A stretch of DNA of 63,318 nt, the filler included, from Octopus bimaculoides (lineage: Eukaryota), in assembly GCF_001194135.2 (NCBI RefSeq). It is 5 parts of 5 records of this genome, joined end to end, with 100 filler letters (N's around TTAATTAATTAA, not from the genome) between each part and the next. Parts side by side here need not be neighbours in the genome. Positions count along the whole stretch, not along the records: positions 1 to 26,823 come from NC_069001.1; 4 more parts are not named here. One strand, 5' to 3'. Below, one piece after another: positions 1-63,318 of the stretch. The position numbers and the translations under genes were made by a program. The notes below the pieces were generated by a model, which saw only the letters and a program-made list of their open reading frames with translations, was not told the DNA's origin and ran no database searches. Positions within the stretch are counted from its first letter, which is position 1, and every line of letters begins with the position of its first letter.

Positions 1-21
1 AAAAGCTATATATTGTGACTA

Positions 22-303
22 GGTTGTTGCCAGTGCCGTTGGACTGGCTCCTGTGCAGGTGGCACATAAAAAAAAAGCATTTGAACGTGGCTGTTGCCAG
101 TACCGCCTGACTGGCCCTCGTGCTATTGGCACGTAAAAGCACCCACTACACTCTCAGAGTGATTGGCGTTAGGAAGAGCATCCAGTTGTAGAAACTATGC
201 CAGATCAGATTGGAGCCTGATGCAGCCATCTGGTTTGCCAGTCCTCAGTGAAATCCTCCAACCCATTCCAGCATGGAAAGCGGACATTAAACGATGATGA
301 TGA
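22..303 (+). mobile_element. SINE-like repeat family B (GGAAGGGCATCC motif, (GAT)n tail)
   Basis: Homologous copies at 4957-5099(-), 6739-6827(-), 6830-7007(+), 24820-25420(-), 27091-27440(-). Confidence 0.75.
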
Positions 304-818
304 GATCAGATCAGATATGTTTCAGATACATTTAGCCTGTACAAAGGCTGTATTTATTGCTGTGTGCTGCTGGGAAGAATTCCCACTTTAGGCAAAATGT
401 GTTAAAAACACCAACAGTCACTCTAAGGTGTCCTCTGTTGGAGCAGTGAATGCTGTAACCTGGGCTGGCATTGCCCCATAATCTATTCATGTTTGTATCA
501 TGGAAGTAGGGATAGCCAGGAGGCAGGTTGGCAGATAGTGACAGCATTCTAACTGAGAATGCAAAGGTGGGCTTTTAACTGAGTGTCACCCAAACATTTT
601 TTCTGACGCTCAACCAATTTTATCAATCCACCATTTTCAGTTGTAGTAGTAGTAGTTTCTTTATTTGTCACAGAGGCTATTGCAGAGCAAAATGTTAGAA
701 AAGGAGTGTCACAATAGTAGTACTAGTAGTAGTAGTACCGGTGATATTGGTACCCTCTATGATAGTGGTGGTGGTTGTAGTGATGATGACAGTAGTTTTG
801 TTAACAGTGCTACTGCTG

Positions 819-852
<34 letters not shown>

Positions 853-1955
853 AGTAGTAGTAGTCCCCCATTCCACTTCAACCAAGAGCCATATCCTCTC
901 TGAAACTTTCAGCTGTCTTTTTTTTTTTTCCTCATATATTTTTTATACTTAAAACTTTTATTTTTATTTGATGTTTCTGTTACTGGAAGCTGACTAAATC
1001 ACCATCATCATTAGTATTATCATTATCATCATCACCACCACCACCACCATTCTCGTTACTGTAACTATCAGTCATAATCAGTGTCATCATATCATTACCA
1101 TCATCATTGTTATCATCGTCATCATCATCATCATCGTGCACCACCAATGTCTGTGAAAAACCTCAGTTCCTGCTATCTTGCTTAGTAAGGAGCCTCTCTC
1201 TCTCTCTCTCTCTCTCTAGGTTTTCAGGGCCCTTTGAGACACAACCCACTCCACCACCACTGGTACTTTTTATTGGTCACCTAAGTACTTGTGTTGGTTG
1301 TCTTTGTTAAGGACTGTTAATGTTGACCCTTCCTACTTGAGAGGTCATCTTGTAAACCATGACCTCTGCTAATGACTTCTTGTCACTGCCAGAAACCCAA
1401 GGGAACTGACTCTGTATAAAGTGTGTGTGTGGGTATATAGGAGTNNNNNNNNNNNNNNNNNNNNNNNNNNNNNNNNNNNNNNNNNNNNNNNNNNNNNNNN
1501 NNNNNNNNNNNNNNNNNNNNNNNNNNNNNNNNNNNNNNNNNNNNNNNNNNNNNNNNNNNNNNNNNNNNNNNNNNNNNNNNNNNNNNNNNNNNNNNNNNNN
1601 NNNNNNNNNNNNNNNNNNNNNNNNNNNNNNNNNNNNNNNNNNNNNNNNNNNNNNNNNNNNNNNNNNNNNNNNNNNNNNNNNNNNNNNNNNNNNNNNNNNN
1701 NNNNNNNNNNNNNNNNNNNNNNNNNNNNNNNNNNNNNNNNNNNNNNNNNNNNNNNNNNNNNNNNNNNNNNNNNNNNNNNNNNNNNNNNNNNNNNNNNNNN
1801 NNNNNNNNNNNNNNNNNNNNNNNNNNATATATATCTACGTCCCTCAAAATTTACTGTGAATTATCAAACACACAAATATATATTCATTCATGTACACATT
1901 CATACATGCACACACATTTGTATTTATTCATGTGCATATACTCATACACTTGTAT

Positions 1956-2022
<67 letters not shown>

Positions 2023-2109
2023 TACTTTCACAGACACACATGCTTACATAGTCACACACACACACACACACACACTGCTCAGGTTCATACACGTATTGCA
2101 GTGGTCCTT

Positions 2110-2209
2110 CAGTTTTTCTAAGCCCTGTTAAAGAACTCGGAAGGTTGGGCCTCCAACGAGGTCTTTTGTGATACCATTAAAGTCAAGGACTTTTCAGCAC
2201 CCCCTTGTA
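2110..2209 (+). mobile_element. Mariner terminal fragment (right TIR)
   Basis: Homologous to 4810-4901; ends ...ACTTTTCAGCACCCCCTTG-TA. Confidence 0.6.
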
Positions 2210-2406
2210 TAGGATGGTCATTTACCAAATCCACCCACAAGGCATTTTTCAGCCTGGGCTAGTGTAGAAGACATTTGTCCTAGATGTTGCACAGTGGGAT
2301 TGAACTCACACAAATTTCTTTAATAAAAAGTAATTTTATTTTGTGTTTTCTTGTTGGGGTAAATTTTTTCTATCATTTTTTTTTTGTTCTTGTTTGTTAC
2401 CCTCAG

Positions 2407-2762
2407 CTCTTGTCTGAACGGTGGAACCTGCATAGATGGGGTCAACACATATAGATGTAAGTGCCTTGCAAATTACACAGGCTCCAACTGCCAAACACTG
2501 ATCAGAGCCTGTGACTCCAGCCCCTGTCAGAGTGGTGGAACCTGTCAGAATCGAAACAACTCCTACATATGTATATGTCCATATGGCATGATGGGCCCAC
2601 GTTGCTCCAAGGTTATTGACTGGTGTAAGCGACAGTCATGTCACAATGGTGCCACATGTAAACAAGAAGCTAATGAATTCAGGTGCGAATGTCAGGATGG
2701 CTGGACGGGTAAAACTTGTGATGTCCCCCTCACAACATGTGAAGTTGCTGCAAAAAGAAAAG
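2407..2762 (+). CDS. Notch: Notch exon (first visible): EGF repeats ~26-28 and start of EGF29
   Basis: ttaccctcAG acceptor; SSCLNGGTCIDGVNTYRC...VPLTTCEVAAKRK; G|gtaaga donor. Upstream exons lie outside the window or in the N gap at 1445-1826. Confidence 0.95.
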
Positions 2763-3152
2763 GTAAGACTACCTCTGTCTATGTCTCTCCCTCACCTATC
2801 ACCCTTTCTCCTTCCACTTTCTTGTTTCTTTTTATTTTCCATGTGTTGCTCCCATATGCTGTATGCCTGTCCCCGTTCTCTCTCTTCCTACTTCTTTTTC
2901 CTGCCCTCCTCACACTCAACACCTGTCCCCCTTCTTTTTATGCTTGTCTCTCCTTTCTCTCTTTCTGCATATCTCCGTGCTTTCACTTTGTCTGTTTTCT
3001 GTTTCCATATCTCTCCACTTTCTCTCTCTCTCTCTCTCTCTCCCATTCTCTTTTTCTCTGTATCTACCTACCTACCTACCTATCTGTTTGTTTGTCTCTC
3101 TCTCTCTTTGTTCATCCATGCATCTATTTCTATTCTCATTCTTTGTCTTTAG

Positions 3153-3704
3153 GTGTTTCCACAGACAAGCTGTGTGCTAACAAAGGCCGCTGCATCAACA
3201 CAAACAATGGTCACATATGCCAGTGCCCTGCAGGATTTGAAGGAAGCTACTGTATGACCGACATCGATGAATGTGCCACTGCTCCCTGCCAGAATGGTGG
3301 ATCATGCATCAACATGGTAAACCAGTACAACTGCAACTGTGCTCGTGGATTCCAAGGAAAAGACTGTGAGCTGAATGTCAACGACTGTGCAAAGAACCCT
3401 TGCCTGAACGGTGGGACGTGTCATGATTTGGTTGACGATTTTATCTGTTCATGCCCTCCAGGTACCAATGGTCAACTCTGTGAAATTGACCTGCCTGACT
3501 GCTATGAGAAAGCATGTCACAACGGTGGGACGTGCCAGGAAAAGGTCAATGGATTCTCCTGCATTTGTCCACCGGGTTTCGTTGGAAAGTTATGTGAGGG
3601 TGATGTCAACGAATGTCTTGACAGACCTTGCGATCCAGTTGGCACAAAAGACTGCATCCAGTTGGTCAATGATTTTCAATGTAAATGCAAGGAAGATTTC
3701 ACAG
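3153..3704 (+). CDS. Notch: Notch exon: EGF29 (rest) to EGF33
   Basis: tctttAG acceptor; GVSTDKLC...DIDEC...GDVNECLDRPCDPVGTKDCIQLVNDF matches recalled Notch EGF33; G|gtgaga donor. Confidence 0.96.
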
Positions 3705-3928
3705 GTGAGAAATTACGTTTTTTTCTATTTTTAAGTGAATGAATTTGTATAAAAATCACAGGAACAGTACACCCATACAGATATATATTAATAAACATAG
3801 CTATAATAATATCAATGCAGATGGTTCATAACGTTACATATATAATATAAACAATATAAATGAAAATAACACATGAAAGGGAAAACAAGACACACACACA
3901 CACACACACACACATATATGCTTATCTG

Positions 3929-4080
3929 CCAAGGTCAACTTTGCCTTTCATCCTTACAGGTCAAGAAAATAAATACCAGTTGAGTACTGGGGTTAATGTA
4001 ATCAATTCATTTCCTCCCCAAACTTGCTGGCTTTGTGCCAAAATTTGAAACCATTATTATTATTATTATTATTATTATTT
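3929..4080 (+). mobile_element. tRNA-derived SINE family A, 3' part with (ATT)n tail
   Basis: ggtcaactttgcctttcatcc...gtgccaaaatttgaaacc(att)n. Further intronic copies at 5903-5973(-) and 7663-7841(-). Confidence 0.75.
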
Positions 4081-4093
4081 TCTGTTTATTTAG

Positions 4094-4209
4094 GCAAAAC
4101 TTGTTCAACAAATGTGCCTTGTAAGAACTGTGTTACCAATCCCCAATGTTACCCTAACCAGTGCCTAAATGGGGGCATATGTATTAAAGGGATTTGCAAC
4201 TGTGAACCG
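4094..4209 (+). CDS. Notch: Notch exon: atypical EGF repeat preceded by CxxC
   Basis: tttAG acceptor; GKTCSTNVPCKNCVTNPQCYPNQCLNGGICIKGICNCEP; gtacgt donor; phases fit both neighbours. Confidence 0.9.
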
Positions 4210-4369
4210 GTACGTTGTTTTAGCTTTGTCACCATTTTGTCTCACCGTAATAACTGTTCTATTTTCTCTCTCACCATTGTTTTTATTTTTCATCAGTTAT
4301 TCAAAAATATAAACCTTACTCATCATATAAGTAACTATTATTATCATCCAGTCAGATGACTTGCCCAAG

Positions 4370-4901
4370 ACCAATGCAACTCTTGCATGCCAGACATCCC
4401 AGTTGAGCAATATGGCATAAATGTCTGGTGTGGGTTTTTTGTCACATTGGCCTTTCGTCAGCTGAAATATCTCCGCTGTGCACACCATGACAATGGATGT
4501 AGTTTGCTAACTTAACCAGATGATCCTGGATGTGGAAAATTTTTTGTCTGTTCATTTACTCAGCATCTTGTGATTTGGTCCCAGGGGACCACTTAAAACT
4601 GCCTCTGTTAGTGAAGTGGTGGAGTCCTGGTTTGAGAGTTCAAAAGTTTGTGAGGAATGTGCAACCATCTCTTAGCCACCATCATCCCCAGAGTAGTAGC
4701 ATCCGTTAAGGTTCCGGCATGGGTTATGTTCAGGAGGATCAGTTGTGATTTTATTCAACATATTCCCCTCTCAGAAAAACTTAATGACTGCTGCAATAAG
4801 TTTGTGAATTTAAGCCCTGTAAAAGAACTTGGAAGGTTGGGCCTCCAACCAAGCCTTTTGCAATACCCTTAAAGCCAGGAACTTTTCAACACACTCCTGT
4901 A
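4370..4901 (+). mobile_element. Decayed mariner 3' half in a Notch intron
   Basis: Remnants HHDNG, YS...DLVPGD and EKLND..NKFVNL (HHDNA / YSPDLAPSD / C-terminal motifs); TIR followed by TA. Confidence 0.6.
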
Positions 4902-4902
4902 C

Positions 4903-4958
<56 letters not shown>

Positions 4959-5215
4959 TGGTTTGACAGGGGCTGGCTAGACGGAAGACTGCACCAAGCT
5001 TCATTGTCTCTTTTGGCAGGGTTTTTACGGCTTGATGCCCTTCCTAACACCCACTACCTTACAGAATGGACTGAATGCTTTTTATGTGGCACCAGCACCA
5101 TAAAAATCTGAATCCTTAAAATTTTAAAAATCATATTTACAAGAACTCTTTTTCAATGTATAAGCCATTTATTTTCTGAATTAAAAAAAAAATTTTGTTG
5201 TATTTCTGAATATAG

Positions 5216-5452
5216 GGTTATTCTGGAACATTCTGTGAACACCCCAACTGTGACAAGATGACCTGTCAAAATGGAGGCACTTGCATCCTGGACAGTCGTA
5301 AGTACTTGAAATGCCTTTGTGTACCTGGTACTTCAGGCAATTACTGCCAGTTCAACAACACCGGAAAGAGCTTCAATGATACCCTTGATCAGCAGAATAA
5401 ACTGTGCAGAGACCGCAAGTGTGAGGAGAAGGCTAACAACAGGCGTTGTGAT
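5216..5452 (+). CDS. Notch: Notch exon: last EGF repeat and start of LNR1
   Basis: tatAG acceptor; GYSGTFCEHPNCDKMTCQNGGTC...LCRDRKCEEKANNRRCD; gtgagt donor; 237 nt, phase 0/0. Confidence 0.93.
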
Positions 5453-6132
5453 GTGAGTAGAAAAATCACTGCAAAATTTACAATATAGTGAGGAGAGTGT
5501 ATTTGTGTGTGTGTCCAATGTGCTTTATAACAGTGTTCTTTAGAAGTTGTTTAACCTTGTGAGTTGCAACATGATGCAAACCCCTTACTTGTTTTCAAGT
5601 AAGATTTTTATTTCACTCTGTCTTTGTATGTTGAGCTGCCAAACTGTGAGACATACAAAAGTGTCCACCACTCTTTAAGCATTGTCAATGTAATGATATG
5701 TTATGAAAAAGACACTGGTGGCTGTAGAGATAGGAAAAGAGTAAGCAGAGCAAAACTGGTGTTTCTTATCCAGTGTTCCATTGACTTGGTTGTCCTTTGC
5801 TTTTTAAAGCCAGCAGAAAGGGGAAGGAAAATATTTCACCTTTGTTAATGATAAAGTTATGGGAATGTCCTTTGTGCAATGTGTTGAAATACCATTTTAT
5901 ATTGGTTTCAAATTTTAGTGCAAGGCCAGTAATTTAAATGAATTACATCGACCCCAGTATTCAACTGGTACTTGCATTTCACCTGGTGTGGTAATGATTC
6001 TGCTAGCTTGCCGCCTTAATACCTTTTTATATAGGCACTGTTATTTACGCATGTGTATAATGTAAACATGTATATGTATTTCAATATTGATTTTTGTTTT
6101 TTCTTTATATATTTTTTTCCACACAATTGAAG

Positions 6133-6707
6133 GCTGAATGCAATTCCCATGCTTGTAAGTATGACAACATGGAATGTTCCAAAGGAATCTTCCCATTCAA
6201 GAACTGTAAGAAGCAGTCGAACGGCCGGTTCTGTTGGGACGTTTTCCAAGACAACAAATGTGACTCTGAATGTAACAATGAAGATTGTCTGTGGGATGGA
6301 TTTGACTGCAAAGACAAACAAGCTGCTTGTAACCCTGTCTATAAAGCATACTGCTCGGAAAACTATGGAAATGGTATGTGCGACAAAGGCTGTGATAATG
6401 AAGAATGTCTTTGGGATGGTCTAGACTGCGATAAGAACAAAGAAAGTTTAGCTGTCGGAACACTGGTACTCATCGTTCTTGTGCCTCCAGAGACATTTCG
6501 GAAGAGTGCCACCCAATTCATTTGGCAACTTGGTGCACTCTTACAAACCGTGGTCCGACTCAAGCGTGGCGAGGATGGGAATTATATGATTTATCCATGG
6601 TACCAAGATGAGGAGGCAAATAACAAGGTGAACTTAGTGAAACGGTACATTACTCAACTGCTCCGTACAGACCATCGACTTTCACGTAGAGCTGCAGTTG
6701 TTAGAGG
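6133..6707 (+). CDS. Notch: Notch exon: LNR1-3, HD-N (NOD) and S1 loop
   Basis: gaAG acceptor; AECNSHAC...CLWDGFDC...CLWDGLDC...GTLVLIVLVPP...MIYPW; GG|gtaagt donor. Confidence 0.95.
6676..6690 (+). other. Putative furin S1 cleavage site (RLSRR)
   Basis: RxxR/RR motif in the loop between HD-N and HD-C, the known position of S1. Confidence 0.65.
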
Positions 6708-6829
6708 GTAAGTAAAACAGTCTTTCTATAAAAAATTATCATCATCATCATTTTTTAACATCCATTTTCCATGCTGGCATGGGTTAGATTGTTTGACATG
6801 GAGCTGACCATACTCCAATTGTCTGTTGT

Positions 6830-7007
6830 AAAATACCCACTACACTCTTGGAGTGGTTGGCATTAGGAAGGGCATCCAGCTGTAGAAACATTGTCAGATC
6901 AGATTGGAGCCTGGTGCAGACTCTGGCTCGCTAGCCCTCAGTTAAACCGTCCAACCCATGCCAGCATGGAAAGCGGATGTTAAATGATGGCATTGATGAT
7001 GATGATG
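6830..7007 (+). mobile_element. SINE family B copy, inverted against the partial copy at 6739-6827
   Basis: Arms 6754-6785 and 6953-6984 are reverse complements at 30/32 nt. Confidence 0.8.
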
Positions 7008-7179
7008 ACATTAGCATGGGTGTGAATACATCTCTATAGATGCATGCCTGCATGGAATATTTCTAAATATTTTTGATGCAAAACTTTGTATCAGAAGAAA
7101 ACATTTTTATTATTTAATTAACATTAGTATTTATTTTCCTTCTTTTTGCATTCTCTACTTTCTCCTCTTCCTCCTCCAG

Positions 7180-7319
7180 GACAAAAGTGTTTGTTGAAAT
7201 TGACAATCGGAAATGTCAGGGCAGCACATGCTTCCATAACACAAGCAGGGCAGCTGAATTCATAGCAGAAAAAATGCGGCATGGTTGGAAGCCTGACTTT
7301 GATATCCACAAGATTGACA
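7180..7319 (+). CDS. Notch: Notch exon: HD-C (NODP)
   Basis: pyrimidine tract + cAG; GTKVFVEIDNRKCQGSTCF...FDIHKID; A|gtaagt donor. Confidence 0.95.
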
Positions 7320-7406
7320 GTAAGTATAAGATATATGTGTGTGTGTGTGTGTGCGTATGTGTGTCCTTTAGCAAAAGATATACAATGTATATATCTCCTG
7401 TTTCAG

Positions 7407-7629
7407 CTGAAGAAAGCACTCAAGAACCTAACACACCCTTCAAACTTGTCTACATTGTGGTTTCTTGTGTCTGTGTGTTGGGCATCATCATCCTGCTGGT
7501 GGTTGTCATGTCTCGTAAGCGTACCCGAGGTGTCACCTGGTTCCCTGAAGGATTCTTTGAAAGTATACGATCTGGCAAGGACACATCGAAACACATCCCA
7601 CGCCGTAAGCCCGATGGGGAAGAGATGAA
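7407..7629 (+). CDS. Notch: Notch exon: transmembrane domain and RAM
   Basis: tttcAG acceptor; LVYIVVSCVCVLGIIILLVVVM-SRKR...TWFPEGF; AA|gtaagt donor. Confidence 0.95.
7538..7546 (+). other. RAM CSL-binding WFP motif
   Basis: TWFP shortly after the TM stop-transfer RKR. Confidence 0.9.
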
Positions 7630-7946
7630 GTAAGTACAAATGAAGGAATTCTTCAAATATCGGTTTTAAATTTTGATACAGGACCAGCAAGTTTGGGGTA
7701 GGGTGTAAGTCAATTATATCAACCCCAGTACTCAACTGGCACTTATTAATCAACCCTGAAAGGATGAAAGGCAAAGTTGATCTCAGTGGGGTTTGAACTC
7801 AGAACATAACGATGGGCGAAATACTGCTAAACATTTTCCTGGTGTGCATACACATACTCACATATGCCTACATACAAACAACACAAACATACTCACATAT
7901 GCCTACATATATACAACACAAACATGTGTGCATGCACACACACAAC

Positions 7947-8088
7947 TGATTTCTTTCAGTTTCTATCTATCAAAACCAGTCTGGGGCTATAGTAGAAGAC
8001 ACTTACCCAAGGCACCATGCAGTGGGACTGAACCAGGAACCATGTGTTTTAGAAGTAGAGTTCTTACCACAAGGCCATGCCTGTGCCT
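7947..8088 (-). mobile_element. tRNA/CORE-like SINE family C, 5' part
   Basis: CCTTGGG.AAGTGTCTTCTACTATAGCC motif on minus. Other partial copies at 2221-2310(-), 10271-10428(-), 21167-21300(+). Confidence 0.7.
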
Positions 8089-8164
8089 AAAAACGTTCCA
8101 GATATAAATTGTTGAATTATATTTTTTACTTCTTTTTACCAATTTATTTTAAAATCACTTCCAG

Positions 8165-8306
8165 GAATCTCCCAAGAGCTTGTAATTACCCTCAGTTTGA
8201 TCCATCTCTTCTGAAACTTGATGCCAACGACAACAGATCAACTCCACAAAGTACTGACCAGTGGGACATAGATGATAATGACCACCATCAATGTAAAAGA
8301 ATCAAG
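8165..8306 (+). CDS. Notch: Notch exon: RAM linker / NLS
   Basis: ttccAG acceptor; NLPRAC...QWDIDDNDHHQCKRIK; gtaaaa donor; phase fits. Confidence 0.88.
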
Positions 8307-8779
8307 GTAAAATGACAGCTTTCAGCCAACAGGGTTTCAAATTGGACTGTGGTGACCAGAATATCAGGATAGAGGTGGGGGGAAACACAGTGGAGATAGA
8401 AGATAGATATACTTGAGGTGGTACCAAAAAAACAGGGACTGGACATTAGTGTAAATGGAAGGGCATTTGAGAATGAAGCTTGCAGGTTCAGTGGAAGAGA
8501 AGATCTAGAGAGTTATAGTCATTAAAGAATGACAATTTACTCATGATTTTACTACTTGCTTTGCTTGCACACTGGAGGGACTACTACAATTCCTTTAGAA
8601 ACAGGATATTTCTGAGCTTACCAAATTCCAATTACACACTTAATAATTTCCACCCGCTTTCTCCTCTCACTATACCTGGGAGGATTGTTGGGTAGAGTCC
8701 TTAGGCTCCTTCTTCATGGGGTCCTATCAGAAGCAACTACTGTTACATTTTCCAGTTAGATTGCCAAACACGACCAACT

Positions 8780-9030
8780 GAGACGACTATGGATATTATC
8801 TAACTATCTTGCTTGTGGTCTACCCCTAAGTCTCTTGCCAGTTGGCTTGGCTTGAAGAATCCATTTTGCAGTTCTTTACTGTGACATTTTAATCCCATGT
8901 CCATAGAGTTGTGATCTTCCAGTGCAGAGACTAGCAGCTCAACCTGGAGAGACTCCTTGATCTCCATGCCATGCACCTTGTTCAATAGTATTACTCCAGA
9001 GATCCTTTGGAAGAACCCCATTTCAGATGC
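8780..9030 (-). mobile_element. RTE-clade LINE C-terminal remnant in a Notch intron
   Basis: FFQRISGVILLNKVHGMEIKESLQVELL and GKRLRGRPQAR resemble RTE FLRRI.G...IRE.L.VE and GKRPRGRP motifs. Confidence 0.55.
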
Positions 9031-9229
9031 TTGTATTTGTGATCATACTCTTTCAATTATTACCCAACATCCATGATTTTTTTTTAATCTCTAGTTGAAT
9101 TATTTAAAAAAATATTTTTTGTTTAGTGGCAGGTGGGAGGGTTAATTATGGGAGGATTAATTATAGGTCTAATTTAGGCTTTGTTTTTACTTCTCTCATC
9201 TTTCCTTTTTCTCTATTTTTCTCCTCCAG

Positions 9230-9404
9230 TTGGATGAAATTGGTGAATCAAATGATGACAATTTGGAATTTGACCAGACAGACACACGGCAGTGGACTCA
9301 GCGACATTTCGATGCCGCTAACTTACCTAGTTCAATTCTTGCCCTGACACCTCCACGGGGAGATGATCAGCATGTCTCTAATGAAGTTGATGTCAGAGGA
9401 CCCG
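9230..9404 (+). CDS. Notch: Notch exon: pre-ANK region
   Basis: ctccAG acceptor; DTRQWTQRHFDAA...ALTPP...VDVRGP; G|gtaagt donor. Confidence 0.95.
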
Positions 9405-9894
9405 GTAAGTTAATTCAAAACACTTATTGGATTTCATTTGAATTTTTCACTTGTTATTATGCATGTATAATAAAAGTTACAAGACCAAAATTACAAATTA
9501 TTATTATTTAATCCTCTTGACAACCAACCCATCTAAGATCACACCTAGCTTTATGATACAAACTTCCCGTTTAAAAATCATCTAAATTAAAACCTTTCAT
9601 AAAAATTTCAAGTTAACTTATGTTCCAAATACCATAATGACAGTTATTTTACTGAGAAAGAAAAGGGGGGAAAATAAGAAAGCTTCTGACAATGCAGAAA
9701 GTTTTACAAAAACTCCTATTTCAGGTGCAAAGGCCCATCCTCAGAAGGAAACAGTCTGGGAAATGTCAGACGTGCTAACAATCCTTCTAGCTCACCATCT
9801 TGATAATAATAATGATTTCTTTTAATTTTTATTGAACTATTTCTTTTGAAGCTGTTTCCTTTGATATTAACTCTCCAAATATTTCTGTTCACAG

Positions 9895-10059
9895 ATGGCT
9901 TTACGCCACTCATGTTGGCATCGTTCCGAGGCCAAGGACTGGACACCGATGGAGATGATGAAATATCTGGTGAAGGCGAGTCTGAAGATAAATCAGCTGG
10001 TATCATAACAAATCTTCTCATGCAAGGAGCTGCCATTAATGCCCGCACTGACCGTACAG
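9895..10059 (+). CDS. Notch: Notch exon: ANK1
   Basis: cacAG acceptor; [13 protein letters not shown]...[15 protein letters not shown]; G|gtttgt donor. Confidence 0.96.
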
Positions 10060-10451
10060 GTTTGTAGATGTTTCACTAACCACACACACACACACACATA
10101 CACATGCGCAGAGGACTGTTAACAAACATCACTGATTATTTGGTCTACAGCATGAAATAAAGTGTCATACACAAGGAAATAATGTGCCTCTTGTAAATAG
10201 AACTCATGACCTTATTGTACACCAAATGCCCTAATCAGTAAGCCATGCACCATCACACACTCATATAGAGCAGGCTTCCGTACAATTTCCACCTGATAGT
10301 TTTATTCACAAAGCATTGGTCAGTTCAAGGCCATAGTAGAAGATGCTTGCCCAATGTGCTGCACAGTGGAACTGATCTTGAATCTACATGGTTGACAGGT
10401 AAACTTCCTAACCACACAGTCATATGCATGTTTATTATTATTATTATTGTG

Positions 10452-10491
<40 letters not shown>

Positions 10492-10499
10492 TGTTTAAG

Positions 10500-10651
10500 G
10501 TGAATCATCTTTGCATTTGGCTGCTCGTTATGCCAGAGCTGATGCAGCTAAAATCTTGTTGGAAGCTGGAGCTGATCCCAATGCCCAAGATTGTACAGGA
10601 AGGACTCCACTCCATACTTCGGTATCTGCTGACGCACAGGGTGTCTTCCAG
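10500..10651 (+). CDS. Notch: Notch exon: ANK2-3
   Basis: ttaAG acceptor; [18 protein letters not shown]...ADAQGVFQ; gtgagc donor. Confidence 0.97.
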
Positions 10652-10964
10652 GTGAGCGGAAATAAAAATTTGTATTTTCACATCATGCTGTTTGTGTCTG
10701 GATCAAACTGGTTCCAGCAGATTTATGATTAAAGGAATTCCATATTTGACAATGCTGCCTGTTATGATATTTCTAGGATTCTATTATTTTATGAAAACTC
10801 ACAGCATATTTTGCTGGGTATGCTGGAAAGTGTCAGCTGTCCCCAGCCAGCAGACTAAGGTGTCATTCATTTACTGGTCATGCTTCAAGGACCCTGCGAA
10901 GAATTCTTGCAGTTCTAAGCAATGCTGATTTTTGTACGTGTTCTACCTTCACACTTGCACCAGT

Positions 10965-11200
10965 CTTTTTCAGTCATGCTGGTAGTGAAGTGATGATACT
11001 TCCAACTGCACCAGTTACTATTGGTATCTCGTCTATTCTCTTCATTGACCACAATATTCGTATTTCCCACTTTAAATTGTCATAGTTGTTTATTTTTCTT
11101 TCTTCTTTCACATTGATTCTGTTGTCACCGAGGCATGCTATGTCAATAATCATACATGTTCTGTCTTTTTTATTCACTACAACAATGTCCAGTTTCCTGT
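10965..11200 (-). mobile_element. R4/Dong-type LINE restriction-like endonuclease (RLE) remnant in a Notch intron
   Basis: CMIIDIAC.GD.RI..KE..KI..Y..LK.EI..LW...IPIVTGAVG. Confidence 0.75.
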
Positions 11201-11519
11201 GTTTTTTAAAACTACATGGTGTAATTCAAGGCAGATTTAGCTGCTATTACTAATGGCTTCAACAACCATTAGTCACTCTCGCTCTCTCCCTCTTTGGTTT
11301 AAGCCTTTTGTTACCATATTTATTTTGAGATGCTCTGTGTTTCTTTCAATTAATTTTAAATATAACAAAGAATTTAGTACACATGGTGAAGTACTGTGTG
11401 GTACTGTGACGTTACTGCTGTAGTATGTGGGTGTACAATTGTGATGCTATTGCTAATGTATATGTTGTAGTTTGTACATAGACAATCTAAGATTTATTTA
11501 CTTTCCATGTTTTGGACAG

Positions 11520-11667
11520 ATTTTACTGAGAAACCGTTCTACAAATTTGAATGCCCGCATGAACTGTGGTACAACCCCTATGATTCTGGCTACAAGACTG
11601 GCCATCGAGAGAATGGTGGAAGACCTCATCAATGCCGACGCTGATATAAATGCTGCTGATGATTCAG
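11520..11667 (+). CDS. Notch: Notch exon: ANK4
   Basis: gacAG acceptor; [47 protein letters not shown]; G|gtatga donor. Confidence 0.97.
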
Positions 11668-12009
11668 GTATGAGACATTTTACTTAGTATATACTATAAA
11701 TGATGATGATGATGCTGTTAAACCTATTCCTTCAAATACCAGAACATTTGACTCTGTGTCAAAGCACATGACCCTACATTTTGCCTTCTGGTTCCCTGCA
11801 GAGGACAGGCCCTCAATATATGGCTTTCTCTCAAGGTGGCAAGCTGGAAGAACTGTTAGCATGCTGGGCAAAATGTCTAGCGGCATTTTGTCTGCCTTTA
11901 TGTTTTGAGCTTTTGCATAGTTTTTACAATTGGATGTCCTCCGTCATCATCATCATCATTCAACATCCATGTTCCATGCTATTTATGTATTCATTTGTCA
12001 TCTTTTCAG

Positions 12010-12107
12010 GAAAAACTAGTCTCCATTGGGCTGCTTCAGTAAACAACGTGGCTGCAGCAAAGGTTCTACTCCATCATGGCGCTAACAGAGATGCACAGGA
12101 TAACAAG
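12010..12107 (+). CDS. Notch: Notch exon: ANK5
   Basis: tttcAG acceptor; [13 protein letters not shown]...[10 protein letters not shown]; gtatgt donor. Confidence 0.97.
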
Positions 12108-12215
12108 GTATGTATCATTGCTGTTTCTTCTTTAATCTCCTGTACTTCTGTTTCTCACTCTTCATCACAGTTGGTTGGGTTGATGAGGTGCTGAGCTATG
12201 ATGGGTTTTGAAACT

Positions 12216-12345
12216 CTTGCCCCTACATGCTCTACTCTTACCTCAACATACTCTATTTTCGCTCCCTACATCTCTACTCTTGCTCTTATGTATTCTAAAC
12301 TTGCCCCTATATACCCTACTCTTGCTCATACTCTTCTCCCTACAT
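12216..12345 (+). repeat. Degenerate 21-bp minisatellite (~6 units) in the last intron
   Basis: cttgcccctacatgctctact-like units. Confidence 0.6.
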
Positions 12346-12770
12346 GCTTAGACATTCCCCAAGGAAATGTCGGTTACTGTACTCCTGATACTCATAGACT
12401 TGGTCCAGTGTCAATTGTTGTACTCCTGTCTTTCAGACATGATATTAGTTCAGTGTCGACAGTGACACTCTTGTTTCTCAAACACAATATTCATTTGCTA
12501 TCAATCATTGTACTCTTACTCCAGAACTATGAGTGATAGAACACCACCTGTCACACAGAAACTCTTTCACTGACTGTTCTATTCTGTCATGTGACCCAGA
12601 GAACAACAACCAATGAGAGAACCTAGAAGTTCAGCTGATCACATGATTATTGTGGTCACATGACAACTGGTCATTTGTCCTATCGTTGCACCCCCCCCCC
12701 CATTAAACTGTTTTGATTCACAATAATGACAAATCTTTTTCTATGAACAATTCTCTTTTTGTCTTTTCAG

Positions 12771-14030
12771 GATGAAACTCCATTGTTCCTCGCTGCCCGA
12801 GAAGGAGGCTATGAAACTGCCAAAGTACTCTTGGAATACCATGCCAACCGAGATATTACAGATCACATGGATAGACTACCAAAGGACATGGCTGCTGAGA
12901 AGTTGCACCATGACATAGTTACTTTGCTCGAAGAGTACATGTTGAATACTTCGCCAACGATGCAAGTATCAAACAACATTGCCCCTTCCCCACCATCAAT
13001 GAACTTTGTGCAATCATCGAAACAGAAACAGCGTCCACGTAAATCAACCAAGAACAATCCTCAGTGCAAAGATGTCCAGTCCACAAAGCCAAACAGTGTA
13101 CCAGCACAAAAACCTCGCTCCCGCAAGAAGAAAACGCCTGAAGCAACAACCGTGAATGGTGGCACAAATGCTGAGATGTTGGTTACGACTAAATCACCAC
13201 CGAATATGCACTCTTCCCCTGGTGGGCCTGTTGATGTGATGTCTCAGTTTGACCAGGGTGCTTGTCAAGGTCAATTGGTGATGACCTCCAATATGGACAC
13301 AGAGCGGGACCCTGTTTATCTAGAAAGAGCAGTTATGCGTGCACATTATGCCAAACCTAACCACAGTTACGACATGTCGCCCAACTGGTTCAAATCTGCC
13401 CAGGTGACTAAGCAGGGACCACCACCATTGCCGCCACCACAGCAGCAGCAGCAGCAGCAACAGCAGCAACAACCTCCACCACCACCACAGAAAGTGCCTC
13501 CACAACAAATGCCCCCTCACCTGGTGCAGGTAGTCCCTCAGCAAACAGGTCCTGCACCAATTCCATGCAATGTGCCATCACCTGTAAAACCGAAAAGCCT
13601 GCCAACATCACCAACACACCTGCAGGCGATGCAGCAACATGCACAAATGAACAGGGCAGCACAGCACGAGAGTTGCACATTTGGTGGCGGAGGGAATGGT
13701 GGAGACAGCATTGGTTTGCTCTATCACTCGGATACACCCCATTGTCAAAAAGTGACCGCCCCACATCCAATCGCCCCTGAACAGTACCCCACCCCTCCTT
13801 CACAGCACAGTCACGTCAGCATGGAAGCCCCCATGCAGCACACACAGCCAGTCCCACCAGACCACTACCTAACGCCGTCGCCTGAATCTCCTGGTCAGTG
13901 GTCAAGTTCATCTCCTCACTCACCCCTATCATCTAACTCTGACTGGTCAGACGCCAGTCCAATTCAGACCATCAGTCATCATACACATAACCGAAACACG
14001 AAACGCTTAACTGATGCTATTTACATATAA
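12771..14030 (+). CDS. Notch: Notch terminal coding exon: ANK6-7, NLS, TAD with polyQ, PEST, stop
   Basis: tttcAG acceptor; [12 protein letters not shown]...ITDHMDRLP..., [29 protein letters not shown]...SDWS; TAA at 14028-14030. Confidence 0.98.
13440..13472 (+). repeat. Coding CAG/CAA repeat, Q11 (OPA-like), flanked by polyP
   Basis: PPPLPPP-Q11-PPPPP. Confidence 0.9.
13866..13953 (+). other. PEST / Fbw7-type phosphodegron
   Basis: [29 protein letters not shown]. Confidence 0.9.
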
Positions 14031-17000
14031 ACAATATTAGTGGGGAGCAGTTGCTACAATTTTATTACTACTACTGCTATTACTATTACTTCTACTATAA
14101 CAGTGTGAGCAGGTGTAGTAATATACTAAACTGTTGTTGTTATTACTACTACTACTACTACTATGACAACAAAACTACTACTAAAACAGATGTTGACTTC
14201 ACGCCTTTATGTAGAAGAAACATTACCATAACTGTATGATCATCATCATCAGTAACAACAACAAAAAGATACTTTATTATGAAATCATGTTTGTGTGGGG
14301 TGGGTTACCAGCTTCCTCTCCATACTCGAATATACATACAGCCTACCATTCATTTTCATTGTTTTTTTAGAAAACATTCACTCTTGGTGGAAACACTAAT
14401 TGTGTGTATGTGCATGTGTATATATGTGTGTATGTGTATATATATATATGTATATTTATGTATATATTTATGTATATATGTGTGTGTCTGTGTATATGTA
14501 TGTGTATAATCACAAATATATACATATACACAAAGCTTGCATCCCTTGAGTCACTTAAAATTATATACACTCATCTATTGAGTTCTACTTCTTGTGTTTT
14601 ACTACACACACATTACTAGTGTAATATATATATTTGTCATATGTAAAGTGAACAGGATTATAATATCCAGACTCAAAAAGTTTTGTACAGTCAACTGTGC
14701 AAAAGCTTTGTAGGCTTGACTGTATTCATCAGTAGATTGTGAGGAGAGAAAAGAAATTACACACACACACACATGCATGCATTTATGTATGTATATACAT
14801 ACATATACAAACAAAATACATTCACACACACACACACACACACACGTTTTTAATCCTTGACTTTGAGTTCAACGGAATATATAGTTTAGCTTGAGTACTT
14901 TGAAAAGGATGCTCAAGGGCTTTGGTGAACTCATAATTAAGGATTTAAAATTTTGCTTTGAGTACTTTATTCTAAGTGGCCTGACAGCGTTCCTTTGAAT
15001 CGGTCATCTTGATGAATATAAGTCTTGTGTGTGTTTTGTTTAAATATTGGTTGAAATGGGTCCCAAAGACAATAGAGCAGTAGCTGTCTCAAGGCTTCTC
15101 TGTACCTTCATGGATCATTCATATGAGTGTACAATGACCTTTCTTAATGTACAGAATCTTCAAGCATTTGTGCAAAGGTGTTTTTATATGTTAATATATA
15201 TAGTGTGTATGTACACAAATTAAGGTTTTCCAAAGAATTTTTCACATGGTGTTTACACTTGGCTGCTCTTCCTATCACCCACCATTTTACAGCATGGACT
15301 GGAACCATTTTAATGTAGCAGCTGGTGCTATAGTGTTTGTCTCTGACTGGGCTAAAGAGCCCCCTACCTCCACTAACAAGCTAAATTACAGAGTAGCAAA
15401 GAAGGACTAAGTGAGGAAAAATTCTTAGGGGCACACTCTGCAAGAAAACTAAAAGTTAAGGCCAGTGCTAACATGCTTAATGTTGTGTGCCAAGAAATTT
15501 AAAATCACATCTTTAATGAGGGGAAAGGATCATTAGCTTAATGAACAGTTCTAATCAAGAAAGACATGGGAAATAACCATAGAATTTTAATTAATTAAAA
15601 ATAGAATTCAGGTAACAACATCATCTACTATTCATCTCTGTCTCAGCGCTGACTCTAGATAAACCCCACCACCATCACAGAAGGAGAAAGAAGAGATTGA
15701 AACCTTGCTTCTTAAGACTGAAGAATTTTGTTATTATTCTAAGACCTACAATCAAACTGTGTGATTTAATTTTTTCCAGTTACAATGTATTTAGGACCAC
15801 ATATCTACTGCATCGTTCCATTTATAATGTGTATAGTTTACCTGGTTGTTGTCGTGTAGCTTCTGGTCAGTCCTGGTCCAACAGATTTATGATCAAAGAT
15901 ATTCCAGCCATGACCATCCCAACTTATATTTAGACAAAGTGTATCGAGAGCCACATTATCTGAATAAATTTTAATTTTTCTGTTTTAAAGACTTCAGTAT
16001 AGTGTTTTGATTAAAAAAAAAATATTAGGCTGCTATTTCTAGCAGGTTATGGACCATGAAAGAGAGTGGGATGGTCAGTCTTGCATTGGCTTTGTTTTGG
16101 GGAGTGGAAGAGAAAAAGCAGAGGGTTTGCTAGGTTTACTTTTATATTTATTTTTAATTTTCAAAAAATGGTTATTTATTAAATATTCAATGGTGGTGGG
16201 CAGGGAATTGTTTGACAGGAATATGACGAGTTTCTTTGGAATATTATTCAACAGTGTCTTTGAATATTTATTATTTTCCTTTATTTTAATTATTCTTTTT
16301 TAAACACTTGATCTAGTTAATTAATGAACAATGTTCATTAGTTAATTAATTGGACCCATTGAATTATTAAACAAAAAAATATTTTTTAATTAAGAAAAAA
16401 ATAACAGTGAACCTAAATTTTTTTTTAATAAATTAAAAGCCTAATTTTTATTATTCACACAAATTGTTAGTCGCTCAAATCTTAATTAGAAGTGGTGGTG
16501 GCAGTGAGTATACTGGTAGTGGTGACAGTGTAGGCTTTCTAAAGTTCAACTTCTTTTTAAAAATACCAAATTCACTTTTTTGATTTTAGCTTAGAATTTC
16601 AACTAAATTTCATGAAAATCTTATCAAATTTTTATCACATTTTTTCACCCCACTACACCCAGAAACTAGCCTTATTTGTGCTTACAAAGCAGAACATTCA
16701 GAGTTGCCTTTTATAGAAATAATTAGTAGAACAAGTCAGTGACTTGCCTTATGTGGAGACGATCAGGAGCATATTCAGTGACTTGCCTTATATGGGAGTA
16801 ACTGTAGCATAAACTTGCCTTATATGGAAATAACTGGAACACTGACTTGCCTTATATGGCATTAATTGATAGAACACTGAAAGACTTGCCTTATATGGAT
16901 CTGGTGGAACATGCAGTGCCTTGCATTATATGACAGAGACCCATTCAGTGCCTTGACATAGACAGAAGTTAGAACATTCAATGCTTTATCTTATATGGCA

Positions 17001-17760
17001 ACAGTTAGTAGCGCATTCAGTGCCTTGTCTTATATGGCCATGATAGAAGGAGTATTTGGGGAGCTGTACTACACAGCTGTAAGTGTAACAGAACATTACC
17101 GATGTATTTCTAAGACTCAACCTTAAAAGGCAGTCATTGATGTTCAGGGACTGATGCTAAACGCCTTAATACAGAACCATTTCAATTGTCTTTATGCATC
17201 AGATTCCATCATTTGGACTTTTCGGTTTTAGAACCACAGATTTTAAAATCAAAGGTCAAACATCAGATCATTTAAACTGACACACACACACACACACACA
17301 CACAAAATCAAAACACAAAAGACATATCTCAAAACAATTTAAAACAAACTCTAATACACCACCTCCAAAGATATCTTAGAGTACCCTCTTAAAACTAATT
17401 TAGGTCAGACTCTCATTGCGAAGACACCTATGATCAAAAGCAGTCCAGCTGTGACTATTACCACCCCTCTTTTATTTGTATTCTTTGGTAGACTTGGCAT
17501 ACATCTAGAACCACATTATCTAATATGTCCTGTTATGTTCTTAAGATTGTGGTGTGTGTGATTTGAGGGAAGTTTGACTGTTATTTCTACAACTGCGTAG
17601 ATCCTTCATTGTTGTTTCTTTGTCTGATGTTCTTAACCATTTTGTTAGCATATCTTCCCTTTCAATTAATTTTGTAAATAATGAAGAGTTTAGTAAAACA
17701 AAAAAATAAATAAATAAAATAACACAGTCATTAATTAAACTGGTGTTTGGAAAATAAATT
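14031..17760 (+). other. Probable long Notch 3' UTR (3' end uncertain)
   Basis: Follows the stop codon and is poor in transposons up to the SINE at 18021. AATAAA at 15963, 16427 and clustered at ~17705-17760. Confidence 0.4.
16695..17037 (+). promoter_or_regulatory. Degenerate ~30-40 bp tandem array, consensus CATTCAGTGACTTGCCTTATATGG + variable spacer; miR-124 seed / CArG cluster
   Basis: About 10 units read directly. TGCCTTA at 16745, 16784, 16816, 16848, 16887; GTGCCTT at 16916, 16948, 17020; CCTTATATGG at 16786, 16818, 16850, 16889. Confidence 0.75.
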
Positions 17761-18020
17761 AACATTGAATTTTGATGGAAGGTTTCAGTTTAGATAATTT
17801 TAAAACAAGTTTGTATTGTAGAAGCAGGGAAGAGTCTCAGACAGATTAGTATTGAATAGGTTATATCCCAAGGTTCAGTTTTTGGGTTGGGAGGATTCCT
17901 AATTGCTCCTTTCTCAATCTGTTTGAAAGCTGTACATTTTAAAGTCAATATTGTCACTCAAAAATCTGTACATGCAGAATTTAAGGGTCTATCATTATAA
18001 TTGATTTTTTATTAATTTTT

Positions 18021-18212
18021 AAGGTGGTGAGCTGGCAGACTCGTAAGCACATTGGACGAAATGCTTAACTGCATTTCTTCTGATTTTTTATGTTCTGAGT
18101 TCAAATCCTGGGTCGATAAAATAAGGTACCAGTCAAATACTGGGGGTCAATGTAATCGATTTATCCCCTTCCTTTAAAATTTCAGGCTATGTGCCAAAAT
18201 TTAAAGCCATTA
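18021..18212 (+). mobile_element. SINE family A (internally deleted)
   Basis: A-box-like ggtgagctggcag, B-box gagttcaaatcc, family tail. Confidence 0.75.
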
Positions 18213-19239
18213 TCATTATTTTTTGTTGGTCATTAAAAAAAAGAACACACAAGTCTTCTTATTCATTAATCATTAAGGAAAAAAAAAACAAACAAAAATC
18301 AACTCAATGAAACAATAGTAAATCAGAGGGTGAAGAGGAGAAGCTGGATCTTTCATGCCTTGCTGAACAATATTTTTGAGCACAGCGGACAACATTTTCT
18401 GGACATGTTACAAATATGGTGAAACCTTATGAACAAGAAATTAGTTTGTAATGGCAGCAGTTTTGTTGTTGTTTGTTACATACACACACATATGTATATA
18501 TGCATGTGCATATATGTTTTGGGATAACGCACAAGGAAAAAAAATTTCCAAAGGAACTCTTAACCCTTCAGAAAAAACAATACCCTTCCCCCTTTATTTT
18601 GATGGTCAGCATCATTTTTGCCAATGAAATCCCAATTTGATGGGTGATGTCTGAAATAAAAGAATGATTTTTTTTTTTTTTTGTTATTGGAACAAAAAGA
18701 AAGAACAAAAGACAATAAAAACATTGAAAAACGAAAAAAAGAAAAAAAATATACAATTTTTTTTTTNNNNNNNNNNNNNNNNNNNNNNNNNNNNNNNNNN
18801 NNNNNNNNNNNNNNNNNNNNNNNNNNNNNNNNNNNNNNNNNNNNNNNNNNNNNNNNNNNNNNNNNNNNNNNNNNNNNNNNNNNNNNNNNNNNNNNNNNNN
18901 NNNNNNNNNNNNNNNNNNNNNNNNNNNNNNNNNNNNNNNNNNNNNNNNNNNNNNNNNNNNNNNNNNNNNNNNNNNNNNNNNNNNNNNNNNNNNNNNNNNN
19001 NNNNNNNNNNNNNNNNNNNNNNNNNNNNNNNNNNNNNNNNNNNNNNNNNNNNNNNNNNNNNNNNNNNNNNNNNNNNNNNNNNNNNNNNNNCATTATATTT
19101 CCTCCAAAAAATCAGCCCCAAACCCCCCAGATATTTTGCTATCAGAATATGTAACATAACTTACTATTTCATTTCTGCAGTAAACACAAGAATTCCATCT
19201 CCATTAATCATTATTATTATTATTATAATTTTCTAACTT

Positions 19240-19810
19240 AGATACAAGACCAGAAATTTTAAGGGAAGGAGGTGGGGGATTAGACAAAAACATCCACTCT
19301 GGGACTTGTCTGGTACTTTATTTTAATTGACCCCAGAGAGATGAAAGGTAGTGTTAACCACAGCAAGAATTGGAGCTCATTTTCGTGATTTGAGTTCAAA
19401 TCTCAGAGAGATCATCCTTGCCTTTTATCCTTTCAGGGTTGATAAGATAATTACCAGTTAAGCCCTGGGGTTGATGTATTTGACTAGCCACCCCCTACCC
19501 CAAAATTGTACCTATGGTAGAAAGAATTATTATTATTTTCTAATTTAGGCATATGACTAACAATTCCAAGAGGAGTGGGGTTAGCTCCAGTACATGGTAG
19601 GTACTTTATCTTATCAACCCTGAAGAGATGACAAGCAAAGTTTACTTTGGCAGAAACTATTCATTTTCACAGTTTGAGTTCAAATCCTGCCTTGACCAAC
19701 TTTACCTTTCATTCTTTCAGGGTCGATGAAATGAAGTACAAGTCCAATACTGGGGTTGATGCTTCCCTTTAAAATTGTTAGACTTATGCCTAAATTAAAA
19801 ACCATTATAA
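19240..19810. mobile_element. Four SINE family A fragments in -/+/-/+ order
   Basis: 19240-19380(-), 19391-19535(+), 19545-19650(-), 19675-19810(+). More decayed fragments extend to ~20790. Confidence 0.65.
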
Positions 19811-21722
19811 TTATTATTGTTGTTATCATCATTATTCCTCATCACCTCTCCATTGTGAACAACAAACCAGAACAATCCAGAATCTTCATATTTTTTTTTT
19901 TCTTCAGAACTCCTTTATCGTTTTTTTTTTTTTTTTCTACTGGACAACTTCCTCACTGAAAGTTGAAGGCAAAAACCATTTATACGAAGGGCATTAATAA
20001 AGTCTAGATATTGGGGATAGTAAGAAACCAGTAATGAAATACTTGGACTAAACTGAGTTGCAGTAGACATTTCGCTTAGAATGGTCTTCTGTATTCTGTT
20101 CTGAGTAGAAATCTTTCCTCGGTCGGTTTAAAAAATATTTTCATCTGAAGTTTCATTCTGGGGTGAAATTTAAGATGGGGAGGGTGAATAGTCTATAAAA
20201 TAAGTCAGTTACTGGGGTTGATATTAACATACCCCCTACACACATCAGCCACTTAGTGGAGGAATGGCAGACATATGTGCCTTGTGGTGTTTCTTATCAT
20301 ACCTTGAAGTCATGAGTTTAAATCATACCAAAGTTGTGCCTTATTAACCCTTCCCAAGTATATAAAATATGTACCAGTAATATACTGAGGTCAGTCAAAT
20401 CATCTAATATCCTTTCCTCTTCTGAAATTTGTGACCATGAAATAGTTATCCTTATCACCATCATCAGTGTCTCAATTGTTGTCGTCATCATCCTCATCAT
20501 GACTTCATCATCATTAACTTCATTATTATCATGATCATCTTCATCGTTAATGGCAGAAACATTGAACTCAACATGCAATCCCTTACATTCTGAGTTCAAA
20601 TACACCTGGGATTCCACTGTGCCCATTCATCTCCTCAATAATAGGGGGTACATACGTGCATCTGTGATTCATTCAATTAGATTCGGTTCCTTATATAATC
20701 ATTACCATAATTGTCCTTTTACATTTTCTGGGTTTGGAGGTTAGGGTTCATAAAAGAAGTCAGTACCAGTCATATGCTAGGGGTTATTGAATGGATCATA
20801 TATTTCTCACAACACGTTGCATCTAAGAAATCTTTGTCATTATCATTTTTGTGGGGCCTGATGGGCAGTGGCAATCCCAACACCACCACCCAGCCCTTTT
20901 CTTCCTGTCTCATTACAATCAGCTCTGCCTCTCCACTCAAATACCTCCATCTGTCTCCTCCTTTGTTTAAATTCTTCTGGGATTCTCATTCTTAACACTT
21001 CCTTCAAACCCAACAAATAAATTTATACATATAATTTTATACACACAGACACATGTATGTATATATATGTTTGTGTATTTATGTATGTGTGTGTGTGTAT
21101 ATATATATATATACATACACACACACACACATACGCATCATATATACTATATACATAAAGAGAAAAGCATGGCTGTGTGGTTATTAAATTTCCTTTAGAA
21201 CCACATGGCACTGCATGCCACCACGGGCCAATGTCTTATATTGCAGCCTCAGATTAAGTGGGACTTGGCATACAAGAGACTGTTCAGAAATCCATCATAT
21301 ATATATATATTTGTTTCACTCATGTGGTTGCAATCATGCTGGAGCACCACCATATTATATATAATGAGTGAAACAACTAAAAAAAAAAAGATATATGTAT
21401 ATATAAAATATATACAAGTGTCTAGTGGGAGTCTGATATCTCACTGTTGAAATATCTTCATGTCTTGGTCTCATGAGGGAAGGCTGAGTCTTGTTTTTGT
21501 TTTGCAATCAAAAAATGACTATTGGTAGAGGGCATATCAGCAGCAGGTAGTTTCTAAGATTAAGGTGCAAAGACTTGGTTTATGGTGATGGACAAAAATT
21601 CTGACAACACAATATATATATATATATATACACACACATGTATGCATGTGTATATATATATATATTTTTTTTAAAAATTTATTTATGGGTTTCAGCCAAG
21701 TGGTTGTGGTCATGCTGGAGCA

Positions 21723-21771
<49 letters not shown>

Positions 21772-21980
21772 TAATTATAAAATCTGGTAATTAGTCATAT
21801 ATTAATTAATATCGAATAATTATCAGGAGGCCAGCACATCTAAAGAATCAAAGAGATTCAGAAATATTATCTGCAATCTCAGGGGATTAAGGTACATTTT
21901 AAAAAATAACGTCGACCACTAACGTGGACAGTTAATGCGCTAGAAATAGATCACATCTTGTGTCCATTAAGACCTATATA

Positions 21981-22794
21981 TATGAGGGAGTACCTAAAAG
22001 TAACTGGAAACATTCTCTGTGGGACAAGTCCATTGTAATTCAGACTTCTGCTGCTAGAAGTCAGGGTGTCTGTCGACCTCCTGAATGAATGAAGACATCA
22101 AAAAAATTCATGACCTGTTCCAGGAGGACCATCATTGAACAATTGATGAACTTGTTAATATGACTGGTGTGTTCTGGAGCTCCTGCTAAAGAATTTTGAG
22201 TAAGGAATCGTAAATGGAAAGAGTTGCAGCAAAATTTGTGCCTTGCTTGATCATGTCGTGAACTGAAAGAACAGTTGGAATTTGATCTGGACCTTTTCCC
22301 GAAGGTCAGCACTGGTCACAAAAGTTGGTGCTACAGCTATGACTTAGAAACAAAGCAGCAATCAAGTCAATGGAACCATTCAATGTCACCACATGCTAAA
22401 GAAGGGCATCAAGTGAAGTCCAATGTCAAGACGATGCTGATTTGTTCCTCCAGGTCAAACTATTAACCAAACATTTTACTTGGCAGTTCTGAAGCATTTG
22501 CGAAATGTGGTGACATGAAAATGCCCTGACTTGTGGTCAAGTAGAGAGTGGTGGTTTCATCACAATAATGCACCTGTGCACACCGCCTCGAGTGTGAGAT
22601 AGTTTTGGGCCAAAAATGGCATGACCCTGCATATCCGCCCAATCTTGCTCTCTGTGGAAGAGATGAAAAGCAAAACGATGGAGGCATTAAAAGGCATTGC
22701 TTCAAAGGGACAAGACTTTGAAGGCAATAAAAGTGTAAAACTTTAGTGAATAAAATATTGCAAAATTTCAGTTTCTTTTGGGTACTCCCTCATA
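21981..22794 (+). mobile_element. Internally deleted mariner element with both TIRs and TA target site duplication
   Basis: TA-TGAGGGAGTACCTAAAAGTAACTGGAAA ... TTTCAGTTTCTTTTGGGTACTCCCTCA-TA; remnants TGHKSWCYSYDLETKQQSSQW, HHNNAPVH, HPAYPPNLA. Confidence 0.88.
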
Positions 22795-22815
22795 TATACA
22801 CACTGTGTGTGTTTT

Positions 22816-22854
<39 letters not shown>

Positions 22855-22874
22855 CTACACATGCTTACAATTCA

Positions 22875-22908
<34 letters not shown>

Positions 22909-23486
22909 NNNNNNNNNNNNNNNNNNNNNNNNNNNNNNNNNNNNNNNNNNNNNNNNNNNNNNNNNNNNNNNNNNNNNNNNNNNNNNNNNNNNNNNNNNNN
23001 NNNNNNNNNNNNNNNNNNNNNNNNNNNNNNNNNNNNNNNNNNNNNNNNNNNNNNNNNNNNNNNNNNNNNNNNNNNNNNNNNNNNNNNNNNNNNNNNNNNN
23101 NNNNNNNNNNNNNNNNNNNNNNNNNNNNNNNNNNNNNNNNNNNNNNNNNNNNNNNNNNNNNNNNNNNNNNNNNNNNNNNNNNNNNNNNNNNNNNNNNNNN
23201 NNNNNNNNNNNNNNNNNNNNNNNNNNNNNNNNNNNNNNNNNNNNNNNNNNNNNNNNNNNNNNNNNNNNNNNNNNNNNNNNNNNNNNNNNNNNNNNNNNNN
23301 NNNNNNNNNNNNNNNNNNNNNNNNNNNNNNNNNNNNNNNNNNNNNNNNNNNNNNNNNNNNNNNNNNNNNNNNNNNNNNNNNNNNNNNNNNNNNNNNNNNN
23401 NNNNNNNNNNNNNNNNNNNNNNNNNNNNNNNNNNNNNNNNNNNNNNNNNNNNNNNNNNNNNNNNNNNNNNNNNNNNNNNNNNNNNN

Positions 23487-23533
<47 letters not shown>

Positions 23534-24420
23534 GCATATTCTTCTCCATGTTGACTATATACTATATTCTGTTCCAACCATTTATCATCATCACTAGCAT
23601 TGTCATCATCACATTTGGACATTGTTCTTTCAAATCCGTTGTTGTACATACATAAGTCTCTACAAAATATTGTTTCATACAAATTTATATCATTGTCTCA
23701 CTATATACATACATAAATATATACATGTATGTATATAACTTCTAAGTGAAGCATTTAAGTCGAAATGAAATAAAAAAAATAAAACAAAATGTTTCACCTA
23801 ACCTGTTTGTTTTTGTGTTTTTGATTTGATGTCGGTTGATTGGTCGGCACTGCACTTAACTCTAAGCCCTTTAATTCCAGGCCTTGCTTCTACTAAGACA
23901 TTTTGTCCAACACTTCTAATCTAGGGGATTGGTAAAGTAGTCAACAATGATTCCTGGGGGTCATCCCTGTGGCTTTCAAAGGGGTTGCTAAACATTTGAA
24001 ATGAGTTTGAGCATTAAGGACGCTGAATTAATAGTGAACTGTGGGGGGTTTTGTGTTTGTTGTATTTTTTTTTTTTTTTTTTTTTTTCATGATGAACAAA
24101 ATTCCATTTAAAAAGATCTATCTGAAATAAAATTAGGAAGCTCAAAATTCCTTAGCAGATATCACACCATTGGCATACACCTAGTAAACATGTAATGCCA
24201 ACTGGCTGATTGGCAAACTAATTAAAGAGAAGTGTACACTTTTCATGAAGACATTGTAATAGAGGCACTCAATACTAGTGTGCATTTATAGTCTATTTAC
24301 AATAGAGTGGTTTTAGTTGTCTGACAATTTTGAATTTGCTCTAATTTACACTAATTTACAGCCAAATATCAATGCAATAACTAGTATTCATCACACACAT
24401 ATTTCACATTAAATATTCAG

Positions 24421-24822
24421 ACTTTATCAATATAATATGACTGAATTTTGTATTGTTCTTTATCAATTTCGTTAAGTGTTTTCATTGAATTTCTTTAAAT
24501 ATTTCTATCAAAAAGCGATAATGACACAAAAGAATGAAGAAATTCTTGTTTTGAAATCAAGAAATTTTCTATTAATTATACTTTTTAATTTTATTTTAGA
24601 AATTTACATGATGGGGGTCAATAAGTTATCAACAATTCCGTGAAGAGGGTCAACGATATAAGAAGTTTGCAGTTTAATGTGATTGAGTTTTTATTATTTT
24701 TTATCAATTTCATTAAGTGTTTTCATTAAATTTCTTTAAATATTTCTTAATAAAAAGCAGTAATGACACAAAAGAAAGATGTAATTATTGTTTTTAAATC
24801 AATAATTTTTTTATTAATTCAT
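24421..24822. repeat. Diverged direct duplication (~150 bp, period ~240)
   Basis: tttatcaatttc.ttaagtgttttcatt...aatgacacaaaagaa occurs twice. Confidence 0.7.
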
Positions 24823-26098
24823 CATCAACATCATCAATTAATGTCCATTTTCCATCCTAGCACGAGGTTGGTAGTTTGACAAGAGATGCCAAACCAATAG
24901 AGCTGCACCAGGCTCCAATTGTCTGTTTTGACTGGATGCCTTTGTTAATGCCAACCAGTTTACAGTGTGTACTGGGTGCTTTTTATGTAGCACTAGTACA
25001 GGTGCGTTTTATGTGGCCCCAGCATGGTGGCTTTGTATGTGATACTGGCACAGGTGCGTTTAAGTGGTATCAACACCAATAGTTTGCGAGACAAAAGCCT
25101 CTCAGCTGAGAGAGGGAGTGAAATTGAGAGAAGTGACTGTGCGCCAGGCGAGAGGTCAGAGTATGATAGAGGGACAAAAATAGCTGTCTTCCTGTAGAGG
25201 AGATACTTGGCTACCTGAGTAGGACAAGGGAAGAAAGGAAGGTGGGAGACAATTAAAGAGGATGAGAAATAGTGAAAGGTAGAAGGCCTACCCACAGGGA
25301 ATAGTGGGGATAGGGGTAGATGTTCCATAAGTGTGAGGGGGTTCTGCCTTGGCATGGTTTTTATGACTGGATGCCCTTCCTAATGCAAACTGCTTTACAG
25401 TGTGGAGTGGGTGCTTTAAATGAATATATGCACACACTTGGTTGTGTGTGTCTACAAATGCATATATGTAAAAAGTAATACTGTACACATAGACACATAC
25501 ACCTAAGCACATAAGAGACATGTTCACACTGAACATAAATGTAGGCACATACACCTATATGTGTACATGCACACACCAAATCGACCACATGCAAACCCAG
25601 GGAACTCTTTTTAACTTGAAAAGTCTTGTCACTTGGTCTAGCTTTGAATTCCATTAAGAAAAGCTGAAACAAATCTCAAAGAAAAATATTCACACACACA
25701 TATAAACACAAACATCACACATACGTTACACACATCACACACACACACACACAAACATCCAGATGTAAATCATCTAACATTGATAAACCAATAATGGATG
25801 AGCCTCTCTGTATATGGTCGTTCAAAGTGCTAGAAACAACAGCCAAATCTCTTTCAAAGCAAACCTTCTATTAGGTTCTGTCAGAAGCACCCATCTCCAA
25901 TTGATCTGGACGAATCCCCAAGCGAGACTAATTGTACTCATGGATGTTATCCAACCATCTTATTTGCAGTGTACCCCTATTTCCCCATAACTTTTTTAAG
26001 AGTAACATACATTTTTTATGAATTTTTTTCAGAGATACGTTTTCGAGGACATAGATTACAATTAGGCATAACCCCATAATCCCACCCCATTTTGTTTT

Positions 26099-26613
26099 TG
26101 ATCCTTTCACCCGTACAATTTTCACTAAGGAAAAAAACCCCAAAAAACACTCGGATTTTTTGCATGGAATCAAGTACCCTGCATACGTAGTTTTTTTTTT
26201 GTTTGTTTTTTTTTCTCTCTCTCTCTTTTTTTCTTACATTTAATCCTGTATTTGTTGAAAATTTCATTAAAAAAATATCCATTTTTCTGAAAGTTATGAG
26301 AAAACAAAGCTGACTCCTGTGAATTTTCCGAAACACCACTCTGTACCCTTGGAAAAAAAATTTCATAACAAATTCTGATATAATTTAAATCTACATCATC
26401 TGAAGCATATTTGTAGAAAATTTCATCAAATAATATCCAAGCACACGATCTCAGATCAGGTCACTTGCTATGCAAGTACATCTCCGTAATAAACACCTTC
26501 AACGATGCAATTTTTTTTTAAGTTATGAGGAAACAAAAGGTAAATATTGATCCTTTCAGCCGCACGATTTTCCCTAAGAAAAAAAAGATTTTTTGCGTGG
26601 AATCAAATACCTT
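26099..26613. repeat. Diverged direct duplication within an AT-rich interspersed repeat
   Basis: gatcctttca.ccg.ac.atttt...ggaatcaa.tacc.tg at 26099 and 26550. Confidence 0.55.
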
Positions 26614-26823
26614 GACCTGTGTTTATTGGGAGAAAAATATTGAAAAACATCAATACATGTCAGAGTGGTAAAGAAATGACGAAGATATTAAGTGGTCGTG
26701 AGATGTGCTAAAAATAACAGCTAAATCGCCCTGAAATCACATACAAAATTTGTTTTGATGATCATATGAATTCCTGTTTGTAAAACACAAATTCGCAAAC
26801 ATTTTCAGAAAGCTCCAAAAAAT

Positions 26824-26923
26824 NNNNNNNNNNNNNNNNNNNNNNNNNNNNNNNNNNNNNNNNNNNNTTAATTAATTAANNNNNNNNNNNNNNNNNNNNN
26901 NNNNNNNNNNNNNNNNNNNNNNN
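26824..26923. other. Artificial scaffold join (44 N + TTAATTAATTAA + 44 N)
   Basis: Identical structure at 32704-32803, 48058-48157 and 53347-53446. Confidence 0.9.
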
Positions 26924-27459
26924 AGCATCAGCATCAGTAGCAGCAGCACTTGCAGAGGACAAAGATAACAGCTGACTGGTTGTGTAAATATAATTGCTGG
27001 ATCGGGGGTGGGGGTGAACTGGTTGTGGGTAGGTTAGGTGGTGGGTAGATGCATGACTGAAGGAGTGGGTAGATTAAGTCGTCGTCGTCGTCATCATCAT
27101 CATCATCATCACCATCATCATTTAACATCCGTTTTCCATGCTGGCATGGGTTGGACGGTTTGACAAGAGCCTGGCAAGCCAGAGGATTGTATCAAGCTCT
27201 ATTGTCTGCTTTTGCTTGGTTTCTATGGCTGGATGCCCTTCCTAACGCCAACCACTTCACAGAATGTACTGAATGCTTTTTTACATAGTACTGGAATTAG
27301 TGCCATTTTATGTGACACCAGCACTGGTGCTTTTTATGTGGCACTGGAACCAGCGCTGATGCTTTTCATGTGGCATCAATAGCCGCTGGGTCACCAAGCA
27401 ACTTGCAAGACAAGGACCTCTCAGCTTGGAGGGGAAGTACTGAATGGTTGGGTAAATTA

Positions 27460-27900
27460 GGCCGGTGCATAGACAGGCTGGGTGCATAGATTGGATGGAA
27501 AGCTGGGTAGATTAGACGGAGGGTTAGACTAGGTGGATGGGTAGATTAGGTCTGTGGGTAGACTGGGTAGTGGATTGATAGGACAGTTACCATTAGGTGG
27601 GTGAGTAGATTAACTTGTTGTGTAGATACATAGCTGGATGAGGGGGCAGGTTGGGTACTTGGACTGATTAACTGGACAGGTAGACAGGGTCGGCAGGTAA
27701 GTTGGGTTGTTATTATTATGTGCATGGGTAGATTGAATGGATGGGTAGATCGTGTGGTGCCAGTAGGTTGGGTAGTTGGACTGATTAACTGGACAGGTAG
27801 ACAGGGCCTGAGGGTAGACTGGGCAGTTATTATTATGAGTATTGGTAGATTGAATGGATGGGTAGATTGGGTGGTTAGATTGGGTGGTTAGATTGATGCG
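27460..27900 (+). repeat. G-rich degenerate repeat (GGGTAGATT-like) with an internal ~119-bp duplication
   Basis: ggttgggta.ttggactgattaactggacaggtagacaggg occurs twice. Confidence 0.7.
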
Positions 27901-28988
27901 GGTGGTGTGATTTGAAGCCGCTTCAGATTTGCCAAAATGTGAAAACTCAAGCAACGAGTTTGTGAAAGGGCCAAAGAAAAGGAGGGGACCCTAAACTTTT
28001 CTAAATACCATCGACAGTAAAAATGAACGCAAAAGTTAGTTCCCTGAGATATGGTGAGCAAGACCAAAAAAAAAAAACCTCAAAAAAACAAGAACAAATA
28101 ATAACAAAAAGTAACAGAAAGTATGACATTAAAAAAAACAACAACTAAAATCTAGCAACAAACAAAAATCAAAAACAAAATACAAGCATAACAAATAAAA
28201 GTAAAGTGATGTGAAATATCAATTAGTTTTAAAATGTAATTCGATGCAATTAACAAACAGGCACTCTAACTCCCCCCACTGCTCCTGCTCCACCTACTAC
28301 TACTAATACTACTACTACTACTGCTACTGCAGCTACTACTACTACTCTTACTGCTACTCTCAATGATTTAAATGTTCTTTACTTGTTATTATCGGTTTCT
28401 TTTCGAGACAGCTCTTAATTAAGAGTCGTTGAGGTCATGGTGGTGGTGGTGGTGGTGGTGACGGCAGCAGTGGTAGCAGCAGCAGCAGTGACAGCAGTAG
28501 AAGTGGTAGTGGTGGTGACGGTGGCAATGGTGGCGGCGGCGGTGGTGGTGGTAGTGGTGGCTGTCATCGTCATGGCCATGGTCACAACAGCTGTGCTGTT
28601 ATTGATGTTGATGTTGATGCTGATGCTGGTGGCTGGTTGTGGTAGTGGTGGGGATAATATTTATGAAGATGACGATGATGATGATGACGATGATGATCAT
28701 GATAATGATGAGAACGATGATGATGATGACGATGATGATGATGACCATCAACGAGGGTGAAAGTGCACGAAAGAATGTATTTGGTAACCTTTATCTAAGT
28801 GCACACAACTGCACTGCTGCCATAAATAATGTGTACATCAAAGTATTGCACAGGTAATTTCATTAAGTATACTTTTTTTCTTTTTTTTTTTTGGATATAA
28901 ATGTATGTATGTATGCATACATTTGTATATAAATGTGTGTGTGTGCATGTGTATATCTATATACACACAACTTTACTTTTATATATAT

Positions 28989-29356
<368 letters not shown>

Positions 29357-29629
29357 TTCAAAATTTAAACAGAAGCCAGACAAAGGCAAGAATGGAAAAT
29401 TCACACGCAGGACAAAGACATGTTCTTTTCCTCATCAGTTATTGTCCAAAAACTCATAACAATTTCATGCCTTTAACAATAATGTTGTTCAGTTTTAGTG
29501 GCATCAACAGCAAAAAGCTGTTGGGAATAACACCTGAGCAGCGAGAACAGTGACAGAAACAAAGACAACACACAAATGTGAATATTAAAACAAAATAAAG
29601 GCCATGTAGCTTGAGACTTATATAAAAGA

Positions 29630-29970
29630 TAGGTGCTGGTATGGTTTATAGTATGGTTAAGGAGTTCTTCCCAACTATCTGGTCTTAAGTTCAGTCCCCC
29701 TGTGTGGCACCTTGGGCAAGAGTATTCTGCAATAACCCTGAACAAACAAAAGCCTTGTGAGTGTATTTGGTTGACAAGTGATACGTGTGTTTGTGTGTTC
29801 CCTTGTCTTGATACTAAATGAAGGTTGTTCATTTCCATACAAGGCCATGGGGGACAGGAAATATTACCAAACAGGTGAAGGTTAGCAATAGGAAAGCATC
29901 CTTCCTGCAGAAAATCTGCCTCCAAAATGCCATCTGACCCATTTGAGTGTAGAGAAGCAGACATTAAAAT
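29630..29970 (+). mobile_element. SINE with a family C head and a family-B-like tail
   Basis: gttcagtcccc...gcaccttgggcaag...aaagccttgtgagtg, then ggttagcaataggaaagcatcc...gacattaaaatg. Confidence 0.55.
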
Positions 29971-30295
29971 GCAGCAACTAAAATTATGATAGAGGAAGAA
30001 AAAAAACATAAACAACAGAAGCCTTGACAACTTAAATGACGCCAATATATTTCCATTGTGAATAATAACAACAACAATACATTCACAGTAACGGCTGCAA
30101 AAGGAACAGAGCTATACATGATGGATATCTTGCAGAAGGTTATATGTCAGGCCAAAAAAACATAGAAAACATACCCACAACAGTCACAGACACATCTACA
30201 GCATCACCAACCCTCCAGTCATGTAATCGACTCCCCCTCCCCTCAAAACAGCTGACCCTGTGCCAAAATTTGAAACAATGATTATTATTATTATT

Positions 30296-30831
30296 GAGTG
30301 AGAGAGCAGTGTGTACCATCAAAGTGACACTGGGGTAAAATATATGAATCCCAGTATACCCATCATGACTACCCATCTGATAAGGGTACACCAAGTACAT
30401 GCATCACAACCATGTGTGTACAACATGGTGATCTCATATCAAGATAAACAGTGCATGACCTTGCAGGTGGAGCCAGTAAAGATTTTCTTTAGGTCGAGTA
30501 GCCCATCCCTTTCAAAAGGTCCCTGAATATGGGTTGTTTAAGGATGTTGAATGAAACACCCATGTTTCCAGATGTGAATTATTCAAACCCCAAAGAATTC
30601 CTCTCAACACATGGCTATGATGCTCTCCAACTACTCCTGCTCGTGATCAGAGATGCACATATCGTCAGCCACCAAGGGACATGCTCAACTGGTTAAGGTC
30701 AAACAACTGACAAGCAAATCTATAGTATTAAGCAGAATATTTGCTGTAGCCCATCTTTTATACCAAAGCAAAACAATATACATGATAGCACTTCCAATCA
30801 ATTAAGATCAGAAACCATGAGAGCCACTGCC
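30296..30831 (+). mobile_element. Non-coding interspersed repeat family E (~535 bp) embedded in (ATT)n
   Basis: Copies at 44671-44762(+), 57892-58428(-), 60192-60377(+), 61431-61598(-). Confidence 0.8.
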
Positions 30832-30859
30832 ATTATTATTATTATTATTATTATTATTT

Positions 30860-31168
30860 TACTTCTCAGAGCTCTCGGTCTTACTTGTTCTGGTTGATTC
30901 TATGAGTATGGACAGTAACTTGTTATCAGAGATCACATGGGGTCTCTTTCTGCAAAAAATAAGCTTTGGTATTTCGATGTTAACTTATCGTTGGACACAC
31001 TCAACATCCAAGCACCAATCTCAAAATCCTGACTGTCCCCAATAGAGCAGTTTTTTGGGGACCTGCTCTGCCTTCATGTCAATTCCAGTTTCTCTGGCAT
31101 ATTTTCTTGAACATGGTTATTAGTGCTCCAAGTGCCCCTACAACTACTGGGATAACAGTTACTTTCCA

Positions 31169-31170
<2 letters not shown>
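30860..31170 (-). mobile_element. R4/Dong-type LINE 3' remnant
   Basis: KVTVIPVVVGALG motif, bounded by (ATT)n. Confidence 0.6.
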
Positions 31171-31236
<66 letters not shown>

Positions 31237-31246
31237 CATTATTATT

Positions 31247-31416
31247 AAGGTGGTAAGCTGGTAGAATCATTAGCATGCCAGGCAAGATACTTAGTAGCAT
31301 TTCATCCATCTTTACAATCTGAATTCAAATTCCACTGAGGTCAACTTTACCTTTCATCCTTATCCCCTACCTCAAAATTGCTGGTCTTGTGCCAAAATTT
31401 GAAACAAAAATTATTT
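31247..31416 (+). mobile_element. SINE family A
   Basis: Family head and tail motifs present. Confidence 0.75.
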
Positions 31417-31545
31417 NNNNNNNNNNNNNNNNNNNNNNNNNNNNNNNNNNNNNNNNNNNNNNNNNNNNNNNNNNNNNNNNNNNNNNNNNNNNNNNNNNNN
31501 NNNNNNNNNNNNNNNNNNNNNNNNNNNNNNNNNNNGTTTTCAGCT

Positions 31546-31955
31546 GCTGCCACCCTCAAATTCTCTTCGCCAGTCTGCAGTTGTTTGTGAAGAGTGCCTC
31601 TCCAGCTGGTTCGGTCGGCTGCGAGATCCTCCCAGGAATTGGTGTTGATACCAAATGCCTTCATATCCCTCCTGCATACATCCCTGTACCTCAGCTTCGG
31701 ACAGCCAATGTTTCTCTGCCCTGCGACAAGCTCTCCGTAAAGGACATCCTTTGGGATCCGACAATCCTCCATACAGCGAACGTAGCCAAGCCAGCGCAGC
31801 CGATGTTGTCTTAGTAAGGTAAGCATGGTGGGGAGACCAGCATGAGACAGAACGTCAGTATTGGTTACTTTGTCTTGCCAGAGAATGCTGAGTATGCATC
31901 GGAGGCTTCTGAGGTGGAAAGTGTTGAGCCATTTCTCCTGGCGGGCATTATTGTT
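31546..31955 (-). mobile_element. RTE/BovB-like LINE C-terminal fragment
   Basis: FHLRSLRCIL.I.WQDKVTN..VL...RLRWLGYV.CMED.RIPKDVLYGEL..G.R..G.PKLRYRD. Confidence 0.88.
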
Positions 31956-31973
31956 CTTATTACTATTACTGGA

Positions 31974-32200
31974 AAGGTATCAAGCTGGTAGAATTTTTAG
32001 CACACGGGGCAAAATAGCTCGTGGCATTTCATCCATCTTTACGTTCTGAGCTCAAATACTGCCGAGGTCGACTTTGCCTTTCATCCTTTCAGGATCAATA
32101 AAATAGGCACCAGTTGTGTACTGGGGTCGATGTAACTGACGAGTCGCCTCCCTCAAAATTTCAGGCCTTGTGCCTTTACTAAAAAGGATTATTATTATTA
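31974..32200 (+). mobile_element. SINE family A, near full length
   Basis: Head, body and (ATT)n tail present. Confidence 0.8.
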
Positions 32201-32670
32201 TTGTAGTTTCATTAACTTGTTTGATATCAACATATTACCTGAGATTGCTTCTATTTCTAAAATATAAAACAACCTATTTTTAAAATGTTGATATTTGAAT
32301 TAAAAACCTTCTGTCATAATATTATATAAGAATCTTTTGTTAAGTAACGTTACAAACACCAGCTTAATTTAGCAATGAATTAAAAAATTAGAGTGTTTTC
32401 TTATTCAAACTCCTTCTAAATTCTTGATTATTTTCAAAATTAATTGAAATACATTTGGTAATGAATTTTCATCTATGAAAGCATTTATGGCTGCTGTTAA
32501 TATTGTTCTGTTGCTTTGTTCCTTCTACTTTTCTCTGTATTTTTGTGGCGTTATAAGAATTAAACTTGATTGCATTAATTAAACTGAAAATTAAGAGCGT
32601 TTGCAGCCCTCATCTTCGTATCCCTTGATCAGCAACTTAACCACATAGTCATGTATGGAGTGCTTGTGTG

Positions 32671-32703
<33 letters not shown>

Positions 32704-32803
32704 NNNNNNNNNNNNNNNNNNNNNNNNNNNNNNNNNNNNNNNNNNNNTTAATTAATTAANNNNNNNNNNNNNNNNNNNNNNNNNNNNNNNNNNNNNNNNN
32801 NNN

Positions 32804-33108
32804 CAAGTGGCTGAGCACTCCACAGACACGTGTACCCTTAACGTAGTTTTCGGGGATATTCAGAGTGACACAGTGTGACAAGGCTGACCCTTTGAATTAC
32901 AGGCACAACAGAAACAGGAAGTAAGTGTGAGAGAAAGTTGTGGCGAAAGAGTACAGCAGGGTTCGCCACCCCACCCCCCTGCCGGAGCCTCGTGGAGCTT
33001 TAGGTGTTTTCGCTCAATAAACACTCACAACGCCCGGTCTGGGAATTGAAACCGCAATCCTATGACCGCGAGTCCACTACCCTAACCACTGGGCCATTGC
33101 GGCTCCAC
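32804..33108 (-). mobile_element. tRNA-derived SINE family D
   Basis: A-box TGGCCCAGTGG and B-box-like GGTTTCAATTCC on minus; homologous diverged copy at 54228-54735(+). Confidence 0.75.
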
Positions 33109-33364
33109 ATACAAATGTATACATAGACAACTACTCACATATATATATACACAATACGTCTCCGTGCATATGTGCTAATACGTTTCTAATATACAACTTT
33201 GTTGTTGCTAGTTAGAGAAAGAGGAAAAGAAAAAAGAACAAAACAAATCAAAATAAGTAGTTGGGGAGGTGGGGGAAGAAGAGAGAAAGAGAAATGTTTG
33301 AAAATAGCGTTCCTAGTGATGAGAAAAAGAAGAAAAGGTAAGATACAGCAAGATACAGAATAGA

Positions 33365-33733
33365 AACAAGAGCACTTAGAGAGCGCAAACCTCTGCCAAG
33401 GCAACACCAACATCCTCTCAACGATTAACCAGAGATTACTTTTAAAATGAGAATATCTGAAATAAACTTCTCTGCTTTCACAACGAGAATACTACAAATG
33501 AATCCGACCGCTCTCAAAACTTAAGTTAAAAAAAAAACAGGAAAAATAATCGAGAATCCTTCTCCGGTATCGGATTGGTCCCAAAATCTAATCAGTTCGT
33601 GCCAGTCATGAGGACAAACATCCCTGAAAGTTTCATCCAAATCCATTCAGTGGTTCTTGAGATATCTTGTCCACAGACAAACAAACAAACACGACTGAAA
33701 CAATACCTCCGCTTACGCTAAGACGGAGGTAAT
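33365..33733 (-). mobile_element. Helentron-associated non-autonomous element (HINE/DINE-1-like)
   Basis: 5' ATTACCTCCG..CGGAGGTA subterminal inverted repeat, GTTT microsatellite, 3' subTIR TTGGCAGAGGT, GCGC/GTGC stem-loop. Confidence 0.7.
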
Positions 33734-34022
33734 AAATAGAAATAAAATTGTTGAAAGAAGGAACAATTTCAGGGTTGTAGATTAAATAAAATCAATTATA
33801 AAATAAAATTAAATTGCTAAAAATATTATTTGTGTAACAGAAACTTGAAAATTAGTAAAGTTTTGACCTCGGTGAAACATCGCTAAACAACTTGTCCAGC
33901 TCACTAAAATTCTGTCAGGAACGTCACCTTATTAACAATGATAATAATAATAGTAGATAAAAGCAATGAAAGTAAAATGATTAAATAATAATAATAATAA
34001 TGATAATAATAATAATAATAAT

Positions 34023-34470
34023 ATGGCTAAGAAGGAATATATTCACAGACACGACAGAGCTGGGACCTATATACACTGGAAGCTATGCCAACATTATGGA
34101 ATAGCAACAGAAAAAAGATGGTATAAACACACGCCAGAAAAGGTCACAGAAAACGAGAAAGCAACCATACTCTGGGATATGCCAATACACACAGATAGAG
34201 AAATTAAGGCAAATAGACCAGATATAGTTGTCAAAGATCATGAAGAAAAAAAAATGCTTTCTAATTGATGTATCAATACCAGCAGATGACAACGTTTCTC
34301 TAAAAGAAATNNNNNNNNNNTTGCACTACTGGGTATTGCACACATTCTACGCAAAACACTTTCAATACAGTAAACATAAGAGCACCACAGCACATACCCA
34401 AGGCGCACAGAGCTGCGCTCGGTAGTGAAGTGAAAGCACGTTATAAAAATAAAAAATAAAAATAAAACTA

Positions 34471-34480
<10 letters not shown>
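34023..34480 (+). mobile_element. R4/Dong-type LINE 3' fragment (RLE domain + 3' tail) between (TAA)n tracts
   Basis: RHD....HWKLC...ATILWD..IHTD..IKANRPDIVV; RKTLSIQ*; tail ...gaaagcacgttataaaaat. Confidence 0.88.
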
Positions 34481-34522
<42 letters not shown>

Positions 34523-34589
34523 CGTGGGTCGTAATAAAAGTAATAAAACATGGGTCATGATAATAATAAAAATAATAAAACGTGGGACG

Positions 34590-35030
34590 TTTCGCTTTCT
34601 AATATGCGAGAATTTGTCAGAAGCCCCCCGGGAAAGCGAAACAAGTCACGTTACACGACGACAACAGTGAAGTTTGGGGTAAGAGTCTGATGCTTTGGGG
34701 ATAACATAAAAAGTGATGGTTCAAGAAAGTTAGTTAAAATTCATGGTAATTTGAATAGTGCCAAATATATCCAGTTGCTAAAGAACAATTTGATACCAGG
34801 CTTGAATGATGGTGAGATATTTCAGCATGACGTGGCTCCTTTCCACAGATCGCATGCAATACAACAAAGTCTGCCTGATGAAGGTGTTACCGTATTGAAA
34901 TATTGGCCCGCTCAAAGCCCTGACTTAAATATCATCGAGCAAATGTGGACAGAACTAAAGAGAAGAGTTCGTCAGAAGAATCCACGCAATCTTGAAAAGT
35001 TGTGGGAGCTCAGCTACATTCATATTTGAA
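34590..35030 (+). mobile_element. Tc1-like transposase remnant, DD35E spacing
   Basis: FQHD-(35 aa)-E in WPAQSPDLNIIE; upstream TVKFG..LMLWG. Confidence 0.8.
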
Positions 35031-37455
35031 AGTTTTGCGTTTCAATAATTTTCCTTTGATTTTGTACATTCTCGAATTTGATGGACATAGAGCGGTGCGT
35101 AAGCCGATACAAGAAATCTCTAGTAAGACTTTTTTTATTGATGTACCCGAAGAGACTCAGAACAACGGGTTGAAACATGTGTTGTGCTTAATAAAATCTA
35201 TTACACATTCCATCTCCTATCTTATTACTATTACACCAACCGTCATACGAAGTTCGTGCAGTAGATCTACGGATAACAACAGGTAACCTAAACTGTGAAA
35301 CTGTGCGGAGACTTTACTCAGCATCTATTTATGCATTTTGTACAATTTTTCCATTATATACATTTATGTATANNNNNNNNNNNNNNNNNNNNNNNNNNNN
35401 NNNNNNNNNNNNNNNNNNNNNNNNNNNNNNNNNNNNNNNNNNNNNNNNNNNNNNNNNNNNNNNNNNNNNNNNTGCCCACTGTCATAGGTGAACGTGTATG
35501 TGGTTCTGTTAATTACAGCTTATATATATAAGTGAGATTGGCGGGATATATTATCTGGTTAGATATTGTATTAGGTCTCAGATAAGTTTCAGTTAACGGC
35601 TAACCACAACGGTCAGTATTTAACGTATGTGACTACAATTAGTTGTTGGTCACTCTCGCTCGACCGAATTAGTTTTCTATGCTAATTATGAAAATAAAAT
35701 TAATTTGAGCCGTAAATTACACATAAGAAGTTAATAGCTTTTAAAGTTTTCGTGGGTTAGTTTAGCCAATCGAAAATTGCTATTATGTACATAACTATAA
35801 ATCTCACATTGGTGTCTGTTTCCATAGTAACAAGCACAATTGTTGTCTGCCCCGTTTTCATTGTAGCAAGGACACTGCACTTGCGCGACTGAGGCACTTT
35901 CACCACCGCAACCCTCACCACAAGTTTTGATGAGTGATGTCATTTTGTACCAGTGAGTTATTTCTGTCGGTTATTTTGTCACAAACAGCTACCACGCAGA
36001 AAATGTACGGCTTCCGATTCATGTTTTCTCATTGAAATTCAGGTTATCAAACTTTGCACCTCTGTAACATTTTTGTAATTTTTTCCGGGAAAAAATGAAT
36101 CCCAAATTCGGATTCAACGTGAGAAATTACATCAATATACGCAATTTAAAAAAATTTAATTCAATTAAAACATTTCCAATCCCGTGATAGCAACCGAACA
36201 GATCCAAAGATTGTAGTTGGACGTAATCATACCAAATTTCTTATAAACTTCTGATAAGATGTTCACATTTATACGGTAGAATATTCATAGCTTTTTCCAA
36301 ACAAGTCTTAAATGATTAGCTTGCCCTCGGACAAACTGATAAGTTCTGTACTTTAGTTGCGTTACTTCAAGTACTCTTCTTCGTATAAATAAATTTACAA
36401 CAGTGTTACAAGACCTGAATTAGGATTAATTAATCCATTACTTGGATCATGTTTTAAAAACCCTTTTCTTCATTTTGTTCTGCCCTCTTAGTAGCTTTAA
36501 GAGCTCCACTCGACATTCGTCTTAATTTCCAATCATAGTGTATATACCTCACGACAAAAATAATGCGATGTAGCCTTTCTCTAGAATATATTTCGTTTGT
36601 TCGAACTCTTTGTAATGTTTAGTAATTTACCTTGTTTTTTTCTAAAAAATGCAGTTTGTTTAATGAAATTTTGCTCGATGTTAAGAAATCCAGTAAATAA
36701 TAAAAGAAGGAAAAAATAGGCGCAGGTGAGGGTTTGTAGTAAGGAGTTTGCTTCCCAATCACATAGTACCGTGTTGCAAGAAAATTTTCCTGTTTTGACC
36801 CGATTGTAATTGAGATGGCTGATAAAATATCTGGATAATTTTTTATCTTTTGGCTTTCAAGTTATTTTTTACTCAAACTAATGTCTACTTCGATAATTTT
36901 CAAGTTTCAAAAAATGATGTCTAAAATGGGGTAAAATGAGTAATGACTAATTTCAATAATTTCTTCTCTTTAACTGCATGACCCGTAAATGTATCAAGAA
37001 GAGAACCATTCCAGCGGATTATGAAGAAACTATAAAAAATATTTTTTGCTGAGATTTTAGATTTAGTCGATTTTCGATAATTTCATATCATGGGCCATTT
37101 TTCCATGATCCTCTCTCGTTTGGCCTAGATACTTTTAATTTTTGCTACATTTCTGATTTGTCTTATGTCTAAGGATGGATATTGATGCATATGAGTCTTT
37201 TTCCAAATGTAATTCTGGAGAATTGAAAACTCAAATTTACTTTATCTTGTCTAAATCATTTTGCCCCAGCTAAATTTGATTTTTATATGCACAAAGAGAA
37301 TGGAGATAATTTTCTGAATATGTACACGGTTTTTAATGCATTTAGAGAAGGTAATTTGCTGAGCTGATTTTTATTTTTATTTTCTACTAATTTGTAAGAA
37401 AGCAAACATTTGTAAAAAATATATATTTCTCGAAGTCAAAAATGCNNNNNNNNNN

Positions 37456-38177
37456 CCATCAAAGGTAATGATTATTTAAAATTATAATTTAGGGTATCTA
37501 AGAGATACCACCACACTGAAAATAGCAGTCAAAGCTTGACTCTAAAACCACAAAAAATGTTTATATAGCACCAGGAGAGAAGACGAAGAGAAAAATAAAC
37601 TAGTAAAACTTATTGGATAATTCCAGATCCCGGATTTCTGGCTTTGCATAAGAAATGCTTTGCCTCATCACTGGAATATACTCAGAAAAGCACATAAATG
37701 CAAATATATATATATATATATATATATACAACATACGATATACTCACGTATACATACATATATATGCACATATGCACACGAACAGTTTAGATTGCCCGCC
37801 TAAAAACTCCTCGAGCAATATGGTTAGAATATATCACAGCAGTGAATATAATGACGAAGTAAATATATAAATTTATATAAATGAGGATAAGATCAATATT
37901 TAAAATATCGATTTTATCAAGTGGCCAGCATGGGAATAAAAACCATCAAAGGTAATAATTATTATAATTATAATTTAGGGTATCTAAGAAACACCACCAC
38001 GCTGAAATAGCAGTCAAAGCTTGACTCTAAAACCACAATAGTTTATTTGCTAGTTTATTTTGTCTCTTCTTCTTCTCTCCTGGTGCTATATGAACATTTA
38101 TTGTGGTTTTAGAGTCAAGCTTTAACTGCTATTTTCAGCGTGGTGGTGTCTCTTAGATACCCTAAATTATAATTATA
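37456..38177. repeat. Three copies of a ~100-160 bp unit (+,+,-) forming a 78-bp-arm palindrome
   Basis: Arms 37963-38040 and 38099-38177 differ by 2 mismatches and 1 indel. Confidence 0.85.
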
Positions 38178-38381
38178 AATATATATATAAGTATATATAT
38201 ATAATTATATCTGTATGTATGTATATATGTATGTATGTGTGTATGTATGTATGTATTATGTAGGTAGGTAGGTAGGTAGGTAGGTGCCTAGGTAGATAGA
38301 TAGAAAGAGAGGGAGAGAGACGTGCATATATGATATTATATATATACCTATATGTATAGTATGCACGTGTGTGTGTGAGTG

Positions 38382-38427
<46 letters not shown>

Positions 38428-38436
38428 AATATACAT

Positions 38437-38486
<50 letters not shown>

Positions 38487-38799
38487 TAGAAAGGTAATGA
38501 GGTCTGTTTCTAATTTACTTCACGAAAAAAAAAAGGACAGAATTGAAAAAGAAGAATTTTAGAAGAGAGGAAATATTGATGGCTGAGAAGGGAGAAATAG
38601 AATGAAGAAAGAAGATAAAATGAAGAAGGGGATAAAAAGATTTATAAACAGAAACACAGACGTACAGAAAATCTTGAGGGAGCGAACATATAACGTAAAA
38701 CAAAACTGGAGCAGATGTATGCTTGAATTTGTGTATGCATAGATGCGCGTGCGCGCGTGTCTGTGTGTGTGTGTGATAAAATACATATGTGTTAGTACT

Positions 38800-40265
38800 A
38801 GCCTTTTTTCTTCCGACTGACTTTTGGCAACGCCTATCTGCGCACATTCTGTTAAAATAAATCGGATCTGCGCAAACGAAAACAAACGGTGGCCATTATC
38901 ATGTAGCAGCAACAGTTCTGCTGTCCCAAATTATTTGGCAGGTGTCCAATTTAAGTGTCATTATGGGTCAGAAACGTGATCTTACCTTGAATGAGAAGTC
39001 TACCATTGTGTCAAAGCTTGGAAAAGGAAAAACAACCATAAAAATATCAAAAATACTGGGAAGAGATCATCAAACAGTGAAGAAATTTGTGTAATCTCTT
39101 ATTTCTGTCCGGTCGAGGGCAGATAAGGGCAAGTCGGGGGTTGCTTCGACTAGTACTTTGTCACGTGTGAAAAGGGAAGTTGTATGGAACTCATGTCTGA
39201 CAAGTGGAGAAGTCTTCTAACGTTGTGGCAGGGAAGACATATCGAAAACTACCAGGTATCGCCTTTTGAAGCAGGTAGCCAGGAATGTCAAACCTGTTAC
39301 AAGGTCCCCTCTGAAGGCTGTTCATAAGCAGAAAGGACTGAAATGGGCAGAGGAATACATGAAGATAAATTTTTCAACAGTTCTATTCACTGACGAATGC
39401 TGTGCTACACTTGACGGACCAGATGGTTGAAGAGAAGGTTGGCTTTTAATTAGCATGAACCGTCCTCATCGTTTGAGACGCCAACAGAGGAGAGGGGGGT
39501 CATTTTGGGGGCTGACATCGTTAGTGGTATGATGGTCGGGCCATGAAAAGTCCCAGATGGCATTAAGATGACAGTGAAAACATATGTTACCTTGTTAAAG
39601 GGCAATTTCCAGCCATGGTTCAAAAAGCAAAAGCTTTCATTCAAGAGAAAGCTGGTCTTCATGCATGATAATGCCCCGTCTCATGCAACGAATAATTCTA
39701 AGGAATACTTGCAGCAAACAGGCTTCTCTGGAGGTCGTTTGATGAAGTGGCCACCTTGTTCCCCTGACTTAAACCCGATCGAGAACCCGTGAAGAGTCCT
39801 GATGAGGTGCATTTACCAAGATGTACGGCAGTTTTCAAGTGAAGTTTCCCTCTGGGTTGCTATTGTAGATGCTGCTCAAAGCATGACACAAGAGGATATA
39901 ATCACCTTGACAAATTCAATGGATCAGCGCGTAAAGAAGGTTATTGTATGTGGAGGATCATACGTCAAACATTAGAAGCTGTATGACATCATAATCCCAT
40001 GATTATTTTCATTCAAACGTATTATTATGTTTACCATTAAGTCTTTTATGAATAATATCTTGTTAAACCTTCACTATTGAATTAAATAAACGTTTGTTCT
40101 GACACAATTATCATTTTTATTATACTTGCCTCACGGTGAAAATGTTGCCCAATCACAAAAAGGGCCGCTATTTATTGGCGTCTGCAAAGATCCGTTTGTT
40201 TTAACAGAATGTGCGCAGATGTTGCCAACACTCAGTGGGAAAATAACTGGTTTTGAACGAATATA
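38800..40265 (+). mobile_element. Decayed Tc1-like DD37E (TRT-like) transposon with TIRs
   Basis: MGQKRDLT.. from 38963; FTDE..TLDGPDGW, RRQQ, MHD-(37 aa)-E; perfect 22-bp inverted core at 38836-38857 / 40199-40220; several stops and frameshifts. Confidence 0.85.
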
Positions 40266-40415
40266 CATTTATTCATCGAGAGAAGGTTGATTTGGGACAC
40301 ATTGTATATATAGGTATATGTATGATTGCATACGTCGAAGCAGTGACATTACACAGAGAACATGCATTAACGCATATTTTGACATATGGATAAGGTACAT
40401 GCGCGCGCGCACACA

Positions 40416-40463
<48 letters not shown>

Positions 40464-40644
40464 TGCGCACAGATATATATTCATATATATATAAACATAC
40501 ATACAGATATATATATATATATATATATACATATATATANNNNNNNNNNNNNNNNNNNNNNNNNNNNNNNNNNNNTATATATATATATATATATATTGTT
40601 GTACTTGGGGATGGTCATATACATATATACATATACTCTATTTA

Positions 40645-41037
40645 TTTTTTTCAGTCATTTGACTGCGGCCATGCTGGAGCACCACCTTTAGTCGAGCAAA
40701 TTGACCCAGGACTTATTCTTTGGAAGCCTAGTACTTATTCTATCGTTCTCTTTTGCCGAACCGCTAAGTTACGGGGACGTAAACACTCCACTATCGGTTG
40801 TCAAGCGATATTGGGAGAACAAACACAGACACACAAACATATACACACATACATATATATATATACATATATTCGACAGGATTCTTTCAGTTTCCGTCTA
40901 CCAAATCCACTCACACGGCTTTGGTCAACCCGAGGCTATAGTAGAAGACACTTGCCCAAGGAGCCACGCATTGGCACTGAACCCGGAATCATGTGGTTGA
41001 TAGGCAAGCTACTTACCACACAGCCACTCCTGCGCCC
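40645..41037 (-). mobile_element. SINE family C, near full length
   Basis: tRNA-like head gcaggagtggctgtgtggtaag, CORE-like CCTTGGGCAAGTG, internal microsatellite, 3' ggtgctccagcatggccgcag. Confidence 0.85.
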
Positions 41038-41499
41038 TGTATATATATATATATTTGAAAATATGTATGCATACGCGACTGCACGCGCGCGTGTGTACTT
41101 CTGTGTGTTGTGTATACTGTGTGCTGTGTATGTGGATTGTGAGAAAAAGAGGAGCGAAGTGACAAGTGTACGAGTCGTAGCGTTAAACAATGGGAAACAT
41201 TATTAATCAGAGTTTAGGTTAATATGTGCTGAGATGCCTCCAGCTTGTCTGTCTCAGCAGATCATCGCACTAATATGTCGAAAATGCACGGGAGCGAGGT
41301 TGCATGAAGAGAGATGCCACTGGATGTAGCTGCATGTGTGCATCTATGTATGCATGCATGTATGTATGCATATGTGTATGTGTATGTATGTATAAATATA
41401 TACACTTGCAGTTATGTATGTACATGTTTATATTTCTTATATAGACACGCACACACTCACACACACGTACACACACACATACACACATATATATTATAT

Positions 41500-41586
<87 letters not shown>

Positions 41587-41596
41587 NNNNNNNNNN

Positions 41597-41630
<34 letters not shown>

Positions 41631-41730
41631 TGTAAACGTGAATACGACTGTATGTGTATAATTCGTATTGTACATATATGCAGATATATATATATTTACA
41701 TACTTTCATGCATATGCATATGTTTATATG

Positions 41731-41781
<51 letters not shown>

Positions 41782-42344
41782 ATGCGTGCGTGCGTGCGTG
41801 CGTATGCATGTATACATATGTAAAGATATATAATTATACACATACACGCACACTCATGTTCAAATGCGAGTCACATGTTTAGTTTTGTTTGCTCTTTAGT
41901 TGTATACTTTTTTCTTTTTATTTCTGTGATGCTGTAAAATGAAAGCTGCAACGTTGTGAGAGATGAAAGAGAAAGAAAGAATTGTATTATAATGTGGATT
42001 AATTAAATAGATATGCAGACATGTAGAAGATTGAATGTGTGTGAGTCAACAATTTGACAGACAGGCAGTCATGCGAGTGGAAAGTTAAATATTAGAAGAG
42101 ATGGTAAAAGAGAGAGAGGGAAGGAGATAGGGTGGTTAAGAACAAAGAGCTTGAAAGCAGACAGGAAATAGGTCTACAATAGAGTGGGAGAACCAGTGAG
42201 GGAATGGGGGTGAATGAATAATAGGAAGAATGTTAAAGATAGGACGTGAGAAATTTGTACATGATATCAGTGTGTGTAGGTGTGTGTGTGTGTATGTGTG
42301 TACATGTATATATATACATTTATATATAATATATATATATATAT

Positions 42345-42394
<50 letters not shown>

Positions 42395-42537
42395 TTCCAA
42401 AACGTTGGTAACTTTTCTACTGTCGGCGAAAGACTTTAAGAAACTTTCAGCTGTATCAATATGTGCATATTTTGACATTCTTCCGTTGCAAACAAGCACT
42501 AATCTGTTTCTATTCTTTTTATACATTACTCAATATA

Positions 42538-42591
<54 letters not shown>

Positions 42592-43609
42592 TGTTTATTC
42601 AATACCATGGAGGATAAGTGGTAGGATTAGAATGTTAACATTCAGATAAAAAGAACATGATATATTCTCTCTTAAATATATCGAAAAGAGAAAGGTATGT
42701 TGGGAATATGGGAATAGAGATTTAGATAATATAGAATAAATGAACTAAAAAATGAAAAAGTGAACAATTTATAAAATAACTGGAAATTTTGGTGGCCCAA
42801 GTGTGCTCAAAAAGAATTCTAGAGTCGTTTCATTGTAAAAGATATGTAGGCACTTATATTGTGTACTCAACGACTGGTCATATTAGAATAGTCGCTTAAA
42901 ATCACACTTGGTTTATGCTGGTCTTGAAATCGAAGGCCTGTCGGTGAATCGAACGTTAGTTTCGAACCACAGATGGTTTTTACTTAATATATTTCCTTAC
43001 ATGAGATATATTTAGTTTGTTATGGTATGGAAAGGGCTGCCTATGTTTTGACCTAAATGCAGAAGTCCGCTAATCGAGGCCACTAAGTGAGTCAAATGTT
43101 TTAGTTTAGTTTCCACCTGCTGTAGGATTTAATATATATATTACCTTCTATGCAGGCTAGCGGCATGTATTTTCAAGAAATGGTATAGAAGAAAATTATC
43201 GATGTCTGTTATTAGCTTATTAGCCGAAAGAGCTTAGGAGAACGAAATTGTATTGCAAGACAGTATCGAATCTCCAGGTGGTTAGCGTTTTATATTGGCT
43301 AATAAAAGGCAACACAAAGATATAAATATATATGAAAAAAAAAATAATAATCGGAAAATACAACTCGAAATTCGTTTATCTATCATCTAGCAAATTTATA
43401 GCAGGATTTCCTCCGGTATCTATTTATTCATAACACTTTGATCCCTGTTATTAACCAGCATACAACGCCTGCCACCTGGCGCTTTATTGCCGCCTTTCAA
43501 TATAATTTTATTTTCTTAAGGTCTTGCAGCAGATAACGTAATAACTTTCTTTAATAATTTTTCTTCTGTGTCACTTCTTGAAATATATATTGCTAAATCG
43601 ATACAGCAA

Positions 43610-44240
43610 GCTACATAGGAAATATGTATTAATTAAAACCTTCATAGTTCGAAACTAAAGCTCGATCCACAACTGGCATTCGATGATTATAAGATCTACA
43701 AACCTGAAGAAGAACGAGACACTTTGCATACTCTAACTATTTGAATGAATCACATATAGAGAATATATTAATTAAATCCTACGATTGTACAGAACTTATA
43801 GATATCTTAGCGACTGGCATTCGATAACAAGACGCATACAATCGAAAGAGAACTTGAGAGACCCTTTCCATACCCTAAGTACCTGAATAAATCTCATATA
43901 GAGAATATATTAAATCATTCTGTTGTACGAAACTTAAGTATGTTCTACAAACAGGAATCTGTTAACGAGATTAACATAACCGAGGACTAACATAAGCGAT
44001 CGTTTTCATACCCTAACTACCTGAGTCTTATATAGAGAATATCTTACGTAAATCATTATTTTGTACGAAAATTACTACGCCCTAACGAGTGGAATATGTT
44101 AATGAGATGAACATCACCAAGGAATAACCTAAGCGACCCTTTTCATTCCCTAACCACATGACTAATGCTCATATAGGGATTTTATTAATTAAATCCTAAT
44201 CTTGTGCATAACCTACGCATGACCTTTCAACTGAAATCTG
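43610..44240. repeat. Diverged ~141-bp tandem repeat, ~4.5 units
   Basis: catatag.gaat anchors at 43612, 43753, 43895, 44029, 44170. Confidence 0.75.
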
Positions 44241-44362
44241 TTAATATAACAAAGCGTATTTCCTATATATCTGATTAGAAGTCGAAAGTGAGTTGTAGTT
44301 ACACCTAATACGATAGTAAACAAGAATGTACCTGCAGATAATTGCCATCATCATCATCATCA

Positions 44363-44422
<60 letters not shown>

Positions 44423-44424
<2 letters not shown>

Positions 44425-44574
44425 TCGTCCGTCTTTACGTTCTGAGTTCAAATTCCACTCAGGCTCACATTGCCTTTCAGGGTCGATAAAAGAAGTACCA
44501 GTTGAATACTGGAATCGATGTAATCGACTTAATCCTTACTCCGAAACTGCTGGCCTTGTACTAAAATTTGAAAC

Positions 44575-44580
<6 letters not shown>
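44423..44580 (+). mobile_element. SINE family A, 5'-truncated
   Basis: B-box gagttcaaattcc plus family body and tail. Confidence 0.75.
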
Positions 44581-44635
<55 letters not shown>

Positions 44636-44764
44636 GTTGTTGTTGTTGTTGTTGTTATTATTATCATTATGTGAGAGAGCAGTGCATGCCATCAAAGTGA
44701 CACTGGGGTAAAATATACGAAACCCATTATACCCATCATGACTACCCGTCTGATAAGGGTGTAG

Positions 44765-45595
44765 TCTTATTTTCATCGCGTGCTTTCACTGCACTACCGA
44801 GCATAGCTCTGTATGCTTTGGGTATGTGCTGTGGTTTGCTGTCATGCTCTTATGGTTATTGTATTGAAAGGGTTTTACGATTGCCAGTACAATCTTTTGG
44901 ATTTTTCTGAGACGTGGTTCTCCTGGGATATTATCTAAATGTTTCTGACATCCCTTTCTTATCATACCTAGGGTACCCATAATAACAGGAACATTTCTCG
45001 CTTTAAGATGCCACATATTTTGTATTTCAATTTTCAGGTCCTTATATTTACTTAATCTGTTAAATACTTTTACAGATATATTTTTATCAGTGGCATCACT
45101 TGCACCTATTAGTCTACAAGTATTGTCTTCTCTATCTTTAATGACAATGTCTGGTTGATTAGCGTGGATCGTTCTGTCAGTGTTGACTAGGAAATCCCAG
45201 AGGATAGTGACATTTTTACCTTCGACGACTGGCTCAGGATAATGTTCATACCAGTAAGGAGTGTTGATTTTGTAGTCTTTACATATTTTCCAATGTAAAT
45301 ACTGTCCTACTCTATCGTGGCAATTTTTGTATTCGTTTGGTGTCAGCTCAGGACATTCCGTGACGAGATGGTTTATTGTTTCATCAAGTGTATCGCAGAA
45401 TCTGCTTTTAAGGTGAGAACCATTTTGAAGAACGTTAGCCTGGCAGTTTTTGGTAAGCAAGCTTTGGTCTTGTGTCGCCAATATAAAACTTTTAGTCTCT
45501 GTTTTCAGTTTCGAGTTTCTCAGCCACTGATAGGTTGTTACTTGGTCTATATCAGCATTTCGGCTTCGAAGTATATCCTGTCCAATCTAACAGCA
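44765..45595 (-). mobile_element. R4/Dong-type LINE 3' part (CCHC zinc knuckle + RLE)
   Basis: ATQDQ...FCD...ET.NHL...C...HDRVG.YLHW.IC...TILWD..NTDR.I.AN.PDI. Confidence 0.9.
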
Positions 45596-45671
45596 TCAAA
45601 CAAGGCATCTTTCAAGGTGACTCCCTCCCCCCATTACTCTCTTGCATGGCTCTGATTCCACTCTCAAATGA

Positions 45672-46270
45672 ATGGGTAACACTAGGTATGGGTTCAAAAT
45701 GAATATTGTTATAATAAATCATCTGTTTTATACGAACGACCTGAAGCTGTTTGCTAGAAATGATGCAGAGCTAGTACGGCGGTTAACAACTGTTCAAAAG
45801 TTCAACAATGACATCGGGATGGATTTTGGCCTTGATAAGTGTGCTAAAGCAACTTTTGTAATGGGCAAGCTCATTCAAACGGCTTCCATTAAAGGAGCTT
45901 GACCCACAAGAAAGCTATAAATACCAGGGGATAAATGGAGATGGTATACAACATGCTTCTATGAAGAAAAAAATACGAAGGGAGTATTACAGAAAAATAC
46001 AACTCATACAAAAATTTGAACTCAACTCCAAAAATGGTGTCGAAGTCATTAACATCCTGGCACTTCCAGTAGTCCAATACAGTTTTAACATCATTAACTG
46101 GAATCTTACAGAGCTCCAACGCTTGGACAGGAAAACAAGAAATCTACTAACATCTTAGAACATGCACCACCCAAAAGCAGACGTTGATCGCCTGTACCTA
46201 CCTAGAAGTGATGGGGTAGGAGGAATGATACAGGGAGAATTGTGCTATAAGACCGCGACATTAAGATTGA
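45672..46270 (+). mobile_element. R4/Dong-type LINE RT C-terminal fragment
   Basis: NHLFYTNDLKLFA, GMDFGLDKCAK, MHHPKADVDRLYLPR..G..GMIQ. Confidence 0.85.
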
Positions 46271-46287
46271 ACAAGTTATTATTGTTA

Positions 46288-46329
<42 letters not shown>

Positions 46330-46334
<5 letters not shown>

Positions 46335-48057
46335 GTTCAGTAGTTTTATTTTTATAACGTGCTTACACTTCACTACCGAGCGCAGCTCTGTGTGCCTTGG
46401 GTATGTGCTGTGATTTGCTGTGATGCTCTTATGGTTACTGTATTGAAAGTGTTTTGCGTAGAATGTGTGCAGTACCCAGTAGTGCAATTTTCTGTATGTT
46501 ATATATATTTGTAAGTCCTGGTGTTTTTGTTATGTATTTGTCTGAATATTTTTTTATTATACCTAAGGCACCTACTATGATAGGAATTNNNNNNNNNNNN
46601 NNNNNNNNNNNNNNNNNNNNNNNNNNNNNNNNNNNNNNNNNNNNNNNNNNNNNNNNNNNNNNNNNNNNNNNNNNNNNNNNNNNNNNNNNNNNNNNNNNNN
46701 NNNNNNNNNNNNNNNNNNNNNNNNNNNNNNNNNNNNNNNNNNNNNNNNNNNNNNNNNNNNNNNNNNNNNNNNNNNNNNNNNNNNNNNNNNNNNNNNNNNN
46801 NNNNNNNNNNNNNNNNNNNNNNNNNNNNNNNNNNNNNNNNNNNNNNNNNNNNNNNNNNNNNNNNNNNNNNNNNNNNNNNNNNNNNNNNNNNNNNNNNNNN
46901 NNNNNNNNNNNNNNNNNNNNNNNNNNNNNNNNNNNNNNNNNNNNNNNNNNNNNNNNNNNNNNCCAGAGATAATATGATTTATTGTTTCTTGTCCATCTCC
47001 ACATATTCTACAGTTACTTGTTATGTTTCTTTTCATTATATGTTATTGGTAATTTCTGGTGGGGAGGCTTTGGTCTTGTGCAGCAATTAAAAATCCTTCA
47101 GTTTCTGCTTTGAGTCCTGAGCTTCTCAACCATTGCTAGGATTTTTCTCTGTCTATTTCTTTTGCATTTAGTTTAGCCCAGTATTTACTATGTAGGGGCT
47201 TTTTTTGCCATCGTTTTATCATGGTCTGTTGCTGTTCTAATTTTAGTTTGGATTTCATTTGTTTTATAGCTTTTGTTGTTTCTTGTTCTTCTTCTTCGTA
47301 TTTGTTAGGTAGTATGATTTCTTGTTTGTATTTGTCAGCTTCCTTAAATACTGTAAACAGCTTTTGTTATGCTTGTGTTTTGTGGCTATTTGTATTAGTT
47401 TTCCTTGCTTCTGAAGTAGGTATTTTTGCAGTCCTATGGTGGTTATTTTATAATAGTTTTCCAGCTGTATGAGGCCTCTACCACCTTCTATACGTTGAAT
47501 ATATAGCCTTTCTATGTCAGATTTTGGGTGGTGCATCCTATATCGTGTCATTATTTTTCTTGTTTTCCTGTCTATTTTAGATAGTTCGTTTAGTGTCCAG
47601 TTAAGGATATTGTAGATGTAACTTATAACTGAAACGGCTAAAGTGGATCTAACTCGTCTATAGTATTCTTTCTTTATTTTCTCTTTCATTTGTGTGTGCT
47701 GTATCCTATCTAGTTCATTGATTCCTAAATATTTGTATGTCTGGTTTTGGTCTAATTCTCTTATTTCATTGGCTTTGCCATGGTGTGATGTTACTACTCT
47801 TAACCTGTTTTCCTCTTTTCAAGGTTGCATTGGCACATTTTTCTAATCCAAATTTCATATCTATTTCTTTGGTAAATCCATGTACTGTCTGTAGTAATGT
47901 TTCCAGCTCTTTATCATTTCTAGTGTATAATTTTAGGTCATCCCTATATAAAAGGTAGCTGATTGTTTTGCCGTAACATTTGTATCCGCATCCAGTTCTG
48001 TTTAGCATGTCAGATAAAAGTGTCAGTGCCAAGCAGAAAAGGCGTGGAGAGAGCGTG
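46330..48057 (-). mobile_element. R4/Dong-type LINE, RT end to 3' tail (contains an N gap)
   Basis: LLYRDDLKLY, KFGLEKC, MHHPKSDIERLY...GGRGLIQLE, CRICG...ETINHII, ILRKTLSIQ*, tail. Confidence 0.9.
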
Positions 48058-48367
48058 NNNNNNNNNNNNNNNNNNNNNNNNNNNNNNNNNNNNNNNNNNN
48101 NTTAATTAATTAANNNNNNNNNNNNNNNNNNNNNNNNNNNNNNNNNNNNNNNNNNNNGTGTGTATTTCTATATACAGACATAGATCTACACATAAATGTT
48201 TATATGCATGCAAACATAACAAATACATGTAGACACAGTCACACACGCACATATACATACACACTCACATACTCACCCACTCTAACATATGTATATATTT
48301 ACGTCAAAGTACGTGCTTGTGTACGTGTGCCCGTGTGTTACATTTCTATATACACAAAGACATCTTT

Positions 48368-48409
<42 letters not shown>

Positions 48410-48441
48410 GTCTGTATATATGTGTGTCTATATATATGTAA

Positions 48442-48550
<109 letters not shown>

Positions 48551-49307
48551 TATATATCCTATCATGTATATTTTCTATTTTTAAGTGAAAGATGCAAAAG
48601 AAATTGATCAGATATACGAGGGGAAAGTAAGTTTATTAACGAGTCTATATTGACGGAGTAAAGGAAATAATTAAAAAGTGTACAACTTCAAAACACATAA
48701 ATAAGAAAAACAAACACTCAAATAAAAATACCAAAAACAAAAATCCAACATAAAAAGAGCGAAAAAAAAAAAGACATCATAAAACAAGTAAGATCGCGCG
48801 AAGATTGAAACGAATGAAAACACACCGTATGATTGATATACAAAAGAAATTCTGAAATGAACATAAATGAAAGATGGAAGATTGGAAAATATAAAGAATA
48901 CAGACTCCATCCAGACAATAATGTACATCTTGATCAGAAGAAAGAACACCACGATAGACCATGAGGAAAATCAATATTATTATTAATACTATTGATGGTA
49001 ATAATACTTAAAACTGTTATTATTAATAATAATCAGAAATATGATAATGTGTAGTTTTGCTCCCAGTTTGTTTTTATTATGATTTTATGATTTTATGCTT
49101 TACGGTTTTTCTTTGTGAAAACGGAAATGGAGCTTAGCAGAAAGGAAATTGCAAAATGAAATAATCTCACAGAACATTGATGTGCTCGATGACAAATATA
49201 TTTGTGCTATGTGCATATATGTAAATAGTATATCCATACGTACACACACACACACAAATTTATATATACATATACATAATTTTATACATACATGTGTGAG
49301 CAGATTT

Positions 49308-49355
<48 letters not shown>

Positions 49356-49940
49356 CTTTCTACACCACCTGTCTTCATCTGTTGTGGTTTATATACTGTC
49401 ATATACTGCTGTGTATGTATATATATATATATATACATACATACATATATATGTATATATTTATATATATGTACATACATATGTACACATAGTTACTTAC
49501 ATTTACATATATGTCTATGTATGTATGTAAGTATGTATGTATGTATCTATCTATCCATCTATCTATCTATCTGTGTGTGTACATGCGTTAGAGTTACAGA
49601 AATACATAACAAAAATTACAACAGAGTAGATCCTGCTAAATGCAACAAAACTTAAGATGTTTGCGCAATCCAGACGAAGATTTAATTCTGCCACCCACGT
49701 ATGCCACAACGGGATTTGAACTCGGATCACAGAGATCTTGGACAACAACTTCTAGGCATCCAGTTTGATGGACGCAACTCAGCTGAAGACACACATGTAT
49801 ACAACCATTGTTCAATCACGTTAATGCAATTATGTATTTAATACATGAAACAATCAGCAATTACCAGCTGGTAATGATGCGCTGAAACAATTGTTGGGAT
49901 TTGTAAAAACGCCTGTTGAATCCATTTTTTTGAATTAAAA

Positions 49941-49994
<54 letters not shown>

Positions 49995-50455
49995 GTTACA
50001 ATTAACTTTAACATATGAAAAGATTTAAAATGAAATAGTCATATATTTAAATCAAAAGAAATCCTGCAACAAAGATTATTAGAAATAAATCTTAGAAAGA
50101 AACAATAATTCCCATCATAGTTCATTGAAAGGCAATACTGACTGGTAACAAAACACTTCCAGAAAATGAATAAGTGTAAAATAATGAGACGAAGAGCAAA
50201 TTGACAAAAGAGACGTCTTGAAGACGTACAACGAAAATACAAGTGAGAAAAATGAAAAAATTTTCATTGTATATCACTTAAAATACAACGAGCCTGAAAG
50301 AATCGGAGCAAAAATGATTCATTAAGCTGCGTAGCCCAAATAATTTGATAGAAATCTCCATAGACAATGGTGTCAATTTGTTGAATGCATTTTAAAATCT
50401 ATTACGTAATGCACTGAAATGAATAGCGTGTTCGACAATGACATGTAAAGTTATG

Positions 50456-50508
50456 CAACACAACGAAAGATCAACACAACGAAAGATCAACACAACGAAA
50501 GATCAACA
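50456..50508. repeat. 16-bp perfect tandem repeat x3
   Basis: (caacacaacgaaagat)3. Confidence 0.9.
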
Positions 50509-50671
50509 TGGTGCACATTTTCAATTGTAATTAGACTTTCATTACGGTTGTTGTAAGCAGATGAAAAGTAAATATTTGAATACCTAGAAAAATGAATTTA
50601 CTTGAATGCAACTGAATTTCATAATTTACCCTTGGACACTTTATCATTCCCCCACTGCGCAATATATATGC

Positions 50672-50730
<59 letters not shown>

Positions 50731-51640
50731 TACACAGAGGCATACACAGACATACACAAGCACATACACATATATATATAAATATAACGTACATGCATAG
50801 ATATATACATATATTCATATATATATATATGAATATATGTGTATGTATATATATATATGAATTTATACATACACACATGAGCATATATATATATATATAT
50901 ATATATACATACAAACATCCATGCTTACATACATACATACATACATACACAAGTACATCGTATATCATCAACGATGAATTAGAAAATAATAGGAGGAACC
51001 AGTTAAAAGATATTTCGCATACAACCGGAAGTGCTATTAATAGATAAGAAAATAGGAAATTTTGAAGCGAAAAAAAAATTAAGTAAAAAACCATAAAAAA
51101 ACTATAGAATTAACAACAACAGCAACAACAACAGTCCAATAAGTTGATATAAAAGACTTTCATATATTTCCTATTATCTTTGAAGTGACATTACATGAAA
51201 GAAAATCATTTATAATTTCAAACAAGATACTACAAGATTTTTGGAGATTTTCTAAGATGGCTGACAGCTTACGACTTGAAACCATAGAGAAAATAATAAG
51301 TGGTTTAGAATATGACGGTATGGAAACGAAGATATTGTTTCCATCACACAAACTTGGCGTCGCTAAATTCTGAAGAATTTCGTTGATTATCGTTCCTTTT
51401 CAATTGGAACAAATGACAACGTCTGAAATATTCATGACATTGCCACCTAGGTTTTTCGCACAATACAACCTTGATCAAGAAAGGTAGCAGAAAAAAAAAT
51501 ATATAACTTGAAATTTAAATATATTTATTATGATGTTTGGTATGAATACAACGGACACTATGATTTTCGTCTTGGTTGTTGTGGAGTCTTACAGGATAGA
51601 TTTGAAATAGAAGAGTTGATGAGAATGTATTGTTAATGTG

Positions 51641-51699
<59 letters not shown>

Positions 51700-52157
51700 C
51701 ATACATACATACATATATATATACACACATATATATATATGTATCTATATAAATATATATGTACATATATATATGTGCGTGTGTATTTGTAGTATGTGCA
51801 TGTATATGCCTGCATATCTATGTGTATATATATATTATATAGGAAATACAAAATGGGACAAGAACGTAAAACAGCCAGACAGTTAGGTGATACAAAAAAG
51901 GACAACAGAACATCCAGATAGACGATACAAAGAAAACAAGGACGGGTCATTCGGAGTTTTCTTTCCTCAGTCGAGTTCCAGATTATCTTTGCAATTTCGG
52001 CTGGTTATACTCGAGATTGTTCCAATCTGGTCAGCCCTAAGGAAAAACTAAGCTAAGAACACTAAATTCCTTGGAAGAAAGCGGCGAATGTACGAAAACA
52101 AGGACGGAAAAGAACGGAGAATGATACACAAATGCCAATAACAAAAGATAACAACTT

Positions 52158-52296
52158 TCAATACAGTAACCACAAGAACATCACAGCAAACCACAGCAAA
52201 CCACAGCACATACCCAAGGCACACAGAGCTGCGCACAGTAACGAAGTGAAAGCACGCTATAAAAACAAAACTACTAAATAATAATAATAATAATAA
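52158..52296 (+). mobile_element. Solo R4/Dong 3' tail
   Basis: ctttcaatacagtaacc...gaaagcacgctataaaaac...(TAA)n. Confidence 0.75.
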
Positions 52297-52306
52297 TCTT
52301 TTGTAA

Positions 52307-52513
52307 TCTAGGCACAAGGCTTGAAATTTTTGGGGAGGGGATCAGTCGATTATATCAACTCCAGTACGTAACTTGTACTTAATTTATCGACCCCCGAAAG
52401 GATGAAAGGCAAAGTCGACCTCGGAGGAATTTGAACTCAGAACATAAAGACAGACGAAATACCGCTAAGCATTTCGCCCGGCGTACAAACGTTTCTGCCA
52501 GCACGATGCCTTA
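52307..52513 (-). mobile_element. SINE family A, well conserved full-length copy
   Basis: Head to tail present, CpGs retained. Confidence 0.85.
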
Positions 52514-52515
52514 TT

Positions 52516-52608
<93 letters not shown>

Positions 52609-52636
52609 ATAATAATCTTCATCATCAACACCTGCG

Positions 52637-52672
<36 letters not shown>

Positions 52673-53313
52673 CATCGATCCGTACCATGATCGTGATTAC
52701 GACCATCATCATCGTCTTCGTCGTTAATATCATCGTCATCATAACCCTCCACCATCACCACCACCATATCATCATCATCATCATCATCATCATCATAATC
52801 GTCGTCGTCATCACCACCACCACCACCACCACCACCACAGCCATCATTGTCACCATAATCCATCTTTCTTTATCTCCTTTTCCAAACACCCTGGTTCTGA
52901 TTCTCTTTTATCAAAGACAAACTATTTAACGAATATCGATTTTCAAACCCCCTCCGATCTTTTTGTTTACATTGATTGCACTAATTGCTTCACTCATTAT
53001 CCGCCACAACTTTTGATAATCAACTGATATTGATCTGTGGCCCAAAGAAATTCAGAATGTATCCAGTCTATTCTTGTTTATCGCGAATCTTCCATCACTT
53101 TGATTAGAAAAAAAAGTAATTCTTTTCGTGTCGAGATAAATCTGTGGCTTTGCAGCACTAAATCTAGTAAATACGGAGAAGAGCTTTAGGTAGCAATCTG
53201 CGAAAGAGACACCCACATGCGCATAACCATCCCTCACAAGTATGCGTGCATGGACATATGTGTGTGTGAGTGTGTGCTTGCGTATGTGTGTGTATGTAAA
53301 ATATAATGTAGCG

Positions 53314-53346
<33 letters not shown>

Positions 53347-53673
53347 NNNNNNNNNNNNNNNNNNNNNNNNNNNNNNNNNNNNNNNNNNNNTTAATTAATT
53401 AANNNNNNNNNNNNNNNNNNNNNNNNNNNNNNNNNNNNNNNNNNNNAATAATACAAAGAATATATATACATGTATACACACATATATGTACATACTTACA
53501 TCTACATGTGTATATACATGCATATCAGGGTACAGGACGTTAGAACAATAAACTACAGACAACGGAACGAACACATAGGAAAACGGAAAGCCCCTTGGAA
53601 TATCCCTTCATCAGCTGTCTCTATTCTATCTAGACGTTTCGAAGACCAGACAGGACGTACTCTAGAGACAGAC

Positions 53674-53726
<53 letters not shown>

Positions 53727-53744
53727 CATACATACATACATACA

Positions 53745-53776
<32 letters not shown>

Positions 53777-54804
53777 AATGTAGAGAGAGAGAGAGTGTGA
53801 TAAAGAAAAATATAGAGACAGATTATATATATATATATACAGTGACGTTAACTTATACATTTATAAACATAAATGTTAATTTTTAATGTGTATATGTGTG
53901 TGCATGTGTGTGTGTGTTATGACGAGAGAAAGACAGGGTAGATTAAATATCAGTAATCATCGTCATCAATGCTAATGATATTGATTGTTGGTTGCTTGGC
54001 CGCGCTAATCACTCTAACTCATAAGTAATAATAAATCAATAGTTTACATCGCTAATTAATTGAGGGTTAACCGGTAATTATTGTTATTGATAAAATATAT
54101 GTATATATTTATTGGAGATATACAAATGATAACTTTTTTATTTAATTTTATTTTAAATTAATAAATATTTTTATTCTGAACATTTTTTTTGATTTTATGA
54201 TCTTGTATATAAACGGTATGATCTTAGGTGAAGTTGTGTGGGCCAGTGGTTGGGGTATTGCATTCTCTCTCACTCTCTCTCTTTCTCTCGATTGGAAATT
54301 GTGGGTTCGATTCCTGAGACAGACAGTACCTTATGCTCTCGAGCAAAACATTTTGTTTCACGTTCCACCAATTCATTCAGCTGTAAAAAAGGTTGCCCTG
54401 CAACGGGATGATGACCCGTTCAGTCAGATTGTTGAGATCGCAGTCACTTATACGTAAGGTCGTGTCTTCCACGTCCTACGGCTCCTACCCTCATAGAGCG
54501 AGACATTTTATTTCGCGTTGCTCCAGTTCATTCAGCTGGCAAAAATAAGTGGTTCCTACATTTCAAAGGGCCAGCCTTGTCACATTCTGTGTCCTGCTGA
54601 ATATCTCTGAGAACTACATTAAGGGTATGCCTGTCTGTTGAGTGCTCCACCACTTGTACGTTAATTTCACGAGGAAGCTGTTCCGTTGATCGAATCAACT
54701 GGAACCGTTGTTGTTGTAATCGACTTAGTGCCAGTTCGACCCGGCAGTCGACCCTGTGAGTTGTAGGACTCTAGATGTTACCTTTACCTTCTCTTTCTTT
54801 AGCA

Positions 54805-55445
54805 CAGAGCCAGAAATTTCGGGTGCTCAACTGGTACTTATTTTATCGATCCCGAAAAGCTGAAGGGTAAATTCGACCTCGGTGAAATTTGAACTCAGAC
54901 CATAAGCATGGACGATATGCCGATAAACAGTTTGCCCGACGTGCTAATAATTCTGCCAGGTCGCCGCCTTTATCACAGCTATAACAATACTTACCTTTAC
55001 TGTGGCGAGCTGCGAGAGTCGTTAGCACACCGATCAAAAACAATTAGCAGAATTTCGTCCGTCCTTACGCTCTACCTTCAAATTCCGCCAAGGTCGACTT
55101 TGCATTTCATCCTTTCGAGTCGATAAAATAGGTAACAGTTGAACACTGGGATCGATGTAATCGACTTGCTCCAGCTCCTAAAATTGCTTGCCTTGTGCCA
55201 AAATTTGAAACCAATATTATTATAGCTGTGTTAAAGGCGACGAGTTGGTAGAATCCTAAGCACGCTGGACAAAATGCTTATCGACGTGTTTTTGAGGTCC
55301 TTAGGTTCAAATACCACCGAGGTCGATTTTGCCTTTCATCCCTACAGGGTTGATATAATAAGTACCAGTGGAACACTGGGATCGTTGTAATTGATTTCCC
55401 CACCCTTAATGTTGTTGATATTGTACCAAAATTAGAAAGGATTAT
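54805..55445. mobile_element. Three SINE family A copies (-,+,+)
   Basis: 54805-54969(-), 55002-55221(+), 55232-55445(+). Confidence 0.8.
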
Positions 55446-55799
55446 TGTGGCTGCGTCACATGATCTGATAATATCCATAATGGGAAAATTTATTGCAGAT
55501 ATTACTCACCATACAATGAGTAACACTTCATATATTTCATAATATTGAGTTTTTGTTTTATGAATAATCGATAAGAATTATTATGGGCATCAGAATATTA
55601 AGATGCGGTATTTAGTCGCATTTCTCCACGTTCAAAGTTCAAATCCAACCGAAGTCATTTTTTTTTATTCTCCCTAAATCGTTTAAAGTTTATAGAATCG
55701 TTAAATTGACTGATATTAGTGTGCTCAATTAACTGATTATAGCTAGACTCTTCAAAGAATATTATGATTGTGTGGTTCAGAAGTTAGCTTTGCAGACAA

Positions 55800-56639
55800 A
55801 TTAAATAAATATAAGGATCTGATCTGGAAATTGAAATACAAAAGATGTGGCATCTTGAAGCAAGAACAGTTCCTGTTATTGTGGGTGTCTTAAGTATGAT
55901 AAAAAAAAAGGGGGATATCAGAAACAGCTAGATAGCATCCCAGGAGAACCATGTCTCAGAGAAATCCAATAGGCTGTGCTGAAAAGTACTGCCCACATCC
56001 TTAGAAAAAACGTTCAATTTAAATATGTATGGTATTACATGGAGATATTTCGCTACTACCACTGTCACTTTCCCCACTCCCAAGCTTTCAGTCCTACTGT
56101 AAAAATTCCTCAAAAGGGGTGCTTTTCTCTCAGGCCCAATCTAGCAATCCCACATATCCCGGTTAAGCCGACCGCCAAAGACACCTCCGGCAGGCACTTG
56201 ATTCCTTTTCAACTCCTCCGCCTTACAAGCGTATGTTCAGGTCAGGCTCATTCACAAGAGTCATCCTCGCCACAGTCACCGACCGACCGTTCAGCAAAAA
56301 TAGTGAGAAGCAGCGTTTCCATCTCCCACCCTCACTTTTCTTCTTCTTCAAGTGGAACTTGAAAAAGTTGATGACGGTTTGGCCGAAGAAATAATTATCT
56401 GTCTTCAGTTCTTTCAACCTCGTCCGCCACGCTATCTATTTCGCTATATCCACCAGTTTTTTTTTCTTCCCGGCCAAAAGAAGGCAGCGGGACGATCTAC
56501 AAGACGGACTCTGCAGATAGCCGGATCTTTTCTACAAGATTCAACAGCTGTTCGACAACTAAATAATGATAATGATGATGATGATGATGATGATGATGAC
56601 AACAACAATCACAACAACACCAACAACAATAATAATAAT

Positions 56640-56683
<44 letters not shown>

Positions 56684-57810
56684 AGAGCAATGAACAGGTA
56701 GTTATTTAGTACAAAGAATTGAATACTGCGGTTTGTGTGCAAACACGAAAGCAGCAAAAGATCCCTTTCTATTGTCAAGGAAGCTTGCAAATTCGCAAGG
56801 GAGCTTGGCATTAACCCTGAATTAGATGAAGAACGTGAAACCATTGCCACAAAACAAGCAAAACGGATCAAGAAGACTGCAAAAAAGAATGGGCAGAAAG
56901 AAACTGAGGAGCGATGGAGCCAGAAGCCACTGGATGGATGGACAGTATATGCTTCGAAATCGAAACGTTGATGTAGACCAAGCAACAAACCATCAGTAGC
57001 TGAGAAGTTCAGGACTGAAAGCAGAGATTATAGGTTTCATATTGGCGCCGCAAGATCAAACCTTGCTTACAAACATCTACCAAGCTAATTTTCTTCAAAA
57101 AGGTTCTGACACTAAATGCAGATTCTGCGACACATTTGACGAAACAATTCACCATTTCGTCTACGGATGTCCTGTGTTGACACAAATCAAATACAAAAAT
57201 CGCCACGATAGGGTAGGATAGTATTTTCATTGGTAGGTATATAAACACCTCAAAATCAGCACTCCTGCATAATGGTATGAAAGTCATCCTGAGCCAGACG
57301 TTGAAGCTAAAAACGTCACAATTCTCTGGGATTTTCCAGTCAACACTGACAGATAGAGCCAAGCTAATCGACCAGACATAATTATTAAAGACGAGGAAGA
57401 AAATACTTATAGACTAATATATGTAAGTGTGCCCACTAATAAAAATATATCTGCAAAGGAATTTGACAAATTAAGTAATTATAAGTACCAGGAAAGTGAA
57501 ATACAAAGGATATGGCATCTTAAAGCGAGAAATATTCCTGTTATTGTGGTATGATAAAAAGGGATGCCAGAAACATCTAGACAAGATCCCAGGAGAACAA
57601 TGTCTCAGAGAAATCCAAAAGATTGTATGGACAAATACTGCCCACATCCTTAGAAAAATCCTCTTCATTTAAATATCAGTGTTGTATTACATGAAGATTT
57701 TTCACTACTTCCCCTGCCACTCCCCCTCCCTAAGCTCTCGGTTATGCTGTAACATCTCTTATCCTTCACTCGCCCCAGGACGCTAGGTGTGTTTTGACAA
57801 GTGATTGGAG
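55800..57810 (+). mobile_element. R4/Dong-type LINE fragments (second subfamily)
   Basis: 55800-56090: WHLEARTVPVIVG...AHILRK. 56700-57810: APQDQ, CRFCDTFDETIHH...C, NRHDRVG, ILWDFPVNTDR, own 3' UTR, ending in (TAA)n. Confidence 0.85.
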
Positions 57811-57820
57811 CAAACATGTA

Positions 57821-57889
<69 letters not shown>

Positions 57890-59125
57890 AAAAGGCACTG
57901 GCTCTGATGGCTATTGATCTTAATTGATTCGAAGTCTTATCATGTGCATGCTTTGTTTTAGTATAAAAGATGGACTACAGCAAATATTCTGTTCAATACC
58001 ACAGATGTTTCTTATCAGTTGCTTAACCTTAACCAGTTGAGCATGTCCTTTAGTGGCTGACTATATGTGCATCTCTGATCACGAGCAGGAGTTTTGGAGG
58101 AACATCATAGCCATGTGTTGAGAGGAATTCGTTGAGATTTGGATAATTAATCTTCGGAAACATGGGTGTTTCGTTCAACATCCTTAAACAACTCTTATTC
58201 AGGGACCTCTTCAGCAAAATGGGCTGCTCGATATGAAGAAAATTCTAACTGGTCCCCACCTGGAAGATCATGCACTGTTAAACTTGATATGAGATCACTA
58301 TGTCATGCACGTATGGTTATGATGTACGTGTCTGGTATACCCTTATCAGACGGATAGTCATAATGGATATACTGGGCTTCGTATATTACGACCCCAGTGT
58401 CACTCCGATGGCTTAGGCTCTCTCACTCAATAATAATTCTATTGATAACGACGATGTAGCTATAAAGTAAAAAAATAAAATGATGACTAACAGCATGATG
58501 GTTATCATTACAATTAAAAGAGGGGGAGGAAGAGGCGGAGGAAAGTAAAGAAATACACTAACCAAGGATACAGCATATAACAGGAAAGAACAGACCGCAC
58601 GAAATCGTAAAAGGTTGTATAAGTGTATTCTAACATAATAGCTTGGATCTGTCTCTCTATCCCTTTGTCTGTAAGTTTGTGCGTGTATGTGAGCGTTTTT
58701 TTTTGCCAGTGTATGTGTGTGTGTGTCTCTGTGTATGTGCGTGTGAGTGTATGGTTATATGTGTGTCTGTAGGTGCGTGTGTGAGAGTGCGCGAGCCTGG
58801 GTGTATGTGTGTATGTATGGAAGCGTTTGTGTGTGTGTGTGCGTGCATGTGTTTGGATGTGTGTGCACGTCTGGATGATTGTCTGTAATTCGAAATGTAC
58901 GCCTGTATGTATGGGTAAATGTTTTGCGGTAGTACTTTTCTAATATCGCTGTCTTATATGTATATGATTGTTCTCTTATATGTGTGTATGTATGTATGCA
59001 TGTTTGTATGTATATAAAACCAAATATATATGTAAAGCATATGTACATTCAATCGCATACACACACCCATACACATATAGTGTACATATATTTAATTTAT
59101 ATGCAAAGAAATCCATATATATATA

Positions 59126-59185
<60 letters not shown>

Positions 59186-60625
59186 AATTCCACATTGAAC
59201 ACCAGTAAAATTCAAGCATTGTAAACTTGTATTTCGAATATTTCATATTTGATTTCACTGCAACCAAATTAAATATTTAATTTCTTTTAATCTCAATAAT
59301 CGATTACTTACGTTACTAACTGATCTACTTAATTCTTTAATTTAATTGGAAACATTCACTTTGATCTACCAACGATCAATAGTTCTTGAGTCTCTTTAAG
59401 CAGTTTTAAAATATGTAATTGTATGTGCGTATATGAAAGTGTGAATATATTTGTATACACATATATACATTAAATATACATTATATATATATATATGTAT
59501 ATATATGTATATATACATATATATACATATATATATATTGTATTATATTATATTATATATTACAAAAATGTATAAAATCATTCCGATCTATGTATGTGAT
59601 ACATAGATGTTTGTTTATAGATGTATATATGTATAAATGTATGCTGCATAAATGTGCGTTTTATATGATTATCAGATTTCTTCTTATAAAAGGAGGTCAG
59701 TTTCCTACAAAGAAACAAGGTTCCAACGCTGCTATTTGAATAACAGCAGTAAGGAGTTTATATTGCACCGTAGAGGCGTATTGCGTATGTTTACTGCTCC
59801 TCGTATGTAGTCGTTCTAGTTTAACTGGTCTCTTTCTTGGTCAGAAGCACACATCTTTTTGTTAGGTCACTCCATAGATAGTGATGGCGTGTGGGATTGT
59901 GTTTAGGATGTTGCACTCACGATTGAAGAATAGTGGTTTCCATTCCGTGATCCAGCGATGTTATGTTCTTGAGCAACATATAATTTTTTTTTTTCGTTTC
60001 CTGTTCTTCCTGTCCATTCAGCAAAAGCTGTGACATCAATCCTGCCAAGGAACGACGTCACACATACGTACTGGGGTCGATGTAATCGACTTAATCACCT
60101 TCCCCATGCTGCCCTTGTGGCAAAAAATTGAAATCATTATCATTATTATTGTTGTTGTTGTTGCTACTGTTGTTGTTATTGTTGTTGTTATTGAGAGAGC
60201 CGCGCACGCCATGAAATTGACTCTGAGGTATAAATATAAGAAGCCAAATATACTCGTCATGACTACCTAACCGATGAGGTTGCAGAAGGCACATGCATCA
60301 CAAGCATATATGCGCTGCATTGTGATCTCATATCAAGATAAATAGTGCATGATCCTGCAGGCGGTGCTCAATTAGAGTTGTTGTAATCTCAGTCTCTTAT
60401 ACGCCTTTATGAGTCCTTATGTGCCTTCATGAGTCCGAGGATATCTGACAGGCCTCCATAGATAGTAACATAATGACGTGCAGAACTAATTATGGATACA
60501 TATATAAATTTGTAAGTTATAAGAAAAAAGGTGCAGATTTCGGAAACTTCATCTTTATTAATCTTTTGTGTGAGCCATTGGACTGGGGCCATGCTGGTGC
60601 ACCGCCTTGAAAAGTGTATAATCCC

Positions 60626-60698
60626 TTTCCTGGCGGGGAATCGAGTCCCTGTTTTCCCTCCTGTTAAGCGGGGATTCGTATCACTATACTACCGAGGA
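60626..60698 (-). pseudogene. tRNA-Asp-derived pseudogene
   Basis: TCCTCGGTAGTATAGTG...ATCCCCGC-TT-AAC-AG...CTCGATTCCCCG aligns to the eukaryotic tRNA-Asp(GTC) consensus; anticodon, stems and T-loop are mutated. Confidence 0.8.
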
Positions 60699-60929
60699 CT
60701 TTAACCATTAATAGTGTTTTTATTAATGATTTTGGAAGACACGTTCATATTATCAGTGTTGTTCAATTGCATATTTGATATCATGTCACGATATTTTCCC
60801 TCTCTGAATGAAGTTTTTTTTTTAGTTATTATTACTCTTGGTTACTTGTTCATTTCCTCTTTAAATATAACGAAGACCTCACAGAATTTTCCTCCCCTAG
60901 ATATCGTGGCTATTGTAATTAATAAATTA

Positions 60930-61060
60930 TACAGGGTGTCCACAAAGTCTGGGTACATGGAGATTAACACATACTTTAAGAAATTATTATTTCTTATATT
61001 TAATTGTTTATGTTATGATTTTATTTACTCCATGTACGAAAACATTGTGGACACCCTGTA
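60930..61060. mobile_element. Tc1/mariner-type MITE, 127 bp, TA target site duplication
   Basis: TA-CAGGGTGTCCACAA..GTACATGGAG ... CTCCATGTAC..TTGTGGACACCCTG-TA. Confidence 0.88.
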
Positions 61061-61998
61061 TAATGACCTACTTTTCCAAGATTACCTTTATAAAAATCAA
61101 AAAAGCGAGCATCACCAACACCATGCATACTACACCAAAACACAACCGGAATATTTGTTACTCTAACATATACAACTGCAACCACAACTGACAATCCAAT
61201 AAACATCATAGCACCAGTTCTATTACTCTGTGTAACAACATTTTTATCTCTATTTTTTTTTTCTTTGATCACTGTCATTTCCTGTTTGCTTCTATCTAGA
61301 AATTAAAGTAAATGACTACTCTTCTCTTCAAATTTTGCTTTTGTGACCTGGACAACAACGTTTTGAAACTGACCTATATTCCATGACATTTCAGACAGAT
61401 TCAACACTGTATTGAAACAAAGATATCGTTAAAACAAATATTCTGCTCAATACCACAGATTTACTTGTCAGTTGCTTGACCTTAACCACTTCAGCATGTC
61501 CCTCAGTAGATGACAATATGTGCATCTCTGATCATGAGCAGGAGTAGTGGTGGAGCATCATAGCCATGTATTGGGAGAGATTCTTTGGGATTTGAATGCA
61601 TGTAACGAAAGCAAAGTCTGAAGGAAATTTTTCATATTGTCTAGGGGTAATCAAATAGGAAATAACAGTTGCTACCCAAGGACAAAGATTATGTTTTACA
61701 CTTTTTTTGTCAATCACAACAACAATCCCATCGATACCATCAGCACTTCAAATTGCCATACCACCATTATTTTCACCACCAACGCCATCATCAATAGCAG
61801 CTGTTCTACACACTGTGTTAACCCCACCCTGGAAACAACTACTACAACCACCAACGCTGCTGCAATTCAGAGAACCACAAGAACAACTAATATCACAACC
61901 GGTAGTTGCTATAAATGCAGCAACTGCAACTGCTGCTACTACTACTACTACTACTACTACGACTACTACTACTATTACTACTACTACTACTACTTCGG

Positions 61999-62055
<57 letters not shown>

Positions 62056-62169
62056 TTTGGGTACTTATCTAATCGCCACAATGCTTCAGCTACCACTAGT
62101 ACCACACATCAACTAATAAAATAATCATCAACAGCGACTTCTTCGGGCACGCATTTAACGTTATCAGGT

Positions 62170-62260
62170 AAGGAGTATTGCTCAAGGAGTATTGCTCAAG
62201 GAGTATTGCTCAAGGAGTATTGCTCAAGGAGTATTGCTCAAGGAGTATTGCTCAAGGAGC
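62170..62260. repeat. 14-bp perfect tandem repeat x6.5
   Basis: (aaggagtattgctc)6 + aaggagc. Confidence 0.92.
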
Positions 62261-62279
62261 TGCTTTTTAAGTCTCATGG

Positions 62280-62689
62280 TGTTATCAGCCTCGTATATGC
62301 AAACTTCATCAAGGGATGCACTTCGACACTTGGTGGTTAAAAGATATTGCAGAAGGGATCTGATACGACTTTCAAAGGCAATCTAGATTAATTTTAATGC
62401 TTGTTAGTATCTTCCGGGTTTTCACATCAATGGCTCGGTGCTTATCAAGCGTCCAATCAAGAAACTGAAATGTTGGTATGAGTGCAGTCACTGCAAACAA
62501 CATTTTCGGCCATAGTTTTATTGAATGCAGAGAATTCCGAAGTCCCTATTTACATTATTCGGTTATAATATTCTATAGTGACACGTGTTTTGTCACAGGT
62601 GCCATCGTAAGATATATTTTCATCCACCCCAAGGTACCTATAAGATTCCTCGTCAGATACAGGAGAAACAGTTATGTCATTGATGGGAT

Positions 62690-62690
<1 letters not shown>
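62280..62690 (-). mobile_element. R4/Dong-type LINE RT-downstream fragment
   Basis: SYRYLGVDEN...KTRVTIEYYNRI. Confidence 0.6.
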
Positions 62691-62728
<38 letters not shown>

Positions 62729-62729
62729 A

Positions 62730-62765
<36 letters not shown>

Positions 62766-62772
62766 TAGTAGT

Positions 62773-62845
<73 letters not shown>

Positions 62846-63073
62846 AAAACAGCACCAGCCGTAGCCCTTGTAGTTGCTGAAGTAGTAATATTAGTAGTTG
62901 TCTTAGCGGTAATGGTTATGGCTTAGCACATAGCAGTAGTAGGAATGTTACGACTTTCATCTCTAATTGAGATTTTCTAACTTCTTTGCAGTAAAATCAA
63001 TGACTGAAGGTCACTAATTTTTCTATATCTTGCGAGCTGGAGCGAATTCCTGCTATTTCTAGCAGTCGGGTGT

Positions 63074-63122
63074 TCACGACTTAAGATGAGCATAAGTAGC
63101 TCGAAACCGTTCGGTCTTGTGA
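63074..63122 (+). ncRNA. Minimal type I hammerhead ribozyme remnant (G5->U), Penelope-like
   Basis: Stem I tcacga/ttgtga; core CUUAAGA; stem II GAGC/GCUC; GAAA; stem III ACCG-tt-CGGU; GUC cleavage triplet. Confidence 0.65.
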
Positions 63123-63318
63123 TTCCTTCGTCTGCTAGTGAATGGTAGGGGTTCGCTCCCCTGCTTGCAGTATATACAGGGTGCAGATTGCTCTGGTAAC
63201 CAGCTGTGGGGTTAAACAGTTAAACAGTTAAACCGTTCGGTCTTGTGATTCCTTCGTCTGCTAGTGAATGGTAGGGGTTCGCTCCCCTGCTTGCAGTATA
63301 TACAGGGTGCAGATTGCT
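63104..63318 (+). repeat. Perfect direct repeat (>=89 bp, period 126), pseudo-LTR-like
   Basis: 63104-63192 is identical to 63230-63318 (window end). Confidence 0.9.

What the first reader, a model, noticed from the sequence alone, without database searches (positions are those of the whole stretch)
16695..17037. Array of 9 miR-124 seed sites with 3'-supplementary pairing downstream of the Notch stop codon
Seen in sequence: ~10 diverged units of 30-40 bp. They give five 7mer-A1 sites (TGCCTTA at 16745, 16784, 16816, 16848, 16887), three 7mer-m8 sites (GTGCCTT at 16916, 16948, 17020), one 6mer (16705) and one wobble variant (~16982). Several are preceded by (C)ATTCA, the complement of miR-124 nt 13-18 (UAAGGCACGCGGUGAAUGCC). 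Spacing is near ideal at 16695 and 16773 and strained at 16942 and 17014. In the units where the downstream TGCCTTA has decayed (TGCATTA, TGACATA, TGTCTTA), the upstream GTGACTT reads GTGCCTT, so nearly every unit keeps exactly one site; this resembles compensatory turnover. Established: miR-124 is a pan-bilaterian neuronal miRNA with reported links to the Notch pathway. Inference: a tandem-repeat-built miR-124 switch (or sponge) in a long Notch 3' UTR that shuts Notch off in differentiating neurons, possibly toggled by alternative polyadenylation at upstream AATAAA signals (15963, 16427).
Basis: partly seen in the sequence, partly recalled or inferred. Interest (0 to 1): 0.9.

Follow-up and report, generated by a model that had tools for sequence, protein, structure and literature searches.

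The report
Repeat array with miR-124 sites near Notch
A short, decayed tandem repeat 2.7 kb past the end of a Notch gene really does carry eight to nine matches to the neuronal microRNA miR-124, but they stem from one or two ancestral sequence events copied by duplication, and nothing available here shows that the repeat is part of the Notch messenger RNA or was selected for microRNA binding.

Summary
Five TGCCTTA, three GTGCCTT, one TGCCTT and one G:U-wobble variant lie on the + strand at 16705-17026, inside a 10-11-unit minisatellite (units 30-41 bp). The array is 2.67 kb downstream of the authentic stop codon (14028-14030) of a Notch gene (LNR, NOD, NODP, EGF and Ank domains; conserved A(I/V)YI C-terminus).

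- The sites are not independent. They trace to one ancestral core (ACTTGCCTTATATGG) plus a single A>C change shared by the contiguous units 7-10.
- A ~14-nt core is protected relative to the spacers (10% vs 28% mismatches), but the seed is kept no better than the adjacent TATATGG, which cannot pair with miR-124.
- That core is also a perfect CArG/SRF box (CCTTATATGG, four copies).
- 3'-supplementary pairing is no better than in seed-preserving shuffles.
- Five relatives show no excess of miR-124 sites downstream of Notch, and none has the array.
- Whether a Notch transcript reaches 17 kb could not be tested. Two AATAAA signals precede the array.

Most likely mechanism (about 0.35): a cooperative miR-124 response cluster in an extended Notch 3' UTR. 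A neutral minisatellite is almost as likely (about 0.33), and a DNA-level CArG cluster is third (about 0.15).

The parts
12759..14030 (+). Last coding exon of Notch, given as ORF limits (the true splice acceptor lies just inside). It holds the final ankyrin repeat, a poly-Q/P-rich tail, the conserved ...[18 protein letters not shown]...DAIYI C-terminus, and the TAA stop at 14028-14030.
   Evidence: ORF. Pfam Ank match. The alignment with six relatives, which all end in A(I/V)YI or VYL followed by a stop, is. Upstream exons carry the EGF, LNR, NOD and NODP domains.
15963..15968 (+). AATAAA with T/GT-rich sequence downstream. It is a candidate proximal poly(A) signal that would give a ~1.9-kb 3' UTR ending before the array.
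   Evidence: This is sequence only and its use is unknown. AATAAA occurs at about the chance rate in this AT-rich DNA.
16427..16432 (+). Second AATAAA upstream of the array.
16665..17049 (+). Degenerate minisatellite. There is a decayed core at 16665-16679, then 10 units of 30-41 bp starting at 16690, 16727, 16767, 16805, 16837, 16870, 16907, 16940, 16970 and 17009. The consensus unit is TAGAACATTCAGTGACTTGCCTTATATGGAAATAATTG.
   Evidence: In gap-free cells the core CTTGCCTTATATGG has 10% mismatches and the rest of the unit 28% (column-level p = 0.0005).
16705..16710 (+). miR-124 6mer match (TGCCTT) in unit 1. CATTCA lies 4 nt upstream at 16695 (offset -1).
   Evidence: Duplex energy is not significant against shuffles (0.14).
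16745..16893 (+). Five 7mer-A1 matches (TGCCTTA) at 16745, 16784, 16816, 16848 and 16887, in units 2-6. Each is embedded in ACTTGCCTTAT(A/G)TGG.
16786..16898 (.). Four identical perfect CArG boxes (CCTTATATGG = CC(A/T)6GG) at 16786, 16818, 16850 and 16889, each overlapping a seed match by CCTTA. One-mismatch versions occur in units 2, 9 and 10.
   Evidence: only 3 other CC(A/T)6GG occur in the whole piece. CCATATAAGG is a functional CArG element (PMC6497884).
16916..17026 (+). Three 7mer-m8 matches (GTGCCTT) at 16916, 16948 and 17020, in units 7, 8 and 10, and the wobble variant TGCTTT at 16982 in unit 9. All four units share the same A>C change in GTGACTT, and the downstream heptamer has decayed in each of them.
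   Evidence: The alternative register of unit 10 (G:U seed TGTCTTA plus miRNA nt 9-11 and 13-19) reaches -22 kcal/mol, with 0.015 of shuffles as good, uncorrected.
17124..17145 (-). Single inverted unit-like copy. Its reverse complement GAACATCAATGACTGCCTTTTA compares with unit 1 GAACATTCAGAGTTGCCTTTTA.
   Evidence: pair I11 (73% complementary). It may be chance. It closes a long-range stem in the MFE fold, which is not significant.
17705..17758 (+). Cluster of AATAAA hexamers at 17705, 17709, 17713 and 17753, with TGGTGTTTGG downstream. This is the first canonical poly(A)-signal candidate after the array, and would give a ~3.7-kb 3' UTR containing it.
   Evidence: Sequence only.

Best explanation
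Shown: this is a lineage-specific, partly decayed minisatellite in non-coding DNA, 2.67-3.02 kb downstream of the Notch stop codon and on the Notch sense strand. Its ancestral ~38-bp unit carried one 14-15-nt core (A)CTTGCCTTATATGG. That core contains a miR-124 7mer-A1 match, and tandem duplication multiplied it. In the ancestor of the last four units, one A>C change created a second match (GTGCCTT) 6 nt upstream, after which the original match decayed there.

Inferred, and the mechanism I commit to: a long Notch 3' UTR isoform reads through the AATAAA signals at 15963 and 16427 and ends near the AATAAA cluster at 17705-17753. It therefore carries eight canonical miR-124 sites and one 6mer, 30-40 nt apart, in AU-rich unstructured RNA about 0.7 kb from the transcript end. 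In cells that express miR-124 (differentiating and mature neurons in the animals studied), neighbouring Argonaute-miR-124 complexes would bind cooperatively and repress that isoform strongly. Transcripts ending at the proximal signals would escape.

The multiplicity of sites is a product of repeat expansion. Whether selection then kept it is open.
For: - Sites and strand: 8 sites of 7mer grade or better on the + strand against 0.34 expected, and none on the minus strand.
- Chance for miR-124 specifically: one 38-nt unit carries such a site with probability about 0.003, and the gene upstream is Notch. Reporter assays support direct miR-124 repression of Notch in sea urchin and planarian, and a miR-124/Notch feedback is reported in Ciona.
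- miR-124 in a mollusc: it is enriched in the CNS of Lymnaea (PMC6163488).
- Constraint: a core that includes the seed is protected relative to the spacers, 14/139 against 60/213 gap-free mismatches, column-level p = 0.0005.
- Shifted conservation: in units 7-10 the best-kept stretch moves upstream to ATTCAGTGCCTT, which holds the new seed match, and the old seed columns loosen.
- Coverage: 9 of 10 units keep at least a 6mer.
- Spacing: 30-40 nt for seven of eight intervals. Four fall inside the experimentally optimal 13-35 nt range and three just outside (PMC1874663).
- Accessibility: no stable structure competes, z = +0.62.
- No rival owner: no other gene, Pfam domain, conserved exon, tRNA or Rfam family claims the 12.8 kb downstream.
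- Long 3' UTRs are documented for octopus (PMC9699675), if the cephalopod guess is right.
Against: - No transcript evidence of any kind could be obtained. The source species is absent from the protein and contig collections.
- Two AATAAA signals, the first in a good T/GT-rich context, lie between the stop codon and the array.
- Within the core, the seed columns are kept no better than the neighbouring TATATGG, which cannot contact miR-124. Mismatches are 7/70 against 13/80 (p = 0.34), and TTATATG is intact in 7 units against 5 for TGCCTTA.
- 3'-supplementary pairing is not above shuffles.
- The 'turnover' rests on one shared mutation.
- Five relatives have 0, 2, 0, 1 and 0 sites in the 4 kb downstream of Notch, against about 0.3-0.5 expected each, and none has the array or its core.
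- Sites for 40 other ancient miRNA families are no commoner on the + strand (20) than on the minus strand (27) of 14031-17760.
- The chance that a repeat unit holds a site for some well-known miRNA is about 16%, and many of those miRNAs could have been linked to Notch after the fact.
Confidence: 0.35

Rival explanations
1. Neutral minisatellite. Replication slippage or unequal exchange amplified a ~38-bp unit in intergenic or untranscribed 3'-flanking DNA. The unit happened to contain TGCCTTA, so the seed count is a copying artefact with no effect on Notch.
For: - All sites derive from about two mutational events.
- TRF sees only 2.5 well-preserved copies and the array edges are decayed.
- The window is full of micro- and minisatellites (88 TRF rows).
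- About 16% of random units would carry a site for one of 41 ancient miRNA families.
- There is no counterpart in the nearest relative, and no enrichment of miR-124 sites downstream of Notch in five relatives.
- The seed is not preferentially kept, supplementary pairing is at chance level, and an inverted stray unit lies at 17124-17145.
- Two poly(A) signals lie upstream of the array.
Against: - A contiguous 14-nt core is kept much better than the rest of the unit (10% vs 28% mismatches, p = 0.0005). It is 100% identical in four units whose spacers have diverged by substitutions and indels. Uniform neutral decay does not predict this.
- The specific coincidence of miR-124 with Notch has a per-unit probability of about 0.003.
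Confidence: 0.33
2. DNA-level element: a homotypic cluster of CArG boxes. Four identical CCTTATATGG sites plus three one-mismatch copies, 32-39 bp apart, would bind an SRF/MADS-box factor and act as an enhancer downstream of Notch. The overlap with the miR-124 seed (CCTTA) would be incidental.
For: - Four perfect CC(A/T)6GG lie within 113 bp, against three in the remaining 26 kb.
- CArG accounts for 10 of the 14 protected core positions, including TATATGG, which the miRNA model cannot explain. The best-kept heptamers TTATATG and TATATGG lie inside it.
- The exact decamer CCATATAAGG is a working CArG element, and nine tandem copies make an inducible synthetic promoter (PMC6497884).
Against: - The CArG box has decayed in all four 3' units (GCATTATATGA, GACATAGACA, TCTTATATGG twice), whereas a miR-124 seed persists in three of them.
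- It leaves the invariant CTTG just upstream unexplained.
- The four boxes are copies of one, so the clustering is not independent evidence.
- There are no CArG boxes in the 4 kb downstream of Notch in five relatives.
- There are no data on SRF binding specificity or occupancy in this taxon.
Confidence: 0.15
3. Another sequence-specific element uses the 14-nt core. Examples are a site for an RNA-binding protein in the 3' UTR, or for a transcription factor other than SRF. The miR-124 seed and the CArG match would both be incidental sub-strings.
For: Protection covers the whole of CTTGCCTTATATGG fairly evenly. That is more than either the 7-nt seed or the 10-nt CArG box explains alone.
Against: No candidate factor could be named or tested. 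No Rfam family matches. The explanation is residual.
Confidence: 0.08
4. Part of a dispersed repeat: the internal tandem-repeat region of a transposon, or a member of a genome-wide minisatellite family that inserted downstream of Notch.
For: A stray inverted unit lies 90 bp beyond the array. The surrounding DNA holds other dispersed repeats, for example 21301-21363 and 21677-21739.
Against: The core occurs nowhere else in the 26.8-kb piece or in the five related loci. No terminal inverted repeats or target-site duplications flank the array. There is no match in the metagenome scan, which is weak evidence because the source genome is not in any searchable collection.
Confidence: 0.06
5. miR-124 sponge or decoy: the array titrates miR-124 away from its other targets instead of regulating Notch.
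For: Closely spaced sites bind cooperatively and compete more potently than isolated ones (PMC5101187). The architecture of repeated seeds with diverged spacers is reminiscent of CDR1as (from memory).
Against: Only 8-9 sites on what would be one minor isoform of one mRNA. Derepression by competing RNAs needs a high threshold of added sites and arises only in unusual circumstances (PMC5101187). miR-124 is among the most abundant neuronal miRNAs (established knowledge). There is no extensive 3' pairing of the kind that triggers miRNA decay.
Confidence: 0.03

Closest known systems
Direct miR-124 repression of Notch through 3' UTR seed sites (sea urchin Notch; planarian notch-2; Ciona miR-124/Notch feedback)
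   Same: The same miRNA seed, the same target gene family, the same sense-strand position downstream of the stop codon, and the same proposed logic of removing Notch as cells commit to a neuronal fate (bioRxiv 10.1101/2021.12.10.471989; PMC5612250).
   Different: Those cases have one or two isolated sites that were validated with reporters. Here there are 8-9 sites generated by a tandem repeat, unvalidated, 2.7 kb past the stop codon and beyond two poly(A) signals, with no counterpart in five relatives. The planarian paper itself notes that Notch is not a predicted miR-124 target in flies or nematodes, so the link is patchy and not universal.
CDR1as/ciRS-7, a tandem-repeat-built array of miR-7 seed sites (from memory, not tested here)
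   Same: Many seed matches to one neuronal miRNA, arranged as short diverged tandem units with little pairing beyond the seed.
   Different: CDR1as is a circular non-coding RNA with more than 60 sites, conserved across mammals with seed-specific conservation. Here there are 8-9 sites, at best in a linear 3' UTR, the seed is kept no better than its neighbours, and conservation is unknown.
Multi-site 3' UTR switches such as lin-14/lin-4, lin-41/let-7 and Hmga2/let-7 (from memory)
   Same: Several sites for one miRNA in one 3' UTR give switch-like repression. Nearby sites act cooperatively (PMC1874663).
   Different: Those sites are scattered, individually conserved and not products of a recent tandem duplication.
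Homotypic CArG/SRE clusters (Egr-1-type CArG elements; synthetic E9NS promoter with nine CCATATAAGG copies)
   Same: The identical decamer CCTTATATGG/CCATATAAGG, repeated in tandem (PMC6497884).
   Different: Known clusters lie in promoters. This one is about 2.7 kb downstream of a stop codon, only 4 of 10 units keep a perfect box, and nothing is known about SRF here.
Ordinary minisatellite (VNTR) in 3'-flanking DNA
   Same: Head-to-tail units of 30-41 bp, indel-rich, decayed at the edges, and lineage-specific.
   Different: The internal 14-nt core is markedly better preserved than the rest of the unit.

Membership tests
Notch receptor gene (context claim) | EGF repeats, LNR repeats, NOD/NODP, a transmembrane segment and ankyrin repeats in that order on one strand | tested here: met
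   Pfam: EGF 7.3e-20, LNR 2.8e-26, NOD 4.5e-19, NODP 1.1e-8, Ank 1.3e-7, all on + strand ORF fragments in the expected order.
Notch receptor gene (context claim) | The stop codon at 14028-14030 is the true C-terminus | tested here: met
   Six relatives align to the end and all terminate in A(I/V)YI or VYL followed by a stop, after the invariant LTPSP.SPG.WSSSSP motif.
Canonical miRNA response element in a 3' UTR | Perfect match to miRNA nt 2-7 plus nt 8 and/or an A opposite nt 1 | tested here: met
   Five 7mer-A1, three 7mer-m8 and one 6mer on the + strand.
Canonical miRNA response element in a 3' UTR | Lies within the 3' UTR of an expressed mRNA, upstream of a poly(A) site that is actually used | not testable with these tools
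   No transcript data are available, and the source species is absent from the collections. AATAAA signals lie both before (15963, 16427) and after (17705-17753) the array.
Canonical miRNA response element in a 3' UTR | The miRNA exists in the organism and is co-expressed with the target | not testable with these tools
   The taxon is unidentified and no mir-124 locus is in the window (Rfam found no hits). miR-124 is conserved across bilaterians (established knowledge) and enriched in the CNS of a mollusc (PMC6163488).
Canonical miRNA response element in a 3' UTR | The seed is preferentially conserved relative to flanking positions | tested here: not met
   Among the units, seed columns have 7/70 mismatches and the other core columns 13/80 (p = 0.34). 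TTATATG is intact in 7 units and TGCCTTA in 5. Across species the region is not alignable with the only close relative, so the proper test remains undone.
Canonical miRNA response element in a 3' UTR | 3'-supplementary pairing (miRNA nt 13-16) at a workable offset | tested here: inconclusive
   (C)ATTCA sits at offset -1 in unit 1 and +1 in unit 3. In units 8 and 10 it abuts the seed with no room for the loop. Duplex energies do not differ from shuffles that keep the seed (0.07-0.63). The joint chance of a seed plus ATTCA in one unit is 4e-5, but this was chosen after the fact.
Canonical miRNA response element in a 3' UTR | Targeting conserved in orthologous genes | tested here: not met
   Five relatives have 0, 2, 0, 1 and 0 sites in the 4 kb downstream of Notch, against an expectation of 0.3-0.5 each.
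miRNA sponge (CDR1as-like) | A very large number of sites and/or high, stable expression sufficient to titrate the miRNA | not testable with these tools
   There are only 8-9 sites and abundance is unknown. The published thresholds for competition are high (PMC5101187).
CArG/SRF-box cluster | CC(A/T)6GG motif, clustered | tested here: met
   Four perfect identical boxes at 16786, 16818, 16850 and 16889, against three elsewhere in 26.8 kb. The copies are not independent.
CArG/SRF-box cluster | Motif maintained across all units and across relatives | tested here: not met
   The box is perfect in only 4 of 10 units and has decayed in all of units 7-10. It is absent from the 4 kb downstream of Notch in five relatives.
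CArG/SRF-box cluster | SRF occupancy or enhancer activity | not testable with these tools
   This needs ChIP, ATAC or a reporter assay.
Minisatellite | Head-to-tail repeats with units of 10-100 bp | tested here: met
   Ten units of 30-41 bp.
Dispersed repeat or transposon-borne array | Further copies elsewhere; terminal repeats or target-site duplications | tested here: inconclusive
   No other copy exists in the window or in five related loci, there are no terminal repeats, and the metagenome scan was empty. The source genome itself could not be searched.
miRNA or other structured RNA gene on either strand | A stable hairpin or an Rfam match | tested here: not met
   z = +0.62 on the + strand and +1.19 on the - strand. 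No Rfam family reaches its gathering score anywhere in the piece.

The most novel reading that the evidence does not exclude
A lophotrochozoan lineage independently acquired miR-124 control of Notch. It did so by amplifying a single seed-bearing motif into a cooperative 8-9-site switch carried only by a long, neuron-type 3' UTR isoform. Selection then maintained about one site per unit, including a seed relocation within the array (units 7-10). The same core may also double as a DNA-level CArG element. This would be a caught-in-the-act example of a tandem repeat building a miRNA switch on a core developmental receptor.
Probability: 0.15. Interest if true: 0.7.

Novelty: new member of a known kind. 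Interest (0 to 1): 0.4.

Why it matters
If the array is part of a Notch mRNA isoform and responds to miR-124, it would do three things. It would add a protostome case to the patchy list of animals in which miR-124 directly represses Notch. It would show that a strong, cooperative miRNA switch can arise in one step by minisatellite expansion, without slow accumulation of scattered sites. And it would couple that switch to the choice of poly(A) site.

That would interest people working on 3' UTR evolution and on neurogenesis in animals with large nervous systems. If it is neutral, it is a useful caution. Tandem repeats inflate seed counts, and with dozens of well-known miRNAs about one repeat unit in six will carry a 'meaningful' seed by chance.

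Tried and rejected
1. Same-species transcripts or contigs. An exact look-up of the last-exon ORF found nothing. Two homology searches found no protein closer than 63-68% identity, and both best hits are on one ENA contig. Transcript coverage and the taxon therefore stay unresolved.

2. Orthologous alignment. Only coding exons align with L001, at 70-81% identity, and nothing downstream of the stop codon aligns even with word size 7. Absence of the array there shows it is lineage-specific. It does not show lack of constraint, because the proximal 3' UTR is equally unalignable.

3. The 8mers about 5-6 kb downstream in both the window (20336) and L001 (16652) sit in unrelated sequence contexts. 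I rejected them as a conserved site.

4. Hairpin, miRNA-cluster or antisense miR-124-like gene on the minus strand, which carries TAAGGCA. No structure is present and there is no Rfam hit.

5. A neighbouring gene that owns the region. None of the five ORFs of at least 90 aa between 20318 and 26366 matches Pfam. No conserved exon appeared when 285 six-frame segments were compared with five relatives' flanks. There are no tRNAs.

6. A transposon with terminal repeats around the array. Only one weak inverted unit was found.

7. A dispersed family. The two-core pattern has no match in the metagenome collection, and the core has none in the fetched loci. This is uninformative about the source genome.

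8. A translated search with array ORFs was abandoned, because all frames are 44 aa or shorter.

9. A UTR-like strand bias of other ancient miRNA sites is absent: 20 on the + strand against 27 on the - strand.

10. The first blastn, run without a low-complexity filter, was swamped by microsatellite hits and had to be repeated with filtering.

Full report
**1. What is in the sequence**

The finding's coordinates are exact.
- On the + strand, TGCCTTA occurs at 16745, 16784, 16816, 16848 and 16887.
- GTGCCTT occurs at 16916, 16948 and 17020.
- TGCCTT occurs at 16705, and the G:U-wobble variant TGCTTT at 16982.
- CATTCA is at 16695, 16942, 16975 and 17014, and ATTCA at 16773.

These lie in a degenerate tandem repeat. 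I split it into ten units of 30-41 bp, starting at 16690, 16727, 16767, 16805, 16837, 16870, 16907, 16940, 16970 and 17009. A further decayed core lies at 16665. The consensus unit is TAGAACATTCAGTGACTTGCCTTATATGGAAATAATTG. Tandem Repeats Finder recognises only the best-kept part, 16781-16859 (period 32, 2.5 copies, 85% matches).

**2. Gene context**

The + strand upstream carries a multi-exon Notch gene. Pfam finds EGF, LNR (2.8e-26), NOD, NODP and ankyrin domains in the expected order. The last exon ends ...[12 protein letters not shown]...TDAIYI followed by TAA at 14028-14030. Six relatives align to the very end and all stop after A(I/V)YI or VYL, so this is the true C-terminus. The array therefore begins 2.67 kb downstream of the stop codon, on the sense strand.

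AATAAA hexamers lie at 15963 (good T/GT-rich downstream context) and 16427, both before the array. The next ones are at 17705-17753, followed by 18655 and 18714. In DNA this AT-rich, the number of such hexamers is about what composition predicts, so they do not show where the transcript ends.

Nothing else claims the 12.8 kb downstream.
- None of the five ORFs of at least 90 aa between 20318 and 26366 has a Pfam domain.
- No conserved exon turned up when 285 six-frame segments were compared with relatives' flanks.
- There is no tRNA and no Rfam family.

The piece contains three assembly gaps.

**3. Is it more than chance?**

Counted naively, yes. There are 8 sites of 7mer grade or better in the 4 kb after the stop codon against 0.34 expected (0 of 300 resamples reach 8), and none on the minus strand.

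But the sites are copies. The alignment of units shows one ancestral core, ACTTGCCTTATATGG, identical in units 3-6. It also shows a single A>C change (GTGACTT to GTGCCTT) shared by the contiguous units 7-10. So about two mutational events underlie all the sites.

- A random 38-nt unit of this composition carries a miR-124 7mer with probability 0.003.
- With ATTCA also at an offset of -2 to +3, the probability is 4e-5.
- It carries a site for at least one of 41 ancient miRNA families (seed list from memory) with probability 0.16.

The coincidence with miR-124 specifically is uncommon. The coincidence with 'some miRNA one could tie to Notch' is not rare.

**4. Is there constraint, and on what?**

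A contiguous 14-nt core, CTTGCCTTATATGG, is far better kept than the rest of the unit.
- All cells: 20/150 against 82/230 mismatches (permutation, 0 of 5000).
- Gap-free cells: 14/139 against 60/213 (column-level Mann-Whitney p = 0.0005).
- Distinct variant states per column: 0.86 against 1.54 (p = 0.014).

Units 3-6 have identical cores while their spacers differ by substitutions and indels (family D3). Uniform neutral decay does not predict this, so some force, whether selection or a repeat-specific mechanism, preserves the core.

The protection is not seed-specific. Seed columns have 7/70 mismatches and the other core columns 13/80 (p = 0.34). The heptamers intact in the most units are TTATATG (7), then TATATGG, CTTATAT and TTGCCTT (6 each), ahead of TGCCTTA (5). 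TATATGG lies 3' of the position opposite miRNA nucleotide 1 and cannot pair with miR-124.

**5. A rival reading of the same core**

CCTTATATGG is a perfect CC(A/T)6GG CArG box. Four identical copies lie at 16786, 16818, 16850 and 16889, and only three other CArG matches occur in the whole piece. The decamer is a working SRF-type element: nine tandem CCATATAAGG copies form an inducible synthetic promoter (PMC6497884).

CArG explains 10 of the 14 protected positions, including TATATGG. It leaves the nearly invariant CTTG unexplained. It has also decayed in all of units 7-10, where a miR-124 seed persists in three of four units.

The block-wise profile shows the best-kept stretch moving from GACTTGCCTTATATGG in units 2-6 to ATTCAGTGCCTT in units 7-10. 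It moves together with the seed.

**6.

*3'-supplementary pairing.* (C)ATTCA is indeed the complement of miR-124 nt 13-18. Only units 1 and 3 place it at a workable offset (-1 and +1). In units 8 and 10 it abuts the m8 seed with no room for the miRNA's central loop. RNAduplex energies are not better than when the 20 nt upstream of each seed are shuffled: the fraction of shuffles at least as good is 0.07-0.63. Only an alternative register in unit 10 (G:U-wobble seed TGTCTTA plus nt 9-11 and 13-19, -22 kcal/mol) reaches 0.015, uncorrected for eleven tests.

*Compensatory turnover.* The pattern is real. No unit has both sites, three have only the upstream one, six only the downstream one, and one neither (one-sided Fisher p = 0.033). 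But the upstream gain is a single shared event and the units are not independent. The downstream heptamer was lost by at least three different mutations in units 7-10. That fits relaxed constraint after a replacement, but it equally fits the generally greater decay at that end of the array.

**7. Relatives**

The source species is not in the protein or contig collections. The best hits are 63-68% identical and both lie on one ENA contig. In that contig (L001), exons align at 70-81% identity and nothing downstream of the stop codon aligns. This shows the array is lineage-specific at that distance. It cannot speak to constraint, since even the proximal 3' UTR is unalignable.

Across five relatives' loci, the 4 kb downstream of Notch hold 0, 2, 0, 1 and 0 miR-124 sites of 7mer grade or better, against 0.3-0.5 expected each. 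They hold no CArG boxes and no copy of the core. So miR-124 targeting is not a visible conserved property of this orthologue group. That agrees with the planarian paper's remark that Notch is a predicted miR-124 target in planarians and vertebrates but not in flies or nematodes (PMC5612250).

**8. Other checks**

- Neither strand of 16650-17150 is more structured than shuffles (z = +0.62 and +1.19). This excludes hairpin or miRNA-precursor readings and is favourable for site accessibility.
- The core is not repeated elsewhere in the piece.
- A single inverted unit-like copy lies at 17124-17145.
- Sites for 40 other ancient miRNA families show no + strand excess in 14031-17760 (20 against 27).
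- The metagenome scan for a two-core pattern was empty.

**9. Mechanism**

If a Notch isoform reads through to the 17.7-kb signals, it would carry eight canonical sites and one 6mer. The seed starts are 40, 39, 32, 32, 39, 30, 32 and 72 nt apart. Optimal cooperative repression was measured at 13-35 nt (PMC1874663), and closely spaced sites bind cooperatively (PMC5101187). Such an isoform would be strongly repressed wherever miR-124 is abundant, while isoforms ending at the proximal signals would escape. This step is inference.

Reporter assays support direct miR-124 repression of Notch 3' UTRs in sea urchin and planarian notch-2 (24% repression), and a miR-124/Notch feedback is reported in Ciona (cited). 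miR-124 is enriched in the CNS of a mollusc. Octopus has unusually long 3' UTRs, though I could not verify that this window is from a cephalopod. A sponge role is unlikely on stoichiometric grounds.

**10. Verdict**

| Explanation | Probability |
|---|---|
| miR-124 response cluster in an extended Notch 3' UTR | 0.35 |
| Neutral minisatellite | 0.33 |
| CArG/SRF cluster | 0.15 |
| Other factor using the core | 0.08 |
| Dispersed repeat | 0.06 |
| Sponge | 0.03 |

If real, it is a new member of a known kind (a multi-site miRNA response element; the miR-124/Notch link), with an uncommon origin by tandem repetition. Interest is 0.4. The decisive data, namely transcript 3' ends, alignment with close relatives, and a seed-versus-CArG mutant reporter, are all straightforward to obtain.

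Noticed in passing
window 20277-20343: A second, non-repeat pair of miR-124 matches on the + strand: GTGCCTT at 20277 and the window's only 8mer, GTGCCTTA, at 20336. They are 59 nt apart and about 6.3 kb past the Notch stop codon. L001 also has a lone 8mer about 5.3 kb past its stop codon (16652), but the flanking sequences are unrelated.
   Followed up: partly
window 21301-21363 and 21677-21739: Two 63-nt copies (78% identical) of a dispersed element, each flanked by (TA)n. The motif ...GGT(T/C)..TCATGCTGGAGCACCACC... resembles, from memory, an abundant cephalopod SINE. It is a possible clue to the taxon.
   Followed up: no
window 17124-17145 (-): A single inverted copy of an array unit about 75 bp beyond the array's end. 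In the MFE fold it pairs with unit 1 to close a ~410-nt loop, but the fold is not better than shuffles.
   Followed up: partly
window 13440-13471: A CAG/CAA repeat encoding a run of eleven glutamines followed by prolines in the Notch C-terminal tail, comparable to the opa-type repeat of Drosophila Notch (from memory). P0001 has an even longer Q/P run at the same place.
   Followed up: no
window 12213-12325: A 21-bp-period repeat (5.4 copies, 67% matches, ACTCTTGCCCCTACATACTCT) in the intron preceding the last Notch exon. It contains CTTGCC, the same hexamer as the array core, which is probably coincidence.
   Followed up: no
window 1445-1826, 18767-19090, 22909-23486: Three runs of N (382, 324 and 578 bp) are assembly gaps, each bordered by microsatellites. 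The gap at 18767 lies 1 kb beyond the distal AATAAA cluster, so sequence relevant to the 3' end could be missing.
   Followed up: no
L005 548-2320 (-): A 590-aa ORF with a DDE_Tnp_1_7 (piggyBac-type transposase) domain sits within the relative's Notch locus, about 5.7 kb upstream of its last coding exon.
   Followed up: no
window 7852-7925: A 35-bp unit repeated 2.1 times at 94% identity, in the intron after the transmembrane exon. This is another young minisatellite and shows how common such repeats are in this locus.
   Followed up: no
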